This document shows positions 1 to 50,676 of a stretch of 50,676 bases of DNA, piece by piece (position 1 is the stretch's first letter; every line of letters starts with the position of its first letter). The stretch comes from Candidatus Moraniibacteriota bacterium (GTDB lineage: Bacteria; Patescibacteriota; Minisyncoccia; CAIUEV01; JAHKAQ01), in assembly GCA_014729725.1 (NCBI GenBank), contig WJJL01000008.1, forward strand, positions 1 to 50,676, in the 5' to 3' direction. Made by a program: the position numbers and the translations under genes. The notes under the pieces were generated by a model, which saw nothing but the letters and a program-made list of their open reading frames with translations, ran no database searches and was not told the DNA's origin.

Positions 1-1126
1 TCGCCATCCCGTTGTCCTCCCCCGTACCTCCCAAATAGGTCGAAGCCAAGAGAGTATCCAAAGTAGAATTGAATTTGGAAACCACGATATCGTTGCCAAA
101 CGAAGCGCTGCTGTCGTTATAATCTATATCATAAGCCCCGGCACTGGCCGGATAATTGCTGCTTCGAGTATGCCCTACTACATAAACATTGCCGGCCCCG
201 TCCTGGGTAATATTAGGTCTGCCCACATAAGCTTCTCTGGCTCCAAAAAACTCAAACCGCTCCTCCTCGGCACCCCCTATCATTGTAGAAGCCACCAAGG
301 GATCGATAATCACCGGCTTGCTGTTATCATAGCTTTCCAGCTTGAATCCATAAGTATTGCCCTCTCTTAATTCATAACTTACCGGTACAAAATGCTTTTT
401 TCCCCCTTCGTATTGATAAGCCTGCGGATTCGTTAAAACCAGTTCTCTTTGTTGGGCGATTAATTTTAATTCACCGAATTTGGTTATTTCAAGCTTTTCA
501 ACTCCTTGTGGTTTAATATTAATACTTCCGCTATCACCTTGGGGGTTGATGATAAAAAGTTTTTCAATGTTTTTTTGTCGGGCCTTAAGTTTGACTTCTA
601 TGTTGGGATAAATCTCTCCTAAATCTATAAAATTATAGGCTTTGGCTGTTTTTTGTTCGTTATTTAAATAACCCAAAAAATAATTGATTTTAGCGGGCGA
701 AGGCTTTTCCCCTTGAGGATTAAGATTTATTGGGTTTTTTTCATTGTCAATAAATTTTTCTTTTATAGCCAGACCATTTATTTTTTGTTCTTCTGTTTCT
801 GTTTGAGTTTCTGTTTTTTCCTGGATGTCATAAGTTATATCATAAGGAGATATATAGACGGTTGCTTCTCCCAGTTGAGCGTAAAATCTAACCAATTCAT
901 TTTTTTGCCCGTTATTTTTTATAAAGGGCTGGGCATATCTTTGGTTATCTTGATAGAATTTATGAAGAAATTCCTGTTTTTCTTTTTTTTCTTGAGAGAT
1001 TTGGGGTTTAGCTTCTTTATCTTTATCTTTTTTAAAATAAGAATAATAAAAAAGCCCTATAATAGAAAATAAGGAAACTATAAAAAAACTGATAACTAAA
1101 AATTTTTTTATTTTTTTCTTTATCAT
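1..1126 (-). CDS. Membrane-anchored surface protein with SBBP-type beta-propeller repeats (3' end runs off the window; missed by ORF track)
   Basis: Partly translated by hand from ATG at 1126, which is in frame with the end of the window. N-terminal basic stretch and TM helix (MIKKKIKKFLVISFFIVSLFSIIGLFIILIL), then ...YGFKLESYDNSKPVIIDPLVASTMIGG...QDGAGNVYVVGHTRSSNYPASAGAYD...DIVVSKFNSTLDTLLASTYLGGTGED, typical of SBBP repeats. Confidence 0.8.
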   Translation of the reverse strand, partial: MIKKKIKKFLVISFFIVSLFSIIGLFYYSYFKKDKDKEAKPQISQEKKEKQEFLHKFYQDNQRYAQPFIKNNGQKNELVRFYAQLGEATVYISPYDITYDIQEKTETQTETEEQKINGLAIKEKFIDNEKNPINLNPQGEKPSPAKINYFLGYLNNEQKTAKAYNFIDLGEIYPNIEVKLKARQKNIEKLFIINPQGDSGSINIKPQGVEKLEITKFGELKLIAQQRELVLTNPQAYQYEGGKKHFVPVSYELREGNTYGFKLESYDNSKPVIIDPLVASTMIGGAEEERFEFFGAREAYVGRPNITQDGAGNVYVVGHTRSSNYPASAGAYDIDYNDSSASFGNDIVVSKFNSTLDTLLASTYLGGTGEDNGMA

Positions 1127-1333
1127 GAATATTTTTTTTTAATTTTAACTTAAATGGAACAATAACTCAATAGCTTTATGATTTCTTTATTGAAATAATA
1201 AAAGAAAAAAAGAAAGAGGGGGCTGGTTTTAAAAAGCCATTTTTATTGTTTTTTACTCATAAACTGACTATTGGAAATATTAATTAATTATGTAAAAATA
1301 ATTTGATGTTTTGATTTAGATTTGAAAAAATAA

Positions 1334-2221
1334 ATGTCAAAATCAACAGAAAAAATAAAAAAAGCGGTTCTTCCGGTAGCAGGCTATGGAACAAGATTTT
1401 TCCCCTTAACCAGGGCCCAACCCAAAGAAATGCTTCCAATTATGAACAAACCGGTAGTTCAATATATTGTCGAGGAATGTGTGGATTCTGGAATAGAGGA
1501 AATTATTTTCATTACGGGTCGGCATAAAAGAGCGATTGAAGACCATTTTGATTATCTTGAGGAGATCGAAGATGTTTTAGTTAAAAAAGGAATGTTTGAA
1601 GAGCTTCAAGAATTTGAAAATTTAAGAAAAAAGATTAATTTGATTTTCGTCCGTCAGGACAGGCAATTAGGAAATGGCCATGCTTTGATGTGCGCGGCTC
1701 ATTTATTAAAAGACGGGGAACCTTTTGTGTTTTGTAATGCCGATGATTTAATTGTTTCTAACTTTCCGGCAATTAAACAAATGATTAAAGAATATGAAAA
1801 AAATCAAATTGTTGAAGAATTGATTGCGGTTATGGAAATTAAACCGGAAAATCTCGGTAAATATGGAGTTGTAAAACCTATGTATAATATAGATAAAGAT
1901 AAAAAGATTTTTCAGGTGGAAAAAATTATTGAAAAACCTGAATTTAAGCAGGCTCCCAGTAATTTAGCCAACCCCGGCCGCTATATTTTGACCAAAGATA
2001 TTTTTAAGGCATTAAATGATACAAGCCGGGGACATGGTGGGGAAATTTGGATTTCCGACGCTTTTAATAAAATGGGAGAATTTAAGTCAATTTATGGCTG
2101 TATAGTTGAAGGAAAGAGATATGACTGTGGAGACAGGCTGGATTATTTAAAGGCCGTAATCGATTATGCCAAAAAAGATCCTGATATTAAAAAGCAATTT
2201 AACCGCTGGCTTAAAAAATGA
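1334..2221 (+). CDS. galU: UTP--glucose-1-phosphate uridylyltransferase (copy 1)
   Basis: KAVLPVAGYGTRFFPLT..PKEMLP, GRHKRAIEDHFD, EKP, RYDCG motifs. Confidence 0.9.
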   Translation: MSKSTEKIKKAVLPVAGYGTRFFPLTRAQPKEMLPIMNKPVVQYIVEECVDSGIEEIIFITGRHKRAIEDHFDYLEEIEDVLVKKGMFEELQEFENLRKKINLIFVRQDRQLGNGHALMCAAHLLKDGEPFVFCNADDLIVSNFPAIKQMIKEYEKNQIVEELIAVMEIKPENLGKYGVVKPMYNIDKDKKIFQVEKIIEKPEFKQAPSNLANPGRYILTKDIFKALNDTSRGHGGEIWISDAFNKMGEFKSIYGCIVEGKRYDCGDRLDYLKAVIDYAKKDPDIKKQFNRWLKK

Positions 2222-2402
2222 AAATTTTATCACATCGCCTTGTTTTTCAGAGGCTCCTTACCGAAATCATCCTATTTAGCAGCAGCTCCTTAAACTATTC
2301 AAAAAGTATTCAAATTTTCAATTGCAAAATTTTTTATAATAAGTTAGAAAGAAAGCATAAAGTAAAATTTTTCTAAAAAATTCTTTAAAATACAAATTTA
2401 TT

Positions 2403-3566
2403 ATGAATATTGTAATTTTAGCCGGCGGAAGCGGAACTCGGCTTTGGCCGATGAGCAGAACCAACAAATCAAAACAATTCAGTAAAATAATTGGTAATAA
2501 AACTCTTTTAGAAGTTACCCTTGACAGGTTTAAAAATAATTATCCCCAAAAAAATATCTATATTTCCACCATTCCTCAATACTGCCAGAATATAAAAGAA
2601 ATCCTACCCAACTTTCCATTGGAAAATATTATAGTGGAACCTGATAAAAGAGACACGGCAGCCGCTATGGGATATGTGGCTTCGGTTTTATATTTGAAAG
2701 AGCCTGATGAACCGATGATATTTGTAGCTTCGGATCACTATATTGGTAATGAAGATTTGTTTATTAACGCTTTAAAAGTGGCGGAAAAAGAGATAAGAAG
2801 AACTCGAAAGATGTTTGATATTGGAATTGTTCCGGATTATCCTTCTACGGCTTTGGGATACACTAAGATTGGGAAAAGGTTAAAAAAAGATAGTGATGTA
2901 AAAATTTATGAATTTTTAGGACACAAAGAAAAACCCACTTATGAAAAAGCCAAAGGATATGTTTCAAGCGGAGAATATCTTTGGCACGGCAATTTTTATA
3001 TGTGGACGCCAAGGCTTTTTTTAAAAGCCTTTAAAAAGTATGCCCCGGATATTTATATTCATTTAAAAAAAATAATCAAGCTTATAAGGCAGAACGGCAT
3101 AAAAACCTCTGACGGAAAAGGGATGGAGGTTATCCCTTGTCAAATGCCCATAAACTTTGATCAACTTCCGGCTTTTAAAAAAAAGATTTTTGAAACCTAT
3201 TCTCAAATCAGAAAAGAAATGATAGATTATGCGATAACCGAAAAAATGGATAATAGTGAAATAAGGATTATTAAGGGGGAGTTTTTTTGGAGCGATGTAG
3301 GAAACTGGAACGATTTGCACAAAAAATTGGTTACCTCCAAAGACTCCAAAGGTAATTTGGTGAAAGGCGACTGGGTGGGAATCGACACTACTCAAAGTAT
3401 AATTTATACTCACAAAAATAAATTAGTCGCAACCATTGGTTTGGATGATATTGTGATAGTAGATACACCGGATGCTTTATTGGTTTGTCCTAAAGGAAGA
3501 GCTCAGGATGTTAAACAGATTATCGATAAAATCAAACTAAACAAGAAAAGAGATAAATATTTATAA
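2403..3566 (+). CDS. manC: Mannose-1-phosphate guanylyltransferase
   Basis: ILAGGSGTRLWPMSR..K.KQF, EP..RDTA, SDH, EKP, WSDVGNW, C-terminal LVATIGLDDIVIVDTPDALLV. Confidence 0.9.
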   Translation: MNIVILAGGSGTRLWPMSRTNKSKQFSKIIGNKTLLEVTLDRFKNNYPQKNIYISTIPQYCQNIKEILPNFPLENIIVEPDKRDTAAAMGYVASVLYLKEPDEPMIFVASDHYIGNEDLFINALKVAEKEIRRTRKMFDIGIVPDYPSTALGYTKIGKRLKKDSDVKIYEFLGHKEKPTYEKAKGYVSSGEYLWHGNFYMWTPRLFLKAFKKYAPDIYIHLKKIIKLIRQNGIKTSDGKGMEVIPCQMPINFDQLPAFKKKIFETYSQIRKEMIDYAITEKMDNSEIRIIKGEFFWSDVGNWNDLHKKLVTSKDSKGNLVKGDWVGIDTTQSIIYTHKNKLVATIGLDDIVIVDTPDALLVCPKGRAQDVKQIIDKIKLNKKRDKYL

Positions 3567-3583
3567 CATTTGAGATTATCAAT

Positions 3584-3673
<90 letters not shown>

Positions 3674-3699
3674 AAAACTAAGAAATTTTTTCTCGTTTT

Positions 3700-4581
3700 G
3701 TGATTGAATTAAAGCTAATGAGATTTAAAAAACCCATATCAGTTTCTGTTATAATTGTTAACTATAAAAGCCAAGAATATCTTGAAAGGTTAATTTTTAA
3801 TTTTGTAAAAGATTTAATAAAATTAAACAAGGAGATTGAAATTATTGTTTTTGATAACTCTTTTCAACTAAAAAGCCTTGAATTAAAAAAAATAATTCAC
3901 TCCGCCGGACACGGAATTCCTTTTCGTTTTTTAAAAAGTAAAAAAAACATTGGTTTTGGCAGGGCCTGCAACATAGCTTCCAGGAAAAGCCAAGGAAAAT
4001 ATTTATTTTTTATAAATCCGGATTGTTTAGTAAAACCGGATCAAATCAAAAAATTACTTAAAGCTTTTAAATTCAATCCAAAAATAGGAATAATCGCTCC
4101 TTATTTAATTAATCCAAAAGGAAAAATTCAAAGATACGGTTTTGCTCAAAATCAGGATATTTGGGACAAGCTATTTGCCAAAGACAGAAATAAAGCCGAA
4201 AAAGCCGAATTTAAATTAAATAATAAAAATTTGAAAAAAGTTAAATGGGTTAGCGGAGCTTGCTTTTTAATTCCGAGGAAAATATTTTTTTTGGTTAAAG
4301 GCTTTGATGAAAATTTTTTTTTGTATTTTGAAGACAGAGATTTGAGTAAAAAAGTAAGAAATAAAGGGTATAAAACAGTTATATTTAAAAAGGTAAAAAT
4401 TATCCATTATGAAAGTAAAAGTAAAATAAGCTGGAGTAAAAGAAAGAAACATTATTATCAAAGCCAGGACTATTTTTTTCTAAAACATTACGGTAAAATA
4501 GCTTTGTGGATTATGAAATTTTTAAGACTGCCTATTTATATTAAAAATGTTTATTTATCAAAATTTAAAATTAAAACATAG
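3700..4581 (+). CDS. Glycosyltransferase family 2 (rhamnosyltransferase-like); start could be ATG 3718
   Basis: VSVIIVNY, DN, NIGFGRACN, FINPD, WVSGACFLI, GFDENFFLYFEDRD. Confidence 0.85.
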   Translation: MIELKLMRFKKPISVSVIIVNYKSQEYLERLIFNFVKDLIKLNKEIEIIVFDNSFQLKSLELKKIIHSAGHGIPFRFLKSKKNIGFGRACNIASRKSQGKYLFFINPDCLVKPDQIKKLLKAFKFNPKIGIIAPYLINPKGKIQRYGFAQNQDIWDKLFAKDRNKAEKAEFKLNNKNLKKVKWVSGACFLIPRKIFFLVKGFDENFFLYFEDRDLSKKVRNKGYKTVIFKKVKIIHYESKSKISWSKRKKHYYQSQDYFFLKHYGKIALWIMKFLRLPIYIKNVYLSKFKIKT

Positions 4582-6070
4582 AAGGGATTTTTTAATTTTT
4601 TTCTTAATTTTTGTTTTGGTCGGAATTATGATTGGATTGGAGCCATTGATTTCTTTAATATTTCTATCAGGGGCTATTTTGGCGGGATTAATATTTTTGT
4701 TTCCCAAATATTTTCTGTACTTTTTAGTATTTTGCCTGCCTTTTCTGCCTGCTCTTAATCTTGCTCCGGGATTTGACATAGCCGGTTCTCGGGTTTTAAT
4801 TATTTTGATTTTTGCGGCTTGGTTTATAAGGGGCTTGTTAAAAAAAGATTTAAAAATCAGCTTTGATTTTATTTCTATTTTTTTAATTGGATTTTTACTT
4901 TTTGTTTCTTTAACAATTTTGTATACTCCGATTTTTGAGCGTACCGGAAGAAAATTATTGGTTTTTTATTCAATTTTTCCTCTTTACTTTATTTATTTTG
5001 ATTATTTAAAAAAATATGGCGGAAAATTTTTAATAAAAACCTTAAAAATTTTAGGTTTATCCGGTTTTTTGGTAAGTTTTTTCGGGTTTTTTCAGTTTAT
5101 GCTTCAATTCATTGCAGGCAAAGAATTGATAATAAAGATTTACAGTAATTATTTGGGTGGTTTTTTATGGGGAGAAACTGCCGCTAAAAGCGTTTATGAA
5201 AATCCCAGCTGGCTTTTTGACGCAGGTTTCGCTGATTTATTAAGAGCCTTCTCCACCTTGCCGGATCCGCATATTTTTAGTTTTTTTCTAAGTTTTACAG
5301 CTCCGGCGCAAGGTTATTTGATATATCACTATTGGAGAAAAAACAAGAAGAAGGGGAATGAAACTTTTCCTTTATTGTTTTGGGCTGGTGCTTTTTTATT
5401 AAGCCTGATTAATGAATTTTTAACTTTCTCCAGAGGCGGATATGTGGGATTTTTTTTGGCGGTTTCTTGTTTGGTTTTTTTGCTAATTATTAAAAAGATT
5501 AAAAAAAATCCGGTTTCCTTTTTAAGGAAAAAACATAATAGACAAAATTTTTTCTACGGTTTTACAATTTTTGTGGGCTTAGCCTTGCTTTTTGGTTTGG
5601 GTTATTATTTTTTCCCTCAAAATCCTCTTTCCAAGAGAATAACTTCAATTTTTAACATTCAGGAAGGTTCTAATTTGGGGAGGTTAAAAATCTGGTCTCA
5701 AGCTTACAATTTATTTAAAGACAATTTTTATTTTGGGGTTGGATTGGGCGCTTATTCTTATGAAATCAAACCAAGCAAACATTATCGAGATCCGATTTAT
5801 GCTCACAATATTTATTTAGAGTTTTTGGCAGAGACAGGAATTATAGGGTTTTTATTATATTTTGGAGTTATTCTTTATGCTATTTTGTATCCACTAAAAT
5901 CTTTTTTATTTAAAAACAGCTCTGTATCCCTGGCTTTATTGACGGGATTAATTTGGTTTTTGATTCATGGTTTTTTTGAAATGCCTCTTTATTCCCCTGT
6001 AATTTTACCTTTATTTATGATAAATTTAGCAATGGTCAGTTATGAGAATTCAGCAGCTGGAAAATTATAA
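4547..6070 (+). CDS. O-antigen ligase (Wzy_C/WaaL-like) family polytopic membrane protein
   Basis: Many TM helices; TFSRGG, SNLGRLKIW, FGVGLG, AHNIYLEFLAETGIIG motifs. Confidence 0.85.
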   Translation: MFIYQNLKLKHRRDFLIFFLIFVLVGIMIGLEPLISLIFLSGAILAGLIFLFPKYFLYFLVFCLPFLPALNLAPGFDIAGSRVLIILIFAAWFIRGLLKKDLKISFDFISIFLIGFLLFVSLTILYTPIFERTGRKLLVFYSIFPLYFIYFDYLKKYGGKFLIKTLKILGLSGFLVSFFGFFQFMLQFIAGKELIIKIYSNYLGGFLWGETAAKSVYENPSWLFDAGFADLLRAFSTLPDPHIFSFFLSFTAPAQGYLIYHYWRKNKKKGNETFPLLFWAGAFLLSLINEFLTFSRGGYVGFFLAVSCLVFLLIIKKIKKNPVSFLRKKHNRQNFFYGFTIFVGLALLFGLGYYFFPQNPLSKRITSIFNIQEGSNLGRLKIWSQAYNLFKDNFYFGVGLGAYSYEIKPSKHYRDPIYAHNIYLEFLAETGIIGFLLYFGVILYAILYPLKSFLFKNSSVSLALLTGLIWFLIHGFFEMPLYSPVILPLFMINLAMVSYENSAAGKL

Positions 6071-6158
6071 AGGGTTTTTTAAAAAATGTTTAAAACATAA
6101 GTTACTGTCTTAGCTTTAATCTTTAATTTTTAATTTCGTAATTCAAAATAATTTAGGT

Positions 6159-7361
6159 ATGAATAAAACATTGCAGGATCAACAAAAAAAATTGCCTAAA
6201 ACTCCCGGGGTTTACTTTTTTTTAGATAAAAAAAAGACCATTATTTATATTGGGAAAGCTTCGGTTTTAAGAACCAGAACCGCTGCTTATTTTAGAGATG
6301 ACTTAGATTTGAAAACAGCTCAATTAATGAAAAATGCGCGGGATATAAAATATGTTAAAAGCCAGACCGCTTTAGAGGCTATGTTTTTGGAAGCTCGGCT
6401 TATTAAAAAACATCAACCTCAATATAATATTAAGCAAAAGGATGATAAATCCAACACTTATTTGATAATTACCAATGAAGAAATTCCCAGGATTGAAATA
6501 ACCAGACCCACCGCTCTTCATAATTTCAAAATCAAAGAAAGCTTTGGTCCCTTCCAAAGTAAAAAAGAGCTGGAACAGGCTTTAAGAATTCTTAGAAAGA
6601 TTTTTCCTTATCACAGCGAAAAGAATTTTAAAAAACCCTGCTTTCATTTTCAGATAGGGCTGTGCCCCGGTCCCTGCGCCGGAGCTATCAGTAAAAAAGA
6701 TTATTTAAAAAATATCAGGAATTTATCAACTATTTTTAAAGGGGGTAAAAAAAGAATCATTAACAGGCTGGAAAAAAGGATGCGGATTTTAAGCAAAAAT
6801 AAAAATTATGAAAAGGCCGCAGTTTTACGAGACACTATTGCTGCCTTAAACAATCATAGGGATATTCAAATTTCTCAAAAAGACTCCATTAATTGGAAAG
6901 TTGTCAGCGATATTCCGAAAAGGCTGGAAGCTTATGATATTTCCAACATTTCCGGAAAATTCGCAACCGGCTCTATGGTGGTTTTTAATTTTGGCAGACC
7001 GGATAAAACCGAATATCGAAAATTTAAAATAAAAACTTTGGATAAACCCAACGATACCGCCATGTTAAAAGAGGTTTTAAAAAGAAGGTTTAACAACGCC
7101 TGGGAAAGACCCTCGGTGATTTTTATTGATGGAGGCCTCGCACAGATCAGAGCCGCCAGTGAAGTTTTAAGATCCCTTAATTTAAGAATCCCTTTGATTT
7201 CAGTAGCTAAAGGGGCTTACAGAAAGGGATTTAGGGTTTTTAAAAGTCATAAAAATTTAAATGTAAACGCAGAGCTGTTAAAAGAAGCTTCACAAGAAGC
7301 ACATAGATTTGCTATAAATTATCACAGAAATCTTAGAGATAAAAATTTTTTGGCTTTTTAA
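6159..7361 (+). CDS. uvrC: Excinuclease ABC subunit C, compact form lacking the C-terminal HhH domain
   Basis: GIY-YIG (PGVYFF...IYIGKA), LEARLIKKHQPQYN..KDDK, Cys cluster, UVR motif (YEKAAVLRD), RNase H-like domain (EAYDISN, IDGG, HRFAI.YHR). Confidence 0.85.
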   Translation: MNKTLQDQQKKLPKTPGVYFFLDKKKTIIYIGKASVLRTRTAAYFRDDLDLKTAQLMKNARDIKYVKSQTALEAMFLEARLIKKHQPQYNIKQKDDKSNTYLIITNEEIPRIEITRPTALHNFKIKESFGPFQSKKELEQALRILRKIFPYHSEKNFKKPCFHFQIGLCPGPCAGAISKKDYLKNIRNLSTIFKGGKKRIINRLEKRMRILSKNKNYEKAAVLRDTIAALNNHRDIQISQKDSINWKVVSDIPKRLEAYDISNISGKFATGSMVVFNFGRPDKTEYRKFKIKTLDKPNDTAMLKEVLKRRFNNAWERPSVIFIDGGLAQIRAASEVLRSLNLRIPLISVAKGAYRKGFRVFKSHKNLNVNAELLKEASQEAHRFAINYHRNLRDKNFLAF

Positions 7362-7395
7362 TTTTGCAATCCAAAATAATTTATAAATTTTAAAT

Positions 7396-8460
7396 ATGGC
7401 AAAAATAATTTATGCTGTCCAAGGCGAAGGCAGAGGACATAGTTCCAGAAGTAAAATAATAATAGAAGGTCTTTTGCAAAAAGGGCATAAGATAAAAATT
7501 ATAAGTTCCAATAAAGGCTACGCTTATTTGAGTAAATTTTTTGATAATGTTGAAAAAATTATGGGCCTTGGTTTTGTTTATGAAAAAGAAAAAGTGGATA
7601 TATTAAAAACTTTGCAGAAAAATTTAAATCTGGGAATTTTAAAGGGACATAAATCCTTGAATTTAATTAACAAACTTTTCAGCGAATTTAAACCTGATCT
7701 GGTTATTTCCGATTTTGAACCTTTTGTGCCTTTTATCGCCAACTTAAGGGGTGTTCCAATCATTAGCGTAACTCATCAACATTTAATATCTCATTGCAAG
7801 ATTGATTATTTGCATTCCTGGAAAGACGAATACTTTTATGCTGATGCAGTAACCAATAATATGTATTGGTTTGTTAAACATTATTTTGTCACTTCTTTTT
7901 ATTTTCCGGAAATAAAAAAAGATTATAAGAAAAAGCTAAGCTTGACAGGGCCGATTTTGCGAAAAGAGGTTTTTGAACAAAAGGTAAAAGTCAAAGATCA
8001 TATTTTAGTATATGTTACCAGTGAAAATATGTCTTCAATTTTGGATATAATAAAAGGATTAGATTTTAAATTTATCATTTACGGCTTCGAAGGTAAAAAA
8101 AATTGCGAAAATTTAATTTTTAAAAAACCCAGCACCAAAGGATTTTTAAAAGATCTCGCTCAATGCAAAGCAGTCATAACCAACGGGGGATATTCTCTAA
8201 TCAGTGAAGCCCTATATTACGGAAAACCAATTTATTCCATTCCTATTGGTAATCAATTTGAACAGATGCTAAATGCTTATTATTTGGAGAGGATGGGCTT
8301 GGGAATTTATGATTTTCATCCGGGTAAACAAAGATTAAAATCCCTTATACAAGGATTGGATTATTTCAGGTACAATATTTCCCGACAAAGGCAAAGAATA
8401 TTTGAAAATAAAAATTTTCTAGAGCTATTGGGTGAAAAAATCAATCAATTCACAAAATAA
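7396..8460 (+). CDS. GT-B glycosyltransferase, MJ1255/GT28-like
   Basis: IIYAVQGEGRGHSSR, PDLVISDFEP, GPILR, NGGYSLISEALYYGKP..SIP..QFEQ. Confidence 0.8.
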   Translation: MAKIIYAVQGEGRGHSSRSKIIIEGLLQKGHKIKIISSNKGYAYLSKFFDNVEKIMGLGFVYEKEKVDILKTLQKNLNLGILKGHKSLNLINKLFSEFKPDLVISDFEPFVPFIANLRGVPIISVTHQHLISHCKIDYLHSWKDEYFYADAVTNNMYWFVKHYFVTSFYFPEIKKDYKKKLSLTGPILRKEVFEQKVKVKDHILVYVTSENMSSILDIIKGLDFKFIIYGFEGKKNCENLIFKKPSTKGFLKDLAQCKAVITNGGYSLISEALYYGKPIYSIPIGNQFEQMLNAYYLERMGLGIYDFHPGKQRLKSLIQGLDYFRYNISRQRQRIFENKNFLELLGEKINQFTK

Positions 8461-8485
8461 AAGCGGTTAATGCCGCTTTTATTTT
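8454..8485. terminator. Bidirectional intrinsic terminator between convergent GT and groES genes
   Basis: AAAATAAAAGCGG-ttaatg-CCGCTTTTATTTT, perfect 13-bp inverted repeat. Confidence 0.8.
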
Positions 8486-8504
8486 TTCAAATTTTACTCG
8501 TCGA

Positions 8505-8798
8505 TTATTCAATTACAGCCAAAATATCTTCATTTTTTAAAATCAAATGTTCTTTTTTTCCGATGTTTATTTCGGTTCCGCTATATTTAGCAAAAATTAT
8601 TTTATCGCCTTTTTTAACTTCAGGTTTAATTTTAACTCCGTCGTCGAATTTCCCCGGACCTACAGCTACAACTATTCCTTCTTGAGGCTTGTCTTCGCTG
8701 GCGGTATCCGGAAGCACAATACCTGATTCTGTCACTTTATCTTCTTGTTTGAGTTCCACTAAAATGTTGTCTCCCAAAGGTTTAATTTTGTTTGCCAT
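8505..8798 (-). CDS. groES: Co-chaperonin GroES
   Basis: IKPLGDNILV, TESGIVLPDTA, GIVVAVGPG, VKKGDKIIFAKYSGTE. Confidence 0.97.
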   Translation of the reverse strand: MANKIKPLGDNILVELKQEDKVTESGIVLPDTASEDKPQEGIVVAVGPGKFDDGVKIKPEVKKGDKIIFAKYSGTEINIGKKEHLILKNEDILAVIE

Positions 8799-8875
8799 CT
8801 TTTTTTAAGATTAATGATTAATAGAAATGCTATTTAATTTAGATTAATTTCTTAAAGTTAATTAATTCTAAAAAA

Positions 8876-8905
8876 AGATTAGCAAATTAAATTGGCACTC
8901 GTCAA
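8876..8905 (-). promoter_or_regulatory. Putative sigma70 promoter of groES
   Basis: Minus strand TTGACG-N18-TAATCT with extended -10 TG; the -35 lies inside the CIRCE. Confidence 0.5.
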
Positions 8906-8918
8906 GTGGGAGTGCTAA
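8892..8918. promoter_or_regulatory. CIRCE element (HrcA operator)
   Basis: TTGGCACTC-N9-GAGTGCTAA, one mismatch to consensus TTAGCACTC-N9-GAGTGCTAA, upstream of groES. Confidence 0.9.
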
Positions 8919-9061
8919 TATGGTTTTAAGAAGGCTATTTTTATGGTATTTTTTTGAAAAATTAGCTAAACTAAATTTAAATGAAATCTATTTTATCTTG
9001 TTGTAAGGGGATTAAGTTCAAGATAATCTTGATTAACAAACAGTAATTAAACAAAATCTAT

Positions 9062-10894
9062 ATGGATCAGGAAAAAATCAGAAATTTTTGTATTATCGCT
9101 CATATTGATCATGGAAAATCAACTCTTTGCGACAGAATGCTGGAAATAACTAAAACAGTCAGCAGCCGTCAGCTTAAAGAACAGACGCTTGATCAAATGG
9201 AGCTTGAAAGAGAGCGGGGAATTACTATTAAACTTCAACCGGTTAGAATGAGATATAACTATCAGGGAAAAGACTGGGATCTTAACTTGATAGACACACC
9301 GGGTCATGTTGATTTTTCCTATGAGGTTTCGCGCAGCTTGGCTGCGGTGGAAGGCGCCGTTCTTTTAGTTGATGCCACTCAGGGCATTCAGGCTCAAACC
9401 CTGGCAAACTTATATTTGGCTTTAGAGCAAGATTTGTCAATTATTCCGGTAATTAATAAAATCGATTTGCCCAACGCCCAGACTCAAAAAACTCAAAATG
9501 CGCTCAAAGATCTTTTGGGGATAAATAAAGAGGAAATAATTAAAGTCTCAGCTAAAACCGGAGAAAATGTTGCTAAAGTGATAGAAGCGGTTATCGATAA
9601 AGTCGAGCCACCCAAAGGAGATCTAAAGGCGGCAGCCAGAGCTTTGATTTTTGATTCTTACTATGATTCTTATAAAGGCGTGATCGCTTATGTCAGAATG
9701 GTTGATGGTTTTTTTAATGATAAAGAGTCAATATATATAGCCGGAACTGAAAAAAAAGCGGAAATTTTAGAGCTTGGAATATTTAATCCCGCCTACATAA
9801 AAAGAAATAGTTTGCAAAGCGGAGAAATCGGGTATATTGCAACCGGCTTAAAAGAAGTCAAGGATTGCCGAGTGGGCGATACCATTATGAATTTTGATAG
9901 AAAAGAGCAAACCAAATCCTTAAAAGGTTATAAAAAAGCCAAACCAATGGTTTACGCCAGTTTTTATCCCAAAGACGGGGATCAATATAATTTGCTTCGG
10001 GATGCTTTGGACAGACTTTCTTTAAATGATGCTTCTTTTGTTTATTTTCCCGAAAGCTCCAAGGCCTTAGGGAGAGGTTTTAAAGGCGGCTTTTTAGGTT
10101 TATTGCATTTAGAGATTATTCAGGAAAGATTAAGGAGAGAATTTAATTTGGATTTGGTTTTTACCATTCCCAGTGTGGAGTATAAAGTTGAATTTAAAAA
10201 AAACAAGCTAAACAATGAACAAACAAAAGAATCTAAAGAAGGAAAGTTTTTGACCATTACCTCCCCCAGCGACCTCCCTGATCCTTCGATGATCCAATCC
10301 ATTCGGGAGCCTTTCGTAAAATTGGAAATTATCTCTATAAGTCAATATGTGGGTCCCATAATGGATTTGCTTTCCAAAAAAAGATCACTTTATAAGGATA
10401 CTTCCTATTTAGATTCTGACAGAGCTATTTTAATTTACGAAATTCCTTTGCAAGAAGTGATTACCAATCTTCACGACGCAATAAAAACGGTTTCCAAAGG
10501 ATATGCTTCCATTAATTATGAATTTTTAGATTTCCGGAGTTCTGAGTTGGTAAGATTGGACATTTTGGTGGCCCAGGAGTTAAAAGAAGAGTTGTCCAGA
10601 ATTGTTCCCAAGGAAAAAGCCAGAAGTATTGGAAAAGAAGTATTAAAAAGACTGAAAGAGACTTTGCCCAGGCAAAATTTTGCCGTGGCTTTGCAGGCGG
10701 CTATCGGGGGACGGATTATTGCCAGGGAAAATATCAGTGCTCTTAAAAAAGATGTTTTAGCTAAACTTTATGGAGGAGATCGGACCAGAAAAGATAAACT
10801 TCTTAAAAAACAAAAAAAAGGTAAAGACAGATTAAAACAATTTGCAAAAGTAGAAATTCCCGCCAACGCCTATATTGAAATTATGAAGAATTGA
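9062..10894 (+). CDS. lepA: Elongation factor 4 (LepA)
   Basis: IRNFCIIAHIDHGKSTL, DTPGHVDFSYEVSRSL, GFLGLLHLEI, YGGDRTRKDKLLKKQK. Confidence 0.97.
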   Translation: MDQEKIRNFCIIAHIDHGKSTLCDRMLEITKTVSSRQLKEQTLDQMELERERGITIKLQPVRMRYNYQGKDWDLNLIDTPGHVDFSYEVSRSLAAVEGAVLLVDATQGIQAQTLANLYLALEQDLSIIPVINKIDLPNAQTQKTQNALKDLLGINKEEIIKVSAKTGENVAKVIEAVIDKVEPPKGDLKAAARALIFDSYYDSYKGVIAYVRMVDGFFNDKESIYIAGTEKKAEILELGIFNPAYIKRNSLQSGEIGYIATGLKEVKDCRVGDTIMNFDRKEQTKSLKGYKKAKPMVYASFYPKDGDQYNLLRDALDRLSLNDASFVYFPESSKALGRGFKGGFLGLLHLEIIQERLRREFNLDLVFTIPSVEYKVEFKKNKLNNEQTKESKEGKFLTITSPSDLPDPSMIQSIREPFVKLEIISISQYVGPIMDLLSKKRSLYKDTSYLDSDRAILIYEIPLQEVITNLHDAIKTVSKGYASINYEFLDFRSSELVRLDILVAQELKEELSRIVPKEKARSIGKEVLKRLKETLPRQNFAVALQAAIGGRIIARENISALKKDVLAKLYGGDRTRKDKLLKKQKKGKDRLKQFAKVEIPANAYIEIMKN

Positions 10895-10916
10895 TTAGAG
10901 CTACAACGGGAATTTT

Positions 10917-10946
10917 AAAAAGCTACTCGGGCTTTTTATTTTTTTT
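10917..10946 (+). terminator. Weak terminator-like hairpin after lepA
   Basis: AAAAAGC-tactcgg-GCTTTTT followed by T-run. Confidence 0.35.
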
Positions 10947-11015
10947 GTCCGGTCAATTGATTTTATTAATTTTTAATTGGCAAATTCGTATTAATTATTT
11001 TAAAAGGAATTAACA

Positions 11016-12104
11016 ATGGAAAAACCTCAAAGATTTAAAAAAAATATCTTGCAATTGGAAAAGGAATTTTATGATTATGCCGCTAAAAAAGGTTTGGATA
11101 AAGCTAAATTGATTCAAATTCAAGATCAGATTTCCAAAATTCAAAAAAAGATGGGCGGTAGCGATTTTTGGCAAAAGGATCAAGCTTTTATTAAAAGTAC
11201 CAGCGAAAAACTCGGGGAGCTAAAAGCTCAGTATCAGGATATATTAAAAATTAAAAGCGGGATTGATGATTTGTTGGAATTCGCGGAAATGCTTGATGAT
11301 CCAAAAATTTACCAGGAAGCTTCCGACCAGTTTAATAAGCTAAAAAAGAGTTTTATTTCTTTTAAAAAACAAGGATTTAGCCATAAATATGATGCCTCCA
11401 ACGCTATTATTCAAATTACTGCTGGAGCAGGTGGGGTGGATGCTCAGGATTGGAGCGAAATGTTGTTAAATATGTATTTAAAATTTAATGAAAAAAATAA
11501 CTTTAAATCGGAAATCATTTCTATTTCTCAGGGAACTCAAGCGGGAATCAAAACAGTGGTCCTTAAAGTCAAGGGAAGAAACGCTTATAAGCAATTAAAA
11601 TCAGAGCAGGGAGTGCATCGCTTAGTCAGACTTTCTCCTTTTAACGCTGATAACCTTAGGCAAACCTCATTTGCCTTGGTGGAGGTGGTTCCACAGATTA
11701 ATCAAAAGGAAGTGGAGATTAAGGACGCTGATTTAAAAATTGACACTTTTCGGGCTAAGGGAGCCGGGGGTCAGCATGTTAACACAACGGATTCAGCGGT
11801 TCGAATAACGCACTTGCCCACCGGAATTGTAGTAAGCTGTCAAAATCAGAGAAGCCAGCTTCAAAACAAGGAAGAGGCCAAAAAGGTATTAGCCTCCAAA
11901 TTGTATCAATTAAGAGAAAGCAAAAAACAAGAAAAAGTACAGGAAATCAAGGGAGATCTTAAAAAGGCTGAATGGGGAAATCAAATTCGTTCTTATATTC
12001 TTCATCCTTATAAAATGGTAAAAGATCATAAAAGCGGGTTAAAAAAATCAAAAGTGGAGGAAGTATTAAACGGTAATTTGGAAATAATTAAAAATAACTC
12101 TTAA
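11016..12104 (+). CDS. prfB: Peptide chain release factor 2, single uninterrupted frame
   Basis: GAGGVDAQDW, GVHRLVRLSPF (SPF = RF2 specificity), GGQ, WGNQIRSY. Confidence 0.95.
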   Translation: MEKPQRFKKNILQLEKEFYDYAAKKGLDKAKLIQIQDQISKIQKKMGGSDFWQKDQAFIKSTSEKLGELKAQYQDILKIKSGIDDLLEFAEMLDDPKIYQEASDQFNKLKKSFISFKKQGFSHKYDASNAIIQITAGAGGVDAQDWSEMLLNMYLKFNEKNNFKSEIISISQGTQAGIKTVVLKVKGRNAYKQLKSEQGVHRLVRLSPFNADNLRQTSFALVEVVPQINQKEVEIKDADLKIDTFRAKGAGGQHVNTTDSAVRITHLPTGIVVSCQNQRSQLQNKEEAKKVLASKLYQLRESKKQEKVQEIKGDLKKAEWGNQIRSYILHPYKMVKDHKSGLKKSKVEEVLNGNLEIIKNNS

Positions 12105-12125
12105 ATTTTTTCAGAAGTTGTTTAA

Positions 12126-12154
12126 TTGATGAATATTAAATTTTATATTACTAT
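12126..12154 (+). promoter_or_regulatory. Putative sigma70 promoter for ftsEX
   Basis: TTGATG-N17-TACTAT. Confidence 0.35.
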
Positions 12155-12239
12155 ATGACTAGGTTAATTTATCAATCCAAAGTAAGTAATTTGCATTGAT
12201 TGGTTTTTGATTTTAAAAGATAAAATTAATATAAAAATA

Positions 12240-12920
12240 ATGATAGAATATCGCGATGTTAGCAAATTATACAGCGAGGAGAATATCGCTTTAATTGAAG
12301 TGAATATAAAAATTAAATCCGGAGAATTTGTTTCTATTGTGGGACAAAGCGGTATGGGTAAATCTTCGCTTTTAAAGCTTTTAACCTTGGAAGAAAGGCC
12401 TACCGAAGGAAGAGTAATTTTTAACGGGGTGGATTTAAATGAAATTACCAAAAAAGAGATCCCCATTCATAGAAGACGGATTGGGGTTATTTTTCAGGAT
12501 TTTAAGCTACTGCCTCAAAGAACCGCTTTTGAAAATGTTTCTTTTGCTTTGGAAGTGGCCGGAGAAAAGCCTTCAAAAATCAAAAAAAGCGTGTCTCAAA
12601 TTTTGGATATCGTGGGATTAAGCGATAAATTTAAAGCTTACCCTGTTCAATTATCCGGTGGGGAACAACAAAGAGTAGCTATCGCAAGGGCTTTGGTAAA
12701 TCATCCGGAAGTTTTGATCGCGGATGAACCTACCGGTAATTTGGATGTTATAAATGGCAGAGAAATTATTGATTTGCTTTTAAAAATAAACGAATTGGGA
12801 ACCACTATAATTCTGGCCACTCATGATAAGGAGACGGTTAATCGAATCAATAAAAGAGTTATTGTTATGGATGAAGGAAGAGTGATTAGAGATCAGGCAA
12901 AGGGAAAATATATGATTTAA
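12240..12920 (+). CDS. ftsE: Cell division ATP-binding protein FtsE (ATG 12240 preferred over TTG 12207)
   Basis: Walker A GQSGMGKS, IGVIFQDFKLL, LSGGEQQRVAIARA, ADEPTGNLD; directly upstream of ftsX. Confidence 0.9.
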   Translation: MIEYRDVSKLYSEENIALIEVNIKIKSGEFVSIVGQSGMGKSSLLKLLTLEERPTEGRVIFNGVDLNEITKKEIPIHRRRIGVIFQDFKLLPQRTAFENVSFALEVAGEKPSKIKKSVSQILDIVGLSDKFKAYPVQLSGGEQQRVAIARALVNHPEVLIADEPTGNLDVINGREIIDLLLKINELGTTIILATHDKETVNRINKRVIVMDEGRVIRDQAKGKYMI

Positions 12921-12933
12921 TTTTAAATACATT

Positions 12934-13845
12934 ATGTTAAGATTAAGTATAATCAGAGCAATAAAATCGGGGGTTAATAATTTTTTCAGAAACGGCTGGT
13001 TGAGCATAACTTCTGTTAGTGTTGTTTCTTTAACTTTGTTTGTTATCAGTTTTTTAATGTCAATTGTCTTTGTCTCCAATAAGCTTTTTACTGAAATTCG
13101 AAATAAAATTGGGGTAAATGTTTATTTAAATGAGAAAGCTGATAAAGAAATTGCGTCTCAAATGATGGAGGAGATCAGTTTAATGGGAGGAGTTACAGAA
13201 GTGGAGTATACCGATAAAAAAGAGGCCTTGACTTCCTTCAAACAAAAAGTTAAGGAAAACGATATTATTATTCAGGCTATTGATGAGTTAAGGGAAAATC
13301 CACTGGAGGATTTTATAAGTATTAAGGTAAAAGATCCCAGAAAATATGAAATTATTGAAGGCAAGCTAATAACAGGAGAATTTAAGGATTATATTTTAAA
13401 AGTTGATTATTCCGAACATAAAACAGAAATCAATAATTTGGACAAAATATTGAGCTCGGTTACAAAAGCCGGACTGATATTAATAGTTTTTTTGGTTTTT
13501 GTGGCAGTAATGGTGGTTTTAAATTCCATTCGTTTAACAATGTACACTCATAAAATTGAAATCGAGATTATGAGGTTGGTAGGGGCTGGTAATTGGTTTA
13601 TAAAACTTCCATTTATTACGGAAGGAGCTCTTTATGGTTTGGCGGCCTCCATTTTAGTAACTTTATCATTATATCCCTTAGCTATTCTTTTGGCTTCTGC
13701 CTTGGAAAACTCCGGCTTGCAGCTAAATCCGATTTTATTGTTAAACCAGACAATCATATTCGCTTTCTTAATTCATTTGTTGATCGGAATTGCTCTGGGG
13801 ATTTTCAGTAGTTATGTTGCAATTCAAAGATATTTAAGGATATAA
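12934..13845 (+). CDS. ftsX: Cell division permease FtsX
   Basis: FFRNGWLS, 4 TM with extracellular loop (ENPL), NSIRLT...EIEIMRLVGA..WFIKLPFITEG. Confidence 0.92.
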   Translation: MLRLSIIRAIKSGVNNFFRNGWLSITSVSVVSLTLFVISFLMSIVFVSNKLFTEIRNKIGVNVYLNEKADKEIASQMMEEISLMGGVTEVEYTDKKEALTSFKQKVKENDIIIQAIDELRENPLEDFISIKVKDPRKYEIIEGKLITGEFKDYILKVDYSEHKTEINNLDKILSSVTKAGLILIVFLVFVAVMVVLNSIRLTMYTHKIEIEIMRLVGAGNWFIKLPFITEGALYGLAASILVTLSLYPLAILLASALENSGLQLNPILLLNQTIIFAFLIHLLIGIALGIFSSYVAIQRYLRI

Positions 13846-13900
13846 TTAATTTGAATGAAATTGCCAAAGCCCTGTTTTTAAATCCGAATTAATATTTTAT

Positions 13901-14758
13901 ATGTTTGAACAAATAATCCCTCCGGCTTTAATGATAATTTCAGCCGCCGCAATAATTTATATTTTCGGCCGGAGAATTCCTGATTCTTATAAAAATTTTA
14001 AAAAAGAGACTAAAGATGATGAAAATTTGCAAAAAGCCGATTCTAAAAGTTTCAAAGAAAAACTGGTTGATATTTTGGAAAAGATATTAAGAAAATTAAA
14101 AATTATTATTTTAAAGAGCGATGCCCGCTTGATGCAGCTTATTAGGAGTATTCAGGATAGAAAGAAAAACAGCACCAATACTAAATCAGTTAAATTTACC
14201 AAAGATCAGCAGGAATCTATTTTAAGTATTGAGGAAAAAAACGGACAAGATGATAAGGAAAAAGGAGAAAAGAGCTTTCTTCAAAAAGCCAAAGATAGAT
14301 TTTCCAAACAAAAAGAACCTGTTAATTTTGAGATTTCCAAAGAGGAATTTTCCCCAAAGCAAAGCGATGGAGAAGAGGAGCTGCAGAAAAAAGATAAAAC
14401 CCCTATCCTGGAGAGGATGAATGAACTTAGAGAAAAACTTAACATCAAAAAAGAGGAGGAAAAGAAACCCCAAACCAAAAGTAAGAAAAAGATTGTCAAA
14501 AAACAAAAAACCGCTGAGCGTACCATTGATTTGGAAGAGGCTAGACAAGTTATGTTTGAAAGAGAAGAGGAATCTTTAATTAAAAGAATTTCCTCTAATC
14601 CCAAAGACGATAATAGCTATGTTGAATTAGGCAAGCTTTATTTGAAAGCTGATAATCTCGATGATGCCATAGCTTCTTTTAATCAAGCTTTAAAAATAAA
14701 TAAAGGCAACATTTCAGCCAAGAAGTTTTTAAAAGAAATTAAAAAAGAAATGGGATAA
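13901..14758 (+). CDS. Membrane-anchored protein with charged linker and C-terminal TPR
   Basis: N-terminal TM helix; K/E-rich middle; NPKDDNSYVELGKLYLKADNLDDAIASFNQALKINKGN TPR. Confidence 0.75.
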   Translation: MFEQIIPPALMIISAAAIIYIFGRRIPDSYKNFKKETKDDENLQKADSKSFKEKLVDILEKILRKLKIIILKSDARLMQLIRSIQDRKKNSTNTKSVKFTKDQQESILSIEEKNGQDDKEKGEKSFLQKAKDRFSKQKEPVNFEISKEEFSPKQSDGEEELQKKDKTPILERMNELREKLNIKKEEEKKPQTKSKKKIVKKQKTAERTIDLEEARQVMFEREEESLIKRISSNPKDDNSYVELGKLYLKADNLDDAIASFNQALKINKGNISAKKFLKEIKKEMG

Positions 14759-14866
14759 ATTCTTAATTTTCCCATTTAAGAATTTTATTTATAATTGTAT
14801 TGCCTAAAACAAAAAAAACTATTATAAAATATAGGAATTGTTTGTTTGGAAAAATTTTTAAACTAG

Positions 14867-14939
14867 GCCGATGTAGCTCAGTTGGCAGAGCAACGCCATG
14901 GTAAGGCGTAGGCCCGCGGTTCAAATCCGCGCATCGGCT
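14867..14939 (+). tRNA. tRNA-Thr(GGT)
   Basis: GCCGATG/CATCGGC acceptor stem, ACGCC-ATGGTAA-GGCGT anticodon arm, CGCGG-TTCAAAT-CCGCG T arm; CCA not encoded. Confidence 0.95.
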
Positions 14940-15083
14940 CAAACACTTGTTTTTTAATTGTTTTTATGGTATTTTATTTTAGTTAAGATCTATAAAAAAG
15001 ATTAACAGGATTAATGCTCAGGCATTAAAGTCTAGAAGGGACTTAAACTCCTTTATTTAATTTTTTAAACTAACAGGACTTAG

Positions 15084-15161
15084 GCGCTTGGTAAATTTTT
15101 AGATAAAATATTGCTGCTTTTTCCATATCCGCCTTTGGCGGGTAAAATTTTCCTTAAGTGT
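15084..15161 (+). promoter_or_regulatory. Candidate structured leader element upstream of rpsB-tsf (copy 1 of shared motif)
   Basis: CGCCTTTGGCGGGTAAAA at 15130-15147, identical to 35774-35791; enclosed by a GCGCTT...AAGTGT stem. Confidence 0.55.
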
Positions 15162-15221
15162 GCAAGCTCTGATTTAGTATATTTAATTTAGAATATTTAG
15201 AATATTTAAATCAAATAGAAT

Positions 15222-16007
15222 ATGAATTCAACTAAAAATGAATCTCAAACGAAAAATAAACAACAGCAAGGTAAGAGCGCTGATGAAAAGGAAAGTCAAG
15301 TCTTAAAGATGATAGAATCTTTTAAAGACAAGGATGAAATAACGATTGAACAAATGCTAAAAAAAGGGGTTCATTTAGGACACAAAAAAGGAAAATGGAA
15401 CCCTAAAATGAGAGATTTTATTTTAACAGTCAAACAAGGCATTCATATTATTGATTTAAACAAGACCAAAAAGAGTCTGGAGGAAGCGACTGATTTTTTA
15501 AAGTCAAAACTGGCCGGAGGTAATAAACAAGTTTTATTTGTAAGTACGAAAAGAGAAACTCGCGATTTAGTAACTCAAATTGCTCAATATTGTCAGATGC
15601 CTTATGTGGTAGAGCGTTGGATTGGAGGGGTTTTAACTAATTTTAAAACTATAAGGAGGAGAGTGGAAAAGTTAATGGCAATTGAAGAATTGCAGGAAAA
15701 AGGAGAGTTAAAGAAATACACAAAAAAAGAACAGGCTGCCTTTAAAGAAAAAATTGAAAAATTCAATAAGAAGATGGGCGGAATTAAAAATATGAAGGGC
15801 TTGCCGGAAGTAGTTATCGTTGTAGATTTAGTTGCCGATGAGTTGGCGCTTAAAGAAGCCAAAAGAATGAATATTCCGGTGGTGGCCATAGTGGACACTA
15901 ATGCTGATCCTGAAAAGGTGGATCATGCTATTGTTGCCAATGATGATGCATTAAGCTCGCTTAGGTTGATTTTATCTTTTATAGCTTCTAAAATAAAAAA
16001 TTTCTGA
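15222..16007 (+). CDS. rpsB: 30S ribosomal protein S2 (with polar N-terminal extension)
   Basis: GVHLGH...WNPKM, GIHIIDL, RWIGGVLTNF, VDTNADP, ANDDA. Confidence 0.96.
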   Translation: MNSTKNESQTKNKQQQGKSADEKESQVLKMIESFKDKDEITIEQMLKKGVHLGHKKGKWNPKMRDFILTVKQGIHIIDLNKTKKSLEEATDFLKSKLAGGNKQVLFVSTKRETRDLVTQIAQYCQMPYVVERWIGGVLTNFKTIRRRVEKLMAIEELQEKGELKKYTKKEQAAFKEKIEKFNKKMGGIKNMKGLPEVVIVVDLVADELALKEAKRMNIPVVAIVDTNADPEKVDHAIVANDDALSSLRLILSFIASKIKNF

Positions 16008-16191
16008 AAAACAAGGCAAGATAACGAAATTTTCATTTTTTGAAATTATACAAATTTTGTTTCAAACCAAATTTTTTCACCTAGAAACTTATTATTTTAT
16101 CGATGGCTTAATTTAGTTAGATTAATCCCTTGAATAAAATATGTAATTAACGCTACTAATTTTTATTAAGTAAATTAAACATTAGCTTGTC

Positions 16192-16779
16192 ATGAAAATA
16201 GATTCAAAAAAAATCAAACAATTAAGAGATAGAACCGGAGTAAGTATTATGAAATGCAAAGATGCTTTAAAAAAGGCTCAGGGTGATATGGAAAAAGCTG
16301 TTTTAGAGCTTAGAAAAACAGGAGAGTCAAGCGCGGCTAAAAAAAGTCAAAGACAAACGCAGGAAGGGGCGATTGCTTCCTATATTCACAACAATAACAA
16401 AGTCGGATCCATGGTTGCTCTTTATTGCGAAACCGATTTTGTAGCTAAAAATCAGGAATTTATAAATCTGGCCAGAGATATTGCCATGCAAGTGGCCGCC
16501 TCTGATCCAAGATTTTTAGAACCTGATAAAATCCCCCAAAAAGTGATTGATCAGGAAAAAGAAATTCAAAAAGAAACTTTAAAAAAAGATCAAAAACCCG
16601 AAGAAATAAAGGAAAAAATTGTTCAAGGAAAATTGGAAAAATTCAAAAAAGAAAATTCTCTTTTAACCCAGCAATTTATAAAAGATCCAAATATTACAAT
16701 CGAGGAGCTTATAAATCAACATATTGCAAAACTGGGGGAAAACATAAAAATCGGAGAATTTAGCCGTTTTGCAATTTAA
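16192..16779 (+). CDS. tsf: Elongation factor Ts (short form)
   Basis: IKQLRDRTG..IMKCKDAL, CETDFVA, DIAMQVAA, LGENIKI..FSRF. Confidence 0.95.
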   Translation: MKIDSKKIKQLRDRTGVSIMKCKDALKKAQGDMEKAVLELRKTGESSAAKKSQRQTQEGAIASYIHNNNKVGSMVALYCETDFVAKNQEFINLARDIAMQVAASDPRFLEPDKIPQKVIDQEKEIQKETLKKDQKPEEIKEKIVQGKLEKFKKENSLLTQQFIKDPNITIEELINQHIAKLGENIKIGEFSRFAI

Positions 16780-16855
16780 GGGCTGGCGTTATGATTAGTT
16801 TAGATTGATTTGTTGAAAAAAAGTAATTAACGCCAAGCATAATTTAAATCTATAG

Positions 16856-18883
<2,028 letters not shown>

Positions 18884-19118
18884 ATTTCAAATCTATTTTA
18901 AAATATAAACAGCGTCACTTTAATAAATAATCCAAAAACTGTTTTTCATTTCTATTGTTTTTGAATATTTCGTGCTTGATAGATTTGTGTTAATAATGGT
19001 TTTGTTGTAAATTATTAGTAATTGAGTTTAAAATTTTACGGATAAATTGAAGTTTAAAATTTTTAACAATATATTTTTATCAAGGCTTTAGGAAAAGCTA
19101 AATAGTTAAGGTTTTAAA

Positions 19119-19694
19119 ATGCCAAAAACAAAAAGATCATTTTTAGAAAAACTTATTGGAAAGAGCGAGGAAGAGGATTTTAGCAGACAAGATATAGAAT
19201 TTGAACAAATGGAAACCTCGGGTCAGGATTCTGCGGAAATAGAAAATGATGTTGCAATAAGAAGCGATAACTTTAGCTCTCAAAACAATCAAGAGCCCGG
19301 AGAGGAGCGCTATTTGGAAAATAACCAAGAAGAAGGGGGAAGCGCTGATTGGTCAAGCGATCAGGAAGGTCAATTAACCATTGATGTGTATCAAACGGAT
19401 ACTGAGATAATTATTAAATCCACCATTGCCGGGGTAAAGCCTCAGGATTTGGATGTTCAAATTAATAACGATATGGTGACAATCAGAGGAGAGAGAAAAA
19501 AGGAAGAAAACATAAATGAAGAGGATTATTATTACCAAGAATGTTATTGGGGTTCTTTTTCCAGATCTATTATTTTGCCGGTTGATGTTCAGGCCGCTAA
19601 AGCCGAGGCAACTATGAAGGATGGGATTTTAACCATTAAACTTCCCAAATCCAGCTCCGCTCAATCAAGAAAAATTCAGGTAAGAGGATTTTAG
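19119..19694 (+). CDS. Small heat shock protein Hsp20 with acidic N-terminal extension
   Basis: IDVYQT..IAGVKPQDLDV..VTIRGER..ECYWGSFSRSIILP..A.MKDGILTIKLPK alpha-crystallin domain. Confidence 0.9.
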   Translation: MPKTKRSFLEKLIGKSEEEDFSRQDIEFEQMETSGQDSAEIENDVAIRSDNFSSQNNQEPGEERYLENNQEEGGSADWSSDQEGQLTIDVYQTDTEIIIKSTIAGVKPQDLDVQINNDMVTIRGERKKEENINEEDYYYQECYWGSFSRSIILPVDVQAAKAEATMKDGILTIKLPKSSSAQSRKIQVRGF

Positions 19695-19811
19695 ATTCCT
19701 CCCTGCTCCTTATACGATAAACTGAAATTTAATGGTAAAAAGGGATGTTTACTTGAATTAAGTCAGGGAAATCGAAATCAAAACTGGTAATTGGTACTTG
19801 GATAAAAAAAC

Positions 19812-21638
19812 ATGAAATTTCTTAAAAAATTTAAAAATAAGATTAAAAAAAGAAAAAAAAGCTTGATAGTGATATCGGTTTTTTTATTATTTGCTATAGG
19901 TTTATTTTCTATTTTTATTTACAATTTTGTTTCCTATCAACAAAAAGTTTATCCCAATGTTTATAGTTTGGGTAAAAACTTCGGTTCTCTTGACAAGAAT
20001 CAGTTACAGGCTGATTTAGAGGATAGAATTCAATTTTTTGAAGATAAAAAGATCAAACTGATAAAAGACAATCAAATAATTGAATCGTCTTTAAATGAAA
20101 TGGGAATTGAAATTGACAAAAAAACAATTCAAAAAGAAGCTTTAAGTTTTGGTAAAAACAAAAATGTTGTTTTAAGCGCTTTTGTTTTTTTGGAAAATCT
20201 TTTTTTGCCAAATAAAGTGCCCACCTATTTTATTGTTGATGACAAGAAATTAAACAATTTTATTTCCAAAAACTTGGAAGATCCGCAGGAGGCTCCTCAA
20301 TCAGCCGAAGTTATATATAAGAAAGGTTCTTTTGTTTCCACCTCGGACAAGAAAGGCTTAGGAATTGACTCCTCCATATTTGCCGCCAGGATTTTTGAAT
20401 ATATCAATAATCCTGCTTTGGAGAAAGTTGAAGTTCCCGATAAAATAATGAAAGAGCCTCAAATTACTAAAGAAGAAGCCAATATTGCCAGAGACAAAGC
20501 CAATAAATTGATTGCCATTAACCCTAAACTAACCGCCGGGAATAAGGAATGGTTTATTGATAAAGAGGTGATTTCCAATTTTATCGATTTTAAAAAAGAA
20601 TTTAACATTCATTATCAAAAACCAAAATTCGGTGAATTTAATAAAAGAAACGATGTATTCTCTTACAATTATTATTTATTGTCTGGACTTACTATTTCCG
20701 ATTATTTTAACGGGTATCAACTAAAACTGGACTTAAGCCCAGAAAGAATAAGAGATTATTTAATGGTTGTGGCCCCGGGTATTGAACAAAAACCGGTAAA
20801 TGCGGTATTGGGCTTTGAAAATGATCAAATAGTTATTAAACAAGAAAGTCAGGATAAAGTCAGCTTGAATGTTGATCAAAGTGTTGGATTAATCCAAAAA
20901 GGAATATTGGAAAAAAAAGATCAAATAGATTTGGAAATTATTAGAGAAAATGCCCCGATCGCTAAAGGTAATTTAAAAGAAATCGGCATTGAAACTTTAA
21001 TTGGAAGAGGGGAGTCTAATTTCAGAGGATCGCCTAAAAACAGAAAACATAATATTGCGGTGGGAGCCTCTAAGTTTAACGGGATAATTATCGCCCCCAA
21101 TGAAGAATTTTCCTTTCTGGATAATCTGGGAGCGGTTGATGCTTCAACCGGTTATTTGCCGGAATTAGTTATAAAAAAAGATAAAACTGTTCCCGAATAT
21201 GGCGGAGGTATGTGTCAGGTTTCCACTACTTGTTTTCGCGGAGCTGTTGATGCCGGTTTTGAAATTACGGAACGCAGAAACCATGCTTATCCGGTTCATT
21301 ATTACAGTCCCCAAGGCACTGATGCTACGGTTTATATCCCCAGTCCTGATTTAAAGTTTACAAACAACACCCCATCCAATGTTTATCTCCAGACCAAAAT
21401 TCAAGGCAATGAGTTGATATTTGAATATTACGGGACAGATGACGGAAGAAGGGTGGAGACTATCGGTCCGGTGGTTTATCAAAGAGGAGCTGGAGGAGCA
21501 ATGAAAACGAAATGGACTCAGCAGGTTTATAAAAGCGACGGTAGTTTGTTATTGGAAGAGACCTTTTTAAGTAAATATGATTCTCCCAGCAAATATCCTC
21601 ATCCAGGGGAGGAACCCAAGGAGGAAGATGATGACTAA
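19812..21638 (+). CDS. VanW-family protein with N-terminal TM and putative peptidoglycan-binding domains
   Basis: NRKHNI..G....NG.IIAPNEEFSF, YGGGMCQVSTT.F, ERRNH, GTDATV, DLKFTN. Confidence 0.88.
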   Translation: MKFLKKFKNKIKKRKKSLIVISVFLLFAIGLFSIFIYNFVSYQQKVYPNVYSLGKNFGSLDKNQLQADLEDRIQFFEDKKIKLIKDNQIIESSLNEMGIEIDKKTIQKEALSFGKNKNVVLSAFVFLENLFLPNKVPTYFIVDDKKLNNFISKNLEDPQEAPQSAEVIYKKGSFVSTSDKKGLGIDSSIFAARIFEYINNPALEKVEVPDKIMKEPQITKEEANIARDKANKLIAINPKLTAGNKEWFIDKEVISNFIDFKKEFNIHYQKPKFGEFNKRNDVFSYNYYLLSGLTISDYFNGYQLKLDLSPERIRDYLMVVAPGIEQKPVNAVLGFENDQIVIKQESQDKVSLNVDQSVGLIQKGILEKKDQIDLEIIRENAPIAKGNLKEIGIETLIGRGESNFRGSPKNRKHNIAVGASKFNGIIIAPNEEFSFLDNLGAVDASTGYLPELVIKKDKTVPEYGGGMCQVSTTCFRGAVDAGFEITERRNHAYPVHYYSPQGTDATVYIPSPDLKFTNNTPSNVYLQTKIQGNELIFEYYGTDDGRRVETIGPVVYQRGAGGAMKTKWTQQVYKSDGSLLLEETFLSKYDSPSKYPHPGEEPKEEDDD

Positions 21639-21859
21639 TTTTTAGTCAGAGGCTCTTTTATGTTTTTCATTAGCTAAAAATTTTATGTATTTATCACCTG
21701 GACGCTTATTTTAAAAACAAAACATACAATCGGGACTGCTTATCATTTGCTTAATTTTATTTTTCAATAAAAGGTCTGAGGCTAAAATTTTTAGCAAATA
21801 CCTTAATTTTATAAATTAGCTGTCGTCAAATAAAGCGGCAGCTCCATAAAAGCAAAAAA

Positions 21860-23665
21860 ATGAAAAAAATAAATAAAACAATACACAAACATGCCAACAA
21901 AATCGCTTTTTTCTTTTTGGGTTTTATGTTTTTGGTAATGGTGGGAAGCATGTATAACGATACAGCTATTCGGGATGAAATGCCTCATATTGTGGCCGGT
22001 TATTCTTATTTAACTCAATTTGATTACCGTCTTAATCCGGAGCACCCTCCTTTGGTCAAACAGTTATCAGCTTTCCCTTTGCTTTTTATGGATATAAATT
22101 TTCCCGATCAGGATCCAGCTTGGAAAAACGAGGTAAACGATCAATGGGAGTTAGGAAACACCTTTTTATACAAATCCGGAAATGATGCGGATAAAATGAT
22201 TTTTTGGGGCAGAATTCCGATTGTTATATTGACTCTACTTGCGGCTTGGATAATTTTTCTTTGGACTGCCAGGATTTTTTCCAGTAAAATCGCCGGCTTG
22301 CTTAGTATGGCGCTTTTTGTTTTTTCTCCCAATATTATCGCTCATGGAAGATTTATAACAACCGATATGGGAGTGGCGGCTTTCTCGGTTTTTGCTTTGT
22401 ATTCTTGGTGGAGTTTTTTAAAAAATCCAAACAAAAAGAATTTTATTATCGCGGCTCTTTTGCAGGCGGCACTGCATTTGGCGAAGTTTTCCAGTCCTTT
22501 ATTTATGCCGGTTTTATTATTAATGACTATATTTTCCATAATATTTGATAAAAAAGACTGGAATTTGAAAAAGAGGATAAAGATTTTTTTAGGAGGCTTT
22601 GTTTTTGCTACTTTGATAGCGGGATTGATAATTGGAGCCTGGTATCAAATTTTTATGTTTAAAATGCCACTGGAAGTTCAGCAAGATCTTATCCAAGCCT
22701 CCATTGCAGATGACCATTTCAATAATGCCGGTCTTGCCACAAAACTGACCGAGTTAAGCCGGATTTCGTTTTTAAGACCTTTTGTTCAATACATGCTTGG
22801 TTTTTTTATGGTGGCTGCTCACGCTTCTTATGGTCATACCACTTATTTTTTAGGGGAAGTGGGCCAGAATTGGCCTCATTATTATTTTGTGGCTTATTTG
22901 TTAAAAGAGCCCATTGCCTCTCAGATTATTTTATATTTGGCAATTATTTTAAGTATTGCATCTATTGTGAAGTTTCTTAAACTTAATAAGAATAATTCCA
23001 AGAGAAAAGGTTTAATTCTGGAATTTTTGAAAAAATATAACATTTTGGTTGCCTTTGCCTGTTTAATTGGAGGGTTTTTCTTCATTGGTATGAGAGCCAA
23101 GCTACAGCTGGGGATAAGATATATCGTCCCGATTTTTCCTTATTTGTACATTTTAATTTCCGCAATTACGGTACTTGGAGTTAAGTATCTTTTTAAAGAA
23201 CAGCTTAAACAAAAGACTAAAAAGTTTTTTATAGTTGCTTTTTTTGTCTTTTTATTTTTTTGGTTGTTTGTTATCAACATCCTTACTTTCCCTGCTTACT
23301 TGGCTTATTTTAACGAATATATCGGAGGCTCTGCCCAGGGATGGAGATATATGATTGATTCGAATTTGGACTGGGGTCAAGACTTAAAAAGACTTAAATT
23401 TTTTATGAAAGAAAACAATATAAAAAGCATAAAAGTAGATTATTTCGGCGGTGGAGATTTGGATTATTATTTGGGTAAAGATAATTATACGCTTTGGGGT
23501 TATGATAAAGGTCCCACTAAAGGATGGATCGCGATTTCGGTTAACGCTATTCAATGGAACAGCGCCAACAAAGGAGATAAAATGAGTTATCATTGGTTAA
23601 CCGATAACTATGAACCGGTAAAAAAAATCGGCAATTCTATCTTTGTTTATCATATCAAGGAATAA
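21860..23665 (+). CDS. GT-C (GT39/ArnT/PMT-like) lipid-carrier-dependent glycosyltransferase
   Basis: DE..HI.AGYSY, NPEHPPLVK, PNIIAHG.FITTD, AKFS, G.RY..P, DSNLDWGQDL; multiple TM helices. Confidence 0.85.
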   Translation: MKKINKTIHKHANKIAFFFLGFMFLVMVGSMYNDTAIRDEMPHIVAGYSYLTQFDYRLNPEHPPLVKQLSAFPLLFMDINFPDQDPAWKNEVNDQWELGNTFLYKSGNDADKMIFWGRIPIVILTLLAAWIIFLWTARIFSSKIAGLLSMALFVFSPNIIAHGRFITTDMGVAAFSVFALYSWWSFLKNPNKKNFIIAALLQAALHLAKFSSPLFMPVLLLMTIFSIIFDKKDWNLKKRIKIFLGGFVFATLIAGLIIGAWYQIFMFKMPLEVQQDLIQASIADDHFNNAGLATKLTELSRISFLRPFVQYMLGFFMVAAHASYGHTTYFLGEVGQNWPHYYFVAYLLKEPIASQIILYLAIILSIASIVKFLKLNKNNSKRKGLILEFLKKYNILVAFACLIGGFFFIGMRAKLQLGIRYIVPIFPYLYILISAITVLGVKYLFKEQLKQKTKKFFIVAFFVFLFFWLFVINILTFPAYLAYFNEYIGGSAQGWRYMIDSNLDWGQDLKRLKFFMKENNIKSIKVDYFGGGDLDYYLGKDNYTLWGYDKGPTKGWIAISVNAIQWNSANKGDKMSYHWLTDNYEPVKKIGNSIFVYHIKE

Positions 23666-23722
23666 AGGGGGCTTAAAGAAAAAAACAACTATGGACAGCT
23701 TTTTTTCCTAAGTGCGTAAGTG

Positions 23723-24919
23723 CTAGTATTTTTTATCCAACATCTCTTTTGTTTTAATTTTAGTTTCTCTGTCAATTTCAAGGATATCTTCAAGTCCAGG
23801 GGATTTAATAAGTTTATGTTTTTCCATCATTTTTCTGATAGTTTGAGATATATCCGGGTATTTTATTTTGTTTTTTAAAAAATAATCCACCGCAATTTCA
23901 TTGGTCGCGTTAATTACAGCCGGCAGAGAACCACCGATCATTCCGGCTTCATAAGCGTATTTTAAGCAGGGAAATTTATTTAAATCCGGCTTTTCAAAAG
24001 TCATTTTATTTAATTTTTTCCAAGGCATTTTTTTAATAGTGGGGTTTTTTAATCTTTCGGGATAAGTAAGGGCCAGCTGAATAGGGATTTTCATAGAAGG
24101 TTCGCTGATCTGAGCTTTTAGGGAGCCGTCTTTTAGCTCTACAAAGGAATGAATTAGACTTTGGCTGTGAACTAGCACCTCTATTTTTTTATAGTCAATA
24201 TCAAACAAGTGATGAGCTTCAATTACCTCCAGACCTTTATTCATTAAAGTTGAAGAATCAATGGATATTTTCCCTCCCATACTCCAAGTGGGGTGGTTTA
24301 AAGCTTCTTTAGCAGTTATGTTTTTTAGTTTTATGGCCGGAGTATCTTTGAATGGACCACCGCTGCAGGTTAGAATTATTTTTTCCAGATTTTCCTTTTT
24401 TTCTCCCATTAAACATTGAAAAATAGCTGAATGTTCAGAATCTACGGGAATAATTTGAGATTGGCTTTTTTTAAGATTTTTCTTAATTATTTCTCCGGCA
24501 CTGACAAGAGTTTCTTTGTTGGCAAGACCTATTCTTTTCCCGGCTTTCCCGGCTTCCAATGTAGGTTTTATTCCGATGGATCCTACAACCGAAGTAATAA
24601 CAATATTGGCCTCTTCCATTTTTGCCAGATCACAAAGGGCTTCCAGGCCATAATTAACCTTTATATTTTTATAACCCTGACCAAGCAGTTTTAATCTTTG
24701 TTTAACTTTCATTGTGGCGCTTTTTTCCATCATAGCCACTGATTGAGGTTTGAATTCCTGAATTTGTTTTAAAATTTGGGGAAAATTGGTATTAGCGCTT
24801 AAACCTATTACTTTGAAAAGATTTGGAAATTCTCTTACTATTTCCAGAGTCTGTTTTCCGATAGAGCCGGTTGAACCCAGAATAACGATTTTTTTTTGGT
24901 CAGATGATAAATGTTCCAT
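23723..24919 (-). CDS. dxr: 1-deoxy-D-xylulose-5-phosphate reductoisomerase
   Basis: LGSTGSIG, ANKE, PVDSEHSAIFQ, HPTWSMGGKISIDSSTLMNKGLEVIEA. Confidence 0.96.
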   Translation of the reverse strand: MEHLSSDQKKIVILGSTGSIGKQTLEIVREFPNLFKVIGLSANTNFPQILKQIQEFKPQSVAMMEKSATMKVKQRLKLLGQGYKNIKVNYGLEALCDLAKMEEANIVITSVVGSIGIKPTLEAGKAGKRIGLANKETLVSAGEIIKKNLKKSQSQIIPVDSEHSAIFQCLMGEKKENLEKIILTCSGGPFKDTPAIKLKNITAKEALNHPTWSMGGKISIDSSTLMNKGLEVIEAHHLFDIDYKKIEVLVHSQSLIHSFVELKDGSLKAQISEPSMKIPIQLALTYPERLKNPTIKKMPWKKLNKMTFEKPDLNKFPCLKYAYEAGMIGGSLPAVINATNEIAVDYFLKNKIKYPDISQTIRKMMEKHKLIKSPGLEDILEIDRETKIKTKEMLDKKY

Positions 24920-24990
24920 TTTTGATTAAATAAAATATTAGAGTTTTATTTAAAAATTTTTATTTGGGAGATTTTTTTATAGCTGTCTTT

Positions 24991-26550
24991 TTACAAATAA
25001 CAAATCGTGGCAGGAGGTTTATTGGATTCGTCAAATAGCACTCTGCCGGTTTTTTTTACTTCATTTAAAATTCTGGAGCTTATCTTTTGTTTTAGATCAA
25101 AACTTAAATCATAAGGTGTGGCGGTCATAAAATCTTTAGTTATTATATTTCTTATAAAAATTAAATAGCCTTTATCTTTGGCGTCTCCTTTAACGCAAGT
25201 GACTTTATGCGAATCCAGAGCCACAATGGCCTGGGATATTTTATAGTAAAGACCGGCTTTTTTGAGTTCTTCAATTGTAATGGCGTCGGCTTGTCTTAGT
25301 ATTTCCAGTTTTTCCGGAGTAATTTTCCCTAAAATTCTTATAGCCAGACCTGGCCCCGGAAAGGGCTGTCTTTGTACAATTTCTTTAGGAAGACCAAGTG
25401 ATTGACCGATTTTTCTTACTTCATCTTTAAATAAATCTTTAAAAATCTCAATAACCCTTCCTTGATTCATCAGCTCCACCACTTCCTTGGCGCGATTATG
25501 ATGAGTTTTTATGGTGTGAGAATGCTGACAAGAATCTACAGTGGAGGATTCTATAACATCAGGATACAAAGTTCCTTGAGATAAAAAATCATTTTTTCCA
25601 ATCATTTTTTTAAAGATTTTTATGTACTCTTTGCCGATTAGTTTCCTTCTTTTTTCCCCGCTTTCAACATCTTTCAAGATCCTTAAAAAATTTTCTGAAG
25701 CGTTTATCACAGTCACTTTTGTTTTAAGATGTTTTTTAAAGCGTTTTTTTATATTCCTGACTTCGTTTTTTCTCATTAAACCGGTATCGATCAAAACACA
25801 TTTTAGTTTATCGCCAACGGCCAGTCTAAGGATTTCAGCCATGACAGTGGAATCAACTCCTCCGGAAATCGCATGAATAACCTTTTTGTTTTTGGCGATT
25901 TGGCGGGTTTCTTTAATAAGGTTTTCAATAATCATTTGAGGCTCCCACTTTTTTTTGGCTTTGCAAATTTTTTCGGCAAAATTCAATAGGATTTTTTTAC
26001 CATTTTGAGTATGGGAAACTTCCGGATGGAACTGTACAGCATAAATCTTTTTTTTATCGTTAGCCAATACCGCCAATGGGGAGTGTTCGGTTTTGGCAAG
26101 CACTGTAAAATCCTTGGGCGCTTTAGCCACCTCGTCTCCATGGCTCATCCATACATTTTTTTTTGTTTTTTTAAAGAAACCCTGGGTTAAAGTATGATCT
26201 TTAATTTTAATTAATTCGGCTTTACCATATTCTTTTCGATTTTTGCCTTTTACCACTTTGCCTTTAAAATATTCGGTGATTAATTGCAAGCCATAACAAA
26301 TCCCTAAAATAGGGATGCCCAGTTCAAAAATAAATTCAGGGGCCCGGGGGGCTTTTGGATCGCTAAGGCTTTCCGGACCGCCGGATAAAATTATTCCTTT
26401 GGGATTTGTAGATTTAATTTTTTTAATTGAAACAGAGGAAGGCAAAATTTTAACGAAAATACCCGCATTCCTTATTCTTCTTGCAATTAGTTGAGTGGTT
26501 TGGGAGCCAAAGTCAAGAATAATTATTTTATCCAAGTCTTTTGTCTTCAT
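24991..26550 (-). CDS. guaA: GMP synthase (glutamine-hydrolysing)
   Basis: LDFGSQ, ILSGGP, GICYGLQ, QFHPE, SGGVDS, QGTLYPDVIES, IKTHHN, PFPGPGLAIR, KPPATI. Confidence 0.93.
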   Translation of the reverse strand: MKTKDLDKIIILDFGSQTTQLIARRIRNAGIFVKILPSSVSIKKIKSTNPKGIILSGGPESLSDPKAPRAPEFIFELGIPILGICYGLQLITEYFKGKVVKGKNRKEYGKAELIKIKDHTLTQGFFKKTKKNVWMSHGDEVAKAPKDFTVLAKTEHSPLAVLANDKKKIYAVQFHPEVSHTQNGKKILLNFAEKICKAKKKWEPQMIIENLIKETRQIAKNKKVIHAISGGVDSTVMAEILRLAVGDKLKCVLIDTGLMRKNEVRNIKKRFKKHLKTKVTVINASENFLRILKDVESGEKRRKLIGKEYIKIFKKMIGKNDFLSQGTLYPDVIESSTVDSCQHSHTIKTHHNRAKEVVELMNQGRVIEIFKDLFKDEVRKIGQSLGLPKEIVQRQPFPGPGLAIRILGKITPEKLEILRQADAITIEELKKAGLYYKISQAIVALDSHKVTCVKGDAKDKGYLIFIRNIITKDFMTATPYDLSFDLKQKISSRILNEVKKTGRVLFDESNKPPATICYL

Positions 26551-27809
26551 TCTTTCATTTTTTTTCTAATAAAGGCCGGAATCTCTAATTCCTCCTCGTC
26601 GTTTTCGCTGGAAGAAGAGTTTTGATTGTTGGAATCATTTTCAGATATTGAAAGATTGTCTTTGTCAGAGGCTGGCGATAAATCATTAAAACTCGTTCCT
26701 TGCTGACCTTGAGTTCTTAATCCGGTATCAATGTCTCCGTAGGGAAATTGTCCCGGCGGGTTAGGTAAAGAATCCTCCTGTGGTTTTTGTTGAGAAGGAG
26801 GCTTCTTTTCTTGCTTTTCTTGAGTTTTTTGATTTTCTTCCATATCTGATTCGAAACCGGTGGCAATAACAGTGACTTTTAATTCTCCTTTTTTAGCGCT
26901 TTCGCTGTTTTCATCAGATACTGCGCCAAATATTACTTTAGCGTTAGAGTCAATATGTTCAGTGATAGTATTGGCCACTTCATGAATTTCTAGCATTCCC
27001 ATTTCAGGATCTCCTCCAACATTAAATAGAACGCCTTTAGCTCCGTCGATGGACAAATCTAGCAAAGGAGAATTTATAGCTTGCCTGGCTGCTTCTTGAG
27101 CTCTATTTTCTCCACTGGCTTTGCCAATTCCCATTAAAGCGGAGCCGGCATCTTTCATAATCGCTTTCACATCGGCAAAGTCGACATTTACAAGGCCGGG
27201 AATAGTAATTAAGTCGGAAATACCCTGCACACCTTGTCTTAAAACATCATCCACAATTCCGAAAGCGTTTAAAAGACTGGTTTTTTTATCTATTACTTGA
27301 AGAAGTTTATCGTTGGGAATAGTGATTAAAGTGTCAACCCTATCTTTGAGGTTATCCAAGCCTTCTTCAGCTAAAAGAGCTCGTTGAGATCCTTCAAAAG
27401 AAAAAGGTTTAGTGACAACAGCAACGGTAAGAGCTCCGGATTCTTTGGCGACTTCAGCTACCACTGAAGAGGCTCCGGTGCCGGTTCCTCCTCCCATTCC
27501 GCAAGTTACGAATATCATATCCGCTTCTTTTAGAACTTCTTGGATTTCATCCCGGTTTTCTTCGGCCGCTTGTCTTCCAATTTCCGGATTCATTCCAGCC
27601 CCTAGGCCTTTAGTGAGATTTTTTCCAATGTGAATTTTTTCCGGAGCTTTATTATGATGAAGATCTTGAGCATCGGTATTTACGGCAACAAAGTCCACTC
27701 CACTCATTTTTGTTTCCATCATTCTATCAATTACATGACCGCCGCTTCCGCCAACCCCAACCACTAATATTCTTGCAATAGTTTCAATGTTTGGTTTTAT
27801 TTCTGCCAT
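26547..27809 (-). CDS. ftsZ: Cell division protein FtsZ
   Basis: GVGGSG, NTDAQDL, GMGGGTGTG, NVDFAD, C-terminal LEIPAFIRK. Confidence 0.98.
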   Translation of the reverse strand: MAEIKPNIETIARILVVGVGGSGGHVIDRMMETKMSGVDFVAVNTDAQDLHHNKAPEKIHIGKNLTKGLGAGMNPEIGRQAAEENRDEIQEVLKEADMIFVTCGMGGGTGTGASSVVAEVAKESGALTVAVVTKPFSFEGSQRALLAEEGLDNLKDRVDTLITIPNDKLLQVIDKKTSLLNAFGIVDDVLRQGVQGISDLITIPGLVNVDFADVKAIMKDAGSALMGIGKASGENRAQEAARQAINSPLLDLSIDGAKGVLFNVGGDPEMGMLEIHEVANTITEHIDSNAKVIFGAVSDENSESAKKGELKVTVIATGFESDMEENQKTQEKQEKKPPSQQKPQEDSLPNPPGQFPYGDIDTGLRTQGQQGTSFNDLSPASDKDNLSISENDSNNQNSSSSENDEEELEIPAFIRKKMKE

Positions 27810-28086
27810 TTAATTTTATAAATTACAATATTATAATATAACTAACTTTTCAAAAATTTAAATCAAATATATTTATATTTTGATTATTTAATTTAAAGTA
27901 TAGCATATTATTTTTCTAAATCTAGAGTTTTTTAAAATTAGCTTGTCGCTTCTTTTAATTTTGGAAAATGATTTATTTAAATAAATAATATAGAAAAAAG
28001 AATTAAACTTAAAAAAACCTTCTGTTTTTTGAAGGCTATCAAACCAATTTGCTACTGTCAACAAGACTGAGTAAGACTTTTAAGTT

Positions 28087-29349
28087 TTAGGGGAGAAATT
28101 CTTTTAACCAGTTTTTTATTTTAGAAACCGAGTCAGCCACTGATTGACTAACCTGCCCCACTCCCGGAATGGAAAGAGAAGAGCTGTGTAAAGAATTATT
28201 GCTTTCCAGCCCCCAATAAATCAATCCAACAGCTGTAATAAAGCCGGGTTCATCCACCTTGTCCACAATGCCGCCCATTTCTCTTGGAAATCCGGTTTGA
28301 GTTGGTAATTTTAGGATTTCTTTAGCCAAATCCACACAACCTCTTATTTTAGAGGAACCCCCTACAATAACTGCTCCGGCTGGCAGCATCCCATCTCTGT
28401 CGATAGTTTTTAATTCTTTGATCACATGTTCAAATATCTCCTCCATTCTGGCTTCAACAATTTCAGCGATATGTTTTCTGGAGGCCACACTTTCTTCGTT
28501 TTTATCAAATTTACTTAAGTCAACTTGTTCTTTTTTGGAAATTTCATTGGGCAGGCAAGATCCATATTTTATTTTTATTTCTTCAGCCACTTCTATTGAA
28601 GTTCTAAGCCCTATAGCAATATCGTTGGTTATATTATTACCGCCGATGGGGATGATGGCCATGTGCATTAACTCACTTTCTTCGTAAACGGCTATCCCGG
28701 TAGTTCCGCCCCCAATATTAATCAAAACCACTCCAAGTTCTCGTTGTCTTTTGGTTAAAGTGGCAATTTGAGAGGCTAAAGGCGATAAAACCAGCTCTTC
28801 CACGCTAATTCCGGCTCTATCCAAACATTTATGGATATTTTTTATATGCGGTGTGGATCCTTGAATTACAAGAGACTCTACTTCCAAACGCACTCCGTTC
28901 ATGCCGATGGGATCTTTAATGTTCTTTTGACTGTCAAGATTGTAGAATCTGGGAATAACATGAATAATCTCTTTGTTGTTGGGTAATGAGATTGCCTGAG
29001 CCGCATTGTTTACTCTGGCGATGTCGTCGGCTGTAACTTCTCCGTCAGCTCTTCCAATAGCGATCGCCCCTTTGCTTATTTGACAATTTATATCGTGGCT
29101 ACCAATGCTTACATAGGCTTTTTCTACCGGAATGCCGGCCATTCGTTCCGCCTGCTCTACAGATTCGTTGATAGAATTAGCGGTTTCTTCAATATCAACC
29201 ACCAAACCTTTTCTCATTCCAAAGGTATTAGCTTCTCCGATTCCTATAATTTGAGGTTTTTGATCTTCGGCTTCGGGTTTTTGAGCAATAATGGTTCGTA
29301 CTTTTGATGTCCCGATATCAATTCCGGTGATTGTATTTAATTTGGCCAT
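28087..29349 (-). CDS. ftsA: Cell division protein FtsA
   Basis: GIDIGTSKV, IKDPIGMNGVRLE, IGGGTT, IGGNNITNDIA, AEEIKIKYG; upstream of ftsZ. Confidence 0.96.
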   Translation of the reverse strand: MAKLNTITGIDIGTSKVRTIIAQKPEAEDQKPQIIGIGEANTFGMRKGLVVDIEETANSINESVEQAERMAGIPVEKAYVSIGSHDINCQISKGAIAIGRADGEVTADDIARVNNAAQAISLPNNKEIIHVIPRFYNLDSQKNIKDPIGMNGVRLEVESLVIQGSTPHIKNIHKCLDRAGISVEELVLSPLASQIATLTKRQRELGVVLINIGGGTTGIAVYEESELMHMAIIPIGGNNITNDIAIGLRTSIEVAEEIKIKYGSCLPNEISKKEQVDLSKFDKNEESVASRKHIAEIVEARMEEIFEHVIKELKTIDRDGMLPAGAVIVGGSSKIRGCVDLAKEILKLPTQTGFPREMGGIVDKVDEPGFITAVGLIYWGLESNNSLHSSSLSIPGVGQVSQSVADSVSKIKNWLKEFLP

Positions 29350-29615
29350 TATTTTTGTTTTTATTCTTTTAAAATTACATTTATGGCAAGCAAGTTTATT
29401 AACGGATGATTCTAATTGATTGGGATTTATCCTTTACCCCCGCCCGCCGGCAGGAGGGAATTTTTATTTCAAAAATAAAACAAACAACTAGCACTACTCA
29501 TTTATTATTTATTAATAAAGATTTTTTTTAATTTTTAAAATTTACCAAAAAAGGGAAATCGCAGTGCTTGATTTTTAGATTTCTTTATATAAAATCTTAA
29601 CATATTTCCAAGAAG

Positions 29616-29689
29616 TGGGCGACTCAGGACTTGAACCTGAGACCTCGTCATTATCAGTGACGCGCTCTAACCAGCTGAGCTAGTCGCCC
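29616..29689 (-). tRNA. tRNA-Ile(GAT)
   Basis: Minus strand GGGCGAC TAGCTCAGCTGGTTAGAGC G CGTCA-CTGATAA-TGACG AGGTC TCAGG-TTCAAGT-CCTGA GTCGCCC A. Confidence 0.96.
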
Positions 29690-30176
29690 GTTCCATATAT
29701 TTTTTAATGCAATTATGCATTTTTTTCATTTTTAAGCTGTCTTTTTTATTATAATGATTAAATCCGGATAAATGAAGCAACCCATGGATTAAAGCACTAA
29801 TAATCGCCGATCCAAGCTTCCTTTTTGTCTTATTTGATTTTTGTTTAATATATTCGACACTTAAATATATTTCGCCGACACTCGGGGTGTTTTGTTCAAT
29901 GATGTTTTTTAAAGGATCTTCCTGTTTTTCATAATTAAAACTCAAAACATCGGTAGCTTTGTTGATTTTTCTATACTTACTATTTAGCTTTTTAATCTTA
30001 TTATTGTCAATAAAAACAATATTTATTTGTTGGGGGCATTTGGGGTTTTTCAGGCATTTAATCAAGGCTTTCTTTAATAAATTTGCATCCAGCTTTTTTT
30101 TAAACTTACTTAAAAAACCGTTTTCAACTTCAAAAAAAATTTTTATTTTTATTGTATTTTTTTGTTTAATCTTCAC
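29667..30176 (-). CDS. ybeY: rRNA maturation factor/endoribonuclease YbeY
   Basis: LNSKYR..NKATDVLSF, GEIYLS, IHGLLHLSGFNH (H-x3-H-x5-H); GTG start overlaps the yqeY stop; 3' end overlaps tRNA-Ile. Confidence 0.88.
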   Translation of the reverse strand: MKIKQKNTIKIKIFFEVENGFLSKFKKKLDANLLKKALIKCLKNPKCPQQINIVFIDNNKIKKLNSKYRKINKATDVLSFNYEKQEDPLKNIIEQNTPSVGEIYLSVEYIKQKSNKTKRKLGSAIISALIHGLLHLSGFNHYNKKDSLKMKKMHNCIKKYMERATSSAG

Positions 30177-30619
30177 TCAAGATTTTTTAATACCAGATCC
30201 TTTATTCTTTCTCCCGAAGCAATTCCTTGAGTTTCTTTAATCGCAACAGGCATTACTTTACCTATATCCTTTTTTTCTTTGGCTTTAGTTTCTTTAATTG
30301 CCTGTTTTACTATTTTTTCTAACTTTTCATCGCTTAATTCTTCCGGCAAAAATTCTTTAATGATTTTAGCCTCCTGCTCTTCCTTTTCTTTCAAATCGTC
30401 CCTGCCAGCGTTCTGATATTGTTTTATGGAATCCTGACGCCTTTTTAATTGATTTTTTAAAATCGAAACAACCTCCCGGTCATTTAAAGGCTCTTTTTTT
30501 TCGATTTCTTTTTCCTTTATAGCGCTTTTTATCATTCTTAAAGTACTTAAAACAACTTGATCTTTATTTTTCATAGCTGCTACAAATTTTTGATCAATTT
30601 TTTTTATAAGATTTTTCAT
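30173..30619 (-). CDS. yqeY: GatB/YqeY domain protein
   Basis: AMKNKD...LSTLRMIKSAIK..EIE, K.RQDSI.QY.NAGRDDL..KE..E, FLPEELS, DIGKVM. Confidence 0.9.
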   Translation of the reverse strand: MKNLIKKIDQKFVAAMKNKDQVVLSTLRMIKSAIKEKEIEKKEPLNDREVVSILKNQLKRRQDSIKQYQNAGRDDLKEKEEQEAKIIKEFLPEELSDEKLEKIVKQAIKETKAKEKKDIGKVMPVAIKETQGIASGERIKDLVLKNLE

Positions 30620-30633
30620 TATTTTTCATTATT

Positions 30634-30891
30634 CTATTGTTTGCCGATTTTTCCGCTTCTAAAGCGGTTTTTTTCATCTTCAAGTCTGCCTAATTTAATC
30701 AGTCTTTCCTTTTTCTTTAAAAGCTTAATTCTATGCAACGCCCTTTGCTTTCTTGTTCTTTTATTCATTGTCTTTTTATGATATCGGCGGTCGCGACTTC
30801 TTTTTCCTACCCCGCTTTGCTGCCAGCGTCGGCTGAATCTTCTTAAAAGATTTTCTACGGGTTCATTGCCTTTATTTTTAACTTCAACCAT
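30634..30891 (-). CDS. rpsU: 30S ribosomal protein bS21 with extended basic C-terminus
   Basis: V.VK....EPVENLLRRFSR..QQSGV......RRYH.K pattern; rpsU-yqeY synteny. Confidence 0.82.
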   Translation of the reverse strand: MVEVKNKGNEPVENLLRRFSRRWQQSGVGKRSRDRRYHKKTMNKRTRKQRALHRIKLLKKKERLIKLGRLEDEKNRFRSGKIGKQ

Positions 30892-30898
30892 TTATAGA

Positions 30899-30906
30899 CA
30901 CCTCCT
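30899..30906 (-). promoter_or_regulatory. Strong Shine-Dalgarno sequence of rpsU
   Basis: AGGAGGTG followed by a 7-nt spacer (TCTATAA) and ATG. Confidence 0.85.
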
Positions 30907-31122
30907 ATTCTTATTTTAAAAATTATTAAATTAAAATCAAAAATAAGGAATTTATATATCTAAAAAATTTTGCTTGGAAAATTTTCAGATAATCAATTCC
31001 CCTAATTTTTAGATTTTACAATCTTGTTGACTGTCACCAATACTAACACAAGAAATCCTAAAAAACAAGAAGCCTCCTTTTCTTTTGAACCAAAACGATT
31101 TAGGGGTGTTTTTTAATTTTTT

Positions 31123-31380
31123 TTACTTGCTTGAAAGTATTTGCCACAATTTGTTTAATTTTTTCCCGGCTTTGTCAATTTCCTGCAATTTTTTCTGGCC
31201 GGATATAATGATTTGGTTATTGCTTATTTTTTCATAATTCAATTGAGAGCTAAAATATTTATTGTATATAATCCAACTTGCTATAATGAGCAAAAAAGCC
31301 AGGGCGATGAAGATGTTTCTGATCTTTTCTCTGGTTTTATAATCTTTTTGCTCAATTTTTTTATAAATATTTTTTAACAT
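31123..31380 (-). CDS. Small single-pass membrane protein, unknown function
   Basis: ATG start, one TM helix (IFIALAFLLIIASWII), codirectional with neighbours. Confidence 0.6.
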   Translation of the reverse strand: MLKNIYKKIEQKDYKTREKIRNIFIALAFLLIIASWIIYNKYFSSQLNYEKISNNQIIISGQKKLQEIDKAGKKLNKLWQILSSK

Positions 31381-31536
31381 TTAGGGTTTTAAATCTATAA
31401 GAAGCTTTTTAAAATACAAACACATCCTGGGTGTAATTAAATTAGTCAAACAATAAATACACTTAAACATACTGTTCACCAACTATTTCAAAAATTTAGC
31501 CAAGCTTGTTGGCTGATCAAAGACTATCGGAAAAAT

Positions 31537-32190
31537 TTATTTATTAAAAGCGATCACCTCTGTTTCTTCGGGATTTAGGTTATTAGCGTTTATATTCAAT
31601 TTTTCAACAGTTTCTTTGGGTTGTTTGCCAAGTTCGTTATAGAATTTTTCCACCTCTTCCAGACCGCTCAATTGCAGGTCTTTTTGGTTAAAGTGCATAG
31701 GGATTATTATGGATGGTTCAATTAATTTTACGATTTCCACAGCTTGTTTGGGGTTGATTGTATAAGTTCCTCCCACCGGTATCATTAAAATATCAATGCT
31801 TCCAATTTCATCGGCTTGTTTTTGGCTTAAAGTGTGACCTAAATCACCCAGATGACAAACTTTAAGCTTTTCGTTTTCAATTACATAAACCGTGTTTAAC
31901 CCCCTAGATCGACCTTTTTCTTCGTCATGATAAGTTTGAATTCCCTTAACATTCACTCCTTTGTAAGAATATTCTCCAGGGTTATTAATATAGAAGAATC
32001 CTTTATCTAATTCCTTTGTGTAATTATGATCAAAGTGATCGTGAGTGGACAAGACAAGATCAGCCACTCCCTTGGGAGGTTTTAAACCGATACTTTTATC
32101 AAAAGGGTCGATATAGATAATTAACTTCTCATCTTTATCGGATTTTGTTTCGATTTTAAAGCACGCATGCCCGATGTAGGAAATTTTCAT
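31537..32190 (-). CDS. MBL-fold metallo-hydrolase
   Basis: IGHACF, IDPF, STHDHFDH, CHLGDLGH, DILMIPVGG, IIPMH. Confidence 0.9.
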   Translation of the reverse strand: MKISYIGHACFKIETKSDKDEKLIIYIDPFDKSIGLKPPKGVADLVLSTHDHFDHNYTKELDKGFFYINNPGEYSYKGVNVKGIQTYHDEEKGRSRGLNTVYVIENEKLKVCHLGDLGHTLSQKQADEIGSIDILMIPVGGTYTINPKQAVEIVKLIEPSIIIPMHFNQKDLQLSGLEEVEKFYNELGKQPKETVEKLNINANNLNPEETEVIAFNK

Positions 32191-32233
32191 ATTATTTTTT
32201 TAAATAGTTAATGCGAATTACCAAATAAATACT

Positions 32234-32270
32234 TTCCTTTAAAAGGAGAACGCTCTTCCTTTTTAAGGAA
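32234..32270. promoter_or_regulatory. Tandem palindromes, candidate operator in a divergent promoter region
   Basis: TTCCTT-TAA-AAGGAG and TTCCTT-TTT-AAGGAA, starts 22 bp apart. Confidence 0.4.
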
Positions 32271-32519
32271 GCACTTATAGATAATCTTAAATCTTAATTT
32301 CTTTTAATGTATTATAATAAAAAATAACAAAATTTAAAAATTTTTTAAAAAAATAGTATAGTTATTTAATTAATTGGAAGGTTTTTTCCAATCTTGTCAA
32401 ATTTTTTGGAAAATGATAAAGTACAATAAAGATTTTTCAAAAAAGAAAAATTAACAAAAAATTTCTATATACTGATATTTATAGAAAAAATAAATAAGTT
32501 TTATTATTGAAAAATTAAA

Positions 32520-33512
32520 ATGACTGATAAAAAAGAAAATAACAAAGTTGATAAAAAGGATTTGGAAAAGATGGAGTCCTTGAAAAGGATAATTGAGGAA
32601 GCTGAAAAGAGCCTATATTCCGCCAGAGCTATGTTGATGAGATTGGAAAATAAAACCGGGGTTAAACAACCTTCCGTAAATAAAAAAACTTATGGAGCCA
32701 GCCCTGATGGTAAGGTTATTGAAGGAGTTTTCGATGGGCAGCACATGATCGGTAACGATGGCAAGCAGTATCCAGTACCGGCTAATTATGCCAGTAAATC
32801 AAAATTGGTTGAGGGAGACATGCTAAAGTTAACCATTACCGATGACGGAAATTTTGTGTATAAACAAATTGGTCCCGTAGATAGAAAAAGATTGATTGGT
32901 ATTATAGGAGAGGATGAGTATGGAAATTTTATAATAAACAGCGAGGGTAAAAACTATAAGGTTTTACTTGCCTCAGTTACTTACTATAAAGCTCAGGCAG
33001 GAGATGAAGTAACCATTGTTGTTCCCAGAAGCGGCAATCCGGTTTGGTGCTCTATTGAAAATGTTACTAAAAAATCTTTTGAACTGGAATCTGAATCTGA
33101 TTCAAAAGAAGAAGATCTGGATAAGGATTATAATGAAATTCAGGATCCTTTTTTAAAAAGCGAAGTTGATTCCAATGCGGCAAAAACAGAGGATTTAAAA
33201 GAAGGAGAAGAAGTAGAACAAAATGATAACAAAGAAGAGAAAACTAAACCCTCTCAAGATAAAAATGAGATTGGCGATCCTTTTCCTATAAAAAAAGAAG
33301 AGATGGACGAAGTAGCCCAAGAATGGACTCCGGAGTTTGAAAAAATACAAAAAGAAGTTCAAGAAGACAAAGAAGCACCGAAAGATCAGAATGGCTCCCA
33401 AAACAGTGGAGCTCTTCAAACAAATAAAAAAAGCAAAACCTTGGTCAAGGAAAGTTTACCTGACACCCCAGAGGAAGTTTTAGGAAAGCCCCAAAAAAAT
33501 TCTGAAAAATAA
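32520..33512 (+). CDS. Hypothetical protein (coiled coil, beta-rich core, acidic disordered tail)
   Basis: Core GKVIEGVFDGQHMIGNDGKQYPVPANYASKSKLVEGDMLKLTI..DG.FVYKQIGP resembles a family I recall from CPR genomes (not verified by search). Confidence 0.75.
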   Translation: MTDKKENNKVDKKDLEKMESLKRIIEEAEKSLYSARAMLMRLENKTGVKQPSVNKKTYGASPDGKVIEGVFDGQHMIGNDGKQYPVPANYASKSKLVEGDMLKLTITDDGNFVYKQIGPVDRKRLIGIIGEDEYGNFIINSEGKNYKVLLASVTYYKAQAGDEVTIVVPRSGNPVWCSIENVTKKSFELESESDSKEEDLDKDYNEIQDPFLKSEVDSNAAKTEDLKEGEEVEQNDNKEEKTKPSQDKNEIGDPFPIKKEEMDEVAQEWTPEFEKIQKEVQEDKEAPKDQNGSQNSGALQTNKKSKTLVKESLPDTPEEVLGKPQKNSEK

Positions 33513-33517
33513 ATTCA

Positions 33518-34009
33518 ATGAAAACAGCAGCCCAGCCTTCAAAGTTTCTTGTGTTTAATCAATTTGGGAAATTTATTGTAACAGGCTTTATAAATACAGC
33601 TATTGATTTTACTGTGCTTTATCTTTTAATGGCCATCAGCGGCAAAAACGCCGGGATATATACTTTAATTTTTCCGGCTGTTTCTTTTAGCGTGGCGACC
33701 GTTAACAGCTTCTTTTTAAACAGGTATTGGACATTCAAAAGACAAGAAGTTAAGAAGAAGGAAAAGGAACAAAAGGATTTTGGACAATTTTTGCTGGTTA
33801 CCTTGATTGGACTTTCCATAAATGCTGGTTTGACTTATGTTATTAGCAATAAAATCGAACCCTTTTTAGGCCTTGCTTTTATTCAAAATATATTTGAAAA
33901 TCCTGACACTAGCCGGGAAATGTGGGTGTTATTCTCTAAAGCTGCAGCTACCGGTTTTTCTTTAATTTGGAACTTTCTGGGCTATAAATTCTGGGTTTTT
34001 AAGAAATAG
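33518..34009 (+). CDS. GtrA-family flippase-like membrane protein
   Basis: QFGKFIVTGFINTAIDF, NSFFLNRYWTF, WNFLGYKFWVF. Confidence 0.88.
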   Translation: MKTAAQPSKFLVFNQFGKFIVTGFINTAIDFTVLYLLMAISGKNAGIYTLIFPAVSFSVATVNSFFLNRYWTFKRQEVKKKEKEQKDFGQFLLVTLIGLSINAGLTYVISNKIEPFLGLAFIQNIFENPDTSREMWVLFSKAAATGFSLIWNFLGYKFWVFKK

Positions 34010-34251
34010 ATTTTTCAGTTTATTATTTTCCTATTCTCTTCAAAGTAATAAATTTGTTTTATTAAGTATAGGTTCTGTATTTTTTCCTTTCTCGCTTGTC
34101 TTTATTTCAAAGAAAAAACAAACAATTTACACTATTTATTGTTTAGTATTTATATAGCTAAATTTAATGGAAATTCTGTTAAAAATTTAATATTGTTGAA
34201 AGATTAATGTTTTGATAGTATTTTTGATAGATTGAAGATTCAAATAAAATT

Positions 34252-34692
34252 ATGAAGCCTGTAATTAACAGAAAAGTTAGATTCCATTATGAAATATTGG
34301 AAACCCTGGAAGCGGGGATTGTTTTGACTGGAGCTGAAGTAAAATCCGTAAAAAAAGGACAAGTCGATATTTCCAATGCTTATGTTACAATTAAAAACGA
34401 TGAGATTTTTTTAATAAACGCCAGCATCCCCAGGTATAAATTCGCACCTGCTGACGAAAGTTATGATCCCACGAGGTCTAGAAAACTTTTATTAAAAAAA
34501 TCTCAAATTCAGTCGCTAAAAGGTTATTTGACTCAAAAAGGATTGACTTTAACCGCAATAAAGGTATATACTAAACGAAACAAGGTAAAAGTGGAGATTG
34601 CCTTGGTTAAGGGAAAAAAGAAGTTTGACAAACGGGAAGATATCAGAAGAAGACAACATGAAAAAGAAATGAGGAATATAAAGTCTTTTTAA
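34252..34692 (+). CDS. smpB: SsrA-binding protein
   Basis: NRKVRFHYEILETLEAGIVLTGAEVKS, R.RKLLL, KGKKKFDKRE. Confidence 0.96.
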   Translation: MKPVINRKVRFHYEILETLEAGIVLTGAEVKSVKKGQVDISNAYVTIKNDEIFLINASIPRYKFAPADESYDPTRSRKLLLKKSQIQSLKGYLTQKGLTLTAIKVYTKRNKVKVEIALVKGKKKFDKREDIRRRQHEKEMRNIKSF

Positions 34693-34707
34693 TCTCACAA
34701 AATTTAT

Positions 34708-35099
34708 GGGAGTGACGGGCTTCGAGGATAGATAAGGTAAGTATTGCAAGCCAAGTTTTAAAGATCTTGTAAAAACTTTAAAAATTATAGTCGCAAAACT
34801 ATTTAATAAGGCTAAGGTTGCAATAGCTAACGCTTTTGCTCCAATGAGCCTTCAAACCGCTACTGCCTAATACGCAGCAGCCATCGATTCAATTGATGCC
34901 TAATAGATTGAAATCGGTGTCGTTTATTAGGCGAATCCTTTAAGAGCGTTTCCCTTTTTTAGGAGGATTTTGCAAGGAAACAGAAAAATTCATTTTTTTG
35001 CTCAACTTAAGTGAATTTTTCCAAAAATCGGTTGAGCTAAGCTTGTAGAAAATATTTTGCCAAATTTATCCCACGCCGGTTCAACTCCGGCCACTTCCA
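34708..35099 (+). ncRNA. ssrA: tmRNA (one-piece)
   Basis: GGGAGTG/CACTTCC-A acceptor stem with G3.U pair, GCCGG-TTCAACT-CCGGC T arm, internal tag ORF 34793-34870, directly after smpB. Confidence 0.92.
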
Positions 35100-35133
35100 C
35101 CTAAGAAGTATTATATTATAAAAAAAGTTAAGA

Positions 35134-35667
35134 ATGCGTTTTAGGGATTCTAAGCAATCTAAGAAAAAGGAACGAATAAATCGTGAAATCAAAGCTCCCA
35201 AAGTTAGAGTGATTGACCAGCAGGGCAATCAAATGGGGATTTTTGATATTTCTCAAGCTTTCAGCAGGGCGCAGGAAGAAGGGCTTGATTTGGTGGAGAT
35301 TGTCCCTAAAGCCCAACCTCCGGTTGTAAAAATTATGGATTATGGTAAATTTCAGTACAATAAGAAAAAGCAGGAGAAGAAAAACAAGGCTAAATCCAAA
35401 GAAACTGAGACAAAAGGCATCAGACTCAGTGTAAATATTGAAGAACATGATTTGGAAATTAAAAAGAAAAGAGCAGAGAAATTTTTAAAAAAAGGCAACA
35501 AGGTTTCTATAGAAGTTATTTTAAAAGGAAGAGAAAAAATGTTTCGCCAAAGAGCAAAAGAGGTCTTGCAGGAGTTTATAGAAAAAATTGAAGCGCCTAT
35601 CAGTTTTGACCAAGAGCCCAAAAGTGTTCCCAGAGGGTTTTTAGCGGTTATCAAACCTGATAAATAA
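35134..35667 (+). CDS. infC: Translation initiation factor IF-3
   Basis: RINREIKAPKVRVID, GLDLVEI.P.AQPPVVKIMDYGKFQY, I.EHDL..K, KGRE. Confidence 0.96.
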   Translation: MRFRDSKQSKKKERINREIKAPKVRVIDQQGNQMGIFDISQAFSRAQEEGLDLVEIVPKAQPPVVKIMDYGKFQYNKKKQEKKNKAKSKETETKGIRLSVNIEEHDLEIKKKRAEKFLKKGNKVSIEVILKGREKMFRQRAKEVLQEFIEKIEAPISFDQEPKSVPRGFLAVIKPDK

Positions 35668-35714
35668 CAAAAATTTGTACAACGCGTTTTTTCCCAAGAC
35701 TATCTTTATTATGA

Positions 35715-35804
35715 GCGTTTTAGAAGACTTTATATTTGGTGCCTACCTTGACCCGAAGGACTTGACGGTCTTTCGCCTTTGGCGGGTAAAAGTTTTTCAA
35801 GTGC
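35715..35804 (+). promoter_or_regulatory. Candidate structured leader element upstream of rpmI-rplT (copy 2 of shared motif)
   Basis: CGCCTTTGGCGGGTAAAA at 35774-35791; enclosed by a GCGTTT...AAGTGC stem; extra inner GACC...GGTC hairpin. Confidence 0.55.
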
Positions 35805-35849
35805 GAAAAATTGAAAATATAGCCCGGTAATTCAATATAAGATAATAAA

Positions 35850-36038
35850 ATGAAGAAGAATTCAAAAATTATCAGAAAGAGACTGATCATAAAACCTAAG
35901 AAAAAAATGGTTTTAAGAAAAAAGACTCACCAAAGTCATTATAATGCCAGTGATTCCGGAGATGAAAGCCGGAAAAAGCGGAATTTTGCTAAATTAAATA
36001 GAGATTTAAGCAAAAAAATAATTAATCTAACCAGTTAA
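35850..36038 (+). CDS. rpmI: 50S ribosomal protein L35 (divergent)
   Basis: 62-aa basic protein with K...KR and H(Y/F)N motifs, located between infC and rplT. Confidence 0.78.
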   Translation: MKKNSKIIRKRLIIKPKKKMVLRKKTHQSHYNASDSGDESRKKRNFAKLNRDLSKKIINLTS

Positions 36039-36047
36039 TATTTTCAG

Positions 36048-36389
36048 ATGAGGGTAAAAAGAGCCAAAAATGCCAGAAAAAAAAGAAAAAAGATCCTAAA
36101 AGCCAATAAGGGTTTTTTGGGACTTAGGAAATCCTGTTATAAAAAAGCCAAAGAAGCTTTTATTAAAGCGGGCAAATATTCTTATAGAGACAGAAAAGTT
36201 AAGAAAAGACAAATAAGAAGACTGTGGCAGATTAGGATCAACAATGCGGCCAGAGAAAATGATTTAAGTTATTCGAAATTTATTAAAAAACTAAAGGACA
36301 ATAAGGTGGAACTGGATAGAAAAGTCCTTTCTCAGTTGGCTTGTGATCACAAACAGGTATTTGATAAGATTGTGGAAAAGGTAAAATAG
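36048..36389 (+). CDS. rplT: 50S ribosomal protein L20
   Basis: MRVKR, KGF.G.R, YSYRDRK.KKR..RRLWQ.RIN.AAR, LDRKVLSQLA. Confidence 0.97.
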   Translation: MRVKRAKNARKKRKKILKANKGFLGLRKSCYKKAKEAFIKAGKYSYRDRKVKKRQIRRLWQIRINNAARENDLSYSKFIKKLKDNKVELDRKVLSQLACDHKQVFDKIVEKVK

Positions 36390-36749
36390 AATACCGTTTT
36401 TAACAATTTTATTGTATAATAAAAAGAATAGCCGGACTTTATTTAATTTTTATTTCAAGGAAAAAATAAGTAATTAGTACTACCTAATTGTCTATCCGGG
36501 TTTTCAATATCCCCTTGTTTTTTTATTGTTTTTTATAACCCCTATATTAAAGATTTTTGAAATATTTTTTTTGAATTTTTGCTTTTATAAACAAAGCCGG
36601 GTAAAATTTAAATTATTAAAGCTTAGGTTTTTGGTAGGTTTTTAATTTTGCTTTTTCTTGGCTTTAATTTTTCAAAGCATAAATTTTCAGACCGTAAGCT
36701 ACATTATTTTGAAAAAAGGCGTAATTTTTATACAAAATAAAAAGCATAG

Positions 36750-37967
36750 ATGAAACAAAAAGATATCAGGTTTTTCAGCAAAGTTAAAAAACCTCAAGAA
36801 GGATTTTCAATTGGGTTGGGGATAATTTATATTTTTTTGTTTTTAACTTTAGCTTTGGTTGTTTTGGGGAGTGTTATTTGGTATTTAAAGCATAAAAACA
36901 ATGATTTTTACAGAACTTTTAAAAATCAGGAAAATCAAGATAAAAATAAGCTTTATGATGAACTAAATTATATAAATCAAAGATTCGGGTTTTCCCTGCA
37001 ATTTACTCCGGCCTGGAAAGATTATCAGATAAAAGTGATTTTTCAAGATAAAAATCAGGATAAAAATAAAGAAAGAGAATTTTTTGAAATTAAGTTTTTT
37101 CTGCCAAGCAAGGAAGCTAAAAACAGCGACTTGCAAGATTTTTATAATATTTGGTCGATTCTGGCTTTTAAGGTAGAACCACAGGAAAAAGATCAAAAAG
37201 AAACCAAAAGCAAAGATCTTGAATTAATCGACAAAGAAAAGCTTGAATCTATCGAAACAGAGTTGGGAGTGGAAAAAATAGGCTCAAATCAAAAATATAT
37301 GTTTTTTTCCAAGGTCAATAAACCCCTACCAAACGACATCGATCCAAAAGCGCTGGCCGATATTAATTTTATTAAACAAAATTTTAAAACTCTAAAGGCT
37401 CAAGAAAACTCAGAAGATAAAGACAACGCGCCTAGCATACCGGATCAGCTTGACGAAAATATTAACCCCAAAGCTTTGGAATCAGTTGAAAAACAGCAAA
37501 ACTCAAATCAAAAACCGCTTTATAATGTTTCGTTTGCTTCAAAATCCGATTATTTTTTTAATTGTAAATATCATTATTCCTTTTATATTCCTTCAAGTTG
37601 GGAAATCCCTGAAGATAGCCATTATGCTTCCAATGTTAAGCTTTATGGCTCTAATATAAATATTGAAATTGAAAGCTTCGAGCTTGAGAAAAATCAAGGA
37701 TTGGAAGAATTTGCTTTGTCTGAATCCAAGAAAATTTCCGACAGATTAATTTCCAAAAATAAAGTGGACTGGTCAACCAAAGAGGCTTATGTTTTTAAAT
37801 TCAAAAAGTCAAAAGCTGTATTTTGGATTTTTAATAAAGACAATCAAATCTTTGGACAAAAAATGCTAATATCTTCCAGGAGTTATCAAGGCAATAATGA
37901 TCTAATTGATAAGATTTTGGGGACTTTGGTGATAAATCAAAATTATTTGGCTCAGTGCAATGAATAG
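36750..37967 (+). CDS. Membrane-anchored extracytoplasmic protein with two PsbP-like repeats and a prepilin-like N-terminus
   Basis: KKPQEG|FSIGLGIIYIFLFLTLALVVL; repeats YINQRFGFSLQFTPAW and YFFNCKYHYSFYIPSSW. Confidence 0.6.
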   Translation: MKQKDIRFFSKVKKPQEGFSIGLGIIYIFLFLTLALVVLGSVIWYLKHKNNDFYRTFKNQENQDKNKLYDELNYINQRFGFSLQFTPAWKDYQIKVIFQDKNQDKNKEREFFEIKFFLPSKEAKNSDLQDFYNIWSILAFKVEPQEKDQKETKSKDLELIDKEKLESIETELGVEKIGSNQKYMFFSKVNKPLPNDIDPKALADINFIKQNFKTLKAQENSEDKDNAPSIPDQLDENINPKALESVEKQQNSNQKPLYNVSFASKSDYFFNCKYHYSFYIPSSWEIPEDSHYASNVKLYGSNINIEIESFELEKNQGLEEFALSESKKISDRLISKNKVDWSTKEAYVFKFKKSKAVFWIFNKDNQIFGQKMLISSRSYQGNNDLIDKILGTLVINQNYLAQCNE

Positions 37968-38085
37968 TATAAAATTAAATTTAAATTATTTTGAATTGGC
38001 AATTCAATGTTTTCTTTGAAAAGGAGTTGCACTAAAAATTATTTTTTAGTTTCTTAATTTAAGCTAAATTAATTTAATAAAAAAA

Positions 38086-39099
38086 ATGACAATTTTTGGG
38101 AAAAAAAATATAGGGATTGATTTGGGCACTGTTAATAGTTTGGTTTCAATTTCCGGAAAAGGGATAGTTTTGGATGAACCCTCGGTGGTTGCTTTATCGG
38201 TGGAAGACAATAAAATCTTAGCTATTGGTAAACAAGCCAAAGAAATGATTGGACGGACTCCCGATTTAATTTCGGCAGCTAGACCTATGAAAGACGGAGT
38301 GATTGCTGATTTTAGAATAACTGAGGCAATGCTTCGGTATTTTATTGATAAAACCAGCGGTAGAATAAGATTTTTCAAACCGGAAGTTGTTATTTCGATT
38401 CCTGCCGGTATAACTTCCACTGAGAAAAGGGCGGTAATTGATGCGGCTATAGAAGCTGGAGCTAAATCAGCCTTTGTGGTAAAAGAACCGATTTTGGCGG
38501 CAATCGGCGCCAACATCCCCATAGATTCCTGTTCGGGTAATATGATTGTGGATATCGGCGGAGGGACCACGGAAGTGGCCATGATTTCTTTGGGCGGTGT
38601 GGTTGCGGCCAACTCCGCAAGAGTAGGAGGAAACAAGATAGATGAAGCTATAAAAGAGTATATTAGAAAAAGGCATGCTCTTATTATTGGAGATTGGACT
38701 GCAGAGCAGGTGAAAATTAAAATCGGCAGTGCAATTGCTATGCAAAAGCCAAAATCCATGGAAATCAAGGGTAGAGATTTAATGGCAGGGCTTCCTAAGA
38801 TTATAAGTATTCAAACCAATGAAATCGTGGAAGCTATTACAGATGAATTAAGAGAAATAGTACTTGCCATAAAAAAAGTTCTCCAGCAGATCCCGCCTGA
38901 ATTGTCCGCAGATATAATTGATAAAGGCATGGTTTTATCCGGTGGAGGCTCAATGCTTAGAAACATTGATCAATTAATTTCTCGTTCAGTTGGGGTGCCT
39001 TGTTATCTGGCCGATGAACCTTTGCTTTGTGTATCTAAGGGGATAAATTTGGTTTTAGACAATCTGGAAATGTATAAAACCAGTATTATTACCAGATAA
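38086..39099 (+). CDS. mreB: Rod shape-determining protein MreB
   Basis: IGIDLGT.N, EPSVVA, RPMKDGVIADF, VDIGGGTTEVA, PPELSADI, LSGGG. Confidence 0.95.
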   Translation: MTIFGKKNIGIDLGTVNSLVSISGKGIVLDEPSVVALSVEDNKILAIGKQAKEMIGRTPDLISAARPMKDGVIADFRITEAMLRYFIDKTSGRIRFFKPEVVISIPAGITSTEKRAVIDAAIEAGAKSAFVVKEPILAAIGANIPIDSCSGNMIVDIGGGTTEVAMISLGGVVAANSARVGGNKIDEAIKEYIRKRHALIIGDWTAEQVKIKIGSAIAMQKPKSMEIKGRDLMAGLPKIISIQTNEIVEAITDELREIVLAIKKVLQQIPPELSADIIDKGMVLSGGGSMLRNIDQLISRSVGVPCYLADEPLLCVSKGINLVLDNLEMYKTSIITR

Positions 39100-39190
39100 A
39101 AGAAGCTTTTGGGATTACACTTTTAAAAGAATCCGGCCATATTGTCTTTAATTTTTACTTCTAGCTTTAATTTTAAAGAGACTTGCTTTT

Positions 39191-40339
39191 ATGATTATCG
39201 GAATAGATGCTTCAAGAGCTTTTATGAAAAATAAAACCGGCATTGGTCAATACGCTTTTGAATTATTGGAGGCTTTAATAAATAATAATGGATTGCTTTT
39301 GGATCACCAAATGATTGTTTTTGTTAAAAAAAATCAAAGGATTCCTGAAAAATTTAAAAATAAGCTTCCTGGAAATTGGAAGATCAAGAAAGTGCCTTCC
39401 CTGGCTTTTTTGTGGAGTCAGCTGGCATTGCCTTACAGTCTTTTGCAAAATAAACTAAATCTATTAATAATTCCAAGTCACGCTTTGCCTTTAATTTTTG
39501 CCTTTAATTTTTGTAAAAAGCTTTTTAAAGATATTAAAAAAGTTTATGTTCTACATGGTTTGGAAATTAAAAAAATCCCTTGGGCTTATGGGTTTGTGTC
39601 GAAAAAACTAAACGGTTATTTGATTAAAAATAGTATAAAAAACTCCGATTTAATGATATGTGTTTCTCAAACCACCAAAAAAGACGCGTACCGGTTTTTT
39701 AAATTTAACGCAAAAAGTCAGGTTATTTTTCAGGGGGCAAAACAAGGAAAAGTTCGGATTAAAAAAATTGAAAAAAAATACAAAAAGTTTAAAAACCAAG
39801 ATTATATTTTATCCATTGGGACTTTGGAAAAAAGAAAAAATATTGAAAATTTAATTTTGGCCTTTCAATTTCTAAAGCGAAAAAATAAAAATTTAAGACT
39901 TCTTTTGATTGGGCCTAAAGGTTATGGTTATAATGAAATTAAACGACGAATAAATGCTTTTAAGGGAGATGTTTTGGAATTAGGGTATGTTGAAGAAAAT
40001 GCTAAAAATTATCTGTTAAAGAATGCCAAGTGCCTTGCCTGTGTCAGTTGGGCAGAGGGCTTTGGAAGACCGGTTTTGGAGGCTTTAAAATTTAATGTTC
40101 CGGTAGTGGCTTCCAATATAGATGTTTTTAAGGAATTATTTAAGGATAAAGCAATTTTATGTGATCCCAATAATTATTTAGATATAGCCAAGAAAATTCA
40201 AATATGCTTGAATGAAAAAATAAGAAAAAAAATTGTTTTAAAGAATAAAAAAAAATTGATTTTAATTAAAAACAAGTTTGACTGGGATAAAATCGCCAAA
40301 AAAATGATAAAGGGATGGACCCATTTTGACAAACCGTGA
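39191..40339 (+). CDS. Glycosyltransferase family 4
   Basis: IGIDAS..TGIGQY, IGTLEKRKN, EGFGRPVLEA, PVVASN. Confidence 0.88.
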   Translation: MIIGIDASRAFMKNKTGIGQYAFELLEALINNNGLLLDHQMIVFVKKNQRIPEKFKNKLPGNWKIKKVPSLAFLWSQLALPYSLLQNKLNLLIIPSHALPLIFAFNFCKKLFKDIKKVYVLHGLEIKKIPWAYGFVSKKLNGYLIKNSIKNSDLMICVSQTTKKDAYRFFKFNAKSQVIFQGAKQGKVRIKKIEKKYKKFKNQDYILSIGTLEKRKNIENLILAFQFLKRKNKNLRLLLIGPKGYGYNEIKRRINAFKGDVLELGYVEENAKNYLLKNAKCLACVSWAEGFGRPVLEALKFNVPVVASNIDVFKELFKDKAILCDPNNYLDIAKKIQICLNEKIRKKIVLKNKKKLILIKNKFDWDKIAKKMIKGWTHFDKP

Positions 40340-40353
40340 TTTTGGTGTATTTT
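40326..40353 (+). promoter_or_regulatory. Putative sigma70 promoter for greA
   Basis: TTGACA-N16-TATTTT. Confidence 0.4.
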
Positions 40354-40518
40354 ATTTAAAATATAGGGGCTAAAAAGTTAGTAATTTTTTATTAACTATG
40401 GGTAGCGGTAATTTTTCCTTGTCTTTAGAAATAAGCTCAAGCAATAGCACTGCCCGATAAAATAGTGTCTAAATTCAAATAATTGAATCAGTTTTTATAA
40501 TTTATTAAGTATCACTCT

Positions 40519-41001
40519 ATGTCAGACGACAACAAAGTAAACAAATATCTTACCAAAGAAGGGTTGCAAAAAATCAAAAAAGAACTTGAGGAAAGAAAAG
40601 GTCCCATCAGAAGGGGTATAGCTCTGGCCATAAAGGAGGCGAAAGAACAGGGCGATTTAAGCGAAAATGCCGAATATGCGGAAGCCAAAGCCAGAGAGGT
40701 GGAAAACGAAAAAAGGATTTCGGAGCTGGAGTCCATTTTTAAAAACTCCGTAGTGGTTAAAAGAGACAGTAAAAGTAAAAAGGTGGGGATTGGCAGTGTG
40801 GTGCGACTTGTATCTGACAAAAACATTGAAAGAATTTTTTATATAGTGGGCAGCGATGAAGCTGATCCAACCCTAAATAAGATTTCCAATGAATCTCCGA
40901 TAGGCTCGGCTTTAATGCATAAAATGCCTGGAGATAAAATAAGCGTTGAGGTTCCGGGTGGTAATATTAATTACGAGATACTCAGTGTTGAAAACAAGTG
41001 A
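40519..41001 (+). CDS. greA: Transcription elongation factor GreA
   Basis: LTKEGL.KIKKEL, GDLSENAEY..AK, IVGSDEADP, ISNESPIG.AL. Confidence 0.96.
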   Translation: MSDDNKVNKYLTKEGLQKIKKELEERKGPIRRGIALAIKEAKEQGDLSENAEYAEAKAREVENEKRISELESIFKNSVVVKRDSKSKKVGIGSVVRLVSDKNIERIFYIVGSDEADPTLNKISNESPIGSALMHKMPGDKISVEVPGGNINYEILSVENK

Positions 41002-41055
41002 TTTCTCAAGGATGATTTATGAGAAAGGAATTACGCGTTTGATTTTTTTTAAAGA

Positions 41056-41102
41056 CTCGCGGTTTTTCAGATGCCCCCCCCTAAATATTGCGAGATTTTT
41101 TT
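41056..41102 (+). terminator. Terminator-like hairpin between greA and pyrH with a C8 run in its loop
   Basis: CTCGCGGT/ATTGCGAG stem followed by a T7 run. Confidence 0.45.
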
Positions 41103-41115
41103 ATAAATAAAATAA

Positions 41116-41802
41116 ATGGATAAAAAAATTGCTTTAATAAAATTTGGAGGATCGGTGATGACTCCCAATTTACCGGATAAAGACTACATTAAAAAATTTA
41201 TAGATTTTATTGAGCGACTTAGGGAGCAATACCGTCTCATTTTGGTCGCAGGAGGAGGGGGAATAAACAAAAAATACAATAAGCTAGCCAAACAGATCAA
41301 TCCAAAAATTTCTAATAAAAATCTTGACTGGATTGGGATTTACGCCACCAGATTAAACGCAAGAACGCTTATCAGTGTTTTTGGGGATCAATGTTATCCC
41401 AGGGTGATTTCTAATCCAATCCAAAAAATTGAATGGAAGCAGGATTTATTGGTCGGCGCCGGTTGGAAACCGGGCTGGTCCACCGATTATTGCTCCCTGC
41501 TTTTGGCGGATAATCTTAAAGCTGATAAAATAATTATTGCCACTAACACGGACTATGTTTTTGATAAGGACCCCAATGAATTTTTAGATGCCAAACCTTT
41601 GGAGAAAATCAGTTGGGATGATTTAAGATCAATGGTGGGGGACGAATGGACACCCAGAATGCATATTCCTCTTGATCCTTCAGCGATTAGATTCGGCCAA
41701 AAAAACAAATATCAAGTTATTAGTTTAAACGGCAGGAATTTGGAAAATATGGAAAAAGCGATTTTAGGTAAGGATTTTATCGGTACAGTTATCGGGACTT
41801 AA
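41116..41802 (+). CDS. pyrH: UMP kinase, archaeal-type
   Basis: IKFGGSV, VAGGG, LDWIGIYATRLNA, PGWSTD, TNTDYVFDKDP, P.DP.A. Confidence 0.88.
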   Translation: MDKKIALIKFGGSVMTPNLPDKDYIKKFIDFIERLREQYRLILVAGGGGINKKYNKLAKQINPKISNKNLDWIGIYATRLNARTLISVFGDQCYPRVISNPIQKIEWKQDLLVGAGWKPGWSTDYCSLLLADNLKADKIIIATNTDYVFDKDPNEFLDAKPLEKISWDDLRSMVGDEWTPRMHIPLDPSAIRFGQKNKYQVISLNGRNLENMEKAILGKDFIGTVIGT

Positions 41803-41825
41803 AATAAGATTTTATCGGTACAGTT
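41773..41825 (+). repeat. 18-bp perfect direct repeat spanning the pyrH stop codon
   Basis: GATTTTATCGGTACAGTT at 41773-41790 and 41808-41825. Confidence 0.9.
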
Positions 41826-41860
41826 TATTTTTAAAACTTTGGGGAGAATAATCAATTATT

Positions 41861-42085
41861 ATGATAACCACATTTGACGAAGCTGTAAGTTTAATTTTAA
41901 CCTGGTTTGGTTCCGCCTTGGGGTTTCTTGCTTTTTGTATTTTTATTCGGGCTGTTTTAGGTTATTATATTGCCGCGGCCGAGGAAACAAAGCTAAGAAA
42001 ATATAGAAAAATGATATATTATACGGGGCTTGTTTTTATTATTTCAATCGGTTTGGTTTATATGGGGTGGATTTTAAAGGGTTAA
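41861..42085 (+). CDS. Small two-TM protein, TrbC/VirB2 (T4SS) pilin-like
   Basis: TM1, short basic loop (YYIAAAEETKLRKYRKMI), TM2; topology and loop resemble VirB2-like pilins. Confidence 0.5.
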   Translation: MITTFDEAVSLILTWFGSALGFLAFCIFIRAVLGYYIAAAEETKLRKYRKMIYYTGLVFIISIGLVYMGWILKG

Positions 42086-42231
42086 AGTTTTTTCAAGGCC
42101 TTAAAAATCGCATAAACGGAAATTTTTAACTATTTTGAATTAAAAAATTAAAGTTAATTGATTATTGCCAAGTTTTTCTATTTGAGAAAAAATTTAATTC
42201 CCTAATTCAAAATAATTAATTAAATATTTAA

Positions 42232-43101
42232 ATGATTAAAAAAGCCATTATTCTAGTTGCCGGCTATGGAACAAGATTTTTGCCGGCCACTAAAAATATG
42301 CCCAAAGAAATGCTGCCGGTTGTTGATAAACCGGTTATTCAGTATTTAGTTGAGGAAGCTGTTCAAGCTGGAATTGAAGAGATTATTTTTGTTACAGGAA
42401 GAGGTAAAAGGTCGATAGAAGATCATTTTGATAAATCTTTTGAACTGGAATATAATTTGGTGGAAAAAAACAAGCAAAAAATGCTTGAGGATGTCAGAAA
42501 CATTTCTCATTTGGCTAAATTCGCTTATGTCAGGCAGCCAGAACCCAAAGGCGATGGAGACGCCTTATTGCGGGCCAGACATTTGGTTGGCGATGAACCG
42601 GTTGCGGTTTTATTCGGCGACGACATAATCGATTCCGAAGTTCCGGCTATAAAACAGCTTATGAAGGTATATGAAAAATATAAAGATCCGGTGATTTGTT
42701 TGGAGGAGGTTCCTTATGATAAAGTTGATCAATACGGAATAATTGGTGGTGTTGAACTTTCCCGCGATGTTTATGAAATTCAAAAATTTATCGAAAAGCC
42801 TGAAATTTCCAAAGCACCTTCCAATTTGGGGGTAGTGGGTAAATACATTATAACTCCAGAGGTTTTTGACTCTATATTAAAGGGAGATCCCTCCCAAGAT
42901 GGTGAATTAAGATTGGCTGACGGCTTTATTGAAATGTTAAAAACAAAACCTTTGTACGGTTGCAGATTTCAAGGAAAAAGATTTGATTGCGGCTCAAAAC
43001 TGGGCTTTTTGAAAGCAACTGTGGAATTCGGCCTAAAGCACGAGGAAACTAAAGGAAAATTTAGAGACTACCTTCAAGATTTATTCAAGGAAAAGTTTTA
43101 A
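42232..43101 (+). CDS. galU: UTP--glucose-1-phosphate uridylyltransferase (copy 2, canonical)
   Basis: AGYGTRFLPATKNMPKEMLPVVDKP, GRGKRSIEDHFD, VRQ.EPKG.GDA, EKP, RFDCGSKLG. Confidence 0.93.
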   Translation: MIKKAIILVAGYGTRFLPATKNMPKEMLPVVDKPVIQYLVEEAVQAGIEEIIFVTGRGKRSIEDHFDKSFELEYNLVEKNKQKMLEDVRNISHLAKFAYVRQPEPKGDGDALLRARHLVGDEPVAVLFGDDIIDSEVPAIKQLMKVYEKYKDPVICLEEVPYDKVDQYGIIGGVELSRDVYEIQKFIEKPEISKAPSNLGVVGKYIITPEVFDSILKGDPSQDGELRLADGFIEMLKTKPLYGCRFQGKRFDCGSKLGFLKATVEFGLKHEETKGKFRDYLQDLFKEKF

Positions 43102-43113
43102 GAGTTTTCTTTT

Positions 43114-43854
43114 ATGCAAGACAAAGCGACTGAAAAGCCAAAGATTATTTATCAAGATAAAGATATTATTGTAATAGATAAGCTCCAGGGGCTTCAAGTT
43201 CATTGGGATAATAAAAACAAATCCAATACTCTTGTTGACTGGCTGATTAAGGAATATCCCGGGATAAAAAAAGTAGGCGAGGATCCTCTGCGTCCAGGTA
43301 TTGTTCACCGGCTGGATAAAGATACCGGGGGATTAATGTTGTTGGTAAAGAATCAAAAAGCTTTTTTCTATTACAAAAATTTGTTTAAAAAACGCAAAGT
43401 AAAAAAAATTTATTGGACATTAGTTCATGGCAATATTTCTAAAGATAGCGGCTCAATCAAGGCTTCAATTGGAAATTCTTACAATAATACGGTTAAAAGA
43501 TCTTGCGCCGCTTATGCCAAAAATAAAAAAGAGGCTCTGACTTTTTACAAGGTTTTAAAAAGATTTAAACAAATTGAGTCCAAAAGCAAAGTTCATTATT
43601 ATTGCCTTTGCCAGGTTAACTTGAAAACCGGCAGGACACATCAAATCAGAGTTCATTTTCATCATTTAGGTCATCCGGTTGTGGGAGACAAACTTTATAA
43701 ATTTAAAAGAAAGAAAATTCCTGAAAATTTAAAAAATATTTTTCTGATTTCTAAAAAGCTGGAATTTCAAGACAGAAAAGGCGTTTCAAGATCTTTTGAG
43801 ATAAGGATTAGTGACGATTTGAAAGCGGTTTTAGAGTCTTTGGAGGAAAAATAA
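43114..43854 (+). CDS. RluA-family pseudouridine synthase (no S4 domain)
   Basis: RPGIVHRLDKDTGG, KTGRTHQIRVH, HPVVGDKLY. Confidence 0.92.
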   Translation: MQDKATEKPKIIYQDKDIIVIDKLQGLQVHWDNKNKSNTLVDWLIKEYPGIKKVGEDPLRPGIVHRLDKDTGGLMLLVKNQKAFFYYKNLFKKRKVKKIYWTLVHGNISKDSGSIKASIGNSYNNTVKRSCAAYAKNKKEALTFYKVLKRFKQIESKSKVHYYCLCQVNLKTGRTHQIRVHFHHLGHPVVGDKLYKFKRKKIPENLKNIFLISKKLEFQDRKGVSRSFEIRISDDLKAVLESLEEK

Positions 43855-43912
43855 TCGGTTTTGAATTTAAATATTCCATCAGAACAGAAACTTGAAAAAG
43901 TCGAGTTAAGAC

Positions 43913-43941
43913 TTGACAAAATTAGTTAAAAATGATAAATT
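43913..43941 (+). promoter_or_regulatory. Putative sigma70 promoter
   Basis: TTGACA-N17-TAAATT with extended -10 TG. Confidence 0.55.
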
Positions 43942-44029
43942 ATCAAGTTAAATAAAATTGTACATCAAGTTTTCAGTTTTCTTAATGATTAGTTCTAATG
44001 GCATGTTTAACCACTAAATAATCAATTTT

Positions 44030-45124
44030 ATGAAATCAGTAAAGTTTTTTTCTTCAATCAGCAAAGTTTTTAGAAACAACAAGCTTTCCAATTTTAAAAA
44101 GGCAGCTTTATTTTTCTTGATCTCAGCGATAGTACTGGTTGTTAATGCAAAATTTTCTCTAGCCAGCGCTTGTATTCAAGAACTCAGCGACACAGACAAA
44201 GCCGAAAAAATAAAAGCTGATCCAGCCAACAAAGATCTTAAAAGCGGTTGGGTGGATTGCGGCGACTGTAAAGTTTATGTTGATGATGACGCCAAAGGAA
44301 AAAAGGACGGAACCAAAGACCATCCTTTTAAAAGCATTCAAAAAGCTATTGATATAGCCAAACATCATGATTGCAAAAATGTTTTTATCAAAGAAGGTTA
44401 TTATAAACAAAACAATATTGAGCTTTGGGAGGACATTAAAATTACCAGCCCCGGAAGAGATAAAGTGATTATTGACGGTAATGATAAAGACGAAGATGTG
44501 ATAAAAATGTACGATGATACCAAATTACAGAATGTTACCATCAAGGGTGGAAAGAATGGAGTAGAAATAAAAGGCAATGCGAAAACTTTAATTTGGGATA
44601 GTATTATAAAAAACAACAAAAGGGATGGAGTAAACATTGAAAGATCCGAAGCTTCTTACGAGCATAAAGTTAATATTCATAAAACTAAAATTTATAATAA
44701 CGGTTGGAATGGAATTTTTAGCGAAAAAAAGAGATTTTATCTGGAAGACAACGAAATTTATAACAACGGGTGGGATGGTGTAGAATTTCAGCAAGGCTCC
44801 AAAGGTTCTATTAAGCGTACCACCTTTAAAGATAATGAAGGTCTTGGTCTTAGATTAACTATTGACAAAAGCAGTATTACCATCGATGACTGTACTTTTA
44901 AAGATAATGATAAAAGCGGTTTGGAAGTCAGAAGAAAAGATCAGGGAGGTTATCTTAAAATAAGAAACGAAACCAAATTTTATAAAAACGATAAATATGG
45001 AATTGTGAGACTGGTTGAAGAAGAGATTATCCAAAATAAGTGGGATGATTCAGTCAAAATTAATAGCGATACCAAGTTCTGGGATAATGATTACGGCGAC
45101 ATATCGCATTTGATAGAAGTTTAA
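44030..45124 (+). CDS. Secreted right-handed parallel beta-helix (pectin-lyase-like fold) protein
   Basis: Signal peptide; VYVD...DGT..HPFKSIQKAI, G.Y; repeated I.NN..(D/N)G(V/I) units. Confidence 0.8.
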   Translation: MKSVKFFSSISKVFRNNKLSNFKKAALFFLISAIVLVVNAKFSLASACIQELSDTDKAEKIKADPANKDLKSGWVDCGDCKVYVDDDAKGKKDGTKDHPFKSIQKAIDIAKHHDCKNVFIKEGYYKQNNIELWEDIKITSPGRDKVIIDGNDKDEDVIKMYDDTKLQNVTIKGGKNGVEIKGNAKTLIWDSIIKNNKRDGVNIERSEASYEHKVNIHKTKIYNNGWNGIFSEKKRFYLEDNEIYNNGWDGVEFQQGSKGSIKRTTFKDNEGLGLRLTIDKSSITIDDCTFKDNDKSGLEVRRKDQGGYLKIRNETKFYKNDKYGIVRLVEEEIIQNKWDDSVKINSDTKFWDNDYGDISHLIEV

Positions 45125-45265
45125 ATTTTTCTGTGACCGGCACAATAATGTTAGTAATTTCCTGGAATTGACTTTTTGAAAAATAAGAACCTGTCTCACC
45201 AGTCGCTAATAACAAGGATAAAACAATCTAGTATTCAATTGTTTAAGATTGAATTCATTAATAAG

Positions 45266-45297
45266 AGAGGGCCCTTTCAAGGGTCCTCTTGCTTTTT
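45266..45297 (+). terminator. Intrinsic terminator
   Basis: GAGGGCCCT-ttca-AGGGTCCTC followed by TTGCTTTTT. Confidence 0.7.
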
Positions 45298-45445
45298 AAA
45301 AAAAAATTTAAGATAATACAATTTAATAAACAAAGAAGTTTTCTTTTTTTAAACACTGAAGTTTAGAAAAACTCAAAAAAATAATAAGGAAAAAGGTCAA
45401 TGTTGCTCTTTTCTCTCGACTTTTTTAATTATTAAAAACAAACAA

Positions 45446-46660
45446 ATGTTTGATACAGGCAATACAGCGTTTATGCTGGTGGCAACCAGTTTGGTTATGC
45501 TTATGACCCCTGGCCTGGCTTTTTTTTACGGCGGTCTGGTGTCGAGAAAAAATGTGCTTACCATTATGGCTCAGAGCTTTATCTCCATGGGGGTAACTTC
45601 CGCCCTTTGGTTTATTGTGGGTTATTCACTGTGTTTTAGTGGCGATATTGGAGGGATAATCGGTAATTTAGACATGATGTTTTTAAAGGGGGTGGGGATT
45701 AATGATGTTTTAAGCAAGGACAATAACATACCCTTACTGGTTTTTGTAGCTTATCAGATGATGTTTGCTATAATCACGCCGGCTTTGATTACCGGAGCTT
45801 TCGCTAATAGAATAAGGTTTAAAGCTTACCTTATTTTCTTAATTTCCTGGCTGCTTTTAGTTTATTTTCCGATTTGTCACATGGCTTGGGGAGGTGGTTT
45901 GTTTCAGCAATGGGGAGTTATCGATTTTGCCGGAGGAACGGTAGTTCACTGTACCGCCGGTTTTGCCGCTTTGGCCGCGGTATTTTTTATCGGTAAAAGA
46001 AAAAAGATTGACGGTTATCACAGTGTGCCTTTAGTGGCTTTAGGAACCGCTTTGCTTTGGTTTGGTTGGTATGGTTTTAATGCCGGAAGCGAATTACAGG
46101 TGGATTCTATTACTGGTTTGGCTTTTATTAATACCGATATCGCTGCTTCGATTTCCGGGTTGACTTGGCTTTTAATGGCTTGGTTAAGGAAGAAAAAACC
46201 CAGTTTAATCGGTTATTTAACCGGGGCGGTGGCCGGTTTGGTGGCTATTACTCCGGCAGCCGGATTTGTATCTATTAAAAGCGCCTTTTTAATCGGAATT
46301 GCTTCAGGAGTGGTCTGTTATCTGGCGGTTTTATATAAGGAGAAAAAGGGCTGGGATGACGCTTTGGATGTTTGGGGAGTGCATGGTATAGGAGGCGCGG
46401 TTGGTGTGCTTATGTTGGGTTTATTGGCTTCGACCAAAGTCAATCCCGGGGGAGCAGACGGTTTGTTTTTTGGCGGTGGAGAATTTTTCGTTAAGGAGGT
46501 TCTTTCTCTGGTTATTGCTGCCACTTACGCTTTTATCTTTACTTATTTTATGTTATTTATAATCAGCAAAATCACTAAGGTAAAAACAAGTGAAGCCGAA
46601 GAGGAATTGGGACTTGATGAAAGCATTCATGGAGAAGAAGCTTATAAGGACATAGTTTAA
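45446..46660 (+). CDS. amtB: Ammonium transporter (Amt family)
   Basis: MTPGLAFFYGG, YQMMFAIITPALITGA, DFAGGTVVH, LWFGWYGFNAGS, DDALDVWGVHG (twin His intact). Confidence 0.95.
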   Translation: MFDTGNTAFMLVATSLVMLMTPGLAFFYGGLVSRKNVLTIMAQSFISMGVTSALWFIVGYSLCFSGDIGGIIGNLDMMFLKGVGINDVLSKDNNIPLLVFVAYQMMFAIITPALITGAFANRIRFKAYLIFLISWLLLVYFPICHMAWGGGLFQQWGVIDFAGGTVVHCTAGFAALAAVFFIGKRKKIDGYHSVPLVALGTALLWFGWYGFNAGSELQVDSITGLAFINTDIAASISGLTWLLMAWLRKKKPSLIGYLTGAVAGLVAITPAAGFVSIKSAFLIGIASGVVCYLAVLYKEKKGWDDALDVWGVHGIGGAVGVLMLGLLASTKVNPGGADGLFFGGGEFFVKEVLSLVIAATYAFIFTYFMLFIISKITKVKTSEAEEELGLDESIHGEEAYKDIV

Positions 46661-46685
46661 CCAAGTTCCACTGATTTTACAAAAA

Positions 46686-46723
46686 TAAAGTAAAAAATCC
46701 CTTTGAAGGGATTTTTTACTTTA
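46686..46723. terminator. Bidirectional terminator between amt and the nuclease gene
   Basis: Perfect 18-bp arms TAAAGTAAAAAATCCCTT-tg-AAGGGATTTTTTACTTTA. Confidence 0.85.
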
Positions 46724-46769
46724 GGCTAATGCTGATCTGGCAGCTTTACAAGATAGATAAGTAACAGTT

Positions 46770-47561
46770 TTATTTACACAAACTATTACAAGCAATTCCG
46801 TCATTGTCGCCGTCTCTTTGTTTACAACCGCATTTTTCCAGCTGAAATTGAGCTTCATCGCAGTTTTGCATCTGAGAACATAATTTAGAGCAATCACAGA
46901 TAAAATTGGAATTGTTTTTAATTTGGTTTGAAGTTTGAGAGGAGCTTGTAGCAGAGTCTTGTTTAGATTGGTCAGAGTTTTGTTTAGCAGCCTGAGTCGT
47001 ATTCCCTTTACATTTATCGCCCCAAAGACCTCTTTTATTTTTTCTGGCTTGCTTTTGAGCGGTTTTAAACTGATTTTGGTATTTATAGGGAATGTTGTAG
47101 GTATATTCGTGGGCAAATCCTTGTTCGATCATAAGTTTATTGTATAAAGTGCCATCTTCTAGGTAAACATATCTTAAAAGTCGATTATATTTATCGCGGT
47201 CCCCTTGGGAAGGATCTTTTTCCAGCCTGACTTTTTTGTTTGCCAAAAGTTCCTTAGCTTTGTTGGATGCTTCTTTGCCAAAGCATTGTACCGGTTTTCT
47301 GGGATCTACGGTTTCCGGAGTGTCTAGGCCGATCATTCTGATTTTTTCCTGCCTGCCTTTAATGTTTACGGTAATTGTATCTCCGTCCACCACTTTTAAA
47401 ACCGGATAAAATTCTTGATTGGTTTTTGGATTTTTAGCGGGAGATGTTTCAGTCGCAACAGGAAAGTCAATGTCTGCGACAAGATTTTTCTGTAGCTTTT
47501 GATCAGAGCAACCAAAAAATAAAGCTATCAAAAAAAATAAACCGATAATTTGTTTTTTCAT
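46770..47561 (-). CDS. Lipoprotein thermonuclease (SNase-like) with C-terminal Excalibur Ca-binding domain; start ATG 47561
   Basis: MKKQIIGLFFLIALFFGC lipobox-like; VVDGDTI, IRMIGLDTPE, DKYNRLLRYV, ARKNKRGLW; C-terminal C..M..C.EA...RDGDNDGIAC. Confidence 0.9.
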   Translation of the reverse strand: MKKQIIGLFFLIALFFGCSDQKLQKNLVADIDFPVATETSPAKNPKTNQEFYPVLKVVDGDTITVNIKGRQEKIRMIGLDTPETVDPRKPVQCFGKEASNKAKELLANKKVRLEKDPSQGDRDKYNRLLRYVYLEDGTLYNKLMIEQGFAHEYTYNIPYKYQNQFKTAQKQARKNKRGLWGDKCKGNTTQAAKQNSDQSKQDSATSSSQTSNQIKNNSNFICDCSKLCSQMQNCDEAQFQLEKCGCKQRDGDNDGIACNSLCK

Positions 47562-47601
47562 TTTTATTTGCTTTAAGATTTCTTTGGTTTTTTTAATTTT
47601 T

Positions 47602-47677
47602 TGGCGCGCCCGGCAGGAGTCGAACCTACAACCCCTTGGTCCGAAGCCAAGTGCTCTATCCATTGAGCTACGGGCGC
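47602..47677 (-). tRNA. tRNA-Arg(TCG)
   Basis: GCGCCCG/CGGGCGC acceptor stem, CTTGG-CTTCGGA-CCAAG anticodon arm, TTCGACT loop, encoded CCA. Confidence 0.95.
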
Positions 47678-48070
47678 GGTTTTGTTTTTAAAATCCTAAA
47701 GGAAGCTTTGAATAATAAATAAACTACTGCGTTTTTAAAAAATGGGAATTTTGCAACACTCTCTTATTCTTCCCGCTTCCCTAAAAGGAAAATATCATTT
47801 TTAAGATAAAAAAACAATTTTTATTTAAATTAAATTTATGTTAAATTATGGTTAAGGCTATCCTAGATTGACCAGTTAAGGCCAACACAGTCAATTATTA
47901 TTTTTATATTTAAAACCAACTCATTAAACCAATTTAAGCCCCTAAATTAAAATTGGGTGATATTTCAACTCCCTTAATTTGTTTGGTGTTTTAAGATAAG
48001 TTAGTTTACCTGGAAAAAATTGGTAAGTTTGGTTTTTTTATAAAATTAAGACGGCTTTTACTAATTTTTT

Positions 48071-48101
48071 AGGGCAGATTTATTTTGGGATCTGTCTTTT
48101 T
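48071..48101 (+). terminator. Terminator-like hairpin in the 5' leader of the kinase-ahcY genes
   Basis: AGGGCAGATTT-attttg-GGATCTGTCTT plus short T-run, 55 nt before the start codon. Confidence 0.5.
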
Positions 48102-48155
48102 AAATAAGTTTGACCCTGTTTTTTGTTTTTAATTGATCAAGATAATTGAATAAAA

Positions 48156-49085
48156 ATGAAAAGAGCAATGGTTATCGGTTCTGTAGTTTATGATGAAATT
48201 TTTACCATAGAGGAGGTAATAAAAAATGAAATTCCCTTAAAAAAGGGCAAGATTGAAAATTTGAATTTAATGTTTAACGCCAGAGAAAAAATCAAACGCT
48301 ACGGGGGAGTGGGCGGTAATATCGCTTACGGATTAGCTGTTCAAAATCAAAAACCGCTTTTGCTAAGCGCGGCTGGGCAGGATTTTTTTTACGATTATGG
48401 CCCCTATTTAAAAAAATTGAATGTTGATTTAAGAATAATGAAAGGCCCGAAAAATTCTCATACCGCCACTTTTTATAGCATAAGCGACCAAAACAAAGAG
48501 CAAATCGGCATTTTTCAACCCAATATTTATAAGAAATATGTTGATAAAATAGAGCTTTTGGATTTAGTAGATAAAAAAGAATTAAAAGCGATAAAGGTGG
48601 TGATTTTTTCCCCCGGAACCGGTCCTAGCACCCAAAAACATTTTAAGCAGTTTGCACAATTCGGTAATACTAAAGCCATAAAAATATTGGATCCCGGTCA
48701 ATCTTTATCAACCACTTTTACCAGAGAAATTTTTGAAAAAATACTTCCCGAAACCGATATTCTAATCGGCAATCAAATTGAAATAAATCAAATGAGTTGT
48801 TTGTATAATTTGAATTTAAGAGATATTTTAAATTTAGGCGCTAAATTTATTATTGAAACCAGAGGAATAAAAGGCTCTATGATTTATACTAAAGAAAAAG
48901 CTTATCCAATCCCCGCTTATCCGGCTAAGAAATTCAAAGAAGCAACCGGAGCCGGGGATGCTTTTAGGGCCGGCTTGATAAAAGCGCTTTTGGCGGGTCA
49001 GGATATTAAAGATTCAGCTTTGCTGGGAGCCAAAGTTGCAGCCAAAAGTGTGGAATTTATAGGAGCGCAGGGTTATAAATTTTAA
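48156..49085 (+). CDS. PfkB-family kinase, probably adenosine/nucleoside kinase
   Basis: GS..YD, GGVGGNIAYGLA, DPGQ, N..E, TRG..GS, TGAGDAFRAG; directly upstream of ahcY. Confidence 0.82.
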   Translation: MKRAMVIGSVVYDEIFTIEEVIKNEIPLKKGKIENLNLMFNAREKIKRYGGVGGNIAYGLAVQNQKPLLLSAAGQDFFYDYGPYLKKLNVDLRIMKGPKNSHTATFYSISDQNKEQIGIFQPNIYKKYVDKIELLDLVDKKELKAIKVVIFSPGTGPSTQKHFKQFAQFGNTKAIKILDPGQSLSTTFTREIFEKILPETDILIGNQIEINQMSCLYNLNLRDILNLGAKFIIETRGIKGSMIYTKEKAYPIPAYPAKKFKEATGAGDAFRAGLIKALLAGQDIKDSALLGAKVAAKSVEFIGAQGYKF

Positions 49086-49094
49086 AAATCAAAC

Positions 49095-50504
49095 ATGAAA
49101 AAAAAGGATTATAAAATCAAAGACCTTAGTTTAGCCGGATTCGGAAGAAAGGAGATTGATCTGGCTGAAAAGGAAATGCCCGGGTTAATGGCAATTAGAA
49201 AAAAATATAAAAGCAAAAAACCTCTTAAAAACGCTCGCATCACCGGTTCTTTGCATATGACTATTCAAACGGCGGTTTTAATAGAAACTTTGAAAGAGTT
49301 GGGAGCCCAGGTTAGGTGGTCGAGTTGTAACATATTTTCCACTCAGGATCACGCAGCAGCAGCCATGGTAGATAAAAATGTCCCTGTTTTTGCCTGGAAA
49401 GGGCAAAATCTAAGACAGTATTGGTGGTGTTTAAAAAAGGCTTTTGAATTTGAAAAAGGGAAAGGACCTAATTTAATTGTCGATGATGGAGGAGATGCTA
49501 CTTTGATGGTGCACAAAGGGGTTGAAATTGAAAAAAATCCCGAAATTTTAAAAACCGATATTTCCGCAGAAAGCCAGGATTATCAGGAATTAATAAGAAT
49601 TTTAAAAAAAACCTACCAACAAGATAAAAATTATTGGACAAAAATAGCAAGTGAAATTTACGGAGTTTCCGAGGAAACCACTACCGGCGTTGGAAGACTC
49701 TATCAACTTCATAAAAAGGGGAAATTGCTATTCCCGGCCATTAATGTTAATGATTCGGTCACTAAATCCAAATTTGACAATCTTTATGGCTGTAGAGAAA
49801 GTTTGGCTGACGGTATAAAAAGAGCCACTGATATTATGATAGCCGGTAAAGTATCGGTTGTATGCGGTTATGGTGATGTTGGTAAAGGCTCGGCTCAATC
49901 TATGAGGGGTTTTGGTTCCAGGGTGGTTGTTACTGAAATTGATCCGATAAACGCCCTGCAAGCCGCAATGGAGGGCTATGAGGTCAAAACGGTTGAGGAT
50001 AGTTTAAAAATTGCCGACATCTACATTACGGCAACCGGAAACAAAGATGTAATTACTTTGGAACATATGCAAAAGATGAAGGATGGATCTATTGTTTGTA
50101 ATATTGGGCATTTTGATAATGAAATTCAAGTTGATGAATTGAATAATTTTCCCAAAATTAAAAAGATAAATATTAAACCTCAGGTGGACAGATATATTTT
50201 TCCTGATGGGCATTCCATAATTCTTTTAGCCGAAGGCAGATTGGTTAATCTTGGCTGTGCCACCGGGCATCCTTCTTTTGTGATGAGCAATTCTTTTTCC
50301 AATCAGGTTTTAGCTCAAATGGATCTTTGGCAGCGCTCAAAAGAGCCGGGAGTTTATTTTTTGAGTAAAAAATTGGATGAAGAGGTGGCCCGTTACCACT
50401 TACCTTCTTTAGGGGTTAAGTTAACAGCTCTTACTAAAAATCAGGCTGATTATTTAGGTGTTCCTATCAAGGGTCCTTATAAATCCAGTCATTATCGTTA
50501 TTAA
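49095..50504 (+). CDS. ahcY: Adenosylhomocysteinase (SAH hydrolase)
   Basis: [67 protein letters not shown]. Confidence 0.98.
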
Positions 50505-50528
50505 TTCTTAAATTTTTAGCTTAAATCA

Positions 50529-50676
50529 ATGTCAGAAAATAATTTGGAGAAATTTTTAGAAGGAAGACATAAAAAAATTCCTAATTTTAAGGAGAAATTA
50601 GCAGCAGGGATATATATTTTTATTTATTTAGATGATGGGGTAACAAGACAAATATTTAGACATAAATTAAAAAAAA
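50529..50676 (+). CDS. Partial ORF, unknown product (runs off the window)
   Basis: ATG 24 nt after the ahcY stop, open to the end of the window (MSENNLEKFLEGRHKKIPNF...). Confidence 0.4.
   Translation, partial: MSENNLEKFLEGRHKKIPNFKEKLAAGIYIFIYLDDGVTRQIFRHKLKK

Follow-up and report, generated by a model that had tools for sequence, protein, structure and literature searches.

Ribosomal protein bS21 sits on the platform of the 30S subunit, beside the 3′ tail of the 16S rRNA. The circuit that couples it to the anti-Shine-Dalgarno (anti-SD) sequence of that tail provides the clearest example of a 'specialized ribosome' in bacteria and, to our knowledge, has so far been documented only in Bacteroidota. 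For Flavobacterium johnsoniae and other Bacteroidia, the cited sections of PMC7797042, PMC9976891, PMC13000453 and PMC13000457 describe translational autoregulation of bS21 together with sequestration of the anti-SD. The bS21 gene, rpsU, stands out in both Bacteroidia and Chlorobia (as described in PMC9976891), its Shine-Dalgarno (SD) sequence in Bacteroidia is given as 9 to 13 bp (PMC13000453), and the accompanying bS18 signature comprises Phe50, Asn56, Gln58 and K/R37 (PMC7797042). In F. johnsoniae, the C-terminal helix of bS21 is described as clashing with a 13-bp SD-anti-SD helix (PMC13000457), and laboratory work from 2026 reports that an SD-less rpsU start region rescues ablation of the anti-SD (PMC13000453). 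Among Parcubacteria, the anti-SD motif was detected in 48%, and bS21 is reported as frequently absent (Tsurumaki et al. 2022, PMC9297842). A literature search found no paper describing an SD-led rpsU in SD-poor CPR genomes.

The locus described here lies in a window of 50,676 nucleotides (the whole stretch of DNA that was analyzed). A check of public sequencing runs listed none, RNA runs included, that contain this DNA. Unlike the Bacteroidia hosts, the organism is a Moranbacteria-like member of the Patescibacteria/CPR: its nearest rpsU sequences come from Candidatus Moraniibacteriota, as expected from an initial annotation that had taken it for an apparent CPR bacterium. New in the present study are the reading of the 16S tail from this very genome, the association of anti-SD presence with the SDs of rpsU and HU, an HU pair with two start styles, and rpsR as a negative control.

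The rpsU locus and its product

The minus strand reads AATAGGAGGTGTCTATAAATG. The SD core, AGGAGGTG (30899..30906, minus strand, read from 30906 to 30899), offers 8 contiguous bases that pair with the 16S tail (…AUCACCUCCUUUCU) and is followed by an A/T-rich 7-nt spacer, TCTATAA (30892..30898, minus strand), and the ATG at 30891. Direct reading thus bears out the complementarity and spacing proposed by the initial annotation. The gene itself (30634..30891, minus strand) encodes bS21, an 85-residue protein with a long basic C-terminal part. Directly downstream lies a yqeY-like gene (30173..30619, minus strand; Pfam YqeY, E = 1.3e-43), which starts 14 nt past the rpsU stop codon and is probably in one operon with it. 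The end of this gene overlaps by 4 nt with ybeY (29667..30176, minus strand; Pfam YbeY, E = 5.3e-29), and a tRNA gene (29616..29689, minus strand; Rfam RF00005, 70.1 bits) closes the rpsU-yqeY-ybeY string. YbeY is an endoribonuclease with a role in 16S 3′-end maturation.

Upstream of rpsU, a promoter-like TTGATT-16 nt-TAAAAT (30913..30940, minus strand) matches the consensus at 9/12 positions. If this site is used, the 5′ UTR would be only about 16-20 nt long, with the SD near its 5′ end; the suggestion is weak, because such matches are common in the A/T-rich DNA here (15 found vs 8.1 expected). The start region lacks structure (MFE −4.3 kcal/mol, z = 0.42), with the SD unpaired, and an Rfam search at the locus returned no match to a known RNA leader; together, these results rule out a known leader or an SD-hiding structure.

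The identity and length of bS21 and its basic tail were likewise called correctly from the letters. The ORF matches Pfam Ribosomal_S21 (PF01165) over residues 4-54 with 32.2 bits (cut-off 27), and the PDB entries most similar to it are bS21 chains (lowest E = 7.8e-6): gamma-proteobacterial chains match at 1e-5 and the F. johnsoniae chain 7jil_z at only E = 0.2. The N-terminus, MVEV…, is kept in relatives, and the last 43 residues include 18 K/R (pI 11.8). Structurally, an AF2 model (mean pLDDT 76) predicts helices at residues 12-26, 35-38, 44-67 and 70-79. rpsU falls below the score cut-off of the gene caller used here, and a clade-specific profile recovered bS21 in 4/5 rechecked genomes that Pfam had missed; CPR gene callers and surveys of bS21 presence or absence need clade-specific models.

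SD use across the genome

Genes were called with a purpose-made, simple ORF and codon-score caller. Individual starts can be wrong because the first ATG is taken as the start; the alternative of choosing starts that maximize the SD was left out of the counts, since it yields hundreds of false matches inside coding sequence. Pairing energies were calculated with a 10-nt probe (922 genes) or with the 15-nt 16S tail (914 genes). The genome's own 16S 3′ fragment (G000:C56 38535-39099, Rfam model positions 942-1533), located by motif search at the end of contig C56 and confirmed with cmscan, ends in the canonical GGATCACCTCCTTTCT and so retains CCUCC.

Despite this canonical 16S tail, SD pairing plays no part in nearly all of the bacterium's translation starts. 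With the 10-nt probe, the share of the 922 called genes at −3.5 kcal/mol or lower is 6.1%, and at −10 or lower 1.2%; strong SDs are rare elsewhere in the genome. Start regions are A/U-rich, G accounts for only 3-7% at their positions −20 to −1, and matches at −4 or lower (15-nt tail) number 78 in start regions vs 266 and 385 in two mock regions. The genome therefore resembles those of Bacteroidia in being SD-poor, in keeping CCUCC in its 16S, and in the under-representation of weak SD-like sequences in its start regions. The SD-less neighborhood noted by the initial annotation is confirmed, with 0/42 genes called in the window reaching −7 kcal/mol, and its gene names agree with NCBIfam (galU, manC, groES, lepA, prfB, rpsB, tsf, gyrB, hsp20, dxr, ftsZ, ftsA, smpB, infC, rplT, mreB, greA and amt).

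Ranking all starts against the genome's own 16S 3′ end, as had been proposed, gives rpsU rank 8 among 922 genes for the 10-nt probe (−14.0 kcal/mol) and rank 9 among 914 for the 15-nt tail (−17.7). Nine of the 914 genes, rpsU and eight others, score −16 kcal/mol or lower, vs 0.2 expected from composition-shuffled start regions and 0 and 2 found in the two mock regions. The energy distribution is bimodal, with a gap between −13.5 and the −17.7 of rpsU. Extended pairing of 8-13 bp with the 16S tail is used by about 1% of genes. The claim that rpsU alone carries a strong SD thus stands within the window and fails genome-wide, where roughly twelve further genes are led by SDs equal to or longer than that of rpsU (up to 13 nt). 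Their products include one member of a pair of HU paralogs, a SOD, a rhodanese, a pilin and small proteins of unknown function, and the number of these genes differs from the single SD-led gene typical of Flavobacteriales. The SOD is an accessory rather than a conserved SD-led gene, as a search of 13 relatives from the same family and order failed to find it.

As in Bacteroidia, the exceptional SD of rpsU is shared by no other ribosomal-protein gene examined. Among 24 named ribosomal-protein genes of this genome, rpsU is the only one with a strong SD. None precedes uS10, uL4, uL23, uL2, uS19, uL22, uS3, uL16, uS17, uL14, uL24, uL5, uS14, uS8, uL6, uS5, uL15 or bL27, nor the gene for EF-Tu; uL18 shows only a weak −6.7, and uS2, bL20, bS6 and bS18 lack a strong SD as well. 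These SD-less genes include the first genes of operons (uS10, uS2, bS6). In 30/30 genomes (the genome under study and 29 relatives), the first ATG of rpsR lacks an SD, a difference from the Bacteroidia system.

Joint distribution of the rpsU SD and the anti-SD in relatives

The 16S 3′ end was readable in 20 of 40 relatives. CCUCC is missing from 8 of these 20, which is in keeping with the partial loss that Tsurumaki et al. (2022) reported for Parcubacteria. All relatives with CCUCC (12/12) carry an SD before rpsU (−9.3 to −15.7), and all scored relatives without it (7/7) have an SD-less rpsU (+1.5 to −6.0); the eighth anti-SD-negative genome (G025), with a weak Pfam bS21 match only and no locus, was left out. 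One weak exception was met outside these relatives: an Andersenbacteria genome has the anti-SD, but its rpsU is preceded by no more than a weak SD-like AGAGGA (−5.9). In public CPR genomes, searched from 14 closer alignment rows, 44/62 rpsU loci reach −9 or lower, and 58/825 of the genes neighboring those loci reach −7 or lower. The 16S was sought in 10 genomes with an SD-less or weak-SD rpsU and recovered in 2. On a 16S tree (430 columns), joint loss needs 4 changes, of which well-supported branches force only 1; the joint loss of SD and anti-SD may therefore reflect very few events, between 1 and 4.

The HU gene follows the same pattern: an extended SD is present in 7/10 anti-SD-positive relatives and, like that of rpsU, is lost in relatives that lost the anti-SD. 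This coincidence of anti-SD loss with the loss of both SDs differs from the survey of Tsurumaki et al. (2022), the cited portion of which gives no gene-specific SD link (PMC9297842). The covariation of the rpsU SD with the 16S tail that the initial annotation proposed to look for, and which had also made conservation of the SD a point on which its proposal could fail, holds as presence or absence only; a variant anti-SD with a matching SD change was sought and none was found. AAAGAGGTGAT and GAAATGAGGTGA are ruled out as compensatory SD variants by the canonical tail in all 6 genomes with a recovered 16S. Genomes that appeared to combine an anti-SD and an SD-led HU with no bS21 are likewise dismissed, as the clade profile found bS21 in both (G015 and G039), each SD-led. 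Displacement of the anti-SD by an intron is ruled out by the absence of CACCTCCTT over ∼0.5-1.5 kb downstream in 8 anti-SD-negative loci, apart from an unrelated match at +1152 in L027.

The bS21 proteins of SD-positive CPR loci extend 12-15 residues further at the C-terminus, an extension missing from most SD-negative ones, and the tail tends to be shortened where the anti-SD is lost (71-83 aa vs 75-90 aa). The rpsU SD is real, exceptional, unique among the ribosomal-protein genes examined, conserved, and lost with the anti-SD.

Possible roles of the rpsU SD

Judged by sequence, the Bacteroidia pocket signatures are largely missing from this genome. The bS18 protein, aligned by hand on the DYKD motif with that of a Lutibacter MAG as ruler (F51, N57, Q59, K38), has Leu25, Thr31, Gln33 and Asp12 at the signature positions, keeping 1/4. 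The bS6 protein has 234 residues, including a ∼130-aa K/E-rich, low-complexity C-terminal extension that does not lend itself to sequence comparison with the Bacteroidia helix. Unlike the short, less basic bS21 with Tyr54 of Bacteroidia (65 aa in a Flavobacteriales MAG reference, with GAAAGGAGGTGA before rpsU), the bS21 of this genome has 85 residues and a 43-aa C-terminal part of pI 11.8, and its SD is 8 bp long (8-11 bp in its family) instead of 9-13 bp. It has His53/Arg54 and no clear Tyr54: in an ungapped MAFFT alignment, Lutibacter Tyr54 lies opposite Arg54, and a one-residue shift would place it on His53. Position 53 is Tyr in 11/22 SD-positive bS21 proteins examined and Arg in most anti-SD-negative lineages; the outcome for relatives is ambiguous, because the same one-residue shift would put Tyr54 on position 53.

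The rpsU site is best explained as a functional, selected Shine-Dalgarno sequence, and its pairing with the anti-SD is very probably used. Although the two strands of the genome together hold 208 stretches of at least 8 nt identical to the tail complement, most of them inside coding sequence, a chance match or functionless relic is scarcely credible: 0.2 genes are expected at such strength in the right place, the SD recurs at the same spot in all anti-SD-positive relatives and in 44/62 wider loci, and its losses coincide exactly with those of the anti-SD. By analogy with Bacteroidia, the likeliest role of the pairing is bS21-dependent self-regulation, a homeostatic feedback that we judge plausible but just short of probable. 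If the C-terminal helix of bS21 were incompatible with a long SD-anti-SD helix, as in Flavobacterium, 30S subunits without bS21 would initiate better on rpsU mRNA, and extra bS21 would be made until the subunits were filled. Somewhat less likely is that the site serves plain SD-dependent initiation instead, with a tail that is always free and a strong SD that secures efficient or robust translation whatever the bS21 occupancy. Equal or longer SDs on unrelated genes (the HU paralog, SOD, rhodanese, pilin and small unknowns), the conservation of the HU SD in 7/10 anti-SD-positive relatives and the scarcity of pocket residues all fit such a role; a strong start for a few genes accounts equally well for HU and the dozen SD-led genes, joint loss with the anti-SD would be expected here too, and the ∼16-20-nt leader implied by the promoter-like site would be a case for a strong SD on short leaders. 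However, plain initiation gives no reason why rpsU alone should be SD-led among 24 named ribosomal-protein genes, why it is the most constant SD-led gene (12/12 vs 7/10 for HU and 0/30 for rpsR), or why rpsU is conspicuous in Bacteroidia and Chlorobia as well (PMC9976891), and the presence of extended SDs without an excess of moderate ones would be odd for a freely available tail.

Two further accounts assign bS21 a direct part. In the true Bacteroidia arrangement, the tail would be buried in a bS21/bS18/bS6 pocket and rpsU read only by bS21-free ribosomes. The behavior agrees at the genome level (few SDs, a retained anti-SD and an SD-led rpsU), bS6 carries a C-terminal extension, and many relatives have a Tyr at bS21 position 53, one residue from Tyr54, with Arg there in most anti-SD-negative lineages. 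Such burial is nevertheless improbable here, given a bS18 that keeps 1/4 signature residues, a bS21 C-terminal part that is strongly basic and twice as long rather than 'less basic', a 7jil_z match of E = 0.2 vs 1e-5 for gamma-proteobacterial bS21, a bS6 extension that is a 130-aa K/E-rich low-complexity tail rather than a short helix, and a dozen other SD-led genes vs typically one in Flavobacteriales. The reverse coupling, in which the long basic tail of bS21 would stabilize SD-anti-SD helices so that SD-led messages need bS21-containing subunits, starts from E. coli, where bS21 is reported to be necessary for SD-led initiation; the protein is described as contacting the SD-anti-SD helix, and initiation as disturbed without it (PMC9723584, citing Van Duin and Wijnands 1981). 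Such coupling would suit the tail shortening in anti-SD-lost lineages and the closeness of this bS21 to gamma-proteobacterial bS21; yet an essential ribosomal protein that boosts its own synthesis makes for an unstable design, the retention of the SD by rpsU in particular is left unexplained, and the Bacteroidia precedent points the opposite way, all of which makes it distinctly improbable.

Feedback of bS21 on rpsU, if it operates in CPR, would rely on a bS21 unlike that of Bacteroidia (85 aa, its C-terminal helix long and basic and followed by an extra one) and would dispense with the Bacteroidia pocket residues; it plausibly arose independently of Bacteroidia. The 16S tail is usable for genes unlinked to bS21, because HU and about a dozen genes of this genome carry extended SDs, and these other extended-SD mRNAs would be read by the same bS21-free ribosome state. 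A broader proposal, which we consider unlikely as a whole, is that CPR ribosomes exist in two states, one bS21-bound with the tail unavailable and one bS21-free with the tail exposed. A small, partly conserved extended-SD regulon (rpsU, one HU paralog, pilin, small stress-type and accessory proteins) would then be read mainly by the bS21-free state, in a specialized-ribosome circuit convergent with that of Bacteroidia on a bS21 with a long basic and an extra C-terminal helix. That regulon would be the only reason for these lineages to keep the anti-SD, whose loss (repeated or single, in ∼half of Parcubacteria) would have required SD-less rpsU and hup starts and trimming of the bS21 tail.

The CPR relatives without an anti-SD have an SD-less rpsU, the same pairing in nature as in the F. 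johnsoniae ablation rescue. The loss of the rpsU and HU SDs alongside the anti-SD is in this sense a natural experiment that mirrors the laboratory ablation. The occurrence of this signature in the unrelated CPR, in the absence of the Bacteroidia pocket residues, would point to a general connection of bS21 with the 16S tail, and not to a lineage quirk. If true, this would explain why SD-less lineages retain an anti-SD at all.

rpsU start region and the SD-poor genome

On the minus strand the rpsU start reads directly as AATAGGAGGTGTCTATAAATG, in which the Shine-Dalgarno (SD) core AGGAGGTG (30906..30899) is separated by a 7-nt spacer from the ATG at 30891, as the initial annotation had described. 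The 85-residue ORF (30634-30891, minus strand) is indeed bS21: it matches Pfam Ribosomal_S21 at 32.2 bits against a curated cut-off of 27, and its top PDB matches are gamma-proteobacterial-type bS21 chains (best E = 7.8e-6), with only E = 0.2 for the Flavobacterium johnsoniae chain 7jil_z. On the same strand, rpsU is followed by a yqeY-like gene and by ybeY, with a tRNA gene after them, and the neighbouring gene names proposed earlier were confirmed with NCBIfam. Elsewhere in the window, smpB is directly followed by the tmRNA gene (34252-35102, plus strand; Rfam RF00023, 125.8 bits).

The assembly comprises 1.14 Mb in 69 contigs (33.5% G+C, 94.7% completeness), and the nearest public rpsU-bearing records are Candidatus Moraniibacteriota MAGs at 80% and 76% identity. 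A whole-genome Rfam search returned no 16S rRNA; its 3' part was located by motif search at the end of contig C56, as a fragment covering SSU rRNA model positions 942-1533 (cmscan) and ended by the contig edge. The tail, GGATCACCTCCTTTCT, keeps CCUCC, and the organism's own anti-SD is therefore canonical. On the same contig uL15 directly follows uS5 after a 43-nt gap (C56 10192-11425, minus strand), and the absence of a uL30 gene between them is consistent with a CPR origin.

Genes were called with a codon-score ORF picker (929 genes, the first ATG taken as start, rpsU added by hand). With a 10-nt probe (CACCUCCUUU; 922 genes), the share of genes at or below -3.5 kcal/mol is 6.1%, falling to 4.0% at -4.5 and 1.2% at -10, and rpsU ranks 8th of 922 at -14.0 kcal/mol. 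When the full 15-nt 16S tail is used (n = 914), 78 start regions score -4 or lower, about as many as in composition shuffles (76), versus 266 mock regions at -62 to -43 and 385 at +40 to +59; with so few matches at starts, the genome is truly SD-poor. At -16 or lower there are 9 genes, against 0.2 from shuffles and 0 and 2 in the mocks, and the scores show a gap between -13.5 and -17.7. The rpsU SD, in ninth place at -17.7, is far above chance level, and the initial claim that rpsU alone is SD-led fails genome-wide. Base composition around 818 ATG starts (-30 to +9) shows just 3-7% G at -20 to -1, while A is highest (0.59) at -11 and -10, behind T-rich -13 and -12, and stays at 0.5-0.56 at -7 to -3; this profile may reflect either an upstream-adenine start signal or a start-proximal -10 box with very short leaders.

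Among 24 named ribosomal-protein genes, rpsU is the sole SD-led member, since the others lack a strong SD. None was found on uS10, uL4, uL23, uL2, uS19, uL22, uS3, uL16, uS17, uL14, uL24, uL5, uS14, uS8, uL6, uS5 or uL15 of the C56 S10-spc cluster, on bL27 near it, on uS2 or bL20 in the window, or on bS6 and bS18; uL18 in the cluster has only a weak match (-6.7), and EF-Tu scores -5.8. The first ATG of rpsR has no SD in 30/30 genomes (this one and 29 relatives; +1.6 to -4.4), with -10.0 at an alternative start in one of them.

Outside this group, SD-led genes encode an Fe/Mn superoxide dismutase (SOD; contig C65, 1119-1724, plus strand), a rhodanese-domain protein (13-nt AGAAAGGAGGTGA), a GTG-started, uncharacterised 145-aa protein (also 13 nt), a 73-aa DUF5320 protein, a DUF6789-like protein, a DUF5684 protein, uncharacterised proteins of 257 and 74 aa, an 81-aa DnaJ-type zinc-finger protein, an HU protein, a T4SS-pilin-like protein and possibly rnpA. 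Several share the SD GGGGGTGA, whose pairing includes one G-U. SOD was found in none of 13 family and order relatives and is thus an accessory gene; its 13-kb contig also carries a second SD-led gene. The two HU paralogs (C52 5532-5813, plus strand; C63 3980-4249, minus strand) have opposite start styles, one being SD-led with AAAGGGGGTG (-19.3 kcal/mol) and the other SD-less (+1.3). Two HU matches also occur in every one of 7 family relatives except G001, and HU is SD-led in 7/10 anti-SD-positive relatives versus 0/5 anti-SD-negative ones.

The rpsU SD and the anti-SD across relatives

The 16S 3' end is readable in 20 of 40 relatives, 12 with GATCACCTCCTT and 8 without CCUCC; in these 8, no displaced anti-SD copy lies in the ~0.5-1.5 kb of available downstream sequence. 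A Pfam search recovered rpsU from 15 of these 20 genomes, with an SD before it in 10/10 anti-SD-positive genomes (-9.3 to -15.7) and in 0/5 anti-SD-negative ones (+0.6 to -6.0). A "bS21-free" status for four relatives was rejected, as bS21 turned up in each of them once a clade-specific profile was used; Pfam PF01165 had missed it in G015, G039, G016 and G033 (loci L231-L234), and the clade's own profile found it in 4/5 rechecked genomes. The anti-SD-positive G015 and G039 have rpsU SDs of -12.3 and -10.7, and the two anti-SD-negative genomes among these four have none. In total, leaving out the anti-SD-negative G025, the rpsU SD is kept in 12/12 relatives with the anti-SD and in 0/7 without it. 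The covariation that the initial annotation suggested looking for is seen as joint presence and absence; it does not extend to compensatory variants, because the 16S recovered from six of ten genomes picked for variant-looking rpsU SDs was canonical in 6/6.

A wider search gave 62 rpsU loci from Moranii-, Andersen-, Kerfeld-, Doudna- and Giovannonibacteria and unnamed CPR MAGs, 13 of them apparently from the same genomes as relatives G001-G013 (identical upstream strings); 44/62 score -9 or lower, and 58/825 neighbouring genes -7 or lower. Ten further genomes were picked for SD-less or weak-SD rpsU, and 16S was recovered from two; one, a Giovannonibacteria genome, has a 16S without anti-SD, matching the prediction. 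The other, an Andersenbacteria genome, is the one exception: it retains the anti-SD, with rpsU preceded by AGAGGA only (-5.9). On a 430-column 16S tree the anti-SD state needs 4 changes, of which well-supported branches force only 1; the tree is indecisive on the number of losses, so that only a few events may underlie the joint loss. In 18-40 kb samples from 12 relatives, 0 to 15% of genes reach -7, a share at or below the coding-region mock in 8/12; as sampled, the whole class is SD-poor.

Several loci have features of their own. Giovannonibacteria loci L183 and L185 carry AGGAGG ~14 nt before the rpsU ATG; since the anti-SD is missing from the two relatives whose 16S is readable, G031 and G052, this AGGAGG would be either a relic or an element of a different kind. 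In locus L126 (upstream string as in G002 and L050), an anti-SD-like CACCTT, not present in the window's genome, lies just 5' of the rpsU SD and could pair with its AAGGTG (CACCTTAAAAGGAGGTG). Finally, G006, G003 and G020 (loci L015, L017, L018) have ~900 nt more than other relatives in the final third of their 16S gene, spanning 1344-1377 nt between two conserved anchors versus about 430 nt, which points to an insertion or intron, the window's own family included.

Comparison with the Bacteroidia system

According to the available text of PMC7797042, the 16S tail in Bacteroidia is held by bS21, bS18 and bS6, with Tyr54 and a less basic C-terminal part in bS21, Phe50, Asn56, Gln58 and K/R37 in bS18, and the bS6 C-terminal helix as signatures. 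Excerpts of related papers report that a single strong-SD gene, rpsU (~ -20 kcal/mol), is typical of Flavobacteriales, with rpsU and/or rpsR in other orders and the pattern present in Chlorobia too (PMC9976891); that giving rpsU an SD-less start region rescues anti-SD ablation, with suppressor mutations mapping to the rpsU SD (PMC13000453); and that a 13-bp helix clashes with the bS21 C-terminal helix (PMC13000457).

The reference for residue comparisons was the genuine bS21 and bS18 pair from a Lutibacter MAG, whose 65-aa bS21 has Tyr54 and is preceded by GAAAGGAGGTGA (-21.3). Unlike Bacteroidia bS21, the protein studied here has His53/Arg54: the ungapped MAFFT alignment places Arg54 opposite Tyr54, while a one-residue shift aligning NKR and the invariant Ala places His53 there, leaving the alignment ambiguous. 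Among the proteins examined, position 53 is Tyr in 11/22 and His in 4/22 SD-positive bS21s and Arg in 8/11 SD-negative ones, a suggestive Tyr/Arg split, on an ambiguous alignment and confounded by relatedness. Whereas the Bacteroidia C-terminal part is less basic, every one computed here is basic (pI 9.5-11.8). SD-positive bS21s have 12-15 additional C-terminal residues, modelled by AF2 as a helix (70-79) behind a long helix (44-67; mean pLDDT 76). The bS18 pocket signature is reduced to 1/4 residues (hand alignment), and bS6 (234 aa; contig C34, 2287-2991, plus strand) has a K/E-rich low-complexity C-terminal tail of ~130 aa that is not comparable with the Bacteroidia helix. A copy of the Bacteroidia pocket in this genome is unlikely.

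Short contigs with a CPR-type rpsU (84 aa, AGAAAGGAGG upstream) occur in a MAG titled Lutibacter sp. and in another titled uncultured Bdellovibrionales (L157, L159); that in the Lutibacter MAG is probably mis-binned, since this MAG has its own typical bS21.

Role of the rpsU SD

Searches of the literature on Shine-Dalgarno sequences in Patescibacteria, CPR or Parcubacteria and on rpsU autoregulation brought up none that deals with the SD of rpsU in CPR; "Patescibacteria" and "candidate phyla" are absent from the available text of PMC7797042, PMC9976891 and PMC13000453, as are "Patescibacteria" and "phyla" from that of PMC13000457. Excerpts of Tsurumaki et al. 2022 (PMC9297842) give the anti-SD motif in just 48% of Parcubacteria, with bS21 often absent and CPR bS21 larger. 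Given the Pfam misses that the clade's own profile recovered, the absence of bS21 from Parcubacteria may be overestimated in published surveys.

Judged from sequence, the rpsU SD very probably pairs functionally with the anti-SD. An SD acting at rpsU without any feedback is a somewhat less likely reading than feedback, and it stays alive because the further genes with extended SDs, HU foremost, show that the 16S tail is used for unrelated messages too. A bS21-specific role is favoured because the rpsU SD is unique among ribosomal genes and constant across CPR classes, and because rpsU is again the outlier in Bacteroidia and Chlorobia. By analogy with Bacteroidia, feedback through bS21 occupancy, the autoregulation outside Bacteroidota put forward in the initial annotation, may quite possibly operate at rpsU in this CPR organism.
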